A DNA stretch of 62,693 bases, counting the filler, from Folioceros fuciformis (Eukaryota): the NCBI GenBank assembly GCA_049999805.1. It is 4 parts of 3 records of this genome, joined end to end, with 100 filler letters (N's around TTAATTAATTAA, not from the genome) between each part and the next. Parts side by side here need not be neighbours in the genome. Positions count along the whole stretch, not along the records: positions 1 to 18,814 come from JBNGIO010006289.1; 3 more parts are not named here. One strand, given 5' to 3'. A model generated the notes under the pieces. It ran no database searches. It saw only the letters and a list, made by a program, of their open reading frames with translations, and was not told the DNA's origin. This document shows positions 1 to 62,693 of this stretch, piece by piece (the first letter of the stretch is position 1; the number at the start of each line of letters is the position of its first letter). Position numbers and translations under genes: made by a program.

Positions 1-198
1 AAACCTATACCCACTCTAATAGCCAAACCAATTACTTACTTGTTAATTAGCCTAATTAGCACCAGGAAAAATAGGAAAAATGACCAAAAAAATAAAGAAA
101 AATTAAGAAAATTAAGTAGAAAAAGAAAACCAAACCATACTACTATTAGCCATTTTTCCATCAAGCCAAACCACTACCCCAAACTTTGGAGGTTCACA
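1..198 (-). mobile_element. LTR-like fragment, running off the window start
   Basis: Minus strand starts TGTGAACCTCCAAAGTTTGGGGTAGTGG at 198. It is a diverged inverted copy of the sequence starting TGTAAACCTCCAAAGTTTGGGGTAGTGG at 2433. Confidence 0.6.
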
Positions 199-1112
199 AC
201 ATGGTACACAATTGCACTATTGTGGCACTAGATTGGGTGCAGCGTGCTTGCTATCAGCTTTGCGGTGTGGACTCACAGACACTAAACTTGGCATTCACAG
301 CCAGGGGCCATCTTGCAAACTCTCGTCGGCGGGGTACCTGGTGGTAACATCCATCAAGCCACCTCAAGCAACCTACGCTTTCCCACCCCACCACCAGAGG
401 TAGTCGCCTCGCTCACATCCGCTCACATTAGGTTGTGTAGGGTGAAGAGGAACACATGTGTCCTGCTTGCAATTAGTGCATGGCCCCGTCGCTACACCAC
501 ATTGTGATAAGTGTGGATGATGAGGTCGCAGGCCTTGAGGATGAGGAAGAGAACCTCCTCGGTCAACGAGAAGTCCACATTGTAGAGGAAGTGCTCCATC
601 CTATTGCACACCAATGGTAGTGTCCGGTGGCCTACTTAGAAACTTTGGTAATCCACATCCCTCTGCATGATGCTCGATGCACCCATTGAGTGGGCAAGAA
701 CAGCGACAACCTAGCAAAGCACTATCCTAGGGCCAGTCCACAAGCATAGTTGCCGCGGATCCTAGATCGGCCCTACAATTCTCTCCACTACCTTCCAAGC
801 CCACTTTGTGAAGGATCGCTAAAAGAGCATGGTGAAGGAGAGGAGAGGAGGAGGCAAGGAGGAGAGGAGAAAGAGAGGTCACACTCTCACAATAGAGTCT
901 CTCAATAGCAAGGGAGCTCAAGGGGATATTTATAACCTCTAGAAGAGGTCCCTAGGAAGCTTCACAAGAAGCGCACAGGAAGCTGCGCAAGAAGCTTCCT
1001 ATAGATTAGCTTAAGCTAATCTAAACTAATGGTACTTAACTAGACACTAATATTAGACTAAACATATTAGTCTAAGCACATTGGGCTTTAATAACCCTAC
1101 AACCTCCCCCTT
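199..1112 (-). mobile_element. Copia polypurine tract and 3' LTR (left boundary uncertain)
   Basis: PPT AAGGGGGAGG (1112-1103) is followed by TGTAGGGTTATT at 1101, just after the RNase H end. 826-1101 recurs inverted at 3716-3985. Confidence 0.7.
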
Positions 1113-1143
1113 AAAGGCCAATTTACCTTCATAGGAGAGCGGT

Positions 1144-2270
1144 CTACCTCATGCCCATGAGTGTCCGAGCTTGTGCGAATTGCTCCGAACGTAGCCCCAT
1201 GGTAAGAACGTCTGCAAGGTTCTAACTGGTGTGAACTTTGACAAGTTGTACCCTCTTGTCTTCCAACACCTCTCGAATGAAGGGATACTTCACTTCCACA
1301 TGTTTGGTCTTCGCATGAAACAATGGATTCTTCGCCAATTGGATAGCACTCTGGCTATCATAATGCAACACTGGCAGCTCAACCTTGATCCCCAAATCTC
1401 CTACTAGACGAGCAAGCCACATGGCTTCCTTGCATGCCTTAGTCGCTGCAACATACTCGGCCTCTGTGGTAGATAGCGTTATGCACGATTGCAAACGAGA
1501 TTGCCATGAGACTGCTCCTCCAGTGCACATGAAGACATAACCTAATGTGGACCTCCTTTTGTCCATATCCCCTGCATAATTAGCATCCGTATATCCCACG
1601 ACAGATGCATCTTCACTACCAAAACATATGCACAAAGCTTTTGTACCATTTAAGTACCTCATAACTCCTTTCTCTGCCTCCCAATGCTTCCTGCCAGGGT
1701 TTGACATAACTTGCTAACCACTCCCACTGCAAACGCAATGTCAGGACGCGTAGCAATCATTGCATACATCAAACTCCCCACAGCTGATGAGTATGGAACC
1801 TTGTCCATTTTAGCTTTATCCTCCGCAGAACTTGGACAATCCTTGCTTGAAAGTTTCACATATGGAGGCATCAGAGTACTCAATACCTTCCCCTTCTCCA
1901 TATTGAAACGTTGAAGCACCTTGTTAATGTACTCAGTCTGGGACAAGTAAAGCAAACACTTCTGTCTGTCTCGATAAATACGCATGCCAAGAATATGGCT
2001 TGCCTCTCCCAAGTCTAACATGTCAAAGCGAGCATTCAACTTTGACTTCAACGCTGAAATCTCATCACTGTTAGTCCCAGCAATTAGCATATCATCCACA
2101 TAGAGGACCAAAATGAGCAAGCTTCCATCCTTAGCTTGCTTCGTATAGAGGCAATGATCCTCATCGCTACGTTTGTGGCCCTGAGAAAGCATAAATGAGT
2201 GCAACTTGAAATACCACTCCCTAGGTGCCTGCTTCAAACCATGAAGGCTTTTCTTTAACCTACACTTTGT
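1144..2270 (-). mobile_element. Ty1/Copia RT-RNase H remnant
   Basis: Motifs CRLKKSLHGLKQAPREW, LYVDDML, TRPDIAFAV, TEAEY and KHVEVKY. There is a frameshift near 1707 and an in-frame TAG at 1222 just before NLADVLT. Confidence 0.95.
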
Positions 2271-2432
2271 ATCCCATACCATTCCCATCTTCAGCAATAT
2301 CTCCATGGCCTGCCATAGTGGGCCACTCGTGGGTTGCCACATCACCGTGCCAATGCCATGGATGCCAAACAATGGTTCCTTCTTCATCACAAGAAAGTCC
2401 CACACAATTACATCTATTTGCTGTTGGCAATC

Positions 2433-2990
2433 TGTAAACCTCCAAAGTTTGGGGTAGTGGTTTGTTTTGGTTAAAAAAGGGTTAATAGTGGTTTTTCTTG
2501 GTTTGGTTTTCTTTACCCCCTTATTTTCCCTAATTTTTCTCTATTTTATGGTTATTTTCTTATTTTTCCTTATGCTAATTAGGTTAATTAACAAGTAAAT
2601 AATTGGTTTGGTTATTAGAGTGGTACTGGACCATAGGGTCAAGGAAGGTTTGAATTTAGGTTTGGTCTTTTTGGCTTGGTAATAATATTAATTTAAGTTA
2701 TTTAGTATTGAATAATTAAATAAAGAACTAATTAAATAAAATATTCCCCATATTCCCACCTAGTAGTGGGAATATGGGGATGGCAGGGATAAGTGTGGAT
2801 GCTAAAGGTCGAACCCTTTGGCAAAGAGTTGCCCAAGGTTTTGCCACCACATTTTTGGCATCGTTGCTAGGGAGTGATTTGGGAGTTTCCTTTCCTATTT
2901 GGATGGAGAGTCTAAGTGGTCTGGTGGAAGAGGTGATCACAAAATTGGTAATGGGAGAGCAACTATAACCCCTTCACCAAGGGATTTACG
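2433..2990 (+). mobile_element. LTR-like sequence of the same family as 1-198 (right boundary uncertain)
   Basis: TG start; 2433-2622 matches the reverse complement of 11-198. Contains a perfect 15-bp hairpin at 2745-2780. Confidence 0.55.
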
Positions 2991-3162
2991 TGCAATAAGA
3001 GGAATTTGCTAAGAGATGAGAGTGGCAGTGATGATCCCATCACTCTTCATTCTTGGCCTTTCATAAACTTGATGAATACTCTTATTGTCTAGCATCAAGG
3101 GTCAATCATTGCGTTTCGGTCTAGAAGGGTTGCCAACTGCTCTTCCATTTGCTGCAAGTTCT

Positions 3163-3592
3163 TGTAACATTCTATCACCAATTCCTAGTGTGAAAAAGCC
3201 TAGTGGTGTCCATAAATCCACTACAGTTAGATGTTGTCTTCTCTGGCCAGAGGACGAAACTCTAGAAGGTCGTCAGGACTCAGTTGTCCTCCAAAACAAG
3301 CAAACATCGAAACTAGAATAGTCAGGCTGCTCCCTTCTCAACCTCTCGTACGGTTCTTGTCACTCTGCCTGTGCACATCGTTTTGGTGGTCCTCGCCATC
3401 TTTTATATATAGGCTGCTAATGATTTCGCAAAACACAAAAGCCAAAGGAGTCCACCTCCTCCACACACACCGAGAAACCAGTCCATAAGCACTCCTTGGC
3501 CTTCAAAACCTCCACCTAGAATATAAAGGATCAGTCCTTCAAGAAAGACCAAAAACTCTTCTCCCAACAAATTCTCAACACTTTGCATAACA
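3163..3592 (-). mobile_element. Possible solo-LTR-like remnant
   Basis: TGTTATGC...GTTACA termini and an internal TATATATAAAAG on the minus strand. No target-site duplication found. Confidence 0.3.
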
Positions 3593-3715
3593 ACATTGTC
3601 TCAACAAGAATTGGCATAGGCAAGACAATCATTCAAAGTGTGAGAGTGAGCGGAAGTTGAGGGTGAGTCTACCCTGTAATTACACCTGCCACGAATTGAC
3701 CATGCATGTGTCTCG

Positions 3716-3985
3716 TGTAGAGTTATTAAAGCCCAATGTGCTTAGACTAATGTGTTTAGTCTAAGATTAGTGTCTAATTAAGTATCATTAGTTTAGATTA
3801 GCTTAAGCTAATATGTAGAAAGCTTCTTGTGCAGCTTCCTGTGCGCTTCTTGTGAAGCTTCCTAAGGAGCTCTTCTAGAGGGTATAAATACCCCCTTGAG
3901 CTCCCTTGCATATTGAGACTCTGTGTGAGAGTGTGACCTCTCTTTCTCCTCTCGTCCTTGCCTCCTCCTCTCCTCCTTTACCATG
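3716..3985 (+). mobile_element. Truncated second copy of the Copia LTR
   Basis: Starts TGTAGAGTTATTAAAGCCCAATGTGCTTAGAC and aligns by eye with the reverse complement of 826-1101. Confidence 0.8.
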
Positions 3986-4370
3986 TAGCTCTTGGAGAGA
4001 TCCTTCATCTCCCACCTCCTTCCATCGCTATGCAAGTTTACATGTGTCCAAAATCTTTTCTCAATTTGGCCTAAGTTCACGGTCACCCTTTGTTCCCTGA
4101 CCTACCTGTCACGTAGATTTATTATTTGTGGAAAACTTAATTGATACATGACGCTTGGCGTTTTGTTAGACTAAGGATTTATTTTCTTACTGACATGGAG
4201 AACTATCAAAACAACATTATAAACACCTACAAACCTATACCGGTCGTAGGTCGAGCCTACAAACCATACTAACGGCTCTCTTCACAATTCCACTCCTCTT
4301 AACACAAATAAAGAAGTGAAATATGGTCAAGCAAGGTTGACATCTTAGAGCTACTATACGCGTAGGTATG

Positions 4371-4502
4371 GTTGACTCGTAAGCCGAACAACAAAGACCG
4401 AGGAAAACCAAACTAGACTCAAAAGGTTGACTCGTAAGCCGAACAANNNNNNNNNNAAGCCGAACAACAAAGACCGAGGGAAAACCAAACTAGACTCAAA
4501 AG
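4371..4502. repeat. ~56-bp tandem repeat collapsed at a 10-N gap
   Basis: Unit GTTGACTCGTAAGCCGAACAACAAAGACCGAGGAAAACCAAACTAGACTCAAAAAG starts at 4371 and 4427 and resumes after the gap. Confidence 0.85.
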
Positions 4503-5446
4503 GCACAAAGACAAGAAAGGTAAGCAAAACCAAACCACTTGTTGGGGGACAGAAAAAAAAGAAGAAGATGTGAACCATGCACTACAATACTCTTGGTCTC
4601 TTCTGTAAATGAGGGCTAAGTTGAGGGCTGGGTTGTGTTCTTTATTCATAACACTTACATAACACTTACACCACATACTCAAGCATTCTACACCCAATTG
4701 GCTTTTGCCCTTGACTCTTGATTACAACCTTGCTCACCAAGCTTTCCCTACACTAGGCTCACAACTTAATCTCCTACTCAAGGAATGAGTGTTCCCTACC
4801 AAGCCTACCCTTATACCTTATATATCTAGCACGAAACAACTCCTTCATAAGTGCTACCTGAAACATACAACATATACATCTTCAACAAGGCAACATGAAG
4901 CATGACACATGCATCTTTAGGGGGGTAGAATGAAGCATGCAACAAATGCATCTTTAGGGCGCAGCATGAAGCATACAACACATGCATCTTTATCGGGGCA
5001 ACATAAAGCATCTTCATGTAGGCAACATGTTCAACATCTTCTTCTAAGCAACATGAAACATACAATACATACTTTATCCGTATAGCATAATCACAACTTA
5101 TCTAACTTTCAGCCTATTTTATTTTTTACCTAATTTTATTCAAGGACTTAGTTTACATATAATCTAATTACTATTTATTAAAATTTTAATTATGAATAAT
5201 AATAGATAATAAAAAGTAATTTATATATATTTTTCTTACTTCGCCTACTTAGCTTGCCCTTGCACTCTAAAAAAATGGATACCAAATCCATTAGACAGCA
5301 GGTGCTAAAAGCTATGACGACTCGTTAGACATGCCCTCCTCTCAAGTAGAAGTTTTACTTAGTAGCCTTGTCTTCCTACTGGAGCACGTGTGCTTGGATC
5401 GTGGTGAGAAACGAATTAGCCATCGGGTGCATTAAAGGTGGCGGCT

Positions 5447-6561
5447 ATGAAGGGGAAACGGATTGTGTCCCAGGCCCCCGGCCCAATTTATGATAGCCGG
5501 TGCCGAGATCAACAGTACCGCGTAACCTTTCATGATGGTGGCAATTGCCTGGCGACTGCGGGATGCGATGAGTGTTAGGACATCCATAAGGCACAACCAA
5601 CCGTCTGTACCGACGCCGCCGACCGCGTGAATGAGTCCAAGGAGCGCCAGGATGGTACCCGGGCCGTTCCGCACGTTGTCAAGAGACGCAGCCGCAGCCG
5701 CGGCCGGCCTTGCCGCAGTCCGAACAGCCATTTTGACGCCGCGTATCACAGCAGAGGCGGGGATACAGGCGACATGGGGGGAGCATCGGGTGGCGATGGC
5801 GCCGGCAGCTTCCTCCGCCGCACCGGGCCTTACAGTCGATCGCGTGACGGAGCCTTTCCAGCGGCCTCCAAGACGGGCGAGGAGCGCAGCTGCCTTCATT
5901 CCTTGTGTTATGGTCTCGCGGTTGTGTTCGTGATCGGAACTGTGGCGGGCGGAATAGCGGCAGTCGTGTTTTGGCTTGTCTTTCGGCCTAAAGTTCCGGA
6001 TTTTATCTTGCAAGATGTGCAAGTACACAGTGTGGAAGTGGATCCAGTGCTCCCTGGCTACAGCAGCTTCAAAGTACATCTCTCCATGAATACCACGTTT
6101 GTGCTGGCCGTGAGCAATCGTAACAAGGTTGTTATCCGGTTTGATCCAGTTTCGCTCGGCGTCCTGTACAAGGATCTTCTCTTAGGCGTTGCGGTCATCC
6201 CTGCTTTCCAACTGTCCGCCAGGCGGAGCACCACAGTCCGCTCCCAGTTTGTGCTAGAGAGCCTCAACGTTATTCAAGCTGGTGCGCTTGATATGCTAGG
6301 AGATACTTTGGATGACCGTATTCCTCTGAACATTATAGGCGACGTCCGAGCTCGACTTCGCATTCTTGGCCTCGTAACACCACACATGAAGGTAACAGGG
6401 AGGCTCGACTCTCTGTGATATTTTTTCTCTGGTGCTACAAATTGCTTCTGTTGCCAACAGGTTCTGACGTATGGCGACTTCGCGTGCAGGTGCAAGTCCG
6501 CTGCGTAATCGTCTTGAGACCTCACGAGATGACAATGGACAGCAAGGACTGTGCAACGTAG
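5447..6561 (+). CDS. LEA_2 / NDR1-HIN1-like (NHL) membrane protein
   Basis: Cys-preceded TM helix, then WLVFRPKVPDF, VSNRNKVVIRF and IPAFQLSARRSTTV. Intron 6392-6489; last exon VQVRCVIVLRPHEMTMDSKDCAT* ends 6561. Start is ATG 5447 with a 57-nt intron (5522-5578), or ATG 5774. Confidence 0.85.
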
Positions 6562-7141
6562 TCAGGCCCCGTCGTTTCTCTCCAGAATCCCCAGAACCAG
6601 GCCCACTCTCATATGTCAAAGGCACGTAGACTGTACCAGTTGGCCAGGTAGTTAGGCTAAGTTTGGCACACATTTGTTCGGATGAGGTGCTTAAAAGGGA
6701 AGATGCCCTTTAACCTTAGTGGACTCTAATGAAATTTTAAATTGAATTTTTCATGATGAAAGTGCATCTTTAGTAGACTCTAGTAGAATTATGATAGAAT
6801 TTTGAGTAGGATGGGATAGCGCATTAAATTAGACAGTACTATTTATAGAAGGTGAGCTTGGGCTTGATCATAAGGTTTGATTGGGTGAGTAGCATATAAG
6901 AAGGGAGAGGTGAGCTTGGTGGTTTAAAAGGGTGAGTAGCATATAGGATGGAAGAGGTGGGCTTGTTGATGATAAGGTTCAAAAGGGTGATAGGAGAGGG
7001 TGCCTAGAGTTATAAAGGCCCTCCAATTATACAAAGAGGGCTGCCTCTATTGTCCATAGGGATTTCAAGTAATGGACCGGGCCTCACTTCCTTTTCTATG
7101 CAAGAGCTTCTTAGCGGGTAATATCGCAATCATTGTTCAAG

Positions 7142-7248
7142 CACTTGAAAGCCAAGTTGCCTTGTCCAAACACTCTACAGCCAAGTTGCCCTTGTCCATA
7201 CACTTGAGAGCCAAGTTGCCTTGTCCAAACACTTGAGAGCCAAGTTGC
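7142..7248. repeat. 29-30-bp tandem repeat, ~3.6 copies
   Basis: CACTTGAGAGCCAAGTTGCCTTGTCCAAA units at 7142, 7171, 7201 and 7230. Confidence 0.85.
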
Positions 7249-7531
7249 TAAGACTAAGGATGTGCTGAGAGAACCCACATTTGCTAAGAATGTACTCCGG
7301 AAGCGTAGAAGAGCGTGGGTGAGACCTAAGCATTTGAGAGCCATGGATGTGCTTATTTGTCAAGTTGCTAAGGATGGGCTAGCCCTTCCGCCTACACACC
7401 TCCCTCAACGCCTCTAGGCCTCCACATCTCCCTACCTTTAGGCCTCCATACCTCCCTCAAGGCCTCTAGCCCTTTCACATATACGCCCTCTAGGCCTCCA
7501 TATCTTCAAGCCTCCATACATCAACCTCCAC

Positions 7532-7668
7532 ACCTCAAGGCCTCTCATCTCACCTCCATACCTCAAGGCCTCTCATCTNNNNNNNNNNACCTCAAGGCCT
7601 CTCATCTCACCTCCATACCTCAAGGCCTCTCATCTCACCTCCATACCTCAAGGGCCTCTCATCTCACC
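7532..7668. repeat. 28-bp tandem repeat spanning a 10-N gap, probably within a TE remnant (~6700-7717)
   Basis: ACCTCAAGGCCTCTCATCTCACCTCCAT repeated, with degenerate copies back to ~7400. Confidence 0.85.
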
Positions 7669-7992
7669 GAAGTCCAAGTTCAAAGGCCTCTTCACCTTTC
7701 CAAAGTCAAGGTTCACAGGTGAGCCACTGGGGACTGTGCACGTATTAGAAGACCTACTTAACAACACACCGCAAGTCGATGTGAGAAATTTCAAGCGTTG
7801 CGTTCTATGATACATTCAGAAGTTTTCAAGGAACTCGGTCGCAGGAGCCGTGTACGGAAGCGCCTATCGTAAGAGAGACCAAAATCGGATAGCTGCACCC
7901 TACCACAGCTTTGGAAAAGGTGCCTATACCTGAACCGCGTCTACGCATAGTAGCCAGTTCTTTGGAAGCACTGCCGTTCAGGTTCACCCCGT

Positions 7993-10565
7993 TCACCTCA
8001 CGCTAACAATATCGTCGATTTTCATAATCATTCGGACACACTCCGTGGCGAGAGACATGGCACTGGTGCTCACTAACAGTGGTTGAACCACGTTCTCTTC
8101 TAGGATATTTGTAATTTGCCCCTTTCTGACATTGATTCCCGTGTTGACCTGCAACGTATCGTCAAACACGCATTTTCAGCCCAACTTGTCCGGTCAGCGT
8201 CCGGACATAGCAAGCAACTTAAATAGGCGAACATAATGGGGACCCCACCTCGCCATTGGCATGCCGGTTACGAAGCTCCGTCACAATGCTGATAGGGTTA
8301 AGGCCTGCATTTTCTGCTAGTGTATAGGGGATCACCTGTGCAATGTATCAACCAGCCCGGTTAGCAGAAACGCTCAGGACAGAATGCAACAATCGGGTCT
8401 GTGCTGCATCCTTACCTCCATTGCTTCAGCATACGCCCGCACACAGTAACTCTCCATTCCCTGCAACGTCTTTGCCCAAGCACCCAGCTGCCGAGACACT
8501 TCGATCTCCGGAGCACCTCCTCCAGCAATCAGAAATCGTTTCAACACTAGACATCTTACCACACAGAGCGCATCATGCAAGCTGCGCTCAGCTTCATCCA
8601 GTACCTACAGTGGCGATAAAAAACCAAGGCAATGCCTTGCATTAGACTGCGCCGGAGTGAACTTCAGCAGTTCATTCTATGGACAACCAAACTAACCAGC
8701 TGGTTGGAACCCCGGATCAGCACACTGGTAGTCCTTCCCATGTTTTTGATCCCTGTTACCTTAACGATCTGAGGAAACATGCGGACAAGCCATCAGACCA
8801 GACGGTCCATCAAAGATAAACAGAAACATCTGACAGAGGCGAGCATCTTGTTGAGCTTACCCTGCCAGCACCAACAGTAACTTCTTCAACCAAATCTGCC
8901 TGCCCAAGCTTTTCCGCGCGGAAATGCTCAATGTTGGAAATAGGCAAGCAGTTTAATGTTTTGCTTACGAACTCAATGTCATCCCGCTCGACATCCTTCA
9001 CTACCAGAATTTTAGCCTTTGCAAGGTAGTGCAGAGACAGATCAGTGACGGCATCTCTCAAGATACTCTTCTGAATCAACAGGACGTTACACCCTGTTGC
9101 CTTTATCTTTTTGATCATGCCCAAAATGAGGTTGCGCTCCTCTTTAAGTATTCTATCCATCTGCAAGAATGCAAGTAGTGAGGATAAAATTAAGCAACCA
9201 TAGTGTTTCAATTGAAGAAGTCATGTCGCACCACGCTGACACAGAGAACGCAGGGCAGCCATCAAACCTGCGTGTAGTCAGAAACAACGATGTTCTGCTC
9301 GATATCTGTCTTAGGTGGAGATATTTGAAATTGTATCAGCCCAATTTTCGCATTTTCAATGCGGGTGGGCCCTCCAGCTGCATGACTCGCCTTCTTATCA
9401 AAAATGAGGCCTTTAATAATCTCAGTGTTGTCAACCTACAGGCACAATGAATGTCTGAGACCTTCAAACCATCATGAAATGCAAGATCCACAGAGATAGA
9501 ACCGGAGAGAAAGTCATACCGTGCCACCAAGCTTTGTCAAGACTTTCACATCTCGCAAATCCACACTGTCAGGGTGCACAGGGTCAATGATATTCAAGAC
9601 TGCATCCACTGCCAGAGGCGCCAAAAGAGATGAATACTGACTGACAACCTGACAGCACCACGATGGAGTTAGGAGCAAAACCCAGCAGTAAGCTTCAACT
9701 AACAACCAACACATGAGAACCTTGCTGTTTAAAGAGGTGCTTGCACTCTTCACAAGAGCTTCCCGATCTGACAACTCCACTGGATTGGCCATTGCTGTGA
9801 GCACCTGAAGAGCTAGGAGTATGAGTAAAGTCTGAAAGAGTTTAAAGGCGTCTGCAATGGAGTAATGCAACATGGAAGAAGCTAAACCTCAACAGCTTTC
9901 TCAGATGCCTTGTGAAAGGCTTCTGAAATAATGGTAGGATGTACTCCCTTCCCTAAAAGAGTCAAGCACTGCTTCAGCAACGCCCCAGCTATCACTACCA
10001 CTGCACACGATCCAAAGTCCCAGCCGGTTGACTTGAGAACGAAGCGATACAACCGATAGGTAGCAAAATACACCAACAAGCACACAATCCCTAACCTAAT
10101 TCACCAATTCTCCTACGGACAACAAAAGGGCTGTGGACTAGCAAGATCCGACAGGTACCAGTGGTCGTGCCATCCCCAGCAACAATGTCTTGCGACTTGG
10201 ACAGTTCTACCAGAAACTTTGCCGCCGGTTGCAATACGTTCATCTGCGTATACTTGCAAGGGTCAGCTGCACACCCACGCACCAATGCCAAAAGCTGCTC
10301 GAAGACACCGACAGAGTAAAAGGCACCAGACCTTATTCAAAATCGTAGCCCCGTCGTTCGTGATGATCACCTCCCCATTGGCTGTGGCCAGCATCTTGTC
10401 CATCCCACGAGGGCCAAGACTAGTCCTCACGGCATCTGCCACAGCCTTGGCAGCTGTAATATTGGCCTGCCTGATGTCATCCTTGCGCTTGTTATCCACG
10501 TATTTCTCGTTCTTGGCAGCCCTCGATCCGGTTGTAGGAACCACTGCCACCGGCGCTCCCGGCAT
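7993..10565 (-). CDS. CCT4: T-complex protein 1 subunit delta (cytosolic chaperonin CCT4), 11 exons
   Basis: Motifs [54 protein letters not shown] and [10 protein letters not shown]. All 10 introns are GT-AG and keep the frame. Confidence 0.97.
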
Positions 10566-10905
10566 TTTCACAGATCGTCTGGCCTTGCGGACGTGCAAGC
10601 GTCACTAAGCGCAAGCAGCAATCGACCTCTCACACTGCGTCCTCTCTTCACAGCCTTCCCGCGCATTTAGCAATGAGTACCTTAACCCTAAACTCCTAAC
10701 GAGTTGTCGTTGGACTGCGAGTCGCAATTGCTGTGATTTTCCGAGAAAAAAAACTCTGCCATTTGTCGTTTCACGTCCACTTCAAGCTAGCTGCATGTGT
10801 TGCAGATATGCCGGAGAAGGTTGAGAGGATTCGCAGTGCTAGGACCGACCCACAGGAAGGAACGGTTCGCAGAGGCCGCAGGAGCAGCATCAGGCAGTAG
10901 CGAGG

Positions 10906-12249
10906 ATGAGCGGGCTGGTTTGTGCAGCCTGTGGAGTGCAATGGGCTCGCCTGGGAGCCGATGAGGCTTCCGTGAGCAGATCAGGCACGTCGCAAAGTAG
11001 GAAGGTGCAATGCGTGCGGAAAGGAAATGAAGGTTTTGATCAGTGGAGGCCTCCAATCCCGACCAGGTCTGATAAGAAGAGCCTACTTGTGAATGAGAAT
11101 GGCAACTCCATCTCAAATCCCGTTCGGCTGCCGGGGAGATCATTGCCTGGGAAGCAAGCCATCTCGCCGCCAGGGTTGGGCCAGTTTCGTCCACCCTACC
11201 TGCCAGGCTCCAGTCCTCCACCTCCCGTCAGCGGAGCTGAAGAGGAGGAGACGGAGAGGAGGAGAAGTTCACTGGTGGAGCAGGTGAGGGAGAGAATGGG
11301 GACATGGCAGGAGAGGGCTCAAGCCATTGTACAGCTGCAAAAATCAGGTGTCACCGCCGAGGAGCTGTATGATTCCACATTTGTTCCGACGGTTGCTCAA
11401 ACTTGTATGGTGGTAGCTGCACAAGTGAGTTCACGGTTGCTGGAGCCTTCAGGTGCACATTCTGGAAAGCGTGAAAAGACAGAGCTTTGCATGATGCGCA
11501 TTTTAGTTAGTGGTCTGTCGAAGGAAGCATTGGTGTTCATGCATGGTGTCAGCTATTGCTTGCGAATGACAAGGTCACTCATCACGCCAGCCGGCTCGTC
11601 TAATACTGTTGTGTGTCCTGATGACCGAACTGCACGCCTGCCCCTGGATGTGCTTACCAACCATTCTTGTAATATACAGGTCTATGATTCTCTGGTTTCA
11701 TCTCAGAGTGCCGAGGACATTCTGAACAGGTTCGATGAGGACAAAATCGACATATTGTATGCTCTAAGGATTCTGTCTGCCCGGCAGCGAAAGGTTGAGC
11801 TCAACCTACCAACCAACCAAGGGTCGAGTACCGTAGGTTATGTAAGCGCCTAACCTTGCTCGGCGATGCAGGCAGCTGCAGAGTTCGTGATTCAGCGAGA
11901 CCTAGATGTACCTGGAGCTCAAGAATTAGCTCGTGCAATCAAAGAGCACGAACGGAGACCCCTTGGCCGTGAGGTTTGTGAGCTCAACTGTTAACTATGG
12001 TGGAAGGTTAAGAATGGTTTGAAGGTTGCTTAGGGACACCATCTGAGGCGATCGACCCGTACATGCTTTCAGGGTTTCACCACAGCGCCTGGAGACTGCC
12101 TCGCTTTCATGCTGCACAATGCAGCCACTGAGACCAAAGACGCGGCTCTCAAGAAAGGGTTTGTTGAACGAGCTCTCGGGGTGGTATCGTCCGACACTGC
12201 CAGGGCCCGGTTTGACGCCTTGATCAGCGAAAGCCCTGTGGAAGTGTAG
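10906..12249 (+). CDS. Rubisco accumulation factor 1-like protein, N-terminal HTH + alpha-helical region only (~303 aa, 4 exons)
   Basis: Exons 10906-11424, 11680-11793, 11872-11973 and 12073-12249. Raf1 motifs QFRPP, RMGTW, VAAQVYDSL, LYALRILSARQRKAAA, AQELARAIK and PGDCLAF. Transit-peptide-like N-terminus. Confidence 0.88.
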
Positions 12250-12256
12250 TACGAAG

Positions 12257-12529
12257 GTGAGCTCAACTGCTGACTATGGTCGAAGGTGAAGAATGGTTTG
12301 AAGGTTGCTTTGGGACACCTTCTGAGGCGATGGACCCGCACATGCTTTTAGGGTTTCAAGAAAACGCTTGGAGACTGCCTCGCGTTCATGCTGCACAGTG
12401 CAGCCATTGCGACCGAAATCGCGGCCCTCAAGACAGGGTTTGTTGAACGACCTCTCGGGGGTGGCATCGTCCGACACTGACAAGGGCCGGTTTGACGCCT
12501 TGATCCGCGATACCCGTGTGAAATTCTAG
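12257..12529 (+). pseudogene. Tandem duplicate of the last intron and last exon of the Raf1-like gene
   Basis: Copy of 11978-12249 at a period of ~279 nt. Translates GFKKTLGDCLAFMLH...; one extra G (CTCGGGGGTGG) shifts the frame to an early TGA at 12478-12480. Confidence 0.9.
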
Positions 12530-13010
12530 TCCGTGCCGAAGTAGTTTGTGTCAGAGGATCCACGACTGGACCGTTCATAGAGATTCGAGACGTGAGAGTG
12601 AATAAATGAACGATGCCGGTGGGATGAGCTGCGGTGCAAGGAAGAGTGAAAGCTATTGGTGGTGGGGAGTTTGCAAGTGACCTTGAACGCATTGCAGAAT
12701 CCTTGAAGCCAAACTCTGACTGGCAGAGTATGGCGGCCCGGCCCGGGCCTCGGAGGCCCGTATCCCCGGACCCGGCGGGACCGGGCAAGCTGTACCTGCG
12801 CACACATGCAACGGCTTGCTGTCCAGGAATGCCTAGGATGTCTCACTCGAGTGGCCACTCTGCTTCGAGCCTCTGGTTACAGACAAGACTCCATGTGGTG
12901 ATTGGACAGGTTGGCGAGCAAGAAGGCCTGCGGTGCTTGGCCTTGGTGATTTCTTCTCCTTCTCCCGCCGCTGCCAGTGCCCTTGCTGTTGGGAGTCGGA
13001 AGTCGGGGCA

Positions 13011-14363
13011 ATGGCGAAGATGGAGTACCGCAATCTGGGCAATACGGGGCTGAAGGTGAGCGTGCTGGGATATGGCTCGTGGGTCACCTTCGGGAATCAG
13101 CTGGACGTGGCGCAGGCGAAGGGGGTCCTGACGAGGTGCCGAGACGCCGGGGTCAATTTCTTCGACAACGCCGAAGTGTATGCCAACGGGCGGGCAGAGG
13201 AGATGATGGGGCAGGCTATCAGGGAGCTNNNNNNNNNNNNNNNNNNNNNNNNNNNNNNNNNNNNNNNNNNNNNNNNNNNNNNNNNNNNNNNNNNNNNNNN
13301 NNNNNNNNNNNNNNNNNNNNNNNNNNNNCTGGGCTGGAAGCGCAGCGACTTGGTGATTTCCACTAAGATTTTCTGGGGAGGGACGGGGCCCAACGAGAAG
13401 GGCCTGTCGCGGAAGCATCTGGTGGAGGGCCTCAGGGGCTCGCTCAAGCGGCTGGACATGGAGTATGTGGACCTGGTGTATGCGCACAGGCCCGACACCA
13501 GCACCCCGATCGAGGAGACTGTGCGAGCCATGAACTGGCTCATCGACAGGGGCTATGCATTTTACTGGGGTACGAGCGAGTGGTCCGCCCAGCAGATCAC
13601 GGAGGCCTGGGAGTGCGCCAGACGGCTGGATCTGATCGGGCCGGCTATGGAGCAGCCTGAGTACAACCTGCTCAATCGTGAGAAGGTCAGCCAATTCCTA
13701 GGCCCGGATTAGTCGCCGGTCTCCATCTTTGATCTTACGTGTTTGGCTCACGCTGCTGTGTTGCTTCTAGTGCAGGTGGAAGTAGAGTATGTGCCCCTTT
13801 ATAAAAGCTATGGCACCGGATTGACTACCTGGAGTCCTCTTGCATCGGGTGTGCTCACCGGGAAGTACAGCAGAGTTCACGTCCCTGGCGACAGCAGATT
13901 CGCTCTGGAGAACTACAGGGTGAGTGAGGAAGCATTTGGGTTCAAGATTGAACAAGTTTGTTTTCTTAGTGGCTCGTGTGATTTCTTCTGCAGAACCTGG
14001 CCAGCAGATCCTTGGTTGACGACGTGCTCAACAAAGTGGAGAATCTGAGGCCCATAGCCCAGAAGTTGAATGTAAGCTTGGCGAGGTTGTGCATAGCCTG
14101 GTGCCTGAAAAACCCGCATGTCAGCTCGGTAATCACGGGAGCCACTAAGGAAGCACAGGTGAGGAACAGTTGGTGTGTGGCCTTTTAGGTTTCACTAGTT
14201 GGAAGCACAGGAATCTAGTTTATTCCTTGTTTCGCCTGCCTGCCTGCAGGTCGTTGACAACATGAAGGCTTTGGAGGTGGTGCCTCTGCTGATACCGGAG
14301 ATATGCGAAGAAATTGAGTCCGCTGTACAAACGAGACCCAAGCTACCGGAACTATATAGGTGA
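13011..14363 (+). CDS. KAB1: Voltage-gated K+ channel beta subunit / aldo-keto reductase, 4 exons
   Basis: [60 protein letters not shown], ending PELYR*. The flanks of the 100-N gap overlap (GAGCT / CTGGGC), giving IRELGW with nothing obviously missing. Confidence 0.95.
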
Positions 14364-16399
14364 TTCCTATCAAAGTATGAACAGTGGGATTCTCTCCTGG
14401 TGAAGCTCTTATTTCCACTTCGGCGACCTGCCACAAGATTTTGCACAGAGACGACACAGCCAACCCATTTCGGACGGGCAACTCGAATTCATTCCAGTGC
14501 AAAAGAGCACGTGACACAACATGCGGACACGAAGGTGGTCTGAACTGTGATGTATGTATGAAGATAGTGTGACTCGCCTTCGAGCCCATTCAAAGGAGCT
14601 TCCCTATGGAAGGGCCGAGAACAGAGGACAAGGGTATTTACACGTAAGTGAAATGGACTGAAATAATTCATCAGGGTCTTTTTCTGTTTTTGCTTGGTGC
14701 GTCATCGTCTGGTGACCCTATTATGTGAAAGGTTTTTTATTTTTAATATTTTTGGTCACTTGTCGTACTCATGCGTTCATTACTATTACCTCCCTATTAT
14801 TTATTATTGGATTCCTCGTCCAGAGGTCTCCCGATTTGGGAGGATGCTATGTTAAACAATCAGCCTTGGGTGCCATATGATCATCCCTTTTCATATCTAG
14901 ACTCCTGCAACATAACCTTGGAGACGGGCGAGAAACAGCTCGAGAAGGGCCACAGAAAGAATGGAAGCGGAAGAATGTACTTTGATTCACCCCTGGTAAC
15001 CTTAAGGGAAAGGGGAATTCCTCACGACCCCTGGGCATTGTCAGGGTCCTTATAAATTTCAGCAAGGAGTGCAAACTGGGCACTACCCTCCTCCCCACCG
15101 AATGGACTTGCCTTCTCAGAAATTGTGAGGTGTTGTCAATTGGCCCCCAGAACTGGACATGTTGAGTGATAAAATCTACTCGAGCACGTCAATCCCGCAT
15201 TTTAATACGTCCAGAGTAGTATCCCACAACAGCTTCTATCGGTGTGTAAGGAATCAGTTTGACCGTACCGTGTAAACCACGCGCGCTGCTTATTTCATAG
15301 TCAGTCAGGATGGAGGTGTGCGCAGTCTGTAAAAGGAGTGCTTCTTTCTCTTCAATCTGGTCGTGGGTTTTTCCAACCCCCCGCAAACATCGCATTCATT
15401 TTCAGAATTGTATGTTCCTGTTCCCTCCTCTGGAAACAGGAACTCAAACTGTGTCGAGACGCTGAGAAACCCTGCAAGGCTGAGCCCGCAACTACCGACC
15501 TCAGCTGTTTGTCACAGGAAGGAGTCATAGGAGTACCGGAACTTTGACCTTCTATAACTTTGAATTGGCATGAATGAAGGCAGGAAATGCAGATTGTCTA
15601 GGGTGGACTGGCATGTATGGGCTATTGGTTTTGGTGCAACTTCTTTGAGATGGAGCTCTTGTACACAAGCTCCCTCCCACGCTCAAACGGCACTTCCATT
15701 TGTGGATTGAGCCCTAACCGGGATTCCTTCAGAGTCAGGTTTGCAAAGGCCGTGTCAGTGTGCCAAACACACATCCACGTTGCGCTCGTCCCAGGAGGTC
15801 ATAGCGCAGCTGCCGCCGTTGGAGCTGGTGGCGTGCAAGAGCGTGGAAACGGACAAGGTGCATCTTCCGAGGTGAAAGAAGCGGGGGATGGCGGTGCCAA
15901 ACGGCGAGCGGCCTGCCGGAGCGATGGCACGAAGCCACTCTGGACGCTTCGCCTCCCCCTGCTGGAGCCGCGCACAGCTGGTGCAGCGCGTACCTTCTTT
16001 CCACCGCCTTGTCCAGGTACTCTCTCACCCCCACCGCCAGCAGAACTCCCGGGCGCGTATCCCCTTCCCTCCGCCGCCAGAGCGAGCAACTGGAGAGAAG
16101 CCACGAAAGCAGAAAAGGACGGCAAAGCTCCAACGAGCTATGGAGGGGCGGAGGAGGACGTTGTCCACCAACCCTGACCACCTTCCGCCACGAACCAAGC
16201 ACGGAAGGGGAAAAAGGTGCTTCATGACATCAGGGATCGGCGCATTGGAAGAGACGACATCGTCGTGTACTATGCATAGTGTAGCTGTCCGGATATGTAG
16301 AATACGGCACCAGGAAACCAAGTAGCTGCAGGATCCCGTCCGTCCACCGGCTGCGTCCCGTCTAATGGACGCCTGCGCCTTCACACGTCATGCCTGAGC

Positions 16400-17960
16400 T
16401 TCAACCGGCACACCCTGAATGGCGGCAGCGAGATAGATATGTTGGCCACGACGATGTACGGGGCATCGTGTCTTGCACGCAGCCGAACAGCGCAATCGAA
16501 GGCCCGCCTTCCCAGCTCCACGGTTCGCCACCTGTTGCAGGTGCTCAGAATACTTGTCCACGGGGACATGTAGACCGGAAAGGGTATGTGCTGCGGACCA
16601 GTGCCATGGGTCGATGAATGCGGTATTCGCGGCCGAGCAGATGCACGATACAGTTGAGGTGGTAGATCGAGGGAGCTGTGCCGTAATGTTTGTCATGGCT
16701 TCCACGAACTTCTGGCCGCTATCCATGAGGCCCACATCCACATGTCCGGACACCATGAGGACGCCGAGGAGAGAGATGACGTTAGGGTGGGTTCCCTCCT
16801 GCTTCATCCTGACCAACAAATGGAACACAGCCTCGTTCTGGCCTTGCTTCGGGTGCCCTATGAGCGATGCGTCCCATGAACATATGTCGTTCGCGGATAT
16901 GGTGTGGGACACCTGCCGGGCATCCACCAACCTGGAGCGCTTGCCATCCATGTCAACCAGGCTGGTGGCCACATGGGAGGAGGAGGAGAGATCCACACCG
17001 GGTTCGCAGAGCTCAGCGTGAATTTGCTTTACTCTTCGCAGTCGAGGCAGGCTGCTGCAGGCTGTTAGGGCAGCGACGAATGTGGCTCGTGTGGCAGGAA
17101 GTCTTCATGGTACATCGGTGAGGACTCTTGCAAAGCTTCTTCACCCTTGTTCACCTGGGCGTACCCTAACACCATGTCAGTCCAAGACACCACATGACAA
17201 TGAGGGATCTTCTCAAACACTAGCCGGACCTTCTCCATGTCACCACATATTGCACACACTGCAAATGTGGAAGCGTGAAGGAGGCCAAATATGGAAGCCT
17301 GAGGGACGCCAAAGATGGAAGCCTGAAGGAAGCAGCGTGTTACCGACAAACGTGTCGGAAGGAAACCGTGTTTTGCCCACATCAGCGTGGGTGCTTGCCA
17401 ATGTTTCCAGGCAACACATCTTTCTGTCCCCTTGCTTGTCGGGCTAGAGTGCAGGAAGCCTTGAGAAGAGCAACATGCGTGCGGTCGATCTGGACCACCA
17501 ATTCCTGCCTCATTCACTCGTTAAGATTGAGACTCCTGCACCTGTGCATATCCTCCAAATGGAACTCCAAATTCCTCATGAAGGCATGAGTGTGGATGGT
17601 TCTCATAGGTTGGAGGCACTGATTTGCGACATAAACTCTGTCACCGCCGTTTCTGCCCTGTTCTGTAATGGCACCGCAAAGTTCCAGTGGATCAACATGG
17701 ATTCGCGCACCCTAAACCACACGAGCTTCTTGCATCCCTTGATCCAGCAGGACAGCTTCCCGGATGGCTGGGAGAACCCAAAGATCATAGTATCCGATAC
17801 GACCACATTGCGGGAAGGCACGTCCGCAGAGAAGTAGCTGGCAGCCTCTAGGCTACCCCAGTTTGCACGAGCATCGAGCAGAATGTTCCCAACAAATTCA
17901 TTTTGGTCCACCCTCACCATCTTGATAACTTGGAGGTGGCTCTCATGAGACGTTGCAGAC
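16400..17960 (-). pseudogene. Degraded PLS-class PPR gene with E domain
   Basis: Fragments in several frames: FVGNILLD..GSLE, VVSWTDMVLGYAQ..KGEEAL, VATSLVDM..LVDARQV, PNVISLLGVL, and E-domain-like WTSILSTC..VELGRRAF..PYIVVANI. Confidence 0.85.
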
Positions 17961-18417
17961 AGTGGCCGACAGTGGATGGAAGGGCACCAGCTCCACCCTC
18001 TAACTGGCCCACTGTAGATTAGACCACGATGATGAGCACTTGACATTGTGGATGGAAGTATATTCGGGAAGGCCGAAACAAGGTTGTCAGTGAAAATTAA
18101 AAAGCTGACTACAAAACTCGCGTAAAACGGTGAAGCGCGTTCCGAAGATGCCGCTGCACTAGAAACTGGAAAATATACTATGTCCAACAACTTTGCACTG
18201 CACCATCCTGTGAACCCGCTGCACCACCCTCCCCACCAATGGAACGTCACAGTTAAGCATCCTTCCCCCCGATCAGCACTGCGACGGGGAGCAGCGTGCA
18301 TGCAAATGCTTGCTTGCATTACCAAAGCCTTTGCCTTTGCCTTAGCCTTGGCCGCACGGCGCGGGGGGGGAGGAGAAAGGAAGGGGCAACATAATAAACT
18401 TTAGGAATGAAGCGAGT

Positions 18418-18814
18418 TCCTAAAGTTTGTTTTGCCTACAGCTTTAGGGGCCTCTATGAACTAAACTGAAGTTTGTTAAGCCTGAGCTTTTGGGGGGCTT
18501 TATGAACTTTAAACTAAAGTTCATTTTGCCTAAAGTTTGTTAGGCCTAAGCTTTCGGGGCCTTTATGAGCTTTAAACTAAAGTTTGTTAGCCCTAAGCTT
18601 TTGGGGGGCTTCATGAACTTTAAACTAAAGTTTGTTTTGCCTAAAGTTTGTTAGGCCTAAGCTTTCGGGGCCTTTATGAAGTATAAAGTAAAGTTTGTTT
18701 TGCCCTTGGAGGGTCTTCATGGAGGAACCGCGAAGTTTTGTTTAGGCTTTGGGGGTCTTCATGGAGAAACCGTGAAGTTTTGTTTAGGCTTTGGGGGTCT
18801 TCATGGAGGAACCG
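18418..18814. repeat. Composite minisatellite (~111-bp unit, then 42-bp unit) ending at a scaffold join
   Basis: Recurrent CTAAAGTTTGTTAGGCCTAAGCTTTCGGGG. A 42-bp unit starts at 18721 and 18763. Confidence 0.8.
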
Positions 18815-18914
18815 NNNNNNNNNNNNNNNNNNNNNNNNNNNNNNNNNNNNNNNNNNNNTTAATTAATTAANNNNNNNNNNNNNNNNNNNNNNNNNNNNNN
18901 NNNNNNNNNNNNNN
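18815..18914. other. Artificial scaffold linker (N44-TTAATTAATTAA-N44); also at 36728-36827 and 49989-50088
   Basis: The identical 12-mer, with stops in all six frames, sits centred in N runs at three places. Confidence 0.95.
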
Positions 18915-20152
18915 CTTGAGGGAGAAAATCAAGGCGGACAAGGCGCGCAACTCGAGGGAAATTGCGGGAGTGATGCTGGCCGTGCGTACTCTATGGTTCG
19001 ATTCCCGGTTGCAGGACGCGCTGCTCTGCTTCGAAGCGCATGCCAGTTGCAATCCTCAAGTGGTGATGCTTGGAGCAGGTATTGTCTCGGCTGGCTCCTT
19101 TGTCCCTCGGCTCGCTAGACCCAACCGTCTGTTACCTGCGTCCTAAATCGTATCCGAATGTTGTTGAGCGGCAGGTGCTAGCTGTTTACCTCATAGCTAG
19201 CTAGCTAGCTAGCATTGGACTAGTTGCTAGTAACCAGCCGTAGCGACCGGTACCTGAGGACAATTCATGCTGTGGCTTGCAGCACTGTGACTGGACAAAG
19301 AATGGATGGATCAGTGTGTGGAGAGGTAGCCTTTGCCCAGAGGTAAAATCGTGTAACGTAAAATTTGTCACTCACAACAAATACAAACCTAATGTGTGAC
19401 TAGCTGGTCGAATGTGCCTTGCCTAAGAGTGTAGAGTCAGCTGATTATGCGCAGGGTGGCCATTGCTGCAATCGGCCATGCGATTTCAGGTGCTGGGATG
19501 CGCTAACAGCAGTGTCCTCTTCCCTGATGATGCAGGCATGGACGCCCGCGCCTACAGGCTGGACTTTCTCAGAAACTGCACCGTCTTCGAAGTAGACTTC
19601 CCCAAAGTTCTCAATCTCAAGAACAACATACTGAAGGCTATCCTGCAGGCAGGGAGGCCGCTGCCGGGGATCAGGGCCAAAAGAGTGCACAGAGTATCTG
19701 CGGACATCTCGGCGAAAGATTGGTTCCAGCGGCTGCTGCAGGCCGGATATGACCCTGATGCTCCTACTGTGTGGCTTATGGAGGGCCTCATCTACTATCT
19801 GCAGGAGTCCAATGCCACCGACGTGCTCAGGCAAATCGCGCACAAGTGCCGGGGGGAAACCATGCTGCTCGCGGATTTTATGAACGAGTCGTCCACCCAT
19901 ATGGGAAAGGAGCTGAAGACCAACTTTTATTTTCACAGCGACTGGCCTGAAGAATTGCTGCCATCCCTCGGATATGGTGAAGTTCAGGTGTCGCAGATCG
20001 GCGACGTAGATGCCAATTTTGGCCTGGTTCAAGATGAACAAAGCCTGTTCAACAAAATGAGGAAAGTTCCCAGGCATGTGAAGGCCGATGTGGATGGGAC
20101 CCCATACAGACGCCTTCTCCTGGTACAGAGCCGAGTGGCTGCCAGACGGTAA
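18915..20152 (+). CDS. SAM-dependent methyltransferase, LCM family; 5' end lost in gap
   Basis: AVRTLWFD..QVVMLGAG, intron 19079-19535, then MDARAYRL, VFEVDFP, VSADI and WLMEGLIYYL. Confidence 0.9.
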
Positions 20153-20678
20153 TTCACGCACTGCCAGGTACCCGAAATATACATCATCATCCTAAATTTT
20201 TCAGGCTCAACAAAATGCCCGCCAAATGTGTCAACTGCTTCTTCATGTGCTGTGTCGCATACAATTGAGCAACGCGTCTGGCACACTGTCCTCCACAGAA
20301 GTCTCGTTCTGTATCCTCGGCTGTACCTCTTGCACACATGTGCTAAACTTAGCCTACTGAAAGGGCTAGGGCGACAGCGCCATAGACGTGTTTAACGCGA
20401 GCGTGCTATGACTGGTTCGCATTGTCGCAACTCTCAAACCGCCGGCGGCCCGCCATGTATGGGCACACTCCACTCGCTACTCACATAATGACAGAATTAT
20501 AGATAAAGAACTACACAATTTAGAATTATAGATAAAGAACCCTTTTAAAAACCCCTTCAACATCGGTATGTAAAAAATGAAAAAAATCCAGTCGGATATG
20601 TTGCCCCTTCAAGAATCGTTTTTATCGTTTCCAAGATACAGAATAAAAGGTGGAGTTCAAGAAAACACAAATCAGCAT

Positions 20679-20751
20679 GATCTATCTGAGAATTGAATTC
20701 AGGACCTCCCGCTTTCTAAATTGGTGCTCTAGCCATCTGAGCCATCAAGAG
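20679..20751 (-). other. Degenerate tRNA-like sequence (pseudo-tRNA or SINE head)
   Basis: A-box/D-arm TGGCTCAGATGGCTAGAGC, variable loop AGGTC, T-arm CTGAA-TTCAATT-CTCAG. Acceptor and anticodon stems pair poorly. Confidence 0.6.
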
Positions 20752-20829
20752 TAGTCAAGTTTTAACATATTATTTGTAAAACAATTAAGCTTTTCCTTTC
20801 CCCTAAGCTTGGCAACGACAGCACGAGAT

Positions 20830-22531
<1,702 letters not shown>

Positions 22532-23373
22532 GATCCTTGCCTTACATGATATAGTGTGAAGAGATCAAGTAAACGTGAATGTCTTACGGGAACGGTTTTA
22601 CATGCATACATGTAACGCCTGAAGCTGCCAACGGTTTTTGTGAATACGTGCCGCAGGCCATACAACCCGACGCTTAAGGCCATGTCCATTGACAATAGAG
22701 AGTCCGGAAACCAGCACCACTCAACGTCCGACGATGCGGGGTAAAAGAAAGAACCTGATGCTCTGAAGGACTGCACTCGACTAGGAACCAAGCACTCAAA
22801 TCAGGCCCAACCTCTAGGGGTCAAAATCATAAGCTTCATTAACAATGCCGAAACTGAAGTCAACGTAGAATGCACCACAGGCACAAAAAATGTCAAAAAC
22901 TTCGCAGTAATCACAACAACGATCAAGTTGGTCAAGATCATATCAGAGAGAAAGTCGCCAGCGAGAAGATAGACCACAATACAGCATTTCACAAAAAACA
23001 TGCACCACGCGACAGGTGTACGAGACTTGACTTGATTCATGCTCGCAGACGTAGGGCACTATATTGATCACATATCAAAGCCGACAAATATCTGTGAAAG
23101 CTGCCGCCACTCCAATGGGAAGAGACCTTGAAAGAACCTGCACAAACCTTGATAGCACTTGGCACCCCAAAATCCAGAGGGGAAAATCCCCTGGGAAGAT
23201 GTCAATTTGAAGGGGCGGACCTTTTCTCAAGCAGGCAAAAAAGAAAACGCTAGACACCTTCCCTGCTGCTGAAGAGACTGTGAATTACAATAGAAACACC
23301 AGCGTGCAGATAATGAATATGTTGTCTCGCTATCATTCTAAGTCATGACGGACAAAAAAGTTCGAACTGAGGA

Positions 23374-25382
23374 CTAAGACCTGACTCTCTTCCGAGATCC
23401 AGAATTTTCAGGTAACGTCTTTTTCTCTTTCTTCCGATCCTTCAATTTATCTTCAAAGCCACTATCAGCTAATGCCATGGAGGCTGCTCGTTTTGCTTTG
23501 TACACCTAACAAGAGCAACGCAGAAACTCTGAACAACGAGCACTGATGCCAAAGCCAAATGATATTTCATAGACTGTAGATACTCTCACCTTTGTTATCC
23601 CCTTGAGTACATTATCTTCATCAAGCTCCCATTCCTCAAGCTTCTTCCCAATAAGAGCTTCTATCTCGTGGACGAGCTCCACATCGTACTGCAAATGAGG
23701 ACAACCACTGTACCATGAATATCCAGGACGCTTTAGTGCACTCAATGACCAAAAGAATGACTTAGGCGTTCAGAAGAGAGCAGAAGCAGAAACCTGAGTG
23801 ACCAAGCTCACGGCACGTCCACCTCTGCCAGCTCGAGCTGTTCTACCCACTCGATGTACATAGTCACGAGCATATCTGCTAGAATAAACAAAAGCAGTTA
23901 CAAGACATGGAAAACTTAAACAGACTGAGTCCACTAATTCCACTTCTGAGCAGTCGTTAAAATTTTCAGAATGAGTACCTTGGGATGTCATAATTGATGA
24001 CGAGATCAACAGTAGGGATGTCAAGTCCCCTACTTGCAACATCGGTGGCAATCAATATCGAAACTTGACTCGATTTGAACCGTTTTAGAGCCGCCAACCG
24101 ATGAGATTGAGCCTTCATAGAGTGCATTGCTACAGCGTCAATCTGAAGTTCTTCCAGGATCAAACTGAGAAGATGACAAGTCCTACACTTACCACAGTCA
24201 CTTTCAGGCATATCGGTTTGCATTCAAATGTCGACTCGTTTGCATGCGGAGTAGCAGCAGAAAACTCAAAGAATCCAAAACAAGGGAGCTTTTCAGAAAC
24301 ATCATAGAAAGGCACCTGCAACTAGAAACAAATATCATTACGGAGCGCACATCTTGCTCTTCCAACGTGGATAGCAAATGTGCGAGGTACACCTCCTTCA
24401 CATTTGCAGGGATAAAGAGGTACTTCTGCTCCAAAGTCTCAACTGTCTTCAACCCCTCATACGCCTGATACACAAATGCCTTGTTCAACGAAAGCTCTTG
24501 AAGTGCCTCCAGGTTGCTCGTCATGGTCGCAGAAAAAAGCAGTGTTTGCCGGTCCACTGGAACAACACTAAGAACTCCCCGTATCTCGTCCTCAAACCCC
24601 ACATCAAGAAGGCGATCTGCCTCATCAAAAACCAAAAACTGCATCCAAAGAACAGTGCTTAAAAACGTGGCAACGTCTGTCAAATCTATGGAATAGTGGG
24701 GCTAGAAGAAAATCCCATGTCCAAGGCAGGATCATACCTTCGCCCTAGAAAACACTTCACTGATGCCTGGATTACTAACAAGAATATCATTCAAGCGGCC
24801 GGGAGTGGCGATAACAACATGAGGCCTTAGCAACAGAGCCTTGCACTGCTCCAACATTCCCATGCCCCCAATGACAACTGCACACCTCAAGTGAATACCT
24901 GAGCCCAGCACTCTAAACTGTTCTGCGATCTGAAACGCAAGTTCCCTGGTAGGAGTGAGAACCAGAGCAAAAACTCCGTAGGTGTTCTGTGCCAGTAGCT
25001 GCAGAATAGGCAGCGCAAAGGCAGCAGTCTTGCCACTACCAGTTTGCGCAATCCCCAAACAATCCCTGCCCGCAAGAACCTGTGGTACACAAGCCCGCTG
25101 TACAGGTGACGGCCTCTTTAATCCCATCTCCATGCAAGTCTTTGCGAGCCACTCGTCCACGCCGAGATCTTCAAATGTGGCTAAATCCTTGGTGATCTCC
25201 TTCTCATCATCCTCGACATTCTCCCCCCGATCATCCTCCTGTTTAACTAAAGACTTTGCTAGCCGTCCCGTGGACTGTAACGCTCTTCTAGAAAAAGTTT
25301 GTGGCCCTTCATCTTCCTCCTCCGACAGCTCCCCCTTCGCCGGAAGAGCCAAAGGTATCTGCTCCCGCCTGGCCTTCTTCAT
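23374..25382 (-). CDS. RH36: DEAD-box RNA helicase of the DBP8/DDX49 type, 6 exons
   Basis: Q motif [37 protein letters not shown] and HRVGRTAR. Subfamily-type segments CIP/CVP, YGVFAL and LEQKYLFIP. Ends RKRVRS* at 23374. Confidence 0.92.
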
Positions 25383-26451
25383 CACGTGCCAGGTAAATAC
25401 AACTTCATCGAGTGATGAGGCAAAGCTGAGAGAGAACCCCACCCACAGCAACCTAGATGAGGGCTCGTTCACCTCTTCCCCGTGCGATTGGCCTCCAATC
25501 GTAATTCCCTCTGAACATAGACAAGAGTAACACGGTAAGAACGAGTTTAAGATGACATGCGTTGAGGAGCTGAAGGCTTTTTCGATCAACATATATGAAG
25601 AAAGGTGTCTGCTTCAAGCTTCAGTGAGACCTCGTGCTTTTTGCACTCCTTGTACGCATCGATCTGAACTTTGCACTTGCTCTTGTCAGAGGGGTGTTCC
25701 TCCAAACCTGAGTGCATAAATCAGTATATCCAGCGATGTCAAGAAAGGTCACGCCCGTATATCAAACTCGCTGTGTGGTCTATTAGACTTGCATCTCCCT
25801 AGCCAATCAGAAATATCATGACCGAGACCACATCCCATTGCTGTTGCTTACAGTTGCTGCTGAGCAAGGGCCGTTGGAAAGTCCCTCATTCGACCGTCCG
25901 TAAGCGTGGCCGACGTCAAACGAGAGCAACAGCAAACCGAGGGGATGAACATACTTACATTTCAGTGAGGCTGCGTACTGCGAGTAGCACATAGAATCCG
26001 AGAACCGGCCGGCGATCCTGTCCCCGGATTGCACACCTCCCATGGCCGTGCCACAGCCGATCGGAACCCAATCCTTACACCCCTAACCCGTTCTTTCTTC
26101 AGCCTCTGATGGGTGGTAGAAGGCGAGAACATGAAACGAATGACCCGCACAAGTAACCGAGCATCCCGTCAACAATAGCACCACCGATATCGCCCTTTGT
26201 AGGGGCGAACCTAGCGCTTATAGACCGGCCTACCGTGTACGTACCTATGCAATACATATATATACGTGCGTACTTTAAAAATAGATATTTTCTATTATTG
26301 AGAAAGAGATAGAAAATCTATCTACTCCAAATATTGAAGGAATAATGAAGGGCCAAAAGATAAAAAAAGATACTAGCCCCTTCAAATTTCATTTTCAAAT
26401 ATTACTTACTACTGCCAAGATATCATTCCAAAATATCATGATGTAGCTTTT

Positions 26452-27005
26452 CTACAAATCGCTTTCCAAAGCAATGAATATGCGTTTAGGGTTTAAAAAT
26501 CACTTTGGTCAATAGTCTTTCCAAGCAATGGATATGCGTTATATTCTAAAAATCACTTTGGTTAAGGCTCTTCCCAAGCAATGGATACACGTTGTGTTCT
26601 AAAAATCACTTTGGTTAAGGTTCTTTCCCAAGCAATGGATACACATTGTATTCTAAAAATTGCATTGGACAATGCTCTTTCCAAAGCAATGAATACATCT
26701 TGTGTTCTAAAAGTCACTTTGGTTAAGGTTCTTTCCCAAGCAATGGATACACATTGCTTTCTAAAAATCGCATTGGTCAATGGTCTTTCCCAAGCAATGG
26801 ACACATGTTGTGTTCTAAAAATTGCATTGGTTAATGCTCTTTCCAAAGCAATGAATACGTCTTGTGTTCTAAAAATCGCATTGGTCAATGCTCTTTCCAA
26901 AGCAATAGATATGTGTCTTCAAAACAAGTTCAAAGCAAAAAATACGTCTTGTGTTCTAAAAATCGCATTGGTCAATGCTTTCCAAAGCAATGGATATGTG
27001 TCTTC
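26452..27005. repeat. 54-bp tandem minisatellite, ~10 copies
   Basis: Unit approximately CCAAGCAATGGATACACGTTGTGTTCTAAAAATCACTTTGGTTAAGGTTCTTTC, seen as an 18-aa periodicity in ORF 26581-27117. Confidence 0.95.
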
Positions 27006-28427
27006 AAAAGAGGTCACTACAAAGGAAAGAGGGAGTTTCATTATCAAAAGAAAAGTTTGGTTCTGTAGTGCACAAACAGCCAAAGACACAAACCGGAATT
27101 GCCCGAGGTCAAGGTGAATGTTAGGAACAATATCAATCTTCTTTTGGTTTCTGCATTTCTTACACAGATGACTTTTATCTTTTTGCATCTTCTTACACTG
27201 ATGAGTCTTGTCTTTTCTGCATTTCTTACACCGATGAGTCTTTGACATCCTACATGGAACAAGTAAGGATCAGGCCAGGGTGGAGAAGGAGAAAGAAGAC
27301 ACGTGATCTCTTCCTGCACAGTATGGAAGAGCAGTTGGAGAACCATACAAATGTTTCTTCATCTGCTAGATGTGCACACAAAACTCACCTTTGTAGGCTT
27401 CCGCAACTCTTGCTGGTAGCTGCAGGTTACAGATCGGTCGTGCTGCCACAGCTTCAGCTACGGAACGTGATTATAGGCCAACAATTTAAGCAGTGTAGTT
27501 CCTCTCTAGCCAACCATCCTTGACTTGTAAGCACTTGCATTGCCGGTTAGCCGGGGTGTGAACGTGCCCTAGAAAGCTGGATTGGTGAAGACCTGGAAGA
27601 CGCCGGTAGGACTCAGTGTGACGCGGACCACATCTGAGAACCATCCTCGCTGACATTGGGACGGAAGCTCGAGCTTGAAATGGACGATGGATGAGGCTGC
27701 TGAGGATTTTCCAAGATCGCCGAGGTAGGCCTGCTAGACAAATACGTCAGGTCAAGTCACTCTCCCTTGACGACAACGCAGTACCTAATGTGAGAGGCAT
27801 TGGTGCACTGTGTTGGCCTTCGGATCGCAGGTCTATCTCGTTCTTCTGGATGATCAAGACCGGACAGGGTAACTGCTCGAAGGTTTTTTTAAGGTCGCAT
27901 GTGTTTCTGAAGTTTGCCAGCATTGTGATGTGCAGTTAGCTCCTTTCTAGTCTGGCAGAACTTCATTGTGAACAGCGCAACGTCGAGGTCGACATCTTGG
28001 TCATGGGAAGTCAAGGCAAGTCGATCAAACTGTAGGAGGAGATCATGTGAGATGGCAATGCCAAGACAAAAAAAGTATTGGCTCCTTTACGAATTTACAA
28101 TGCAGCGTGCCTGGAAATATTTCGAGCAGGAGATAGTGTACATGTTCTAGTTCACAGTGCCACATGTGACGGAAAGTGCTGGCCAAATGCTACATACTGG
28201 TCAACACAAAAACACCAGCTATTGCGGATATTGTGGTCACCTAGCATCCGACCGATAATTAGATGAAGGAGTACGTGAGCATGTGGTGAAAAATATGAAC
28301 TGCAGAGCCTGACCTGAGGATGTTGGAGCAGGAATCGTCATTCCAACGTGAGATTTCCTGGACCGACAACGCCGTGATTGCTATGCAGAGAGCATAGACC
28401 GTGTCTCGTCGGCTGAGGAGCTAGGAC

Positions 28428-29834
28428 TCACCTAGATATGACTTTTGGCTTCATGCGTTGGTGTGCCACCACTCCACTCCTCGTTTTAGTGATTGCTGTA
28501 GTGGAACCATGCACGAATAACATCACCTTCGCTAGGCTATTTCTGCTCTGTGTCTTCGGTGCATGGTCAGATCTTCTCCAAGGGTAGTTATTCGGAGGCG
28601 TAGTGTCGCAGTTGAGCAGGCTAGCTTCAGGGCTGATGTAGGTAACTTCCGGTGCAAAGTGGATCTTGCGCACGGTGCGAGGGGCGGTAGCAGGTGCGTG
28701 GCCATCATTTTCAGGCTCTGCTGCTGATGGTGCTGATGCTGCTGGCTCATCAGAGACCTTGATGGATCTGAGGAACTTCCTGGGGGACTTGATGGAGACG
28801 TCTTTCAAGGTGCATTGAACTGTTTGTCTGGGACACAATCTCCACCTCACCAGTTTGCTGAGACCTTCCCACACAGGCAAGGAGAAGCCTCTGTTGATGA
28901 TCTTGAGCCCATCCACCACTTGAGCCATGGTAGGCCTCTTGGCACTGTTCTTCCTGACACACCTGGCTGCAAGGGCTGACAGCTGCCTGATGGACTTGAT
29001 GTAGGCAAAAGACTTAATACAGGGATCACAGACTTCAAACGACCTCCCTCTCTTGATGATGGGCACGGCCCAGTCCACGATCCTGGGAGGCTGGTACAGC
29101 ACATCGATAGGCTGCCTGCCGCTGATCATCTCCAGCAGCAGAACCCCGAAGCTGAACACGTCGATCTTGGCACTGAGCTGACTAGGGGACTCGTAGCCAG
29201 GGTCAAGATAGCCCATGGTCCCCGCAGGCGGCGTCGGCTTGCTCATCACCTCCTCAATATCCCCTCGAAGCGCCAGCCCGAAGTCGCCCAGCTTGGCATT
29301 GAAAGAGCAGTCGATGAGCACATTCTGCGACTTGATATCCCTGTGGATGACAGGAGGCGAGGCCGAATGCAGGGCCAGCACAGCCTTGGCAATCTGCAGA
29401 GCCAGATGCAGCCGCATTGGCCAGCTCAGCGGCCGCGGATTCCCGTGCAGGAGGTCGTAGAGGGTGCCATTGGCCATGAACTCCACCACCAGCAGCTTCT
29501 CCACAGAATTGTCGCTGTAGCCGATGAGGTTGACGAGGCGATTGCACCGCACCTGCGACAGAATCTCCAACTCATTGTCAAAAGCCCCCTCCTCCTGATT
29601 ACGCCGTCGCCCGAAGGTGAGCCTCTTCACAGCCACTTGCTTCCCGTTCTTGAGAGTCGCCTTGTACACGCAGCCGTGGCTCCCCTTCCCCAGCAGATGA
29701 TCAGCTGCGAAGCCCCCGGTGGCAATCTCCAAGTCGTGGAAATCGAATACCTTCAATTTCCACGGTTCCTTCCTCCCACCCCCGATCTTCCGGCATCTCA
29801 CATCATAGGAGGTGGACGTACAGAGAATCCCCAT
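28428..29834 (-). CDS. Intronless receptor-like cytoplasmic Ser/Thr kinase (CRINKLY4-related-like group), 468 aa
   Basis: MGILC N-terminus (possible acylation), LGKGSHGCVYK, VAVK, HRDIKSQN, DFG, GTMGYLDP and DVFSFG. No ectodomain. Confidence 0.95.
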   Translation of the reverse strand: MGILCTSTSYDVRCRKIGGGRKEPWKLKVFDFHDLEIATGGFAADHLLGKGSHGCVYKATLKNGKQVAVKRLTFGRRRNQEEGAFDNELEILSQVRCNRLVNLIGYSDNSVEKLLVVEFMANGTLYDLLHGNPRPLSWPMRLHLALQIAKAVLALHSASPPVIHRDIKSQNVLIDCSFNAKLGDFGLALRGDIEEVMSKPTPPAGTMGYLDPGYESPSQLSAKIDVFSFGVLLLEMISGRQPIDVLYQPPRIVDWAVPIIKRGRSFEVCDPCIKSFAYIKSIRQLSALAARCVRKNSAKRPTMAQVVDGLKIINRGFSLPVWEGLSKLVRWRLCPRQTVQCTLKDVSIKSPRKFLRSIKVSDEPAASAPSAAEPENDGHAPATAPRTVRKIHFAPEVTYISPEASLLNCDTTPPNNYPWRRSDHAPKTQSRNSLAKVMLFVHGSTTAITKTRSGVVAHQRMKPKVISR

Positions 29835-31304
29835 TCACGCCCAAAGCCGTCTGCAATCACCCGCAAGAAGCTCCCTCATGGCAGTCAAGANNNNNNNNNN
29901 NNNNNNNNNNNNNNNNNNNNNNNNNNNNNNNNNNNNNNNNNNNNNNNNNNNNNNNNNNNNNNNNNNNNNNNNNNNNNNNNNNNNNNNNNNCCCCTCTCCT
30001 CTTCCCTCCAGGCTCCTTCCCTCCCTTGCTTCCCTTGGGGACGCGCGAACTGCCCACGAAGACTCCGAACCGCCCACCAAAAGGCTCCAATCGCCCACAG
30101 AGGTGGCGCAATCAGGCCGCCCAGCCTGGCCAGCGGGCGGAAGGACGAGGCGCGGGAGCAAGCGGACAAAGCAGTGCGGATTTAGAGTCGGAGACTGGGC
30201 GGAGCCGGGGGAGCAGGGCGGGGCCCAGCTGGAGGCGGGAAGGGGGTGGCTCTCGCAACAAAACAATCCGGGCCGGTGGCAAAAGCGAGGCGGCGCGTGG
30301 AGGGGCACGGCGCTCGATTCCCCAGACCCCCCCCCCCGCGGCGGAAGGAGAAGGGAGTTTCCATGGACATACGATTACAGTGACTGACGCGAGCCTGTCC
30401 TGGCCCGCGGCAGCGCCAGCGGGCAGGCAGGGGGCAGTGTTGAGTGCTTTCCTACAATGATTCGGTCGCTGGTGAGACGCGACTCTCATTTGCACGGTCC
30501 GCCTGCCCTACCGCTGTCCCGCAGACTGTACTAGACGGGGACTGGACTGAACGACGATACCACCGTGACAAGAGCAGAGTGCGCGCAAGAGGCGTGAATC
30601 GTGAACTCGGAGTCAGGACGTCCTGCAGGCCTGCAGGCCTGTAGCATGGGCTGGCGGGCCTGGCCTGGCCCGGCCGCGGCTGCGGCCGTCTTCGATGGCA
30701 GCAGTGCTGATGAGAGAAGGCAGACGCCACAAGGCAGCCTGCCTGCCGGCCATTGTACTGTAGCGGGGAGCGGGCATCAGATTTGTCAGGGATTCCCGCG
30801 CCGTACTGAGGCGCGGGCCTCCGCGGGAACGTCAAGTTCGAGGCTGTCTTCCCGGACCGAGCGCCCATGTTCTCAAACATGGCAGAGCCAACGACGTCGG
30901 GATCCTCTTGGACTCGGTGAGAAGCGCCATGTGCGTCCGCTCTGCCCTGCCCTACCCTACCCCCTGCCTTGCTACTTATCTATCACGTTTCGCTCGCCTC
31001 AATTTTCGTCTCGTTTTATTGCCTGGCCGCTGCATTTTCAAGTTGGGAGACGCGCAACGGCATTTCAAATAGTTACTCTGGGTACATACATTCTAGTCGC
31101 CTAAATACAAATGACCTGCCATGGATCGTGCACGCCGTTCCCCGTTCCATTCCATTCCAATGGACCCCTTCACACATCCACGTATTTCTTCTTTGTTTAT
31201 ATATTCTTCTCGTTCTTTCTTTATTGTAACCAGCGTTGACAAAAGTCTTGAGGGGACTAGGTCATCGCGTGCAAGCTACATGGAAGCTTGTAAGTTGGCT
31301 TTTC

Positions 31305-31429
31305 CTTTCTTTCTTCTCATAGAGGAAGGAGTCAAATCTTGCATTAAGGCGTATATCAAATCATCTTTTCTTTCTTTCTTCTCATAGAGGAAGGAGTCAA
31401 ATCTTGCATTAAGGCGTATATCAAATCAT
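31305..31429. repeat. 65-bp tandem duplication
   Basis: AGAGGAAGGAGTCAAATCTTGCATTAAGGCGTATATCAAATCAT at 31321 and 31386. Confidence 0.9.
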
Positions 31430-31607
31430 TATATGCGAAGTATATGTCCATCCCTTGGAATCTTACTAAGAGTAATGGCATAAGTGAAATAAGGTGAAAG
31501 TTAAAAGTAGAAAGGTGAAAGCTAAATCTAGAGCTGTCTTGATGAAGAAGCAAGTATGCTTCTTACTGCCTTTGGAAACAAATTGTGTGTTCCAGGCAAA
31601 ACCTCCT

Positions 31608-32158
31608 AAGAAGGATGGAGTTGTAATGACCACTAGTATTCTAGGATGAGTGGTGTGTATCATTCCCAGTTTTAGCAGTGGCTTAGCTGTGGAGTATAAA
31701 TAGGCCAGTGTTAAGGTCTTAAGGATACGGTGATACACTGATACACAAAGAGGCAGATAGTGAGAAGTCTAGCCTGGAGGCATAGCTGTGGAGGGCTTGA
31801 AGAGCAAGCTTGTTAGATAGAGTCGAGGGCAGTAGCCAGTGGGGCGTAGATCGCCAGACTCTTTTGTAAGTAACTGGAATAAAGAGCAGCACCTAGAGGA
31901 GGTGGTCTGCGAGTCGTCAGTGGACGGCGGGCTACTTGGAGCCTAGTGCTGAGTCGTGTGAGAGGGAGTGAGTGAATTGCAAGTGGAGCGCTGCGGAGTG
32001 TTTAGACGAGATTCGAAGCCGTTGCTTCCTTTTACGCTGCGTAAGGAAGGGGGCGTTACTCTAAGGGCCCATACCTCATAATATACGGTTCTGGGAGTAT
32101 TTTCCTTGCAAGCATAGGGCGGGTGGGACACATTGGGTTGGCCGCCTGCAGGGCTACA
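31608..32158 (+). mobile_element. PPT and 3' LTR of an LTR retrotransposon remnant
   Basis: Purine tract AAGAAGGATGGAG, then TGTAATGACC at 31622 through GGGCTACA at 32158. Internal TATAAATA (~31695) and AATAAA (~31878). Confidence 0.55.
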
Positions 32159-32219
32159 GATAATGGCCAAGGATGGAAAGTAGTGAACTTAGCTAAACCC
32201 CTCAAACACCCGAAACGTT

Positions 32220-34316
32220 TCAATGCTTCACTTTGCCATGAGCAAGCTCCTCCTCGACTATGGCTTTAACTTCTTCGTAAACTTCATCCACATTTCTTTC
32301 CGCTGAGACCTGCAACTCATGGCACTGATCAGGATACAACCCAATATACGCTCAGCCCAGCCCAAAGAACCGAGGAGAAGGTGTAACCACGGTTGCGTTG
32401 TATCGCACCTCTTTAACAATCTGCGGAGCCTTCCTCCTGTAGTAGTCCACGACTGGTTTTGACTCCGCTAGGAATGTCTCCAGTCGACTCGTGATGGTGT
32501 CCAGATTGTCATCTGCGCGCCCAGATCCCTTCCCACGTTCGAGTAACCGCTCTTGCATCACTTCAGTGGAGCACACAAAGTAGATGACCAGGTGGGGTCT
32601 CCCCAGCTGCATAGACAGAGAGCTTGAGATAACTCATAACCGAGAGTCTCCCCGCCACTTGAACTCAACTCTCTGCCTGTTCAACTAACTCTGGTGACCA
32701 AGCAGTTTTCAATGCAGTTCCACTAAAAACCTTGGCATCAAACTGTTTGGCCTGGTCAACAGCTCTTGGGAAGCCATCAACAAGGAAAAACTTGTTCTCT
32801 GCCCCGACCATTGCCCATTTCAGCATCTCCATGGTAATCTCAATAGGCACCAGCTGGCCTCCTTCCATGATTTTGGATACGGTTTTGCCTATCACGGACC
32901 CTGATTTCACCTCCTTCCTAAGCATATCGCCTGTTGATAGATGCTCAAACCCGAAGTCCTCCACCTAGGATATGATTTGTTTTTTTATCATCCTTTCAGT
33001 CATATCAGGCAAGTGTTGGGTAACTGTGGCCGGACAATTTCGGGGAAGAATTATCATACCAATCGTTCACAGTTCGTACCTTTCCCACACCCGGGTCCAC
33101 CTGAAAACAATCATACAGCAGAAAGTAGATGCTGGCAGAAAATAAGATTCTATAAGATCTGTAGATATGGTAATGTCTGTATTGACGGCCTTCTCACAGT
33201 ATGGGGTATGGGAAATGAGCAAACATCTTTATTGCTGTGTGCATTCCGGTGAAGATCTGATGCTCTAAAACTGATCCAAGCAAAACGGTGGCAGGCATAC
33301 CAAGGATGAAGACCGTCATAGAAAGATCAGATTTCGGTACAGTCTTGGCAAATGTGGGTCTCAATGCAGACAGCACGCTGTTAATGCTTTTATAAACTTT
33401 GTCGGGCGGTGGAACCGATGAAACCTGGCGGGAAGCTGCACTTTAATATCGGTAAGTTCAACTGTGACGTCTGTGTGCTACGGGGTGCAGCCAGGGTACA
33501 AAGTCCGCGTACATGGGAAAGCGCTTACCGCCGTCACCAGATCAGGTTCTAAACTCTGATAATAAGCTACCACAGGAAGAGACTCTGCTTGAAAAGTGTT
33601 GAATCTCTTCGTGATGGTCTCAGCGTTGTCATCACTCCGCCCGCTGGTCTCTCCTCTCTTCATCAGCCTCTGTTGCATTGTGTCTAGGGGACAATCCAAG
33701 AAGATGACCAATCTAGGTCTTCCCACCTGCATGTCCATCGACACCGAGCAGTGAGGAAGATAAGCAAGAGGCAAGGCAGTCCTCAGGGATTACAAACCAA
33801 GGGAAAATATACCTTCTCCTCAAAAGCTTTAGCTTGATCGACAGCTCGAGGATATCCATCAATGAGAAACCGACGATTGCGAGAACCAGCCATGGCTTTT
33901 TGCAGCATATTCAACGTAATCTCAGCTGGCACGAGCTTGCCCTCCTTCATTAGTGCCTCACATTTCCGTCCAAGTTCGGAGCCCTTTTTCACCTCCGCCC
34001 TTAGCAGATCTCCCGCAGAAAGATGTTTGAACCCAAAATCAGCCACAATTCGCTCACACTGCGTGCCCTTACCACAGCCAGGCCCCCCTGGGAAGGTGCA
34101 ACATATGAAATACGACCACAAATCAGGAAATGATAAGAAACTCAGGGGATTCAAAAGGTGTCAAGACTTACCAAGAACAAAAAGAACAGTCTGCGCGTCG
34201 CGCTCCACTTGTCTTTTCTTTACAGCCTCCAAGGCCTTTTCCTTGTTAGCATTCGCGCTGACCAAGCCCTAGACATCTTCAGACTCAGACGAACAGCCAA
34301 AACTATCTGTAACCAT
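32220..34316 (-). CDS. Two-domain adenylate/UMP-CMP kinase (short-LID type), downstream unit (domains C and D); start uncertain
   Basis: Two full NMP-kinase domains: [28 protein letters not shown] and [32 protein letters not shown] introns; ends GKVKH* at 32220. Confidence 0.9.
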
Positions 34317-34703
34317 CTGAAATGTCCACAAAATGAAGCACACCACATGTGCAAGGTGGATCGACAAGTGCAGATGCCCGCTAGTGATACTCTGACAGAA
34401 AAGGCAGAAATGCACAATATGAAGTTCACTGGGAGTTACTGGTGAGGAAAAGAAGCATGAATTAGTGCTGAGAAAAGATCAGTAAACATTTGAGGCATTC
34501 CTACGCTCACTGGCCGCAAATCTATCTAGGTTCCCAATACGTCACCTCCAAAGTTACCCTACTACGTACACTTCCGATCACTCTCTTGCATCACAACTCT
34601 GGATATGACACTGCCTCCACCAGTGGTCATCCCATTCATTCACACTTGAAAAACTATCTAATTTTATCAGGAAACAACATTCAGCAACTGGTTTCTTCAA
34701 TAG

Positions 34704-36652
34704 TTACATTTTGTCCGCTTTGGTTGTCTTCTTGGTTTTCTTTTCGACAAGGGTCTTCACTTCTTGGTAGATATCGCCCTGTGACCTCTCCGCAGCAACC
34801 TGCAACCCATCCAATGACACTCCACGTTCAACCTCTTTTCAGCGAGAAATGGGCGAGGAAACGAAGAACAACTGCATAGCTAACCTCGAAGAAAGCATCA
34901 GGTACGGTCGTCTTGTAATACTCAATCAAGACCTTGGAATCCGTGATGAACCCGTCAATCCGCTTCTTTATAGTCTTTGGATTGTCATCAGACCGACCGG
35001 ATGTCTCGGCTCGTTTAAGAAGCCTCTCTTCCATCACCTCCGGCGAACAGGTCAAGAGTATCACGGTCGTTGGCTTACCCACCTGAGAGGCCGGTGTTGA
35101 TAAGACAACGGTACCATGACAAAGAGGACAGTCGCTGGAAATCGGGAAATGGCATGTGCCTCAAACCTTGGAGTCGAACTCCTTTGCCTGGTCCACTGTC
35201 TTGATGCCATCGATTAAAAAGCTCTTCCTTTGCGCAGAAACTATGGCTCTCTGGAGCAACTGGGAGATGATGGACAGGGGAACAAGCTTCCCATCTTTCA
35301 TCAACTTCTCGCATTTCTTCCCAATGTCACTGCCCTTTTTCACTTCCTCCCGCAACAAGTCCCCTGTTGACAAATGATGAAACCCGAAGTCCTCAACCTG
35401 GAAGACACGCTCGTCGAAATGGTGGTCACAAAACAGGCAAGCATGACACCCGGCCCCTGCCGTCCCCCCTCAACACCAAGTGTGCTAGCCCCACAGCAAG
35501 AAGGTGTTTGACGTACCAAAAGTCCGCACTGCGTCCCCTTCCCACAGCCTGGCCCGCCTGCGAGGCACAATCAATCAAGGCAAATTTCCATCCATGAGAC
35601 TGGGAAAAGCGCACGCGGTGGCACAGAGTTGCAAGAGAAGTTTTTTCTCACCAAGTAGCAAGACGAACGTGGTCTGCGAGGTCATGGGAAAAAACACGTT
35701 GTTCACAGCCTGTGACAGCTCGTTGTAAATCTTATCTTCCGATTTTAGCAAGCCATCGACGGACACCTGCAAAATCAAGCAGACAATCAAACTTCGTCGG
35801 CAGCCTAGGGGCTTGGCATTCTCTCAGGGACGGGGGCGATCTTGTGTACACCTCACTCACTCACTCACCTTCTTAAGAGGCGTTGAAGTGTCTTGGGCGT
35901 AGAAATCTAGAACAGGCAGCGTTTCCAGGCGGAAGGATTCGAGCCGGTTGGCGATGATCTCCGGAGTGTCGTCAGTGCGTCCGCTGGTTTTTGCACGCTT
36001 CAGCAGCCGCTTCTCCAGCTCCTTGGCCGAGCATTCCAGAAATATTGCAAGCTTGGGCTTCCCGAGCTGCAAGAAGCTCAGGTGTCATTCATTCTTTGCA
36101 TTCCTTCTGTCATCCGTGCATCTGTAAATGCGGGAGATGGGAGAAAGCGGAAGCAGAAGCAACCAACCTCTTGAATGGCCTTGGCCTGGTCGACAGTGCG
36201 GGGAAATCCTTGGATCAAAAAATTTCTGCTCGGAGCAGCAAATATGGCCGCTTCCAGCAAGGTCATGACAACGGAGAATGGCACCAGTTGGCCATCTTTG
36301 ATAGATTTGTCGCATTCTAGCCCCCCGGAATTGTTCTTGCGCGCTTCAGCACGCAGCAACTCCCCGAGTGAAATGTTCGTGAGGCCAAACTCTGCCGCTA
36401 GTTTGGCAGAGTAGGTCTCTTTGCCACAACCAGGACCACCTGGAAAGCAATTTGCAGCGTGTGAGCGTCACAGGAGGCGCGGCGTACGACGAGCGTGCCA
36501 AATTCCAATCTCGTGGAATGGGAAAAAGGCAGGGGAGAAGAAAGAAGAAAGAAGCGTGAGCTCGGCTGACAGGACAAGGACCAGGGACCAAGTTGGCAGC
36601 GGGGAGCAGCAATTTCTTACCGAATAAGAGGATCATGTTCCTGCTTTTGCTC
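34704..36652 (-). CDS. Two-domain adenylate/UMP-CMP kinase-like, upstream unit (domains A and B); 5' end may lie in the gap
   Basis: GGPGCGKET..SLGELLR..QGFPR..GRTDD and [28 protein letters not shown]. Last exon ends KADKM* at 34704. Confidence 0.85.
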
Positions 36653-38776
36653 CTGCACTCATCCAAAGACGAAGAAAAGCAAAGCACGGCTGATGGGAGT
36701 CAGTGGCGGTGCAACAAGGAAGGGAACNNNNNNNNNNNNNNNNNNNNNNNNNNNNNNNNNNNNNNNNNNNNTTAATTAATTAANNNNNNNNNNNNNNNNN
36801 NNNNNNNNNNNNNNNNNNNNNNNNNNNCAGAAGCAGTTCGACACACCAACAAACAGGCAGTACAGTATGTAGCTAGAGAGACACTGTATACCTGACATTT
36901 GAAATCAAAGACAACAAGAAAAAATGGCCCTCTGCAATAGCATGAGTGATTCCACCTCACCTCCCTCGCTAGCCCCTCCCTAGCACGAGGAAGCCAACCC
37001 GTCTAGACTACACTACACTTAGCTTCCCCGGAATGCTGACTTTATCCCCTCTATTGCAATCAAAACTTGCTCTCAACTATTCTAGAGCAAGAATTTGACT
37101 GACCGTGGTTCTTTCCCGCCGTAAACCACTTCCGTTCAGCTCAACCACAAGCTCGTGAGACAAAAGGTCTGCAACAAGTCCCAGCATTGGAACAAAAGGT
37201 ACTCAACAAGTCCCCAGCATTGGAAGTTAAATAGTGACTTGCCAAATGATTCCCTAAGACTTTGAGAAGAGAGTTGACTGTTTTGTAACAACAACAATTG
37301 CCGCTGCTGGAAAGAGGCATTGCAACCTCCCTCCAAACCACTCACACATAGTCGCTCAGAAAGAATAGGTGTTGACTTTTGTATGAGCACCCATAAAACA
37401 CATTTTGCAGTAAGCTTGAAAGAAACACCCGATCACAACAGCCTAACCTTTAGTAATGTGTGTTAACCACAACTAAGCCTAATGTTTAGAAATTCCATCT
37501 CTTCACATCAAACTAAAATGTAACAACTGAAAATTTGTAAATGTCGACCATGGCTTCCATGAACTGAACACATCACATCATCATAAACATCACAATCATT
37601 CGCCACACCAGGTGCTTAGGCCAGGAGGTGCTAAGTGCTTGCTCCCTTTGTAAAAAGTTCCGACTTAGCCGACTTAGGTAAAAGTTATAAAAAAACCAAA
37701 AACTTAAAAGATGTAAAAAGTGCAAACCCATTAAATGGGTAACGGCCCTGTAGGGACAACCCATTTACCCATTTACCCTGCAAGTGCTGGAGGTCCCAAT
37801 TGATGTGTGAGTGCTGCCGGATGCGGGAGTACCTCACTCAGGCCGGGAAATTGGGGAAAGATGTTGCCCCCATGTCTTGTCTCAATTTCTCGAAGTGCAT
37901 TCTGCCAATCCCAAGCCAACACCTGCTCCAACTGCAGCATGTCGCCACCACAGTTGTGTGCAGATGAGAGATCGTCGAGGGAGATTCCAGAAGGCTCTTG
38001 TGGAGAAAAAATCGCCAGAGATTGTTCTCTTATCTGATTCAACTGCCTTGGAAGAGTCTTCATGGAAGGGCTTCCCTGCTTCTGCTGATGGAGACGAGGC
38101 TGAAATCTCAAGTAAGACACCCGTGTGGGGTTGTGTGTAGCAAGGTGGATATCCCCTTGTCGTGAAGGGGAGGCACCTAGTTGTAAGCCCGTTTGTGGGC
38201 ATGTTGAAGTGACCATTTTCTAGTTCAAAAAATAAATTGTAATGAATTTTCTGATACTATTTTTGCAGATTTATGTTTGGAAATTTTTGGGAAAAAGGAA
38301 AATGAAGAAAATAAGAAAAATGAAAAAGGTAGACATGCCTTTTGTGATTCTAAAAAGGTGTTCTAACTTATTTTTCTCTTGCTAAAGACTTGCCCATTTT
38401 TAGATTTCTTTTCTGGCCCCGAAGGAAGACATAAGGATAGGAAACATAGGGTTCTCAAAGCCCGGCATATATCCCAAGGGTGATGATGTGAAGGTCATCT
38501 ATATAATCACTAATATGAAAAGGGAGAGCGGGCCAGACGTACCACCATGCTCCTATATTTGCTAAGAAAATATAGAAAAGTTTTAATTAGCAAAAATATT
38601 ATTTAATATTTTATTATTATTTTCCAGAGAGCTCCTCAACTATGTATGAAGGAGAGGACGCAGGCTACGAGGCCTATGTTGAGATTGAGGATGATTGTTC
38701 AGAAGACTTTGAAGAGAATATTAGACTAATTTTAAAGGTTATCTCAAGTAGACCAATTTAGCTGCTAGGATGAACT

Positions 38777-39560
38777 CTAGGCTGGAGGCTTAGATAGTGT
38801 GTCCAATATACCTAAACATTTCATGTGTTTCTTGTGCAGTTCAATGCCTAATGACTTTGTTAATAAATCAATAACTACGTTATCTAAAGTTTGAACATAA
38901 CTAATATCCATAGTTTTATCCTCCATTTTCTCTTTGAGGTAATGATATTCGACAACAATATGTTTAGTTATAGAGTGGAAGATAAGGTTCCTTGACAAGG
39001 CTATAGCTCCCTGACTATCACTCAACAACAAGGTGGGCTTTTGGGCTTTTCCTTGTGATGAAGTTTACTCAAGGTTAGCTTAGTCCATACTATGTCTTTA
39101 GCAACTGAGGTTAGTACTCTATACTCTGACTCAATGCTGGACAAGGCTATAGTTAGTTGTTTCTTACTTGACCACGATATTGGTGCTCCCCCCAATAGCA
39201 ATATGTAACTTGATACGGATCTGCGTGTGTCGGGGTCACCAGCATAGTCGGTGTCAACGTAAGCTGTTAATGTCAATGTCTTTATGCCTGGTGTATACTT
39301 GAATGTCAATCCTGTGTGCATGGTACCCTTGAGGTAGCCCTTGAGGTATCTGAATATGCACTTAGTTGACATCCAATGTTTACATCCTGGGTTCTCTAGG
39401 AATTGTGAACAAGAGCTTACTTCAAAAGATATATATGGTCGAGTGAAGTTGGATAAATATATAAGTGTGCCAACAGCATGTCAATGTGGGACTGTTGACA
39501 TTTCCAACTTGTCTTTTGCTGTCTTTGGACTCCTGAGGTTTACTTCTATGTTCACTTCTT
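38777..39560 (-). mobile_element. Copia RT end / RNase H remnant
   Basis: YVDTDYAGDPDTRRS, ISWSSKKQ, ESEY, DSQGAI, TKHI and DLLTK, with frameshifts. Confidence 0.92.
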
Positions 39561-39934
39561 GCTCCATGTGATGACTTTGTCTATTTCCCATATAGACAGT
39601 GCTCACACATGGAGAAATCAGAGAAGTTGAAGGTAGGGACATAACGAAAACGAGATAAAATCTTCATTCCGGTTTGAGACATATGTCATAACCGGCAATG
39701 CCAAAGGGAACCTTTTGGCTGCTCAGTTACACAAATCACATAATCTTTGACAATGGTTACCTAAAGGGAGTACAAAGTGTCATACTTCAATCCACGAGCT
39801 CACACAAGAGACCCTTTGGAGATCTTCCAGGTATGATCCCCAAACCAAGAGTGGTAGCCAGCATCATCCAACTGTCGTGCCCTAATTATGCTTTTTGTTA
39901 ATTTCAGGATTTATGCTCCATTACAACAGCGTGG

Positions 39935-42900
39935 CTACACTTGCATTCCTGCGAAAATAGTTTGTCCCAAAGTGAGAAACAAGAGGAGAGTGGCAGCTAA
40001 AGTGGCAGTGGTATGCCAAGGCCTAGAAAAATAGTTGTCCTTGAATTCCGCCCAGTACTGTTTGGTCGTGTCCTTAGTGCGGACATTGAGCTGGTGAAGC
40101 ATGTTTGCCCAGGCTTCGGAAGCGTAAGATGACAAGCCCACCACCAAGTCGTTCACCATGTTGGCCACGGCAGCATCGCTACCCAGGTGGTGAACAAGCA
40201 CCCCGGCTGCCCTCATCACCGCTACGTCATCCGGCGTGTCGATCAGGTTGTCCAGCAGCATGATGAAGCAGGCGAATGGTGTGATCCCACCTGCCGTCTT
40301 AATGCGCTCCCAAACCGCTAGGTTTCGGAAGAGTGCGTCGGCACCGTCATCAATGGTTAGTCGGGGCAACATCAATACTGAGGTGCCTTTGTTTTGCAAA
40401 TGGATTTGCTTCACTGCGTTGCAAACACCTGTTGTAGGTCACAACGTTGGAATTGGAAGCTCTGATTAGTGCCTCAACAAGAACGAATGCATGATTATTA
40501 GGCAGGACTACACGAGACTAAAAACAAGCAAATATGAGGCTTGGGTAGAAACATGCTGTCTATAATGTAGTAAGTAACACATGTCATGTGCGTGTATATG
40601 TATACCTAAGGTGATACCGACTCTCTTCAACCTGGTTGCACATTCCACATATTCTGCCTTGTAACCATCTGGTGTCGTGGAATTAGCGGTACTTGTAACC
40701 CTACGCTGAGATGCGGAGGTGTCCTGCGCTGTGGAATCCGCAAACCTTGGCGCGGAACCCTGAGTTGTCTTTCGTTGATTTCTTGATTTCTGGGTTTCTA
40801 TTGTGTAGCCACGAGCCGCCAGGCCGTCCAATACAACATCCAGCATAGAGCCAGAGTTATTTGCAGTCACGTCCAAAAGAAACAACTCCGTGCCTCTAAC
40901 CTCATAGTAAGCCAACTCGTCCAGCGCTTCTAGCAGAGCCGCCACTTCTGCGAAATACTTCAAGATGAGATAATATGTGACCACACGATCCCAAGGAGCA
41001 TTGCCCAGTCTTAATGTTGGCCGAAGGGCCACATCAACTTGTTGGAAAGCGCCATCCAATCTTCCTTTGACCTTGTCAAAATTACGTCCAAGCAGGTTGG
41101 CCTCTGCGGAATACGCATATTCCCTACTACCTGTTGAGACAACGGTGAGCAACTGACTGATGAGCCCTATTAATTCGTTGTAACTACCTTCCCCTCGCAA
41201 CCGAACCGAAGTCCCTGACGAGCAGTGCTCGCGGATGGAATCTACAGCCCTCAAACTACCGTTGGCGTAGCTACACAGTCTGTCCGCCTTCTTGGAAAGG
41301 TCGTCGGGGTCGATTGGGGTCAAACCGACATATCCACTTCCTTCACCGTCACAGACCATTGACTCGAGAATTTCCTGCTTCACGACGTCACTACACCCTT
41401 GAGCCGCTGTCAGCTTGTAGACATCGTGAAATCCATGGCTCCCTTCGCTTTCCACCCTGTAGATGGACGAAAAGTTGCCTGGCTCCGAGAACCCCCAACC
41501 TTGACTTTGGGCCGAGCTTGCAATTGGAGTACCGTTTCCAGCCGCTAGTATCTTTGCAATGCCCTCCTCATCCTGCTCCTTGTTTTTGTCCCCCTTCCGA
41601 GACTCGGGTTGGGTGCAAATGGCTTCTAGAAGGCAGTCCAGCAAGTGGTCACATAGCCCAATGTCCACCACACATACCAGTTCTGTATTCCTAGTACCTG
41701 TAGCAGATCCTGAGGGCGACTGAGGGAATGGTTTTACCACCGGTACCTCCTCATGACCACGCTGCGGGCCATTATGGCCAGCCTGCAGGCTCCTCCGCTC
41801 NNNNNNNNNNNNNNNNNNNNNNNNNNNNNNNNNNNNNNNNNNNNNNNNNNNNNNNNNNNNNNNNNNNNNNNNNNNNNNNNNNNNNNNNNNNNNNNNNNNN
41901 TCCTTGAACTCTATGTTGGGACGGGCCTGCTCTTCCTCGGGCCTACCACGCAAGCTCTTCCATTTGCAAAAGTCCTGAACAACAACCTCCACGACTCGGA
42001 GGGGTATCTGATTCTCCAGCAGAAAAAGGTCGTGGAGAAAGGAGTGGCTGTTTGCTGCCTTGAATTGAGGGTCGTGCACCAACCAGCTAAAGCCACGCAC
42101 GGGCAGATCCCCAGAGAGGTAGAGCAAGTAAGTGACGAGGAACAAGGCATCCACTGCCAACATCTCCTTGAAGAGCTCCTTGTGCTGGTCAGGGACATAG
42201 TGGAAGCCCAGCTCGTAACACTCCACGGCAGCATCTACATCGATGTCCAACCCCTGCACAAAATCGTGCCACCCCTTAGCCAGCGCTTCTGCGGTGGATC
42301 CGTAGTCGCTGCTAGCTCTGCTGTCAATCAGAACTCCTCCTATCCGCAACCTCCATCGAATGTAGTTGTTTGCCCAGTTGGCCTTGAGTCGGGTCATGCG
42401 CTGGTCCTCTTCCTTGGTCGCATTGCACCGCAGGTTCAAACCCAGGTGCAGATGGCCCTGAGGACTGTATGCCGACTCTTTGAGCACCTTCATGTGCTTG
42501 GGCACCACGTACGGATACTTGATGCGCATGCCCCGACCAAGTTCTTGCTGCTCGAACCGTTTCATTTCTTCTCTGAAGTGAATGATCCACTCATGTCCTG
42601 GTCCAGGATCGAATTCTTCTTTTTGCTGTCCAATTGTTGTGTGCACATGTTGACCATGCAAGGAGTCCCGTACAGCTCGGAAACGAGATGATGGCCCTGG
42701 ACGGTCCCTTGAGGGACATTCTGTTTGTGCAGCCTCAACCGAGGGATGTGGTGTCCCTGAACAGCCATTTTGAGAGACATCGTCCGTCCTCCCAAACGGT
42801 TCAGGCATCTGCATTGTGAGCGGCCAGCCGTGAGGGTTCCGGGTGGAGTCGCAGGACCTTCTTCCGGCTGGTGCGATGCTCACACCCTTGTGCGCCGACT

Positions 42901-43200
42901 TCGCCTGCGCACCTGGCCTCCTGCATACAAGGGAAACAGTGCACGGCAACTAGCCTACACCAGCCATCGACTCGGTAGCTCCTTGAGGCTGGCTAGATGC
43001 CGCGTCCTGTCCCAAGCTTAGCACAGAAGAAACACGCTTCTCTTTTTCTTTCTCTCCCCGTGACAGAATTTGCTGAATCGGTGGTTCCTCTGCTGAAGCT
43101 TCCCTCCTGAATCCGGACGAAGTCGCCGTAAGCACACGCAGGCTGTCAATACCAGCGGCAAAAGCGAAAGTGAACGTCACCACGGTTGCCCCGGATCCAT
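39935..43200 (-). CDS. DUF247 (UPF0481) family protein with a large internal insert and C-terminal TM helix; 3 exons, start tentative
   Basis: YVVP..AYSP, FKEMLAVDALFL, DLFLLENQIP, HLLD, CATRLKRVG, intron 40605-40429, LPRLTIDD..LFRNLAVWE, NLIDTPDDV, LGSD and YFSRPW+TM. Putative first exon MDPGQPW 43200-43181 with intron 43180-42921. Confidence 0.88.
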
Positions 43201-43854
43201 CCTTCCCTGGAACTCCTGTACTACCACTGTTGCATCCAACCCATCAAGTGGACCACGTTGTTCCGTCCCTGCCAGTCCCCCATGAGTCTGGTGCCGAGAC
43301 CTACCCGGGGGACCCAGAGGCGGCGACCACTTCGCTGGGGAGTTCAACTTGTACGCGGCCTGTTCAAGTAAGCGGTGCAAAATGCACTGCCCATCCACGG
43401 AAATTGCTCCAGAATCACACATTGTTGTGTTCGACACTGATGGGGCGCACGACGCCGCTTTTGCCAAAGTCAAAGAAACATTTGTTGGAAGGATTCCATG
43501 GCAACGTGCAGCCAATCGAGCGTGATGACAACATGGATGACGCTGCGATGCGGCTACTCCGCAGTCCCATCTGCTGCGACAGTACACTAGTAATTTACAT
43601 TTTCACAGTTCTGATTGGAATCGCATTTTTGAGAGATCCTTGAAAGACAACCCTTCGCGTCCCCAACATTGCCAAAGTCACATTTCGTACTTCAAGCTTA
43701 GTGATTGTTAAATCCATTACCCGGAATGCCTTCAATCGTGGCTTTCCTTTCTACNNNNNNNNNNNNNNNNNNNNNNNNNNNNNNNNNNNNNNNNNNNNNN
43801 NNNNNNNNNNNNNNNNNNNNNNNNNNNNNNNNNNNNNNNNNNNNNNNNNNNNNN

Positions 43855-44230
43855 CCTTTCTACCATGCTAATAATCTCATGGGCTATTCATCGTCAGGTT
43901 TCCACCATTACGAGGCAACCAACAAGGTGGAAGCCATGGTTGGGGTTGGGGAGATGGTGGGAAGTTTGCAAGTGGAGTTGGTCCAAATGCATAGAGCAAG
44001 ACCCTCCTCCATATATCTTAGGGTTTGCAAGCCCTATAATATTGAAGTTATGGATAAGTATCACTTTATTTTCTTTTGTCCCATCTATAATAAAATCCAT
44101 TCAGAATTTGAGTACTTATTGGATCATGCATGTTCTCTCAAATGAATTTCTTTTCTTTCCTAGATGCTTGTCAAGTTTGAATATTTATTCAGGATTTATT
44201 TCTTCATCAATAAGTTACTCTTAAAGTGAT
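43855..44230 (+). mobile_element. 3' remnant of a non-LTR retrotransposon ORF2 (C-terminal Cys/His motif)
   Basis: GRW in an adjacent frame, then RVCK..MDKYHFIFFCPIYNKI, resembling the ED(E)xHFxxxCPxY end of LINE ORF2. Confidence 0.5.
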
Positions 44231-44685
44231 TTTTGCATATTCTTACTACATAGCTTCCTCTTCTTTTATTAGCAATATATATTTAAGGTTTTATCATATT
44301 TAATTTTAATTTTATCACATTGCATCTCATTTTTTTTCTGGTTCCATTGTCCAATAGGTTTCCAAAGATTTTAATAAATTTTCTTCTTCTTCATTAACAT
44401 ACTCATAAACTACCTTTGCCTGATAGGATAGGAGCTATCATAAACTACCTTTGCCTGATAGGATAGGAGCTATCAGCGCTAATAATTGCAACCTCAGCTC
44501 AGCTCGATGCTTTTTCGTGAATTAGGTTGCAAGCTAGTTAGCTTTCAACCAAGCAAATTAACTCTTAAGGTTCAAGCTAGAGTTGCACAAGGGTTTCTAA
44601 ATGCTGTGAATCAGTTTCCAAGGTTTTAAAATAGCCTTGATGAAAATTGGAGTTTTGAAACTTCTAGAAAAAAAAATTTGAAATA

Positions 44686-45223
44686 TGTTATGTACAAAGG
44701 CCAGATGTTTCCGTTAGGAGCAAGGCAAAGAGGTGAAGCACCATTCATTGCTTACAAAAACGGATTCAAATTTTTGAAACGATGTTGATGCCTTCAAGTC
44801 GCGAGTCTATGCAACAGTGTTCTGATGAGTAAATGTTTACTTTTCCTCTTGAGATAAGCCCATAAAACTTTCTCTCTATGGTGGCTGCCCGCCAATACCT
44901 CACCTACAGCCGCTATAGTCTGGTACCAGCCTGCTACTAGCGACAGCGGCATGTCAACAAAACGGGCGGATGGATGCGAGCATCTGAGGAGTATGGAAAG
45001 CATGACAGTTTACATAGGCTTGCAATTAGTTGTAGATTTCAGTTGTGGTGGTTAAAGAATTGTCTTTCTCCACACTATAAGACTCTCGTTGTTTTTCGTG
45101 ATAAGTAAGCACTCTCTTTCGCTAAGCGCTCCTACTCTTCACCGCCACCGTTGATGCATCCCCACACTTGCCTTAATCTGTTTCACTTTCCATCCATCTT
45201 ATATTTTCATATGGTATCAGAGC
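44686..45223 (+). mobile_element. 5' LTR and tRNA-Met primer-binding site (left boundary uncertain)
   Basis: ...TTTTCA (45209), then TA, then TGGTATCAGAGC (45212-45223), the canonical iMet PBS. Confidence 0.7.
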
Positions 45224-46819
45224 TAGGTTCAGCAAGTGCGCAGGGCACGGATTACCTTGGCTTCTGATTCTCAAAGTGCCAAGGCGCACATTTGCAGCAT
45301 CGCCCCTCAAACCTAACGGAGGACGAAGGAACTCATTTTCTTTGCTCCGCCCTGATTGCATATCTAAGGAGCAACATGCCCCGTAGGCAGTAAGGAGATT
45401 TTTAGCATCGGCCAAGAGGGACATGCTGCTAGCCAAAAGGAATAGGGATAGAACCACATCACCTCCTACATACGATTGTTGCGATTTGTATCCTCACGAG
45501 ATTAACGGCACTTGAGTATGTGGCCAAAGACGTCTACAATTTGCACAAGGACTCTTCCATCCGCTGGAAAAAGTCCAGAAACTGGCAGACAGGTATAAAC
45601 GAGAACGAGACGAGGCTCGAAGCCGAGTAAAAGGGAAGGGGAAGGCTAAATGAAGTAGCAGAACTGCGACAGAGGTAGCCGAAGTTGCTACCGGTCAGAG
45701 GGAGACTAGGCTGGCAGAGGACAGCCCTACCAAGGTAGAGGAAGCAGCGACCATTGAGGAACTCGCAACCAGGAAAGCTGGAATGGCAACCTGCACTAGG
45801 AGGACGGGGTTGGGCAGAGCGGCAGCCAAGGGGATGGAGGATTTTCCAGTACCGTTGGAGAGCAGAAGACAGGCAGTACGGGGTAGCCCACGGGAGGAGG
45901 GGTTAAGCACCTCTTCCGCAACAAAAGGCCAGATTGTATTGCAGCATCTAGATGAGGCAACTTATGTTCCTGGCCTCTATGTGAATGGAGACCGTGTGCT
46001 TAACTTGACTGTACATGTGCGTGTGGAACTAGGAGGGACAAGGGCTTACTGCCTACAACTGAGGACTTGCGGGGGATGCTTCTCCGACTGTTTCCGGGTG
46101 TGGGGATTGCCCCCTTATTATTCGGAGGCAGTCCTAGAGGAATTGACGGAGGAGGAAGTGCAAGCAGGGGTGGAGCAAGAGCCCGTGATGGTCCTCAGTA
46201 ACAGGTGACTGGATGGTGGAAGAGGAACTCCTTGGCGGGCCCCACCCATGCCTCCGTGGAAATGATCAGGTAGCAGTGGAAGCGAAATAGAAATTCTATG
46301 GGAGGATCTGCCTGACCAGAGGAGAGGAAGGAGGGCTCGAGGTTTTGGAGGGCGGGAGAGGGGAGTACGATGACTAGAGAGGAGGCGAGCGCGGCGATAG
46401 GATAGGCCAAAGTTATTGCATCTTAGAATAGTATTCTGTAGGATCTGGAGAAGATGCTTTCTTGGACCTAATGCCACTCATAATTAAGAGCGCATGCCTG
46501 TCCACAGACTGAACTTAATGGCGGCTGCGGACCCACCACTGTGGGTACAAGAGGCATGTTGGCGCCTCACTAAGCAGCAAGAAATTGGCACCTCACTAAG
46601 CAGCAAGAAATTGGCACCTCATTCTATCGAGGCCTCGCAACGGCCGCCACCGAATAAAGGGATCTGGGTGGAAGCGTGTGCGCGGTGCTCCTGAGGAGGG
46701 GTTGGAAGTTTTTCTACTCCACATCGGGTGGTGACGCGAACGAATCGGCGAAGTCCCCGCCGAGTGGAAGGTTGCCTTCCCTTATTCCTGAGAACATTCG
46801 TTGTGCTCCATAGTAGGAA

Positions 46820-47345
46820 GTGAGGGGGGACGAATCCACAAACCACGCGGAGTGGAGGGAGAATTTCTCCTTCCCTTATTCCCCGAAACGACTGACTATG
46901 GCTCGTGGTTGAGGTGAGGGGGACGAATCCGCCAATGTGTGGAGTGGAAGAAGGGGCGCCTGCTTCCCTTATTCCCTGACCCTTCAATTGCATTTCGAAC
47001 CCATTATTAAGAAGTGAGTGGGAGTGGAGACTGATTGTGGTTTGTGGTTGAGGAGAGGGGAACGAATTTGCCCATTGTGCGGAGTGGAGGGAGAATTTCT
47101 CCTTCCCTTATTCCCTGACTGTTAGCTGCATTCTGGACTTAGTAGCAGAGTGTGTGTGAGAAGAATGGGAGTTGGAATGAGAAAGAAGGGTGAGTGAAGT
47201 GTGAATGTGTGTGGAATTGGGGAAGGAGGAAGTGGATGTGTGAGGAGTGTGGAGGACTGATGGGGCATAAGCTAAGGTGAGGGGAACAAATCCGCCCATT
47301 GTGCGGAGTGGAAGGAGGACTCCTTCTTCTCTTATTTCCCGAACT
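46820..47345. repeat. Four spaced copies of a ~65-70-bp motif
   Basis: GTGAGGGGGACGAATCC..GCGGAGTGGAGGGAGAATTTCTCCTTCCCTTATTCCC-like copies near 46820, 46914, 47050 and 47277. Confidence 0.75.
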
Positions 47346-48019
47346 GTGAGCTGAGGTGAGTGTACGGAGAACCTGAGGGGGACCTTGGGAGATTGACGAA
47401 CCTTGCTGGAAGTTCGCGGACCTGGCTGGTGAGTTGAAGGAGCCTGAGGCGGGTCTGCAAGGAATACGTGTACACCAGAGTTCTGGTGAGTTTTGCATCG
47501 GTTGGAAGGGTTATGTGTGTGTGAGTGTGGGGTGTGCCTGATCCGTGGGACCTGGTTGCCTAAGGGCTGGCATCCGCATGTGTGGAAGGTATCCAATAAA
47601 CCCCGATCTGTGAGTCTAAGGGCTCTAGGCAAAAACCCGTGGGTGGAAACCCGCAGCGGCACATGCGCCGGAATATAGTTAGTAAGGGTTTTTGGTGGGA
47701 CTTACCACAGTCGTGGGAGCTACTAGTGGTCGTGGAGACCATGACCGCGGTTATAGAGTAGGGACCAAAGTCGTAGAGTAGGGTCCGCGGTAGCTAGGCT
47801 AACTGAGGGGTAGTGGTAGGGCGTAGACGGTAGTAGAACTGGTAGTAGATAAGGCTTGACCCAGGCAAGAGTTAGTATTAGAAGAAACTTGTGTTACTTG
47901 GCACAAATCGTTCCCTTGGAAAAGAATCCCATGGCTACAACAACATAGAGGGTTTGTGTGGGGCTCACCGTGTCCTCAGACACAACATTTTCGTCCACAC
48001 TTCCCTGCCCGAGTCTCTA

Positions 48020-48590
48020 CTTTAAAGTCAAACTCTTGCAGGAGCAAAAACCCAACGCACGATCTGTCCGGATAGATCTGGCTTGCTTACCAAGTACTTC
48101 AGCACAAAGTGATCGACATAGAAGACCACCTTACAGGCCAGTAAGTAGTGCTGGAATTTCTTATCAGCGTAGACAATACCAATTCCTTCTCTCTCCGGAG
48201 TGGAATAGTTTCTTTCTACCTCGGTAAGTTGCCACCCTGTGTAGAAGATGGGGTGGTCTCCCCCCTTCTCATCCCGTTGGCTCAAAATTGCCCCAATGGT
48301 GTATGCCGACACGTCCACAAAGACATGAAAGGGTCTTTCCCAATCTGGTGGTTGTAGCGTAGGAGCCTCCACCAAAGCGTCCTTCAAAATAGGAAGGCCA
48401 CTTGTCTTACCGCCGTCCATTCGAAAGCTTCATCGTTTTTGGTAAGCTGGGTAAGAGGTGCGGCTTTCTTCGCGAAGTTAGGTATAAACTTGCGGTAATA
48501 CCCAACCAGGCCTATGAAGGCTCACACTTGTCTTACCTCAATGGGTGGGTCCAGCTGTGCTCCAAGAATTGTGAGCAGGTATGACTTCAA
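48020..48590 (-). mobile_element. Ty3/Gypsy RT-connection / RNase H remnant
   Basis: FIGLVGYYRKFIPNFA, APTLQPPDWERPF, DVSAYTIGAILSQ, NYSTPERE and VDH..LKYL. Confidence 0.92.
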
Positions 48591-48599
48591 AAAATATAT

Positions 48600-49660
48600 T
48601 TGGTCTCGTAAAATTACATTAATATATTAGGGTGCCAACAACATGTCGGTATGGAATTGTTGACATTTCTAGCTTTTCTTCAGTTGTTTTGGGACTCATT
48701 TCTAAGGTAAGCCTAACACCACTTGCAAAAGGTGTGGGTGCAAGCTTTGCATCCTCAAGTCCAAATTTAGCTAAACTCTCCTTAATATACTTGGTTTGAA
48801 CTATACTTAAAGTCTTATTGCCTCTATTTTGTATAATATTAACACCAAGTGTATGTGTCATTTTTCCTAGATCGGACATCTCAAATAGAGTCCTAAGCCA
48901 TGCTTTAGTTTCAGCTAGGAGAGTAAGAGAGTTTGTTGCCATAAAAACATCATCAACATAAAGTAGAAGATAAAATATATCATTGCCAGATATTAGGATG
49001 TATATACAAGCATCACCCTGGCTTTGCTTAAATTCTCTCCCAATAAGTTGTACATGTAAGGTTAAATTCAAATTCTTGCTTGATTGCTTAAGGCCATACA
49101 AACCTTTGATGAGTAGGCATACGCAATCTTCTTTGCCTTTGACTTCATAACCCTCGGGTTGTCTCATTTATATTTCCTCTTGCAAGCGCCCATACAAATA
49201 TGTTGTCTTAACATCCATCAAGTGGAGTTCAAGATCATGTTGGGCACATAAAGCAAATATCATTCTAAGTGTGGCAAATTTGGCTACTAGGGCATAAGTG
49301 GCCCAAGGTATGTAATCTAGACCAGGAATTTGTGTAAAGCCTCTGGCTACTAGATGTGCTTTATACCTTTCTATAGAACCATCTCCTTTTCTTTTAATTT
49401 TGAATACCCATTTGCTAGTTACTATCTTCCTACCCCTAGGTGGCTTGATCAATTCCCATGTAGAGTTATTTACTAGGGAATTATATTCAGAGTCTACAAC
49501 TACCTTCCATAAGTCTTTTTCAGGAGAAGAGAAAGCTTGTTTTAAGGTAAGAGGTTCTTCTGGGTCCATAGTTGCCTTGTATACAACTTGAGAATAAAGT
49601 GATACAGGGGGAATAGGATCATCAAAAACAGCTAGGTATTCCAACCTGTAGGACTTGAAA
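48600..49660 (-). mobile_element. Ty1/Copia RT remnant
   Basis: EPLTLKQA, KWVFKIK, YKAHLVARGFTQ, MDVKTTYLYG, LYGLKQS and LYVDD, with an in-frame stop at ~49168. Confidence 0.95.
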
Positions 49661-50094
49661 TGGTAGGTTGGGATCTGATGTTGTACCTTTGTGCAGGTGC
49701 ATCATCCACAGAGGTAGGATCTACGACAGGATCTCCTGGATCCACAATGTCATCCTCCAGAGGGTCATCAAACTCATCATCATGAGTGTCAATTGGCACC
49801 TCTGCTAGGATGTCAACATTAGGTGCTGTGGAACATAGAATTTTGGGCTAGTGTCCCAATTTTGGTACAATTTGTACAAATGCGGCTAGTATAGGGAAGG
49901 TTGGTTCCTTCCTAGTTGGTTTTGGTTCTATTTTCTATTTTTATTTTTTCAGCAGCTATATATGTGAGTGGGCTGTTCACGCATGGTANNNNNNNNNNNN
50001 NNNNNNNNNNNNNNNNNNNNNNNNNNNNNNNNTTAATTAATTAANNNNNNNNNNNNNNNNNNNNNNNNNNNNNNNNNNNNNNNNNNNNTCTCTA

Positions 50095-50190
50095 TAGAGA
50101 AGGTGGCCTGATTCAAATGCTCTATTCGCAATAGAGAAGGTGGCCTGATTCAGATGTTCTGTTCTCAACAGAGAAGGTAGTCTGATTCAG
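50095..50190. repeat. Three short tandem repeats (~38 bp)
   Basis: AGAGAAGGTGGCCTGATTCA-like core repeated three times next to a scaffold join. Confidence 0.7.
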
Positions 50191-50641
50191 GATTAATCTG
50201 ACGGAGACAACTGCAAGGGCTGTCGCTCAACGGATAAAAGTTACAGAGAATGTAATCCGTAAAAATAACAGAGTTAGATTATTTTACAAAAAAATAGGTC
50301 AAGAGACTTAAATACAGTGAGAAACGACCATGGATAGAGTGAAATGGTGGCAGCGTTAATGCGGAACACATCAACTCCTGTGCTCAAACACCTGGGATCT
50401 CACCATGGGAATGGCTAGGATGGCCAGAAGCACGAGGGAAGGAATGTTTGGAAATAGCACAACATGGTATTCATAGTGCGACGAGAGAGTTTTTGAGTTC
50501 GCAGACTGAACTTCGATGAATACGTACACCTCTGGCTAGCCCACAGTGTAGACATCAGAGGAAGGACAGGAAGTTTGATGACAGCAGAAACAGTGGAATC
50601 CAAGTACAACGGGAAACCTTAATAGAGTTTGCAGGAGGAAC

Positions 50642-53600
50642 TTAGATAAACATCATCAGCTCTGGCCTGCTGTAGACGTTGTTAGGATCATCCTCTAAGA
50701 CTGGATAAGCAGCAACTAGGCCATCCTGCGCACCAATATACAGTGAGTTGTAGATCTTCCAGTACACCTCCCGGACCTTGCGCGCTGGATGGAACAGACC
50801 CTGCAGGCAATAGTTAAGAATGACAGCAGGTCCCAATGCCACCCGCATGCCTTCGATAGCTTCCATGACTGCATTAATGACATGAGGAGAGGTCTCAAAA
50901 ATGTTTGGCCACACGTAATTAAGCAGATGGATCAAGGCATCTTCACAACCCAACCCAGCAACGCCCAGCGCCATATGCTTAACAGCAGACGCTGCTGTCT
51001 GTCTATGCACCAGATCTCGGTCCATAAGAGCATCCTCCAAAAGAGGGGTTACTGCATAGATATAATCCTTCCCCATTTCACCGATGTACTCAAACAGAAA
51101 CGATAGAGACTTCAACACTCCATTTTGTACATTCAGCTCAGGCACCCTATACTCATTCATGAGAGCTGGAAGCACAGTGAAGGGTGAGCAGGTCTCTGCA
51201 ACAATGGCTATGGCTACGGTCGTGCAAACACGGTTTTGTCGCTCCTGCACCTTGAGGTTATTTAACAGAGTTGCAAGAACATCCTGAGGACCAATTGCTT
51301 TCGCAATGTACCCAAACGTGTTCACCGTAGCTCGACGAATGCCTTTCTTGTGGGCCTTCAGCATCTCCAAGAGCTCAAAACATATCCTCATCCATTCACG
51401 AGCGGGAACAAACTCTGCACCCCTGTCAGCAATCCGCCCTACAAGATCAATGCAGTTTTCTTGCACCTTCTCATGCCTATTCTTCAGAATCGGCGTTAGA
51501 CGTGGAAGCAAATCCTTAATTGGTGGTGTCATCTTCGTCATACCAATGACGTTCACTATGGCCTTCAACGCACCAAGAATGGACCCCAGCACTTCCGGAT
51601 ACTCCTCTCCAAGATACTCATAGAGAACCACACCTAAGTGACCCATGAGTTGTTCCTCGTGACACTGCTTCATTACCACAGCTATTCGGGCAATAAGGTC
51701 AGCAGCCTGTTGTCGGACTTTGGCACTTTTGTTGTTTAGCCTCCACTTAATGGTACCACAAATTTGAGGCAGGTACGGTTTTACCCGCTGTCCTAGGGCA
51801 TTCACTACTGTTCCAAACCCATTGAGCATCACATTCGCATCGTCACTAGTTTGTTCCTGGAAGGCATACAGGATTCCGTCTATAAGCAGCTCCTCGAGGC
51901 GTGCATCAATGTCTGACGCTCCCAGGTTTGCAACCACTTTCTCAATTGTCTCCATCACCATTCGGCGATAAGGCTCACTCTCATCCTTGAGGTCTTCAAC
52001 CACCCTTCCCACAATGTCAGCAACTCCCACTTTATTTGCTATTTCCACAGTCGTGTCCACAAGCTGTCGATAATTTCGCCTATCGAGAGCCATTCGCCTC
52101 ACCCAAAAATTCCGGAAGAACTCTGGAAGAATCTCTGTTCTAATGTAGTCTGCTTCAACACCCTCGGTACTAACACATTGCTTGACCACCTTCAGCACAA
52201 TTTTTTTCATCTCCTCATCAGGTGACTGGAACTCACGGATTAGGATCACCATAACCTCTTTCGTATAGTAGCTGGCGTACATTGCATCCATAAGTGGAAT
52301 AATGAACCCAATGGCTTTCAAGAACGCTGCCAACACCTTGCCTCGATGTGATCTGATACCTTTCCACAGGGGTTTCAGCACTGAGTCGAAGCTCTCAATA
52401 CCATACGGAGCTGCAGCTTCAGCCAAAGCTGCAAGAGACAAAGCAGTGATTGTCCTCACCTTCTGATTCTCGTCGTTGAGTCCATGTTCTATGATTTCCA
52501 CCAGAGACCTCAAGTGCGGCAAGACTGCACAGCCCATCAAGATAGCAATCTGTTGCACAATCTTAATACCGGTATGCCTTGCCTGCCATGACTTTTTACT
52601 CTGACAAACCGCCTTTAAAAACGGCAAAAGAGCTGGGATACCCAGAGCTGATGCAACCACACTGAAAGCTCGGGCAGTTGTGTTTCTCACGTACTCATCA
52701 ATGTTGTCAATGTCAGGTCTCATTGCAGCAATCATAGTGGCTAAACCTGCAGCCTTACTCAAGTTCGATATGATTTCTCTTCCCTCCACTCGTGCATAGT
52801 AGTCCTCATCTATAAGCAAAGGTTCAATGACCACCAGAACCTTGTGCACAAACGGCCTGACCAGCTCATCCAACTTGTACAGGACCCTGTCAATCACCTT
52901 CACCAAAAGGTGTCGCTCTTGATCTTCCAGGGTGGGAGACATGAGGAGGGGTAGAATCTGGTTGAAAAGGGGGCCTGCACCGAACTCTCTTGCCTTGTCA
53001 GTCAGCTGTCGAAGGGCTGTTTTCCTCTGGGGTGGGGTACCATTCTTCACCTTCAGCAACAACTTCATGATTTTCCTCTCCTTGCTTTCTTCCGGACTCA
53101 TTTCCTCCTCCTCCTTTTCATTTAACAGAGCCCCAAAATACTGATAATCTTCGGGTTTCATGAAAGGCAGCCCCCCAGGGGCCTCCTTCGGTACATCAAA
53201 ATGCTGACCCCGGTCTTCTTCTGGAATAGCATACAAGGGTGTGCCACCCAAAGGAGTTGGCGTCGCCAGGAGCTTTCGAGCAGGCGTTCTTATTGGTACA
53301 TAGGATGCGGGGGGTTCCAGAACTCGGTATCCGTCCATGGGGAACATGGCATCCAGCTCCTCGTCTGACAAGGGCCTGTTCCGCTCTTCGATATCTTTCT
53401 CCCATCGCAACATGTTATATTGCTCCGGAGTCATAGGCCCTCTTAGGGCGGCAATCTGAGTTGGCGTAGGTGTTGCCAGCTCAATCCCTCCAACCGGAGT
53501 CACCCCAGGTGTGAAAGCTGCAGGTGTTGCTCCCAGCATGGGAGTGGCGCTCCCCATAGTCGCAGGAGTTTCATCCCAACGAGACCGCTGCTTTTTGGGA

Positions 53601-54487
53601 GTTGGAGTAGCCAAGCCCCCCACTTTGGGTGTGGCGTCCCAGGTCATCCCGGCCGGAGTCGCACCTGGGGTCACTGCTCCTGCAGGGGTGGCATCAGCGT
53701 CAGCCAATCGGCCAGGCGTGGGGGTCTCATCCCATCGATTTCTTCTAGAAATACTGGGAGTAGATTCAACACCCGCACGTCCAGCAGTCGGTGTCGCGTC
53801 CCACCTGCTAGGGCCGGGAGTAGCGTCAGGAGCATCCCATTCCGATGTCTTCGCTTTTTTCGCATCCTCCTGCTCAGTGGACAGATCCCACCTGTTCCTG
53901 CGCTTGCCAGCAGCCTGGGCTGCTGCAGCCGCTGCGGCTGCAGCGGCCGCGCTAGATCCTTGCTGAGCTTTGGTAGGGGCACTAGACTCCTCTTTGGCCC
54001 TTTTCTCCAACTCATCTTGCTTCTTCTTCGCTATGAGCTTCAAAGTTTCCTCCTTCTGCCGCTTCAATGCTTCCTCCTGCATAACATCCGCATACGTTCT
54101 AACAGCAGGATCAGGAGTCTTATCTCCCATAGCGAAAGCATCATTCCTGTCAGGAGAAATGATCCTGTCCAACCTCCTCCTCCGATACTCATCTTCCCTG
54201 TCAATAATCTTCCGCGACTTCACAACGTCATCCTCTGCGACTTCACCCCTCGGAATATCCTGCAACACAGACTTCGGGGCTGTGTAAGAGGCCCGCTTCC
54301 TAGAATTGATATCCAGCTGATTCACATCCGTATCCTCATCCTCCTCGTTCACAGGAATGGACTGCTCGTAGCCCTCAAACCGGTTTCCAGCACCGTAGAG
54401 GTCCTTATCAAAGCTCACTGAAGTGAGGGCGGCACTGGCCTTCCGTCGCTCCTCCTGAACCCGGGCAATCTCACTCTCCACCTCCAT
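50642..54487 (-). CDS. SF3B1: Splicing factor 3B subunit 1 (SF3b155), intronless CDS, ~1281 aa
   Basis: RWD/RWDETP motifs, TP repeats, [11 protein letters not shown] and HEAT region ([26 protein letters not shown]). ATG 54487 follows a probable 5'-UTR intron acceptor at 54494. Confidence 0.98.
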
Positions 54488-55832
54488 GGCCACCTACAAA
54501 TCGAACACACCACGCCGTTGATTAACCACCCAAACTCCGTGGAATTTCGTTGTTTCGTGTATCTTGCACACCCACCGACAAGAAAGGCGGCGTCCCGCAG
54601 CCAGCCACCTCCAGAACCAAATAGCAGAGAATACGGACAAACCTAAAGGAACCAACGCGCCGACATGCCCCAGCAATGTAACCTAAAGGCCACAGAGTTT
54701 ACCAGAAGTTAGCACCGAGGCAGGCAGACAACGCTCCGTCGGGACCACGATCGAGGAGAGCTTTCCTGCCGTCACTGAATGATCTCTCGGGTTCTAAAGG
54801 TCTCGCCCTCTCCTGCCACGCCCTGTCCCGGAGTTGAAAGCCGTGTTATCCAAGGCAGCTTTTTATATTAACCCTCGATGGACCCAAAGAATCCTTTTGA
54901 GACTTCGCTTATTTTCAGAGTTAGATATTTTTAACGCTTATTACGTTTCCCCATTGCATGGAAAAATGAAAGAATTGTAAGCGGAGAAGGCTCCTTGAAC
55001 CCGGCTCTCATGCTGCAGCTCGGAAGGCATCGGAATACAGAACAGTTGAGACTTTGCGTTTATTTCTCCCATTGTTGCTCTTCAAGTTTCTCATGTACCT
55101 TGACGGGCCTCCGTCCAAGTCTTGGCAATGGTTGCACAAGTAGGCTAATCATCTCTTGGCATCCCTTGGAGCCCCTACCACAAGATTCTCACGAAGAACC
55201 GTCATAGGCATTTTTTCCTTTTCTTCCTGATGAGTCCACACTCCAAGGGAGGTTTTTTTTGTCATCGTCAAAGTCACCTCTCGCCTCCGCCAATTACGGG
55301 CAGGGACTAGGCGTTCTTGCAAGGGAGGCATGTTCAGGTTGGCTTGTGCTGAGGAGGATAATTTTTACTTAGACCTTGCCAAGGCACATCTTAAGGAGTG
55401 TTTTTTGGGTGAAAAAAATATTAGATTAAGCCAACCTCAATCTAAGAAGGAGATTACAAAGAGTAGATTTCAAAAACCTTCAAAGAGACATCAGGCTGCA
55501 TGTGGCATTCCAAGGGGGAGACAACAATATGTTGGCAACCAGCAAATGGAGACTAGAATATTGTTGTCTGCTAGGGTGTCTTTTGTTGGAATAGGTTGGA
55601 GAAGGTTCTTGTGCAGCTCAAGCTCTTTGCTCCCAATTGGTGGCACTGGAGGAGACTATTGCAGCCCTTCATGTTCTTCATTCTAATTTGTGATACCCTA
55701 TTTTGCAAGACAATATGAACTACATTCTTGAGAAGCCTAACTAGGGTGGCCTTTACCTAGGTGCTTTCCACCGATCTTTGTCTTTCTTTAGGTAGTCTTT
55801 CAAGTGTGGTCAATGACCATCTTTGCAAACAC

Positions 55833-58800
55833 TTTTTTTTTTTTTTATGAAGAGTTGAGCCCTTTCAAAATCAAATGATAAGTACAGAGGGCCCTTAGGG
55901 GTCCCATCAGGACCCTACGAGGGAATAGACCGTGACGTGGACCCCATCTAGCGACCATGGAGGGTGCATGCGTGCCCATGATCAACTCTAGAATCCCTAG
56001 GTTTCCAGATCTGACCAGGCCGGCACAAAACCCAGAGGATCAGATAAAGCTATGAATTCATCTCGGTCGCTACCCTACTCACTTTGGTCACCAAACTCGA
56101 CCAAGGCCTTGTGCTTGCCCGCCATGGCCATCCCACCCCCATTCCACCGGGCAGGCGGTTTCAGAACTTGCAATTGTAGGACCAAGAAGGAGGTTGGTCA
56201 CTGGAGAGGAAACCTCCCTTTCTCCAAGCATCAGGCTTGAAGGTCCTTTTGCTGGTGCGCTGGAGGGCTAAGGCGCTGTGGATCATGGTTTCCCATATGC
56301 TGCAGAGGAGAGCGTTGGTGTGTCTTGGTTCTTGTCCTCCGAAGGTCACAGAAGACCAGTGCACCCACAGGTGATGAATGGTGGACGGCCAAAGGATCGG
56401 CCACCACAGAAAAGCGCAGAGGGGGCGCCCGGAAGACGTGATCAGGCCGAACAGCACTGTATGTTCTAGGATCCTAACTTGCAGTCTGTGAAGAACTCTT
56501 CGTGACCACGCCTCTCGTCACTTCCACACTAACTTGGCTGAGCTACATCTGAAGAACATGTGCTCGCTTTTGTTCTCCTGACCTTGGGAACATAGGGTGC
56601 AGTGAGGATAACCAGTGGCTTCGAAGAGGCCGTTCCACCGATCTGCATTTGGTAGGGCCGCTTGGAACATCTTCCAAACAGTGAAGCGCATTCGTTCCGG
56701 AGTTCCCTTGCTGTCCCACAGAAGGCGGATTGTCCTGTATTGCATTTTTCCTGGCAGGTGAAGCCTTGCGGCTATGGGGCTCCGGCCTTTGGGACACGAT
56801 TGTTCCACTAGCAGCTTGTAGAGGAGGGTGGTGGATACGTTGAGAAGCGATTTGGCGGGGTCACCCGGACGATCAAGCTTGGCTGGCCATCTCCAGCAGC
56901 TGGTTGAGAACTGCAACTCATGTGTCCGGCACTGTCCCCACCACACGGTGTCCCCTTCCCAACACGAGGGGGAGCATAGGATCTCGTCCTGCATCTGCCA
57001 ACATCTGCCATTCGCAGAGCCAAAGAGAACTGTGACAAGGGAGACAAGGAACTCCCTGATGTCTTGCCTCTATGCAACCAGCCTGAGGTCTCCCAAGCTC
57101 AACTTGATCCAAAATTCAGCCGCTTGCTCCAACTCTAGACTCGAAGGCCCTAACTGAAAAATTGACGTACTGTTGAGCAGGGATCTGGGAAGTCTAGAGG
57201 GTGCTTCCACCATAACAAAAACCCCCGCTTGTATGGGGGCCGCTTGAGATATCACTTCTCTTAGCCTAGCCAGCAAATCCTTGCGTATAGTGTCTAGGAT
57301 GACTCTCGCACAGGTTGCAGAGATTCCGAATTGCATTTGGAGTTGGAAGGGAGATTTCCATGACTCCTGTTCCCAGTCCCAAACGTCCCGCATGAACACT
57401 ATGCCCCTCAGCGTTGGGACCTTCTGATCTTGCGTGCTTGCTCCGGTGACCACATGTAGGGTAGACCCTACAAAGGTAATGCTAGAGCTTTTGAACGTTT
57501 ATTTGGGGGTTGCCAGTTGGCCATAGCGAGAGCCTTGTGGAAACTACTCCAAATGGAGTGCCATAGCGGCGACCCTTCCCCTTGAGCGAACCGGACGTGG
57601 TCCGCAAGAACATGCACTACGCCCCGTTGAAACGTCTTGCTAAGTTGGGCGCTATGGAGTCTAGCAGTGAAGAAGTTCTTCCATGGGAAATCCAGAGGAC
57701 CCATAGCTTTGAGCACCCACTGCACGTGAAGAGTCTGGGTCTTAAGGACTGGGTCGACTAAGGCTAGGCCACCTTGAAGTTTGGGTTGAGTCAAGAGATC
57801 CCAGGCTACTTTTTGGCAGTTGCCTTCCCCTCCACTCGCCTACTCCATAAGAACTGTCTGATGGTTTGTTTCAACCTGGCGATGTCCTAAACCCTAAACC
57901 TCGAGACAGGGACCAAACGAATAAGAAATACCACAGCATTGCTGTCAGGATGTAGTTTATGGCAACTACCTTGGCCACCGTGGAGAGCTATAATATTTGG
58001 AGGGCTTGAGCTTTCCTAATGAACCCTGAAACAATATATTTCCTGATTTCCCCATCCTCCTTCCCTCTCCTATAGAGGGATACCAAGGTATTTGTGGAAC
58101 TGGTTTCCACAGATGTGCTCGATATGGATCACCAGTACAGGGATTCTGTCACTGTGTTTAGGCATATCATCTTCGTTTTGGCCTAGTTAACTTTACACCC
58201 CAATAATACGCCAAACTCCTCAATGACCTGCATCATGGCTTGCAACGATCTTTCATCAGCCCTGGAAAACAGCATGGTGTCGTAAGCCAAACAAGAGATC
58301 CTGCATTCTTTGCCCAGTGGATCTTTGATGCCTTCTACTTCAGGGTGCAAGTTGATTCTCCATATGAGTAAATCAGTAAGGATGGAGAAAAGAGCTGGGG
58401 CTAGAGGGCATCCCTGCCTCACAGATCGGGTGATGGGGAAGCGCTTCAAGATTTCACCATTCACCGCCACTTTGGCACCAACATCTTCGGTCATAATAAC
58501 CACCCAGCGATAGAAGTTCTCCCCGAACCCGAAGTGCTTGAGGGTTTTCCAGAGAAAGTTCCATTCAATAGAGTCATACCTTTTGAAAGTCGAGGAATAT
58601 AATGACCGCTGGCATCTTGGAGTGTCGGATCCACCACTTGGCCTCCCTGACGAGAAGAAGATTGTCAAGTATGCACCGTTTCTAGATAAATCCCCACTAT
58701 TCTGGCTCAATCCAGTCATGAAGCATATGTGAGATGCGATTAGAGAGGACCTTAGCAAGCAATTTGTACAGTGTGTTGAGAAGATTGATCGAATGCTAGT

Positions 58801-60020
58801 TGAGAATAGACTCTGAAGCCTGCACCTTAGGTAATAAGGTGATGAGACTTTCGTTGACAAATGGTCCCATGGAGCCCCTTTCCCAGATGTCCCCTACCGC
58901 AGCTTGCGGTGGGCTTTCCATGAATCTCCAGCCCCATACATAGAATTCCTTGGGAATTCCATCTAGTCCTGGGGATTTACCTGGCGGCATGTCCAGCAGA
59001 GCCCGGTGAAGCTCTTCCACGCTGAGAGGGCTTTCCAGCTCACGACTTTGGACTCCGGAGATTTTCCTCATGTAGCTCCCATAGGAGCGACTCCACCTAT
59101 CATCCCAGCCGTCGGGGGAGGCTTGGGAGGAGAAAAAATCCTTGAAGTGTCCAGCAATGAACTGTCTTAACAGTCATGGATTAGAGATTTTGTTGCCCTA
59201 TGCATCCGGGAGAGGGGGGATGGTGGTTTTCCTACGGTTTTGGTGTAGCATGTGGAAGAAGAAACGTCTCGGCAGATCACCTTCCGCTGCCCACTTCACC
59301 TTGGCGCGTTCGTACCAGCCTTGAGCTTTTTGTTCCTCAAACGAATCCACCACGAAGAGAGCGTCTTGCAGCTCTTGGAATTCTTCTGGGGAGAGCTGTT
59401 GAGTTTCAGCCCGTCTTTGAAAGGAACCAAGTACCTCCCTAATCTCTTGTTCTTGGTGTCTTTCCTCCTACTTGACCTTGGTTCCTAGGCTGCAGAGGTA
59501 CCGAGATGATTCCCTGCACGCTTTGAGAAACTTGTCTAATGGATCGTATCTGGGATCAATGAAGAAATTGGTGAAGATATCCTTGATGTCTTCAAACACC
59601 TCCGGACGTTTGAGCAAAGAGGTATTCATCCTGAAGAACTTCCCTGCAAAGCCAATAGGGGTGTTACCTGATTCCGAACAGCAGAAGCTCAGCAGGGCCG
59701 GGGCATGATCCGATAGCGTGGTACCAAGAATGATGGCAAAGGTTTGCACATGGGCAAATAGAGAGGACTGGATATAGATATGGTCCTGTCTCCTCAAGAT
59801 GGGGCTGCTCTGTTGGTTTGACCAGCTAAATGCAAGAGAGCCTGGGTGCCGCAGAGCCGGAATAGTTCTCCAAGGATCCTCCTCATTTAGGTGCAAGTCC
59901 TTGAGTTCAGTCCATCTTTTGCATGTGTGAAGTTGACCTGCTGAGTTGCCACCCCTGCGATCCTCAGGGCTCTCCACAAAATTAAAATCCCCTGCCACCA
60001 GCCAGCTAATAGCAAGATTA
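55833..60020 (-). mobile_element. Degenerate L1-type LINE (ORF2 and poly-A tail), 5' interrupted
   Basis: APE endonuclease (VAGDFN, SDHAP), RT (KSPGLDG, RQGCPLAPALF, AYDT at the YADD position), GGLAL and zinc finger CTLC..EHMFFRC. T14 at 55833-55846 is the poly-A tail. Confidence 0.93.
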
Positions 60021-62693
60021 TAAACGATCTGGATAGAACGGAGACGGCGAGAGCAAAACAAAAAAAGATTGAATTAATTAACAACAAGGGTCTCAGATGT
60101 CTTTTATATCTAAACCTAATCACGAAGGGTCAAATGTTCAATGATCACATACGGTCTATAAACAATAACCTAAGCAAGTATCGGTTAACCAATATGTACG
60201 TATGCGTATATATTCTAATACTCCCTCTTAAGCTTCACAAGGGTTTAGGGTGCATTCACAAGGTCGGGAACTCGGTATGCGCCACCCACTAAACTCGAGA
60301 GCAAACATGCCAGAGCCCTTAAGATGGCGGTCGGCCTTCCCGTCTCCACCCTGATTGCCATCATCCAGCTCCTACTGTGCACCGTCATGTCAACAGCAAG
60401 CGAGATGAGTAGCCTGCAAGCCGAATCTGCGACGAAGGCCAAGGGGAAGAGACCTGCTCTTCAGAGGACATTGCCACCACCAACTAGGAAGAGCCCTAGA
60501 TTGCACAAAGGCGTCCCTTCCGACGACTGGGATGAGAGTCACACTGTTGGGCAATCCATAAAGCTTCGAGGGTACGCAGTCAGTATGGAGGGCCGACTGC
60601 GCTGGAGAAAAAATAATTGAGGAGGCTGCAGAGCTGCCTCCGACTCGGGACAAACTTGGAGAGGAGATGAGCTTGGTTGGTCAGCTTCAGGCAATGGCAG
60701 CGCTGCTGACTCAGATCAAAGAGTCCTCAGAAGTTGCGGCTGAGTGCAGGGCGATTAAATTCACATGAGGCTTCATCCGCCCTACTTAGCCTTTGATTCC
60801 TATGCTCCCTCACATACTGACAGTCTGTCAAAACATGTGCCTGTGGATCTGTGTAGGAAGTAAGGGCCTGGCAGTGCTAGAGGCTGGTGACAGCTACGTC
60901 AAGCTATAGGAGCATCAATCACCAATCAAAAAGCATAGGCCCCCACCCCCACACACCCACCAGATACATATTGTGCACTCTATTTTGCATCCTTGAGCAT
61001 GTAACCTATTAGGTCGCAGAGTCCAAGTCCCTCCATATGCTGATAATGTCTCTATTTGAGCAGAGCCTTAGTCAACACATCTGCTGTGTTCTCATCTGTG
61101 TGGACATAATCGACTTTCACAAGAGCACGCTCCACCACATCTCTGATATACTGGTGTTGTATCTCTATGTGTTTAGTTCGGGCGTGAAACCTAGGGTTTG
61201 CAACAAGAGCCAGGGCTGACATATTATCGTACAAAAGAGGAGTTGGCCTCATCTGCTACTGGCCCAAGTCTGCAAGGAAAGTCCTTTCCCACTCTGCCTC
61301 TTTTGAGGCATAATTCAAGCTCTTGTATTCTGCTTTTGTGGACGAGAGGGCGATATAGGCTTGCTTTTTACAACTCCAATTGATGGCTGCATTCACAAGA
61401 AGGAAACAATATGTCGAAAGGCTTTTCCTGCTATCACAGTCAGATGCCCAATCGCCATCAGTGAATCCCTTTAAGGTAAGCTGTTCTTGTCCACTGCTTT
61501 TATAGCATACTCCATAACATTGGGTGCCCTTAAGGTAACGGAACACTCTTTTGGTAGCTACCCAATGCGCGCTACCAGGGTTTTCTAGGAATTGGGAGAG
61601 TGTGCTCACATAATACTGAATATCCGAACGAGTCCAGTTACCTACAAAGATAAGGCTTCCTATTGCATGTCTGTAGGGCACATCTGCCATTTCCCTTTTC
61701 TCTACCTCAGATTGTGGACATTGCAGGCTTGTGAGTTTAACTCCCATGGCTGAGGGTGTAGTTGCTGGTCGTGCTTGGTCTAGCTTGAACTTAGTCAAGA
61801 TATCCTGGATGTATTGGTACTGGTGTATCATTAGAAGCCCCTCAGATCTCACACGAAGTAGCTGGATACCTAGGCAAAATTTCAGTTCTCATATATCCTT
61901 CATTTCGTATTTGTTGCTCAACATGGATTTCACTTCTTNNNNNNNNNNTATATCCTTCATTTCGTATTTGTTGCTCAACATGGATTTCACTTCTTCTAAC
62001 AGTTGTGTGTGCTGCTGGCAGCTAGTATCACGTCATTGACATAGAGGGCAAGCATGACATATTCCTTGCCTCTTGTGAGCTTGTAAACATTGCTGTCGGC
62101 TGCACTCTATTTGAATGATATGCTAAGGAGGTAAACGTGGATGTTCAAGTACCAGACTCGGCCACTTTGCTTCAAACCATAGATGGTCTTCAACAGTTTG
62201 CACACCTTCTTGGGATGAAACCCATCTCTTGTAAGTGGGTATGAATACCCACTTACAAGAGATGGGTTTCTTGTCAGGCGGCAAGTGCACCAATTTCCAG
62301 GTATGGTTTTTGACGAGGTTGTTGAACTCGTCATCAATCGGAAATTTCCATTTGTCTTTTTCAAGGCTTAAAAAAGCCTCTTTTAGCGATTTAGGTTCCA
62401 CGTCAATTGTGGTTGATGCAGCATGTACAGCTTCAGCATAAGATGTGCGGAAATCGATGGACTGGTATCTAGGCTCCTTCCATTCTTCAGGAGGTGGCCT
62501 GTGCCTACTGGAATGTCTTGGAGGAGGGTCATCCGGCGGTAGGGGTTCTTCCTCAATTTCTGGTCCAGCATCCAGCTCATCAAGAGCATCAGGTAACCCT
62601 CCTAGATCATCAACCCGTGCTGCATCTTCCTGGAAATTCTGATCACGAAAGTTGTCCTCATTGCTAGGAACGTTTACAACATCATCTACATAG
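60019..62693 (-). mobile_element. Ty1/Copia 3' half: RT, RNase H, ~0.8-kb spacer, PPT and short 3' LTR
   Basis: EPKSLKEA, YGLKQSGR, HWVATKRVFRYLKGT, KAEY, RTKHIEI and ADVLTK. PPT AAGAGGGAG at 60229-60221, then LTR starting TATTAGAAT, abutting the LINE endonuclease. Confidence 0.92.

Follow-up and report, generated by a model that had tools for sequence, protein, structure and literature searches.

Gene model of the locus

The window, that is, the whole 62.7-kb stretch of Folioceros fuciformis DNA analysed here, carries a gene for a short form of the Rubisco chaperone Raf1, located between a TCP-1/cpn60-type chaperonin (CCT) gene and an aldo/keto-reductase (KAB1-like) gene (Table 1). Plant Rubisco depends for its assembly on a small number of chaperones, Raf1 among them, and Raf1 is a limiting factor when foreign Rubiscos are transferred between species. 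To our knowledge, all mechanistic work describes Raf1 as an obligate dimer of subunits composed of an alpha and a beta domain. Here, the alpha domain was recognized by the Pfam families Raf1_HTH (PF18579) and Raf1_N (PF18578), and the beta domain by the family RuBisCo_chap_C (PF18087), which follows a flexible linker. The gene in the window is alpha-only. Its coding sequence of 912 nt on the plus strand encodes a protein of 303 aa ending in ESPVEV-stop, and the three introns of the coding region are all in phase 0. Intron 1 is in frame and free of stop codons, yet it is removed in both RNA contigs described below.

Table 1. Features of the short Raf1 gene and its neighbours, in window positions
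Feature	Position	Strand	Description
CCT gene (TCP-1/cpn60-type chaperonin)	ends near 10600	-	introns CT..AC, skipped in the X1 and X2 contigs
5' UTR	10873..10905	+	reach of the RNA contigs; X1 contig from 10873, X2 contig from 10864
Coding exon 1	10906..11424	+	173 aa; variable N-terminal region, two short conserved motifs, Raf1_HTH; joint 11424/11680 in RNA
Motif GFDQWRPP	11032..11055	+	loosely common to the short family as F-x-x-[WF]-[KRQ]-x-P (alignment)
Motif SPPGLGQFRPP	11164..11196	+	short-family version of the [FY]RPP motif
Raf1_HTH part of exon 1	11266-11424	+	residues 121-173
Intron 1	11425..11679	+	255 nt, GT..AG
Coding exon 2	11680..11793	+	38 aa; end of Raf1_HTH and start of Raf1_N
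Intron 2	11794..11871	+	78 nt, GT..AG; RNA joint
Coding exon 3	11872..11973	+	34 aa; Raf1_N profile positions 22-50
Intron 3	11974..12072	+	99 nt, GT..AG; RNA joint
Exon 4	12073..12256	+	last 58 codons (coding part 12073-12249); Raf1_N profile positions 56-105; then 7 nt of 3' UTR
Stop codon TAG	12247-12249	+	end of the coding part of exon 4
3'-UTR intron	12257..12351	+	95 nt, GT..AG; copy of intron 3; X1 joint 12254/12350 (cut +2)
Non-coding exon 5	12352..12566 (at least)	+	decayed copy of exon 4 and 3' UTR; X1 contig ends at 12566
KAB1-like gene (aldo/keto-reductase)	from 13011		two Aldo_ket_red matches

Raf1_HTH was found on exon 1 with an E-value of 2.9e-15 (56.1 bits against a cut-off of 27.3), and Raf1_N extends across exons 2-4, where positions 1-105 of its 106 profile positions are covered. 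Two of these exons exceed the Raf1_N cut-off of 26.8 bits on their own (27.6 bits for exon 3 and 37.5 bits for exon 4), and exon 2 alone scores 16.5 bits, which is below it. RuBisCo_chap_C has no match in the 303-aa protein, which terminates 13 residues past the last alpha helix. The exon joints are further supported by the alignment with the Calypogeia homologues, which is free of gaps and has a common end point.

The initial annotation had described an intact four-exon gene with Raf1 HTH/alpha motifs and a putative transit-peptide-like N-terminus that ends in ESPVEV-stop. The exon boundaries and GT..AG introns of the present model agree with the joints in the RNA contigs, and the Pfam scan that it had suggested returned Raf1_HTH and Raf1_N without RuBisCo_chap_C. 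The four coding exons thus stand, but a fifth, non-coding exon and the 3'-UTR intron preceding it had been missed.

Transcript assemblies and search for a beta domain

Two contigs cover the gene. The 1190-nt contig from run X1 matches the window at 100% identity and extends from 10873 to 12566, with 23 loose letters at its end, whereas run X2 represents a relative that is diverged by approximately 7%. The X2 contig joins the same coding exons and has its stop codon after the alpha domain. In both assembled contigs, introns 1-3 are precisely skipped at the predicted sites. The X1 contig additionally lacks a fourth intron, which starts 7 nt past the stop codon. The X1 and X2 records themselves do not state RNA, and we took both contigs as transcript assemblies because the introns of the short Raf1 gene as well as those of the neighbouring chaperonin gene are skipped. 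Among the other runs, X4 yielded a single 40-nt piece, on the CCT gene, and no piece from run X3 was placed on the window.

A beta-domain exon is reached by neither the X1 nor the X2 contig. We further built a beta-domain HMM from 76 full-length Raf1 proteins and compared it with 2494 six-frame pieces of the whole 62.7-kb window, which gave nothing (best E = 1). As a control, the same HMM was run on 153 Raf1 proteins, of which it matched 92, but not a single one of the 16 short forms. The earlier statement that no beta-domain-like exon lies ahead of KAB1 is therefore confirmed by an HMM that stays silent over the entire window and by transcripts that stop without a beta domain. Splicing to a downstream beta-domain exon, for which a transcript check had been proposed, occurs in neither contig.

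The simplest explanation of a missing domain would be an assembly or annotation artefact, with the beta-domain exons lost in a gap or by misassembly, and the window is indeed a draft with a 100-N gap at 13229-13328. This gap, however, is located inside the next gene, between the two Aldo_ket_red matches of the KAB1-like gene. In addition, independent RNA contigs from two species carry a stop codon and a 3' UTR right after the alpha domain, and independent genomes show the identical architecture. We consider an artefact of this kind exceedingly improbable.

Tandem duplication of the last intron and exon

Intron 3 and exon 4 are tandemly duplicated on the plus strand (11978-12253 and 12257-12533), with a spacing of 279-280 nt and 84-88% identity between the copies. 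The second copy of exon 4 contains a 1-nt insertion and a frameshift, its open reading frame is cut short after 42 aa, and Pfam returned no match for it. In the transcript, the intron copy serves as the spliced 3'-UTR intron and the exon copy as non-coding exon 5. We considered the second exon copy as an alternative coding exon and rejected it, since it is frameshifted, lacks a Pfam match and is located 3' of the stop codon in the transcript. The first copy of the duplicated intron and exon is the coding one, with the decayed second copy residing in the 3' UTR. This decayed duplicate in the 3' UTR of the present species is a new observation that goes beyond the initial annotation. The X2 contig passes from 12230 directly to 12522, with 11 other letters between, and has one copy only. 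Its open reading frame appears to end near AEF-stop at the stop position of the second copy, similar to the SEF-stop of the relatives.

A local duplication with one decayed copy is also what might be expected if the whole gene were a truncated Raf1 duplicate in decay, transcribed but without function. Consistent with such decay, the divergence between the window and the X2 relative in the exons (6.6% in exon 1 and 7.5% in exon 4, values that pool synonymous and non-synonymous differences and are given only for exons with listed differences; of 150 differences in total, 40 were itemised one by one, all outside this gene) is near that of the flanking non-coding DNA (7.9%). However, no indel is listed for the coding exons of the X2 contig, compared with 6 indel sites in the adjacent 707 nt downstream, and the transcripts of both species are intact, as are both copies in Calypogeia. 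Moreover, family members from zygnematophycean algae to a lycophyte agree in architecture and end point, and their alpha domain is intact (see below). A non-functional remnant is thus a very unlikely explanation of this gene.

A family of alpha-only Raf1 proteins

The known range of the short Raf1 family is based mainly on a profile search (HMMER) over 1.84 billion representative proteins, which gave 320 matches. The best 14 of these 320 matches (164-669 bits) are all short or end with the alpha domain, whereas full-length Raf1 proteins (440-500 aa) first appear at 148 bits or less in the same search. By comparison, word-based homologue searches recovered few members (two in one search and eight in another). 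A Pfam analysis covered 61 of the proteins from the profile search. Each of the top 15 proteins has Raf1_HTH and Raf1_N without RuBisCo_chap_C, and 36 of the 46 next-ranked proteins carry all three Raf1 domains. Ten of these 46 are exceptions, and one of them, the partial Closterium model P0058, is itself a short-family member.

Among the liverworts, named short members were found in Riccia sorocarpa, R. fluitans, Marchantia polymorpha, M. paleacea and Calypogeia fissa, the last of which possesses two short proteins of 315 and 320 aa, both intact and both with only the two alpha-domain families. Other named members belong to Selaginella moellendorffii (two proteins), Mesotaenium endlicherianum, Closterium (several proteins) and the moss Ceratodon purpureus (partial models). 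There is no seed plant or fern among the named members of the family. The orthologue search that had been proposed in the initial annotation thus revealed alpha-only relatives in liverworts, a moss, Selaginella, Mesotaenium and Closterium. All aligned short members terminate 3-13 residues beyond the last alpha helix. We regard both the short Raf1 gene and the family to which it belongs as firmly established.

The alpha domain of the short proteins is preceded by the motif SPPGLGQF[RK]PP, which is present in the window protein. Canonical eukaryotic Raf1 has a corresponding [FY]RPP motif in the same place (LYQPFRPP in land plants), of which SPPGLGQF[RK]PP is the version specific to the short family. 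In the Ceratodon and M. polymorpha models, non-homologous run-on sequence begins exactly at the ends of exon 1 and exon 3 of the window gene. Because these run-ons coincide with the exon ends of the window gene, they suggest that the intron positions are shared and that the public models are faulty at these points.

In public records, the short proteins are named "hypothetical protein" or "unnamed protein product", and those of Selaginella "rubisco accumulation factor 1.1, chloroplastic", a label that conceals their difference from canonical Raf1. The nearest cluster in the ESM Atlas, with 60 members from Streptophyta, is a mixed one, as the beta domain is present in 42% of it. A full-text literature search that covered the main text of openly readable papers found none on an alpha-only Rubisco Raf1.

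Phylogeny and origin of the short family

A first tree was constructed from 119 of 153 rows, selected for an alpha-domain coverage of 85% or more. The 16 short rows formed one clade in this tree (SH-aLRT 97), and the other beta-less rows were scattered beside full-length sisters, as expected of fragments. A more careful tree (LG+C20) was then based on 63 chosen rows, including 16 short, 33 full-length eukaryotic and 14 cyanobacterial-length proteins. It recovered the short clade with support of 98/89, a full-length green clade with 99/95 and a cyanobacterial-type clade with 100/99, where the cyanobacterial label is inferred from protein length and because P0055 matches Anabaena Raf1. Within the short clade, the window protein is sister to the liverwort members (96/71).

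Rooted on the cyanobacterial-type group, the maximum-likelihood tree of the 63 rows places the short clade outside all green full-length Raf1 proteins. A duplication confined to streptophytes was not rejected by the AU test (p = 0.273). Profile scores agree with the position of the window protein in the tree. When held out of training, it scored 268.6 bits with the short-family HMM versus 177.0 bits with the HMM of streptophyte canonical Raf1 (+91.6). Three truncated angiosperm models, Nelumbo P0221, Cocos P0224 and Acorus P0226, were considered as further short members and rejected, as their HMM scores are of the canonical type.

A full-length, three-domain Raf1 was found beside the short form in five taxa, Calypogeia fissa (P0171), Selaginella moellendorffii (P0035), Closterium sp. 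NIES-67 (P0225), Ceratodon purpureus (P0158) and Mesotaenium endlicherianum (P0046). The co-occurrence of both forms in these five relatives therefore argues for a paralogue and not for a split gene. Within one species, the alpha domains of the short and full-length proteins are 34-39% identical. Between species, short orthologues share 39-42% identity, compared with 50-57% for the canonical alpha domains of the same species pairs, so that the short proteins evolve faster. Altogether, these comparisons support the placement of short Raf1 in an apparently old, separate paralogue family that extends from zygnematophycean algae to Selaginella and exists beside canonical Raf1.

Of the two interpretations put forward in the initial annotation, an alpha-only paralogue and one half of a split Raf1, the former is thus supported by a monophyletic alpha-only clade and by the full-length Raf1 that coexists with it in five named relatives. 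The monomeric state and the role as an assembly modulator or competitor that the annotation had attached to this paralogue are putative, given a protein that lacks the dimerisation domain and retains most RbcL-contact residues. Under the latter interpretation, the alpha-only half would pair with a beta-domain protein encoded at another locus of the genome to restore a two-part chaperone. The end of the protein exactly at the domain boundary fits such a split, and the search for full-length Raf1 covered proteins from 254 aa up, with smaller ones outside its range. However, five taxa with short Raf1 also possess a complete full-length Raf1, which leaves no need to reassemble one from halves. Also against a split are the missing flexible linker that would tether the two parts, the transcripts without a beta part, and the 62.7-kb window, within which there is no beta-like open reading frame. 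We therefore regard the split gene as a highly improbable interpretation and retained the alpha-only paralogue.

Predicted fold and RbcL-contact surface

The profile of the short family aligns without gaps to residues 12-194 of Anabaena Raf1 (E 1.5e-40), and it also matches the alpha domains of AtRaf1 (4WT3, 8IOJ) and of Syn7942 Raf1 (6SMH). In the AF2 model of a Riccia member, residues 131-316 are helical with pLDDT >90 and the preceding part is disordered. A Foldseek comparison of this model with the AtRaf1 alpha domain (4WT3) gave a TM-score of 0.83.

In the alpha domain of Syn7942 Raf1, 12 residues contact RbcL, as reported in excerpts of PMC7382273, and two of these contacts, R104 and K126, have earlier mutational support according to the same excerpts. 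The contact numbering was verified on the chain in 6SMH, where 12 of 12 letters fit, and was then mapped onto the family alignment. Eight of the 12 contact positions are retained in at least 12 of the 16 short members. R104 and R133 are present in all 16 members, S71 in 15, and Q67, R155 and E159 in 14 each, while position 126 is K or R in 14 members and position 50 (E50 in Syn7942) is D or E in 12. The remaining four, K24, S90, R122 and R160, are not retained in the short family, although two of them, K24 and R122, are R or K in streptophyte canonical Raf1. The window protein itself keeps 8 of the 12 positions and has N in place of R155.

The contact columns of the short family are not more conserved than the alpha-domain average, with a mean consensus share of 0.705 versus 0.628, and 3328 of 20000 random sets of 12 columns equal or exceed the value of 0.705. 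Retention of the contact residues could thus reflect conservation of the fold alone, because these columns do not stand above the domain average. Across the alpha domain, 26 columns are conserved in both short and canonical Raf1, and three are specific to the short family (Q135, E152 and Y155 of the window protein).

These data bear on an alternative in which the alpha-only protein is conserved but acts off Rubisco, with another client or role through its HTH and helical bundle, possibly outside the plastid. Consistent with this alternative are the faster evolution of the short family relative to canonical alpha domains, the lack of conservation enrichment among the RbcL-contact residues, and the loss of K24 and R122. 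Targeting is uncertain as well, since the short Selaginella models have only about 16 residues ahead of the first conserved motif. In addition, the HTH part of Raf1 has a fold likeness to the DNA-binding domains of ParB/Spo0J, which is weak (E 0.04-0.3) and, it should be noted, general to Raf1 alpha domains. On the other hand, the eight retained contact positions include both R104 and K126, the three signature columns of the short family are few in comparison with the 26 shared ones, and the short proteins still carry the [FY]RPP motif known from canonical eukaryotic Raf1. Considering all these points, we find a role off Rubisco rather unlikely, and the alpha-only paralogue is considered below as a factor that binds RbcL.

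Proposed role in Rubisco assembly

Short Raf1 has in common with canonical Raf1 (AtRaf1.1/1.2, maize RAF1 and cyanobacterial Raf1; 4WT3, 6KKM, 6SMH, 8IOJ) the alpha domain and the [FY]RPP motif of eukaryotic Raf1, and it retains most of the RbcL-contact residues, at a conservation no higher than the domain average. It differs from canonical Raf1 by the lack of the charged linker, of the RuBisCo_chap_C beta domain and of the C-terminal active-site tail, as well as by its separate clade and its identity of 34-39% to the full-length paralogue of the same species. The functions of these parts in canonical Raf1 are described in excerpts of PMC7382273, PMC9485235 and PMC12452902. The alpha domain occupies the cleft where adjacent RbcL dimers meet and competes with RbcS. 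The beta domain provides dimerisation and an equatorial contact with RbcL, and the C-terminal tail enters the RbcL active site. When RbcX is bound, only the alpha domain of Raf1 is resolved on RbcL (the same excerpts).

The complexes RbcL8-Raf1alpha8 (6SMH) and RbcL8-Raf1(8)-RbcX(16) (7XSD) are the closest known parallels, as in both of them only the alpha domain is resolved on RbcL, and in 7XSD RbcX displaces the beta domain of Raf1 (excerpts of PMC7382273 and PMC9485235). These structures show that the alpha domain is able to sit at its site when the beta contact is missing. In these complexes, however, the alpha domain is still tethered to the beta dimer, which provides avidity, whereas short Raf1 has no tether.

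Short Raf1 would be expected to bind RbcL at the canonical alpha site, that is, in the inter-dimer cleft that overlaps the RbcS site. Because the beta-domain dimer that clamps two alpha domains round one RbcL dimer is absent, this binding would be monovalent, untethered and of lower avidity, and the RbcL dimers would not be clamped. With neither the beta dimer clamp nor a tail that enters the active site, the protein would cap RbcL assembly intermediates more weakly and be readily displaced from them, and it may work with, or compete against, Raf1 and RbcS. On the basis of these comparisons, we infer that short Raf1, an alpha-only paralogue, probably acts as a monovalent RbcL-binding factor.

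A fuller scenario is offered tentatively, being possible but doubtful in its entirety. Short Raf1 may represent an unrecognised extra factor of Rubisco biogenesis in streptophytes, which would have originated when a duplicated Raf1 lost its beta domain, by the time of the common ancestor of Zygnematophyceae and land plants, possibly before the split of chlorophytes and streptophytes. The factor would then have persisted in algae, bryophytes and lycophytes and disappeared from seed plants. By capping the RbcS-binding cleft of RbcL intermediates monovalently, it might adjust either how Raf1 gives way to RbcS or how assembly feeds back on rbcL translation. If this is true, an alpha-only protein kept beside full-length Raf1 since the zygnematophycean/land-plant ancestor would be a new player in Rubisco biogenesis. 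Short Raf1 would also provide a natural experiment on the alpha domain without avidity. The question is directly testable, as Marchantia polymorpha carries a short Raf1 and knock-outs and tagging are routine in this species.

Among other known systems, microProteins are small single-domain relatives of multi-domain proteins that act through competitive binding. Short Raf1 resembles them as a single-domain paralogue that comes from a two-domain protein, has lost the oligomerisation half and is co-expressed where the full protein is kept. Classic microProteins, however, retain the dimerisation domain and poison the complex, whereas short Raf1 retains the client-binding domain, and competition is putative in its case. 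Finally, RbcX, a Rubisco assembly factor, resembles short Raf1 as a small, all-helical protein, and it binds RbcL and is displaced by RbcS (excerpts of PMC5859369 and PMC9485235). Unlike short Raf1, RbcX has an unrelated fold, is a dimer and binds the C-terminal peptide of RbcL rather than the alpha-domain site.

Short Raf1 family in public gene models

In the mosses and Marchantia polymorpha, the short, alpha-domain-only Raf1 family is probably understated by faulty public models. Two records from Ceratodon purpureus (P0118 and P0234) and one from M. polymorpha (P0232) switch to unrelated sequence at exon ends of the window gene, the switch points being exactly the end of exon 1 (…VAAQ) and the end of exon 3 (…GRE); these models probably run into introns. 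The beta domain is also missing from some angiosperm Raf1 proteins of the canonical type, namely P0221 (Nelumbo), P0224 (Cocos) and P0226 (Acorus), of 265–335 aa. As candidate members of the short family these three were rejected, their scores being those of the canonical type; incomplete gene models may account for them, as may isoforms arriving at an alpha-only protein by a different route.

One of the three short-specific alignment columns, at window residue Y155, holds Y in 14 of the 16 short-family rows, F in all 14 cyanobacterial-type rows, and E or D in the green full-length Raf1 proteins. The short family may have retained an ancestral state at this column, a state that could also draw the family toward the outgroup in trees.

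Transcript structure of the short Raf1 gene

Since the first intron is in frame and free of stop codons (see table), the stop-to-stop ORF at 10843–11853 spans it uninterrupted. A transcript keeping this intron would encode 85 extra residues at the HTH/Raf1_N junction. The intron is removed in the RNA contigs of both the same-species assembly (X1) and the related species (X2).

Sequence features of the short Raf1 gene and its downstream neighbour
Feature	Position	Remarks
Short Raf1 intron 1	11425–11679	255 nt, in frame, zero stop codons
100-N assembly gap	13229–13328	Within the KAB1-like aldo/keto-reductase gene, in its first coding part

At the 3' end, the X1 contig stops at 12566, where GT is absent, and its last 23 letters could not be placed within the aligned stretch; they could come from an additional exon, from a difference between strains or from the end of the assembly. 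X1 has separate contigs for the short Raf1 and aldo/keto-reductase genes, with 12567–12731 lacking coverage between them. A 2914-nt X2 contig runs from the short Raf1 gene through the intergenic region into the aldo/keto-reductase gene (12522–13228), which could reflect overlapping UTRs or read-through transcription in the related species.

Neighbouring genes

Within the aldo/keto-reductase gene, Aldo_ket_red matches flank the assembly gap, covering profile positions 2–57 on one side and 61–169 on the other. Upstream, a TCP-1/cpn60-family chaperonin gene and the short Raf1 gene lie head to head (10332–10873). Because only ~200–270 nt separate their RNA contig ends, this arrangement suggests a possible common promoter region for the two chaperone-related genes.
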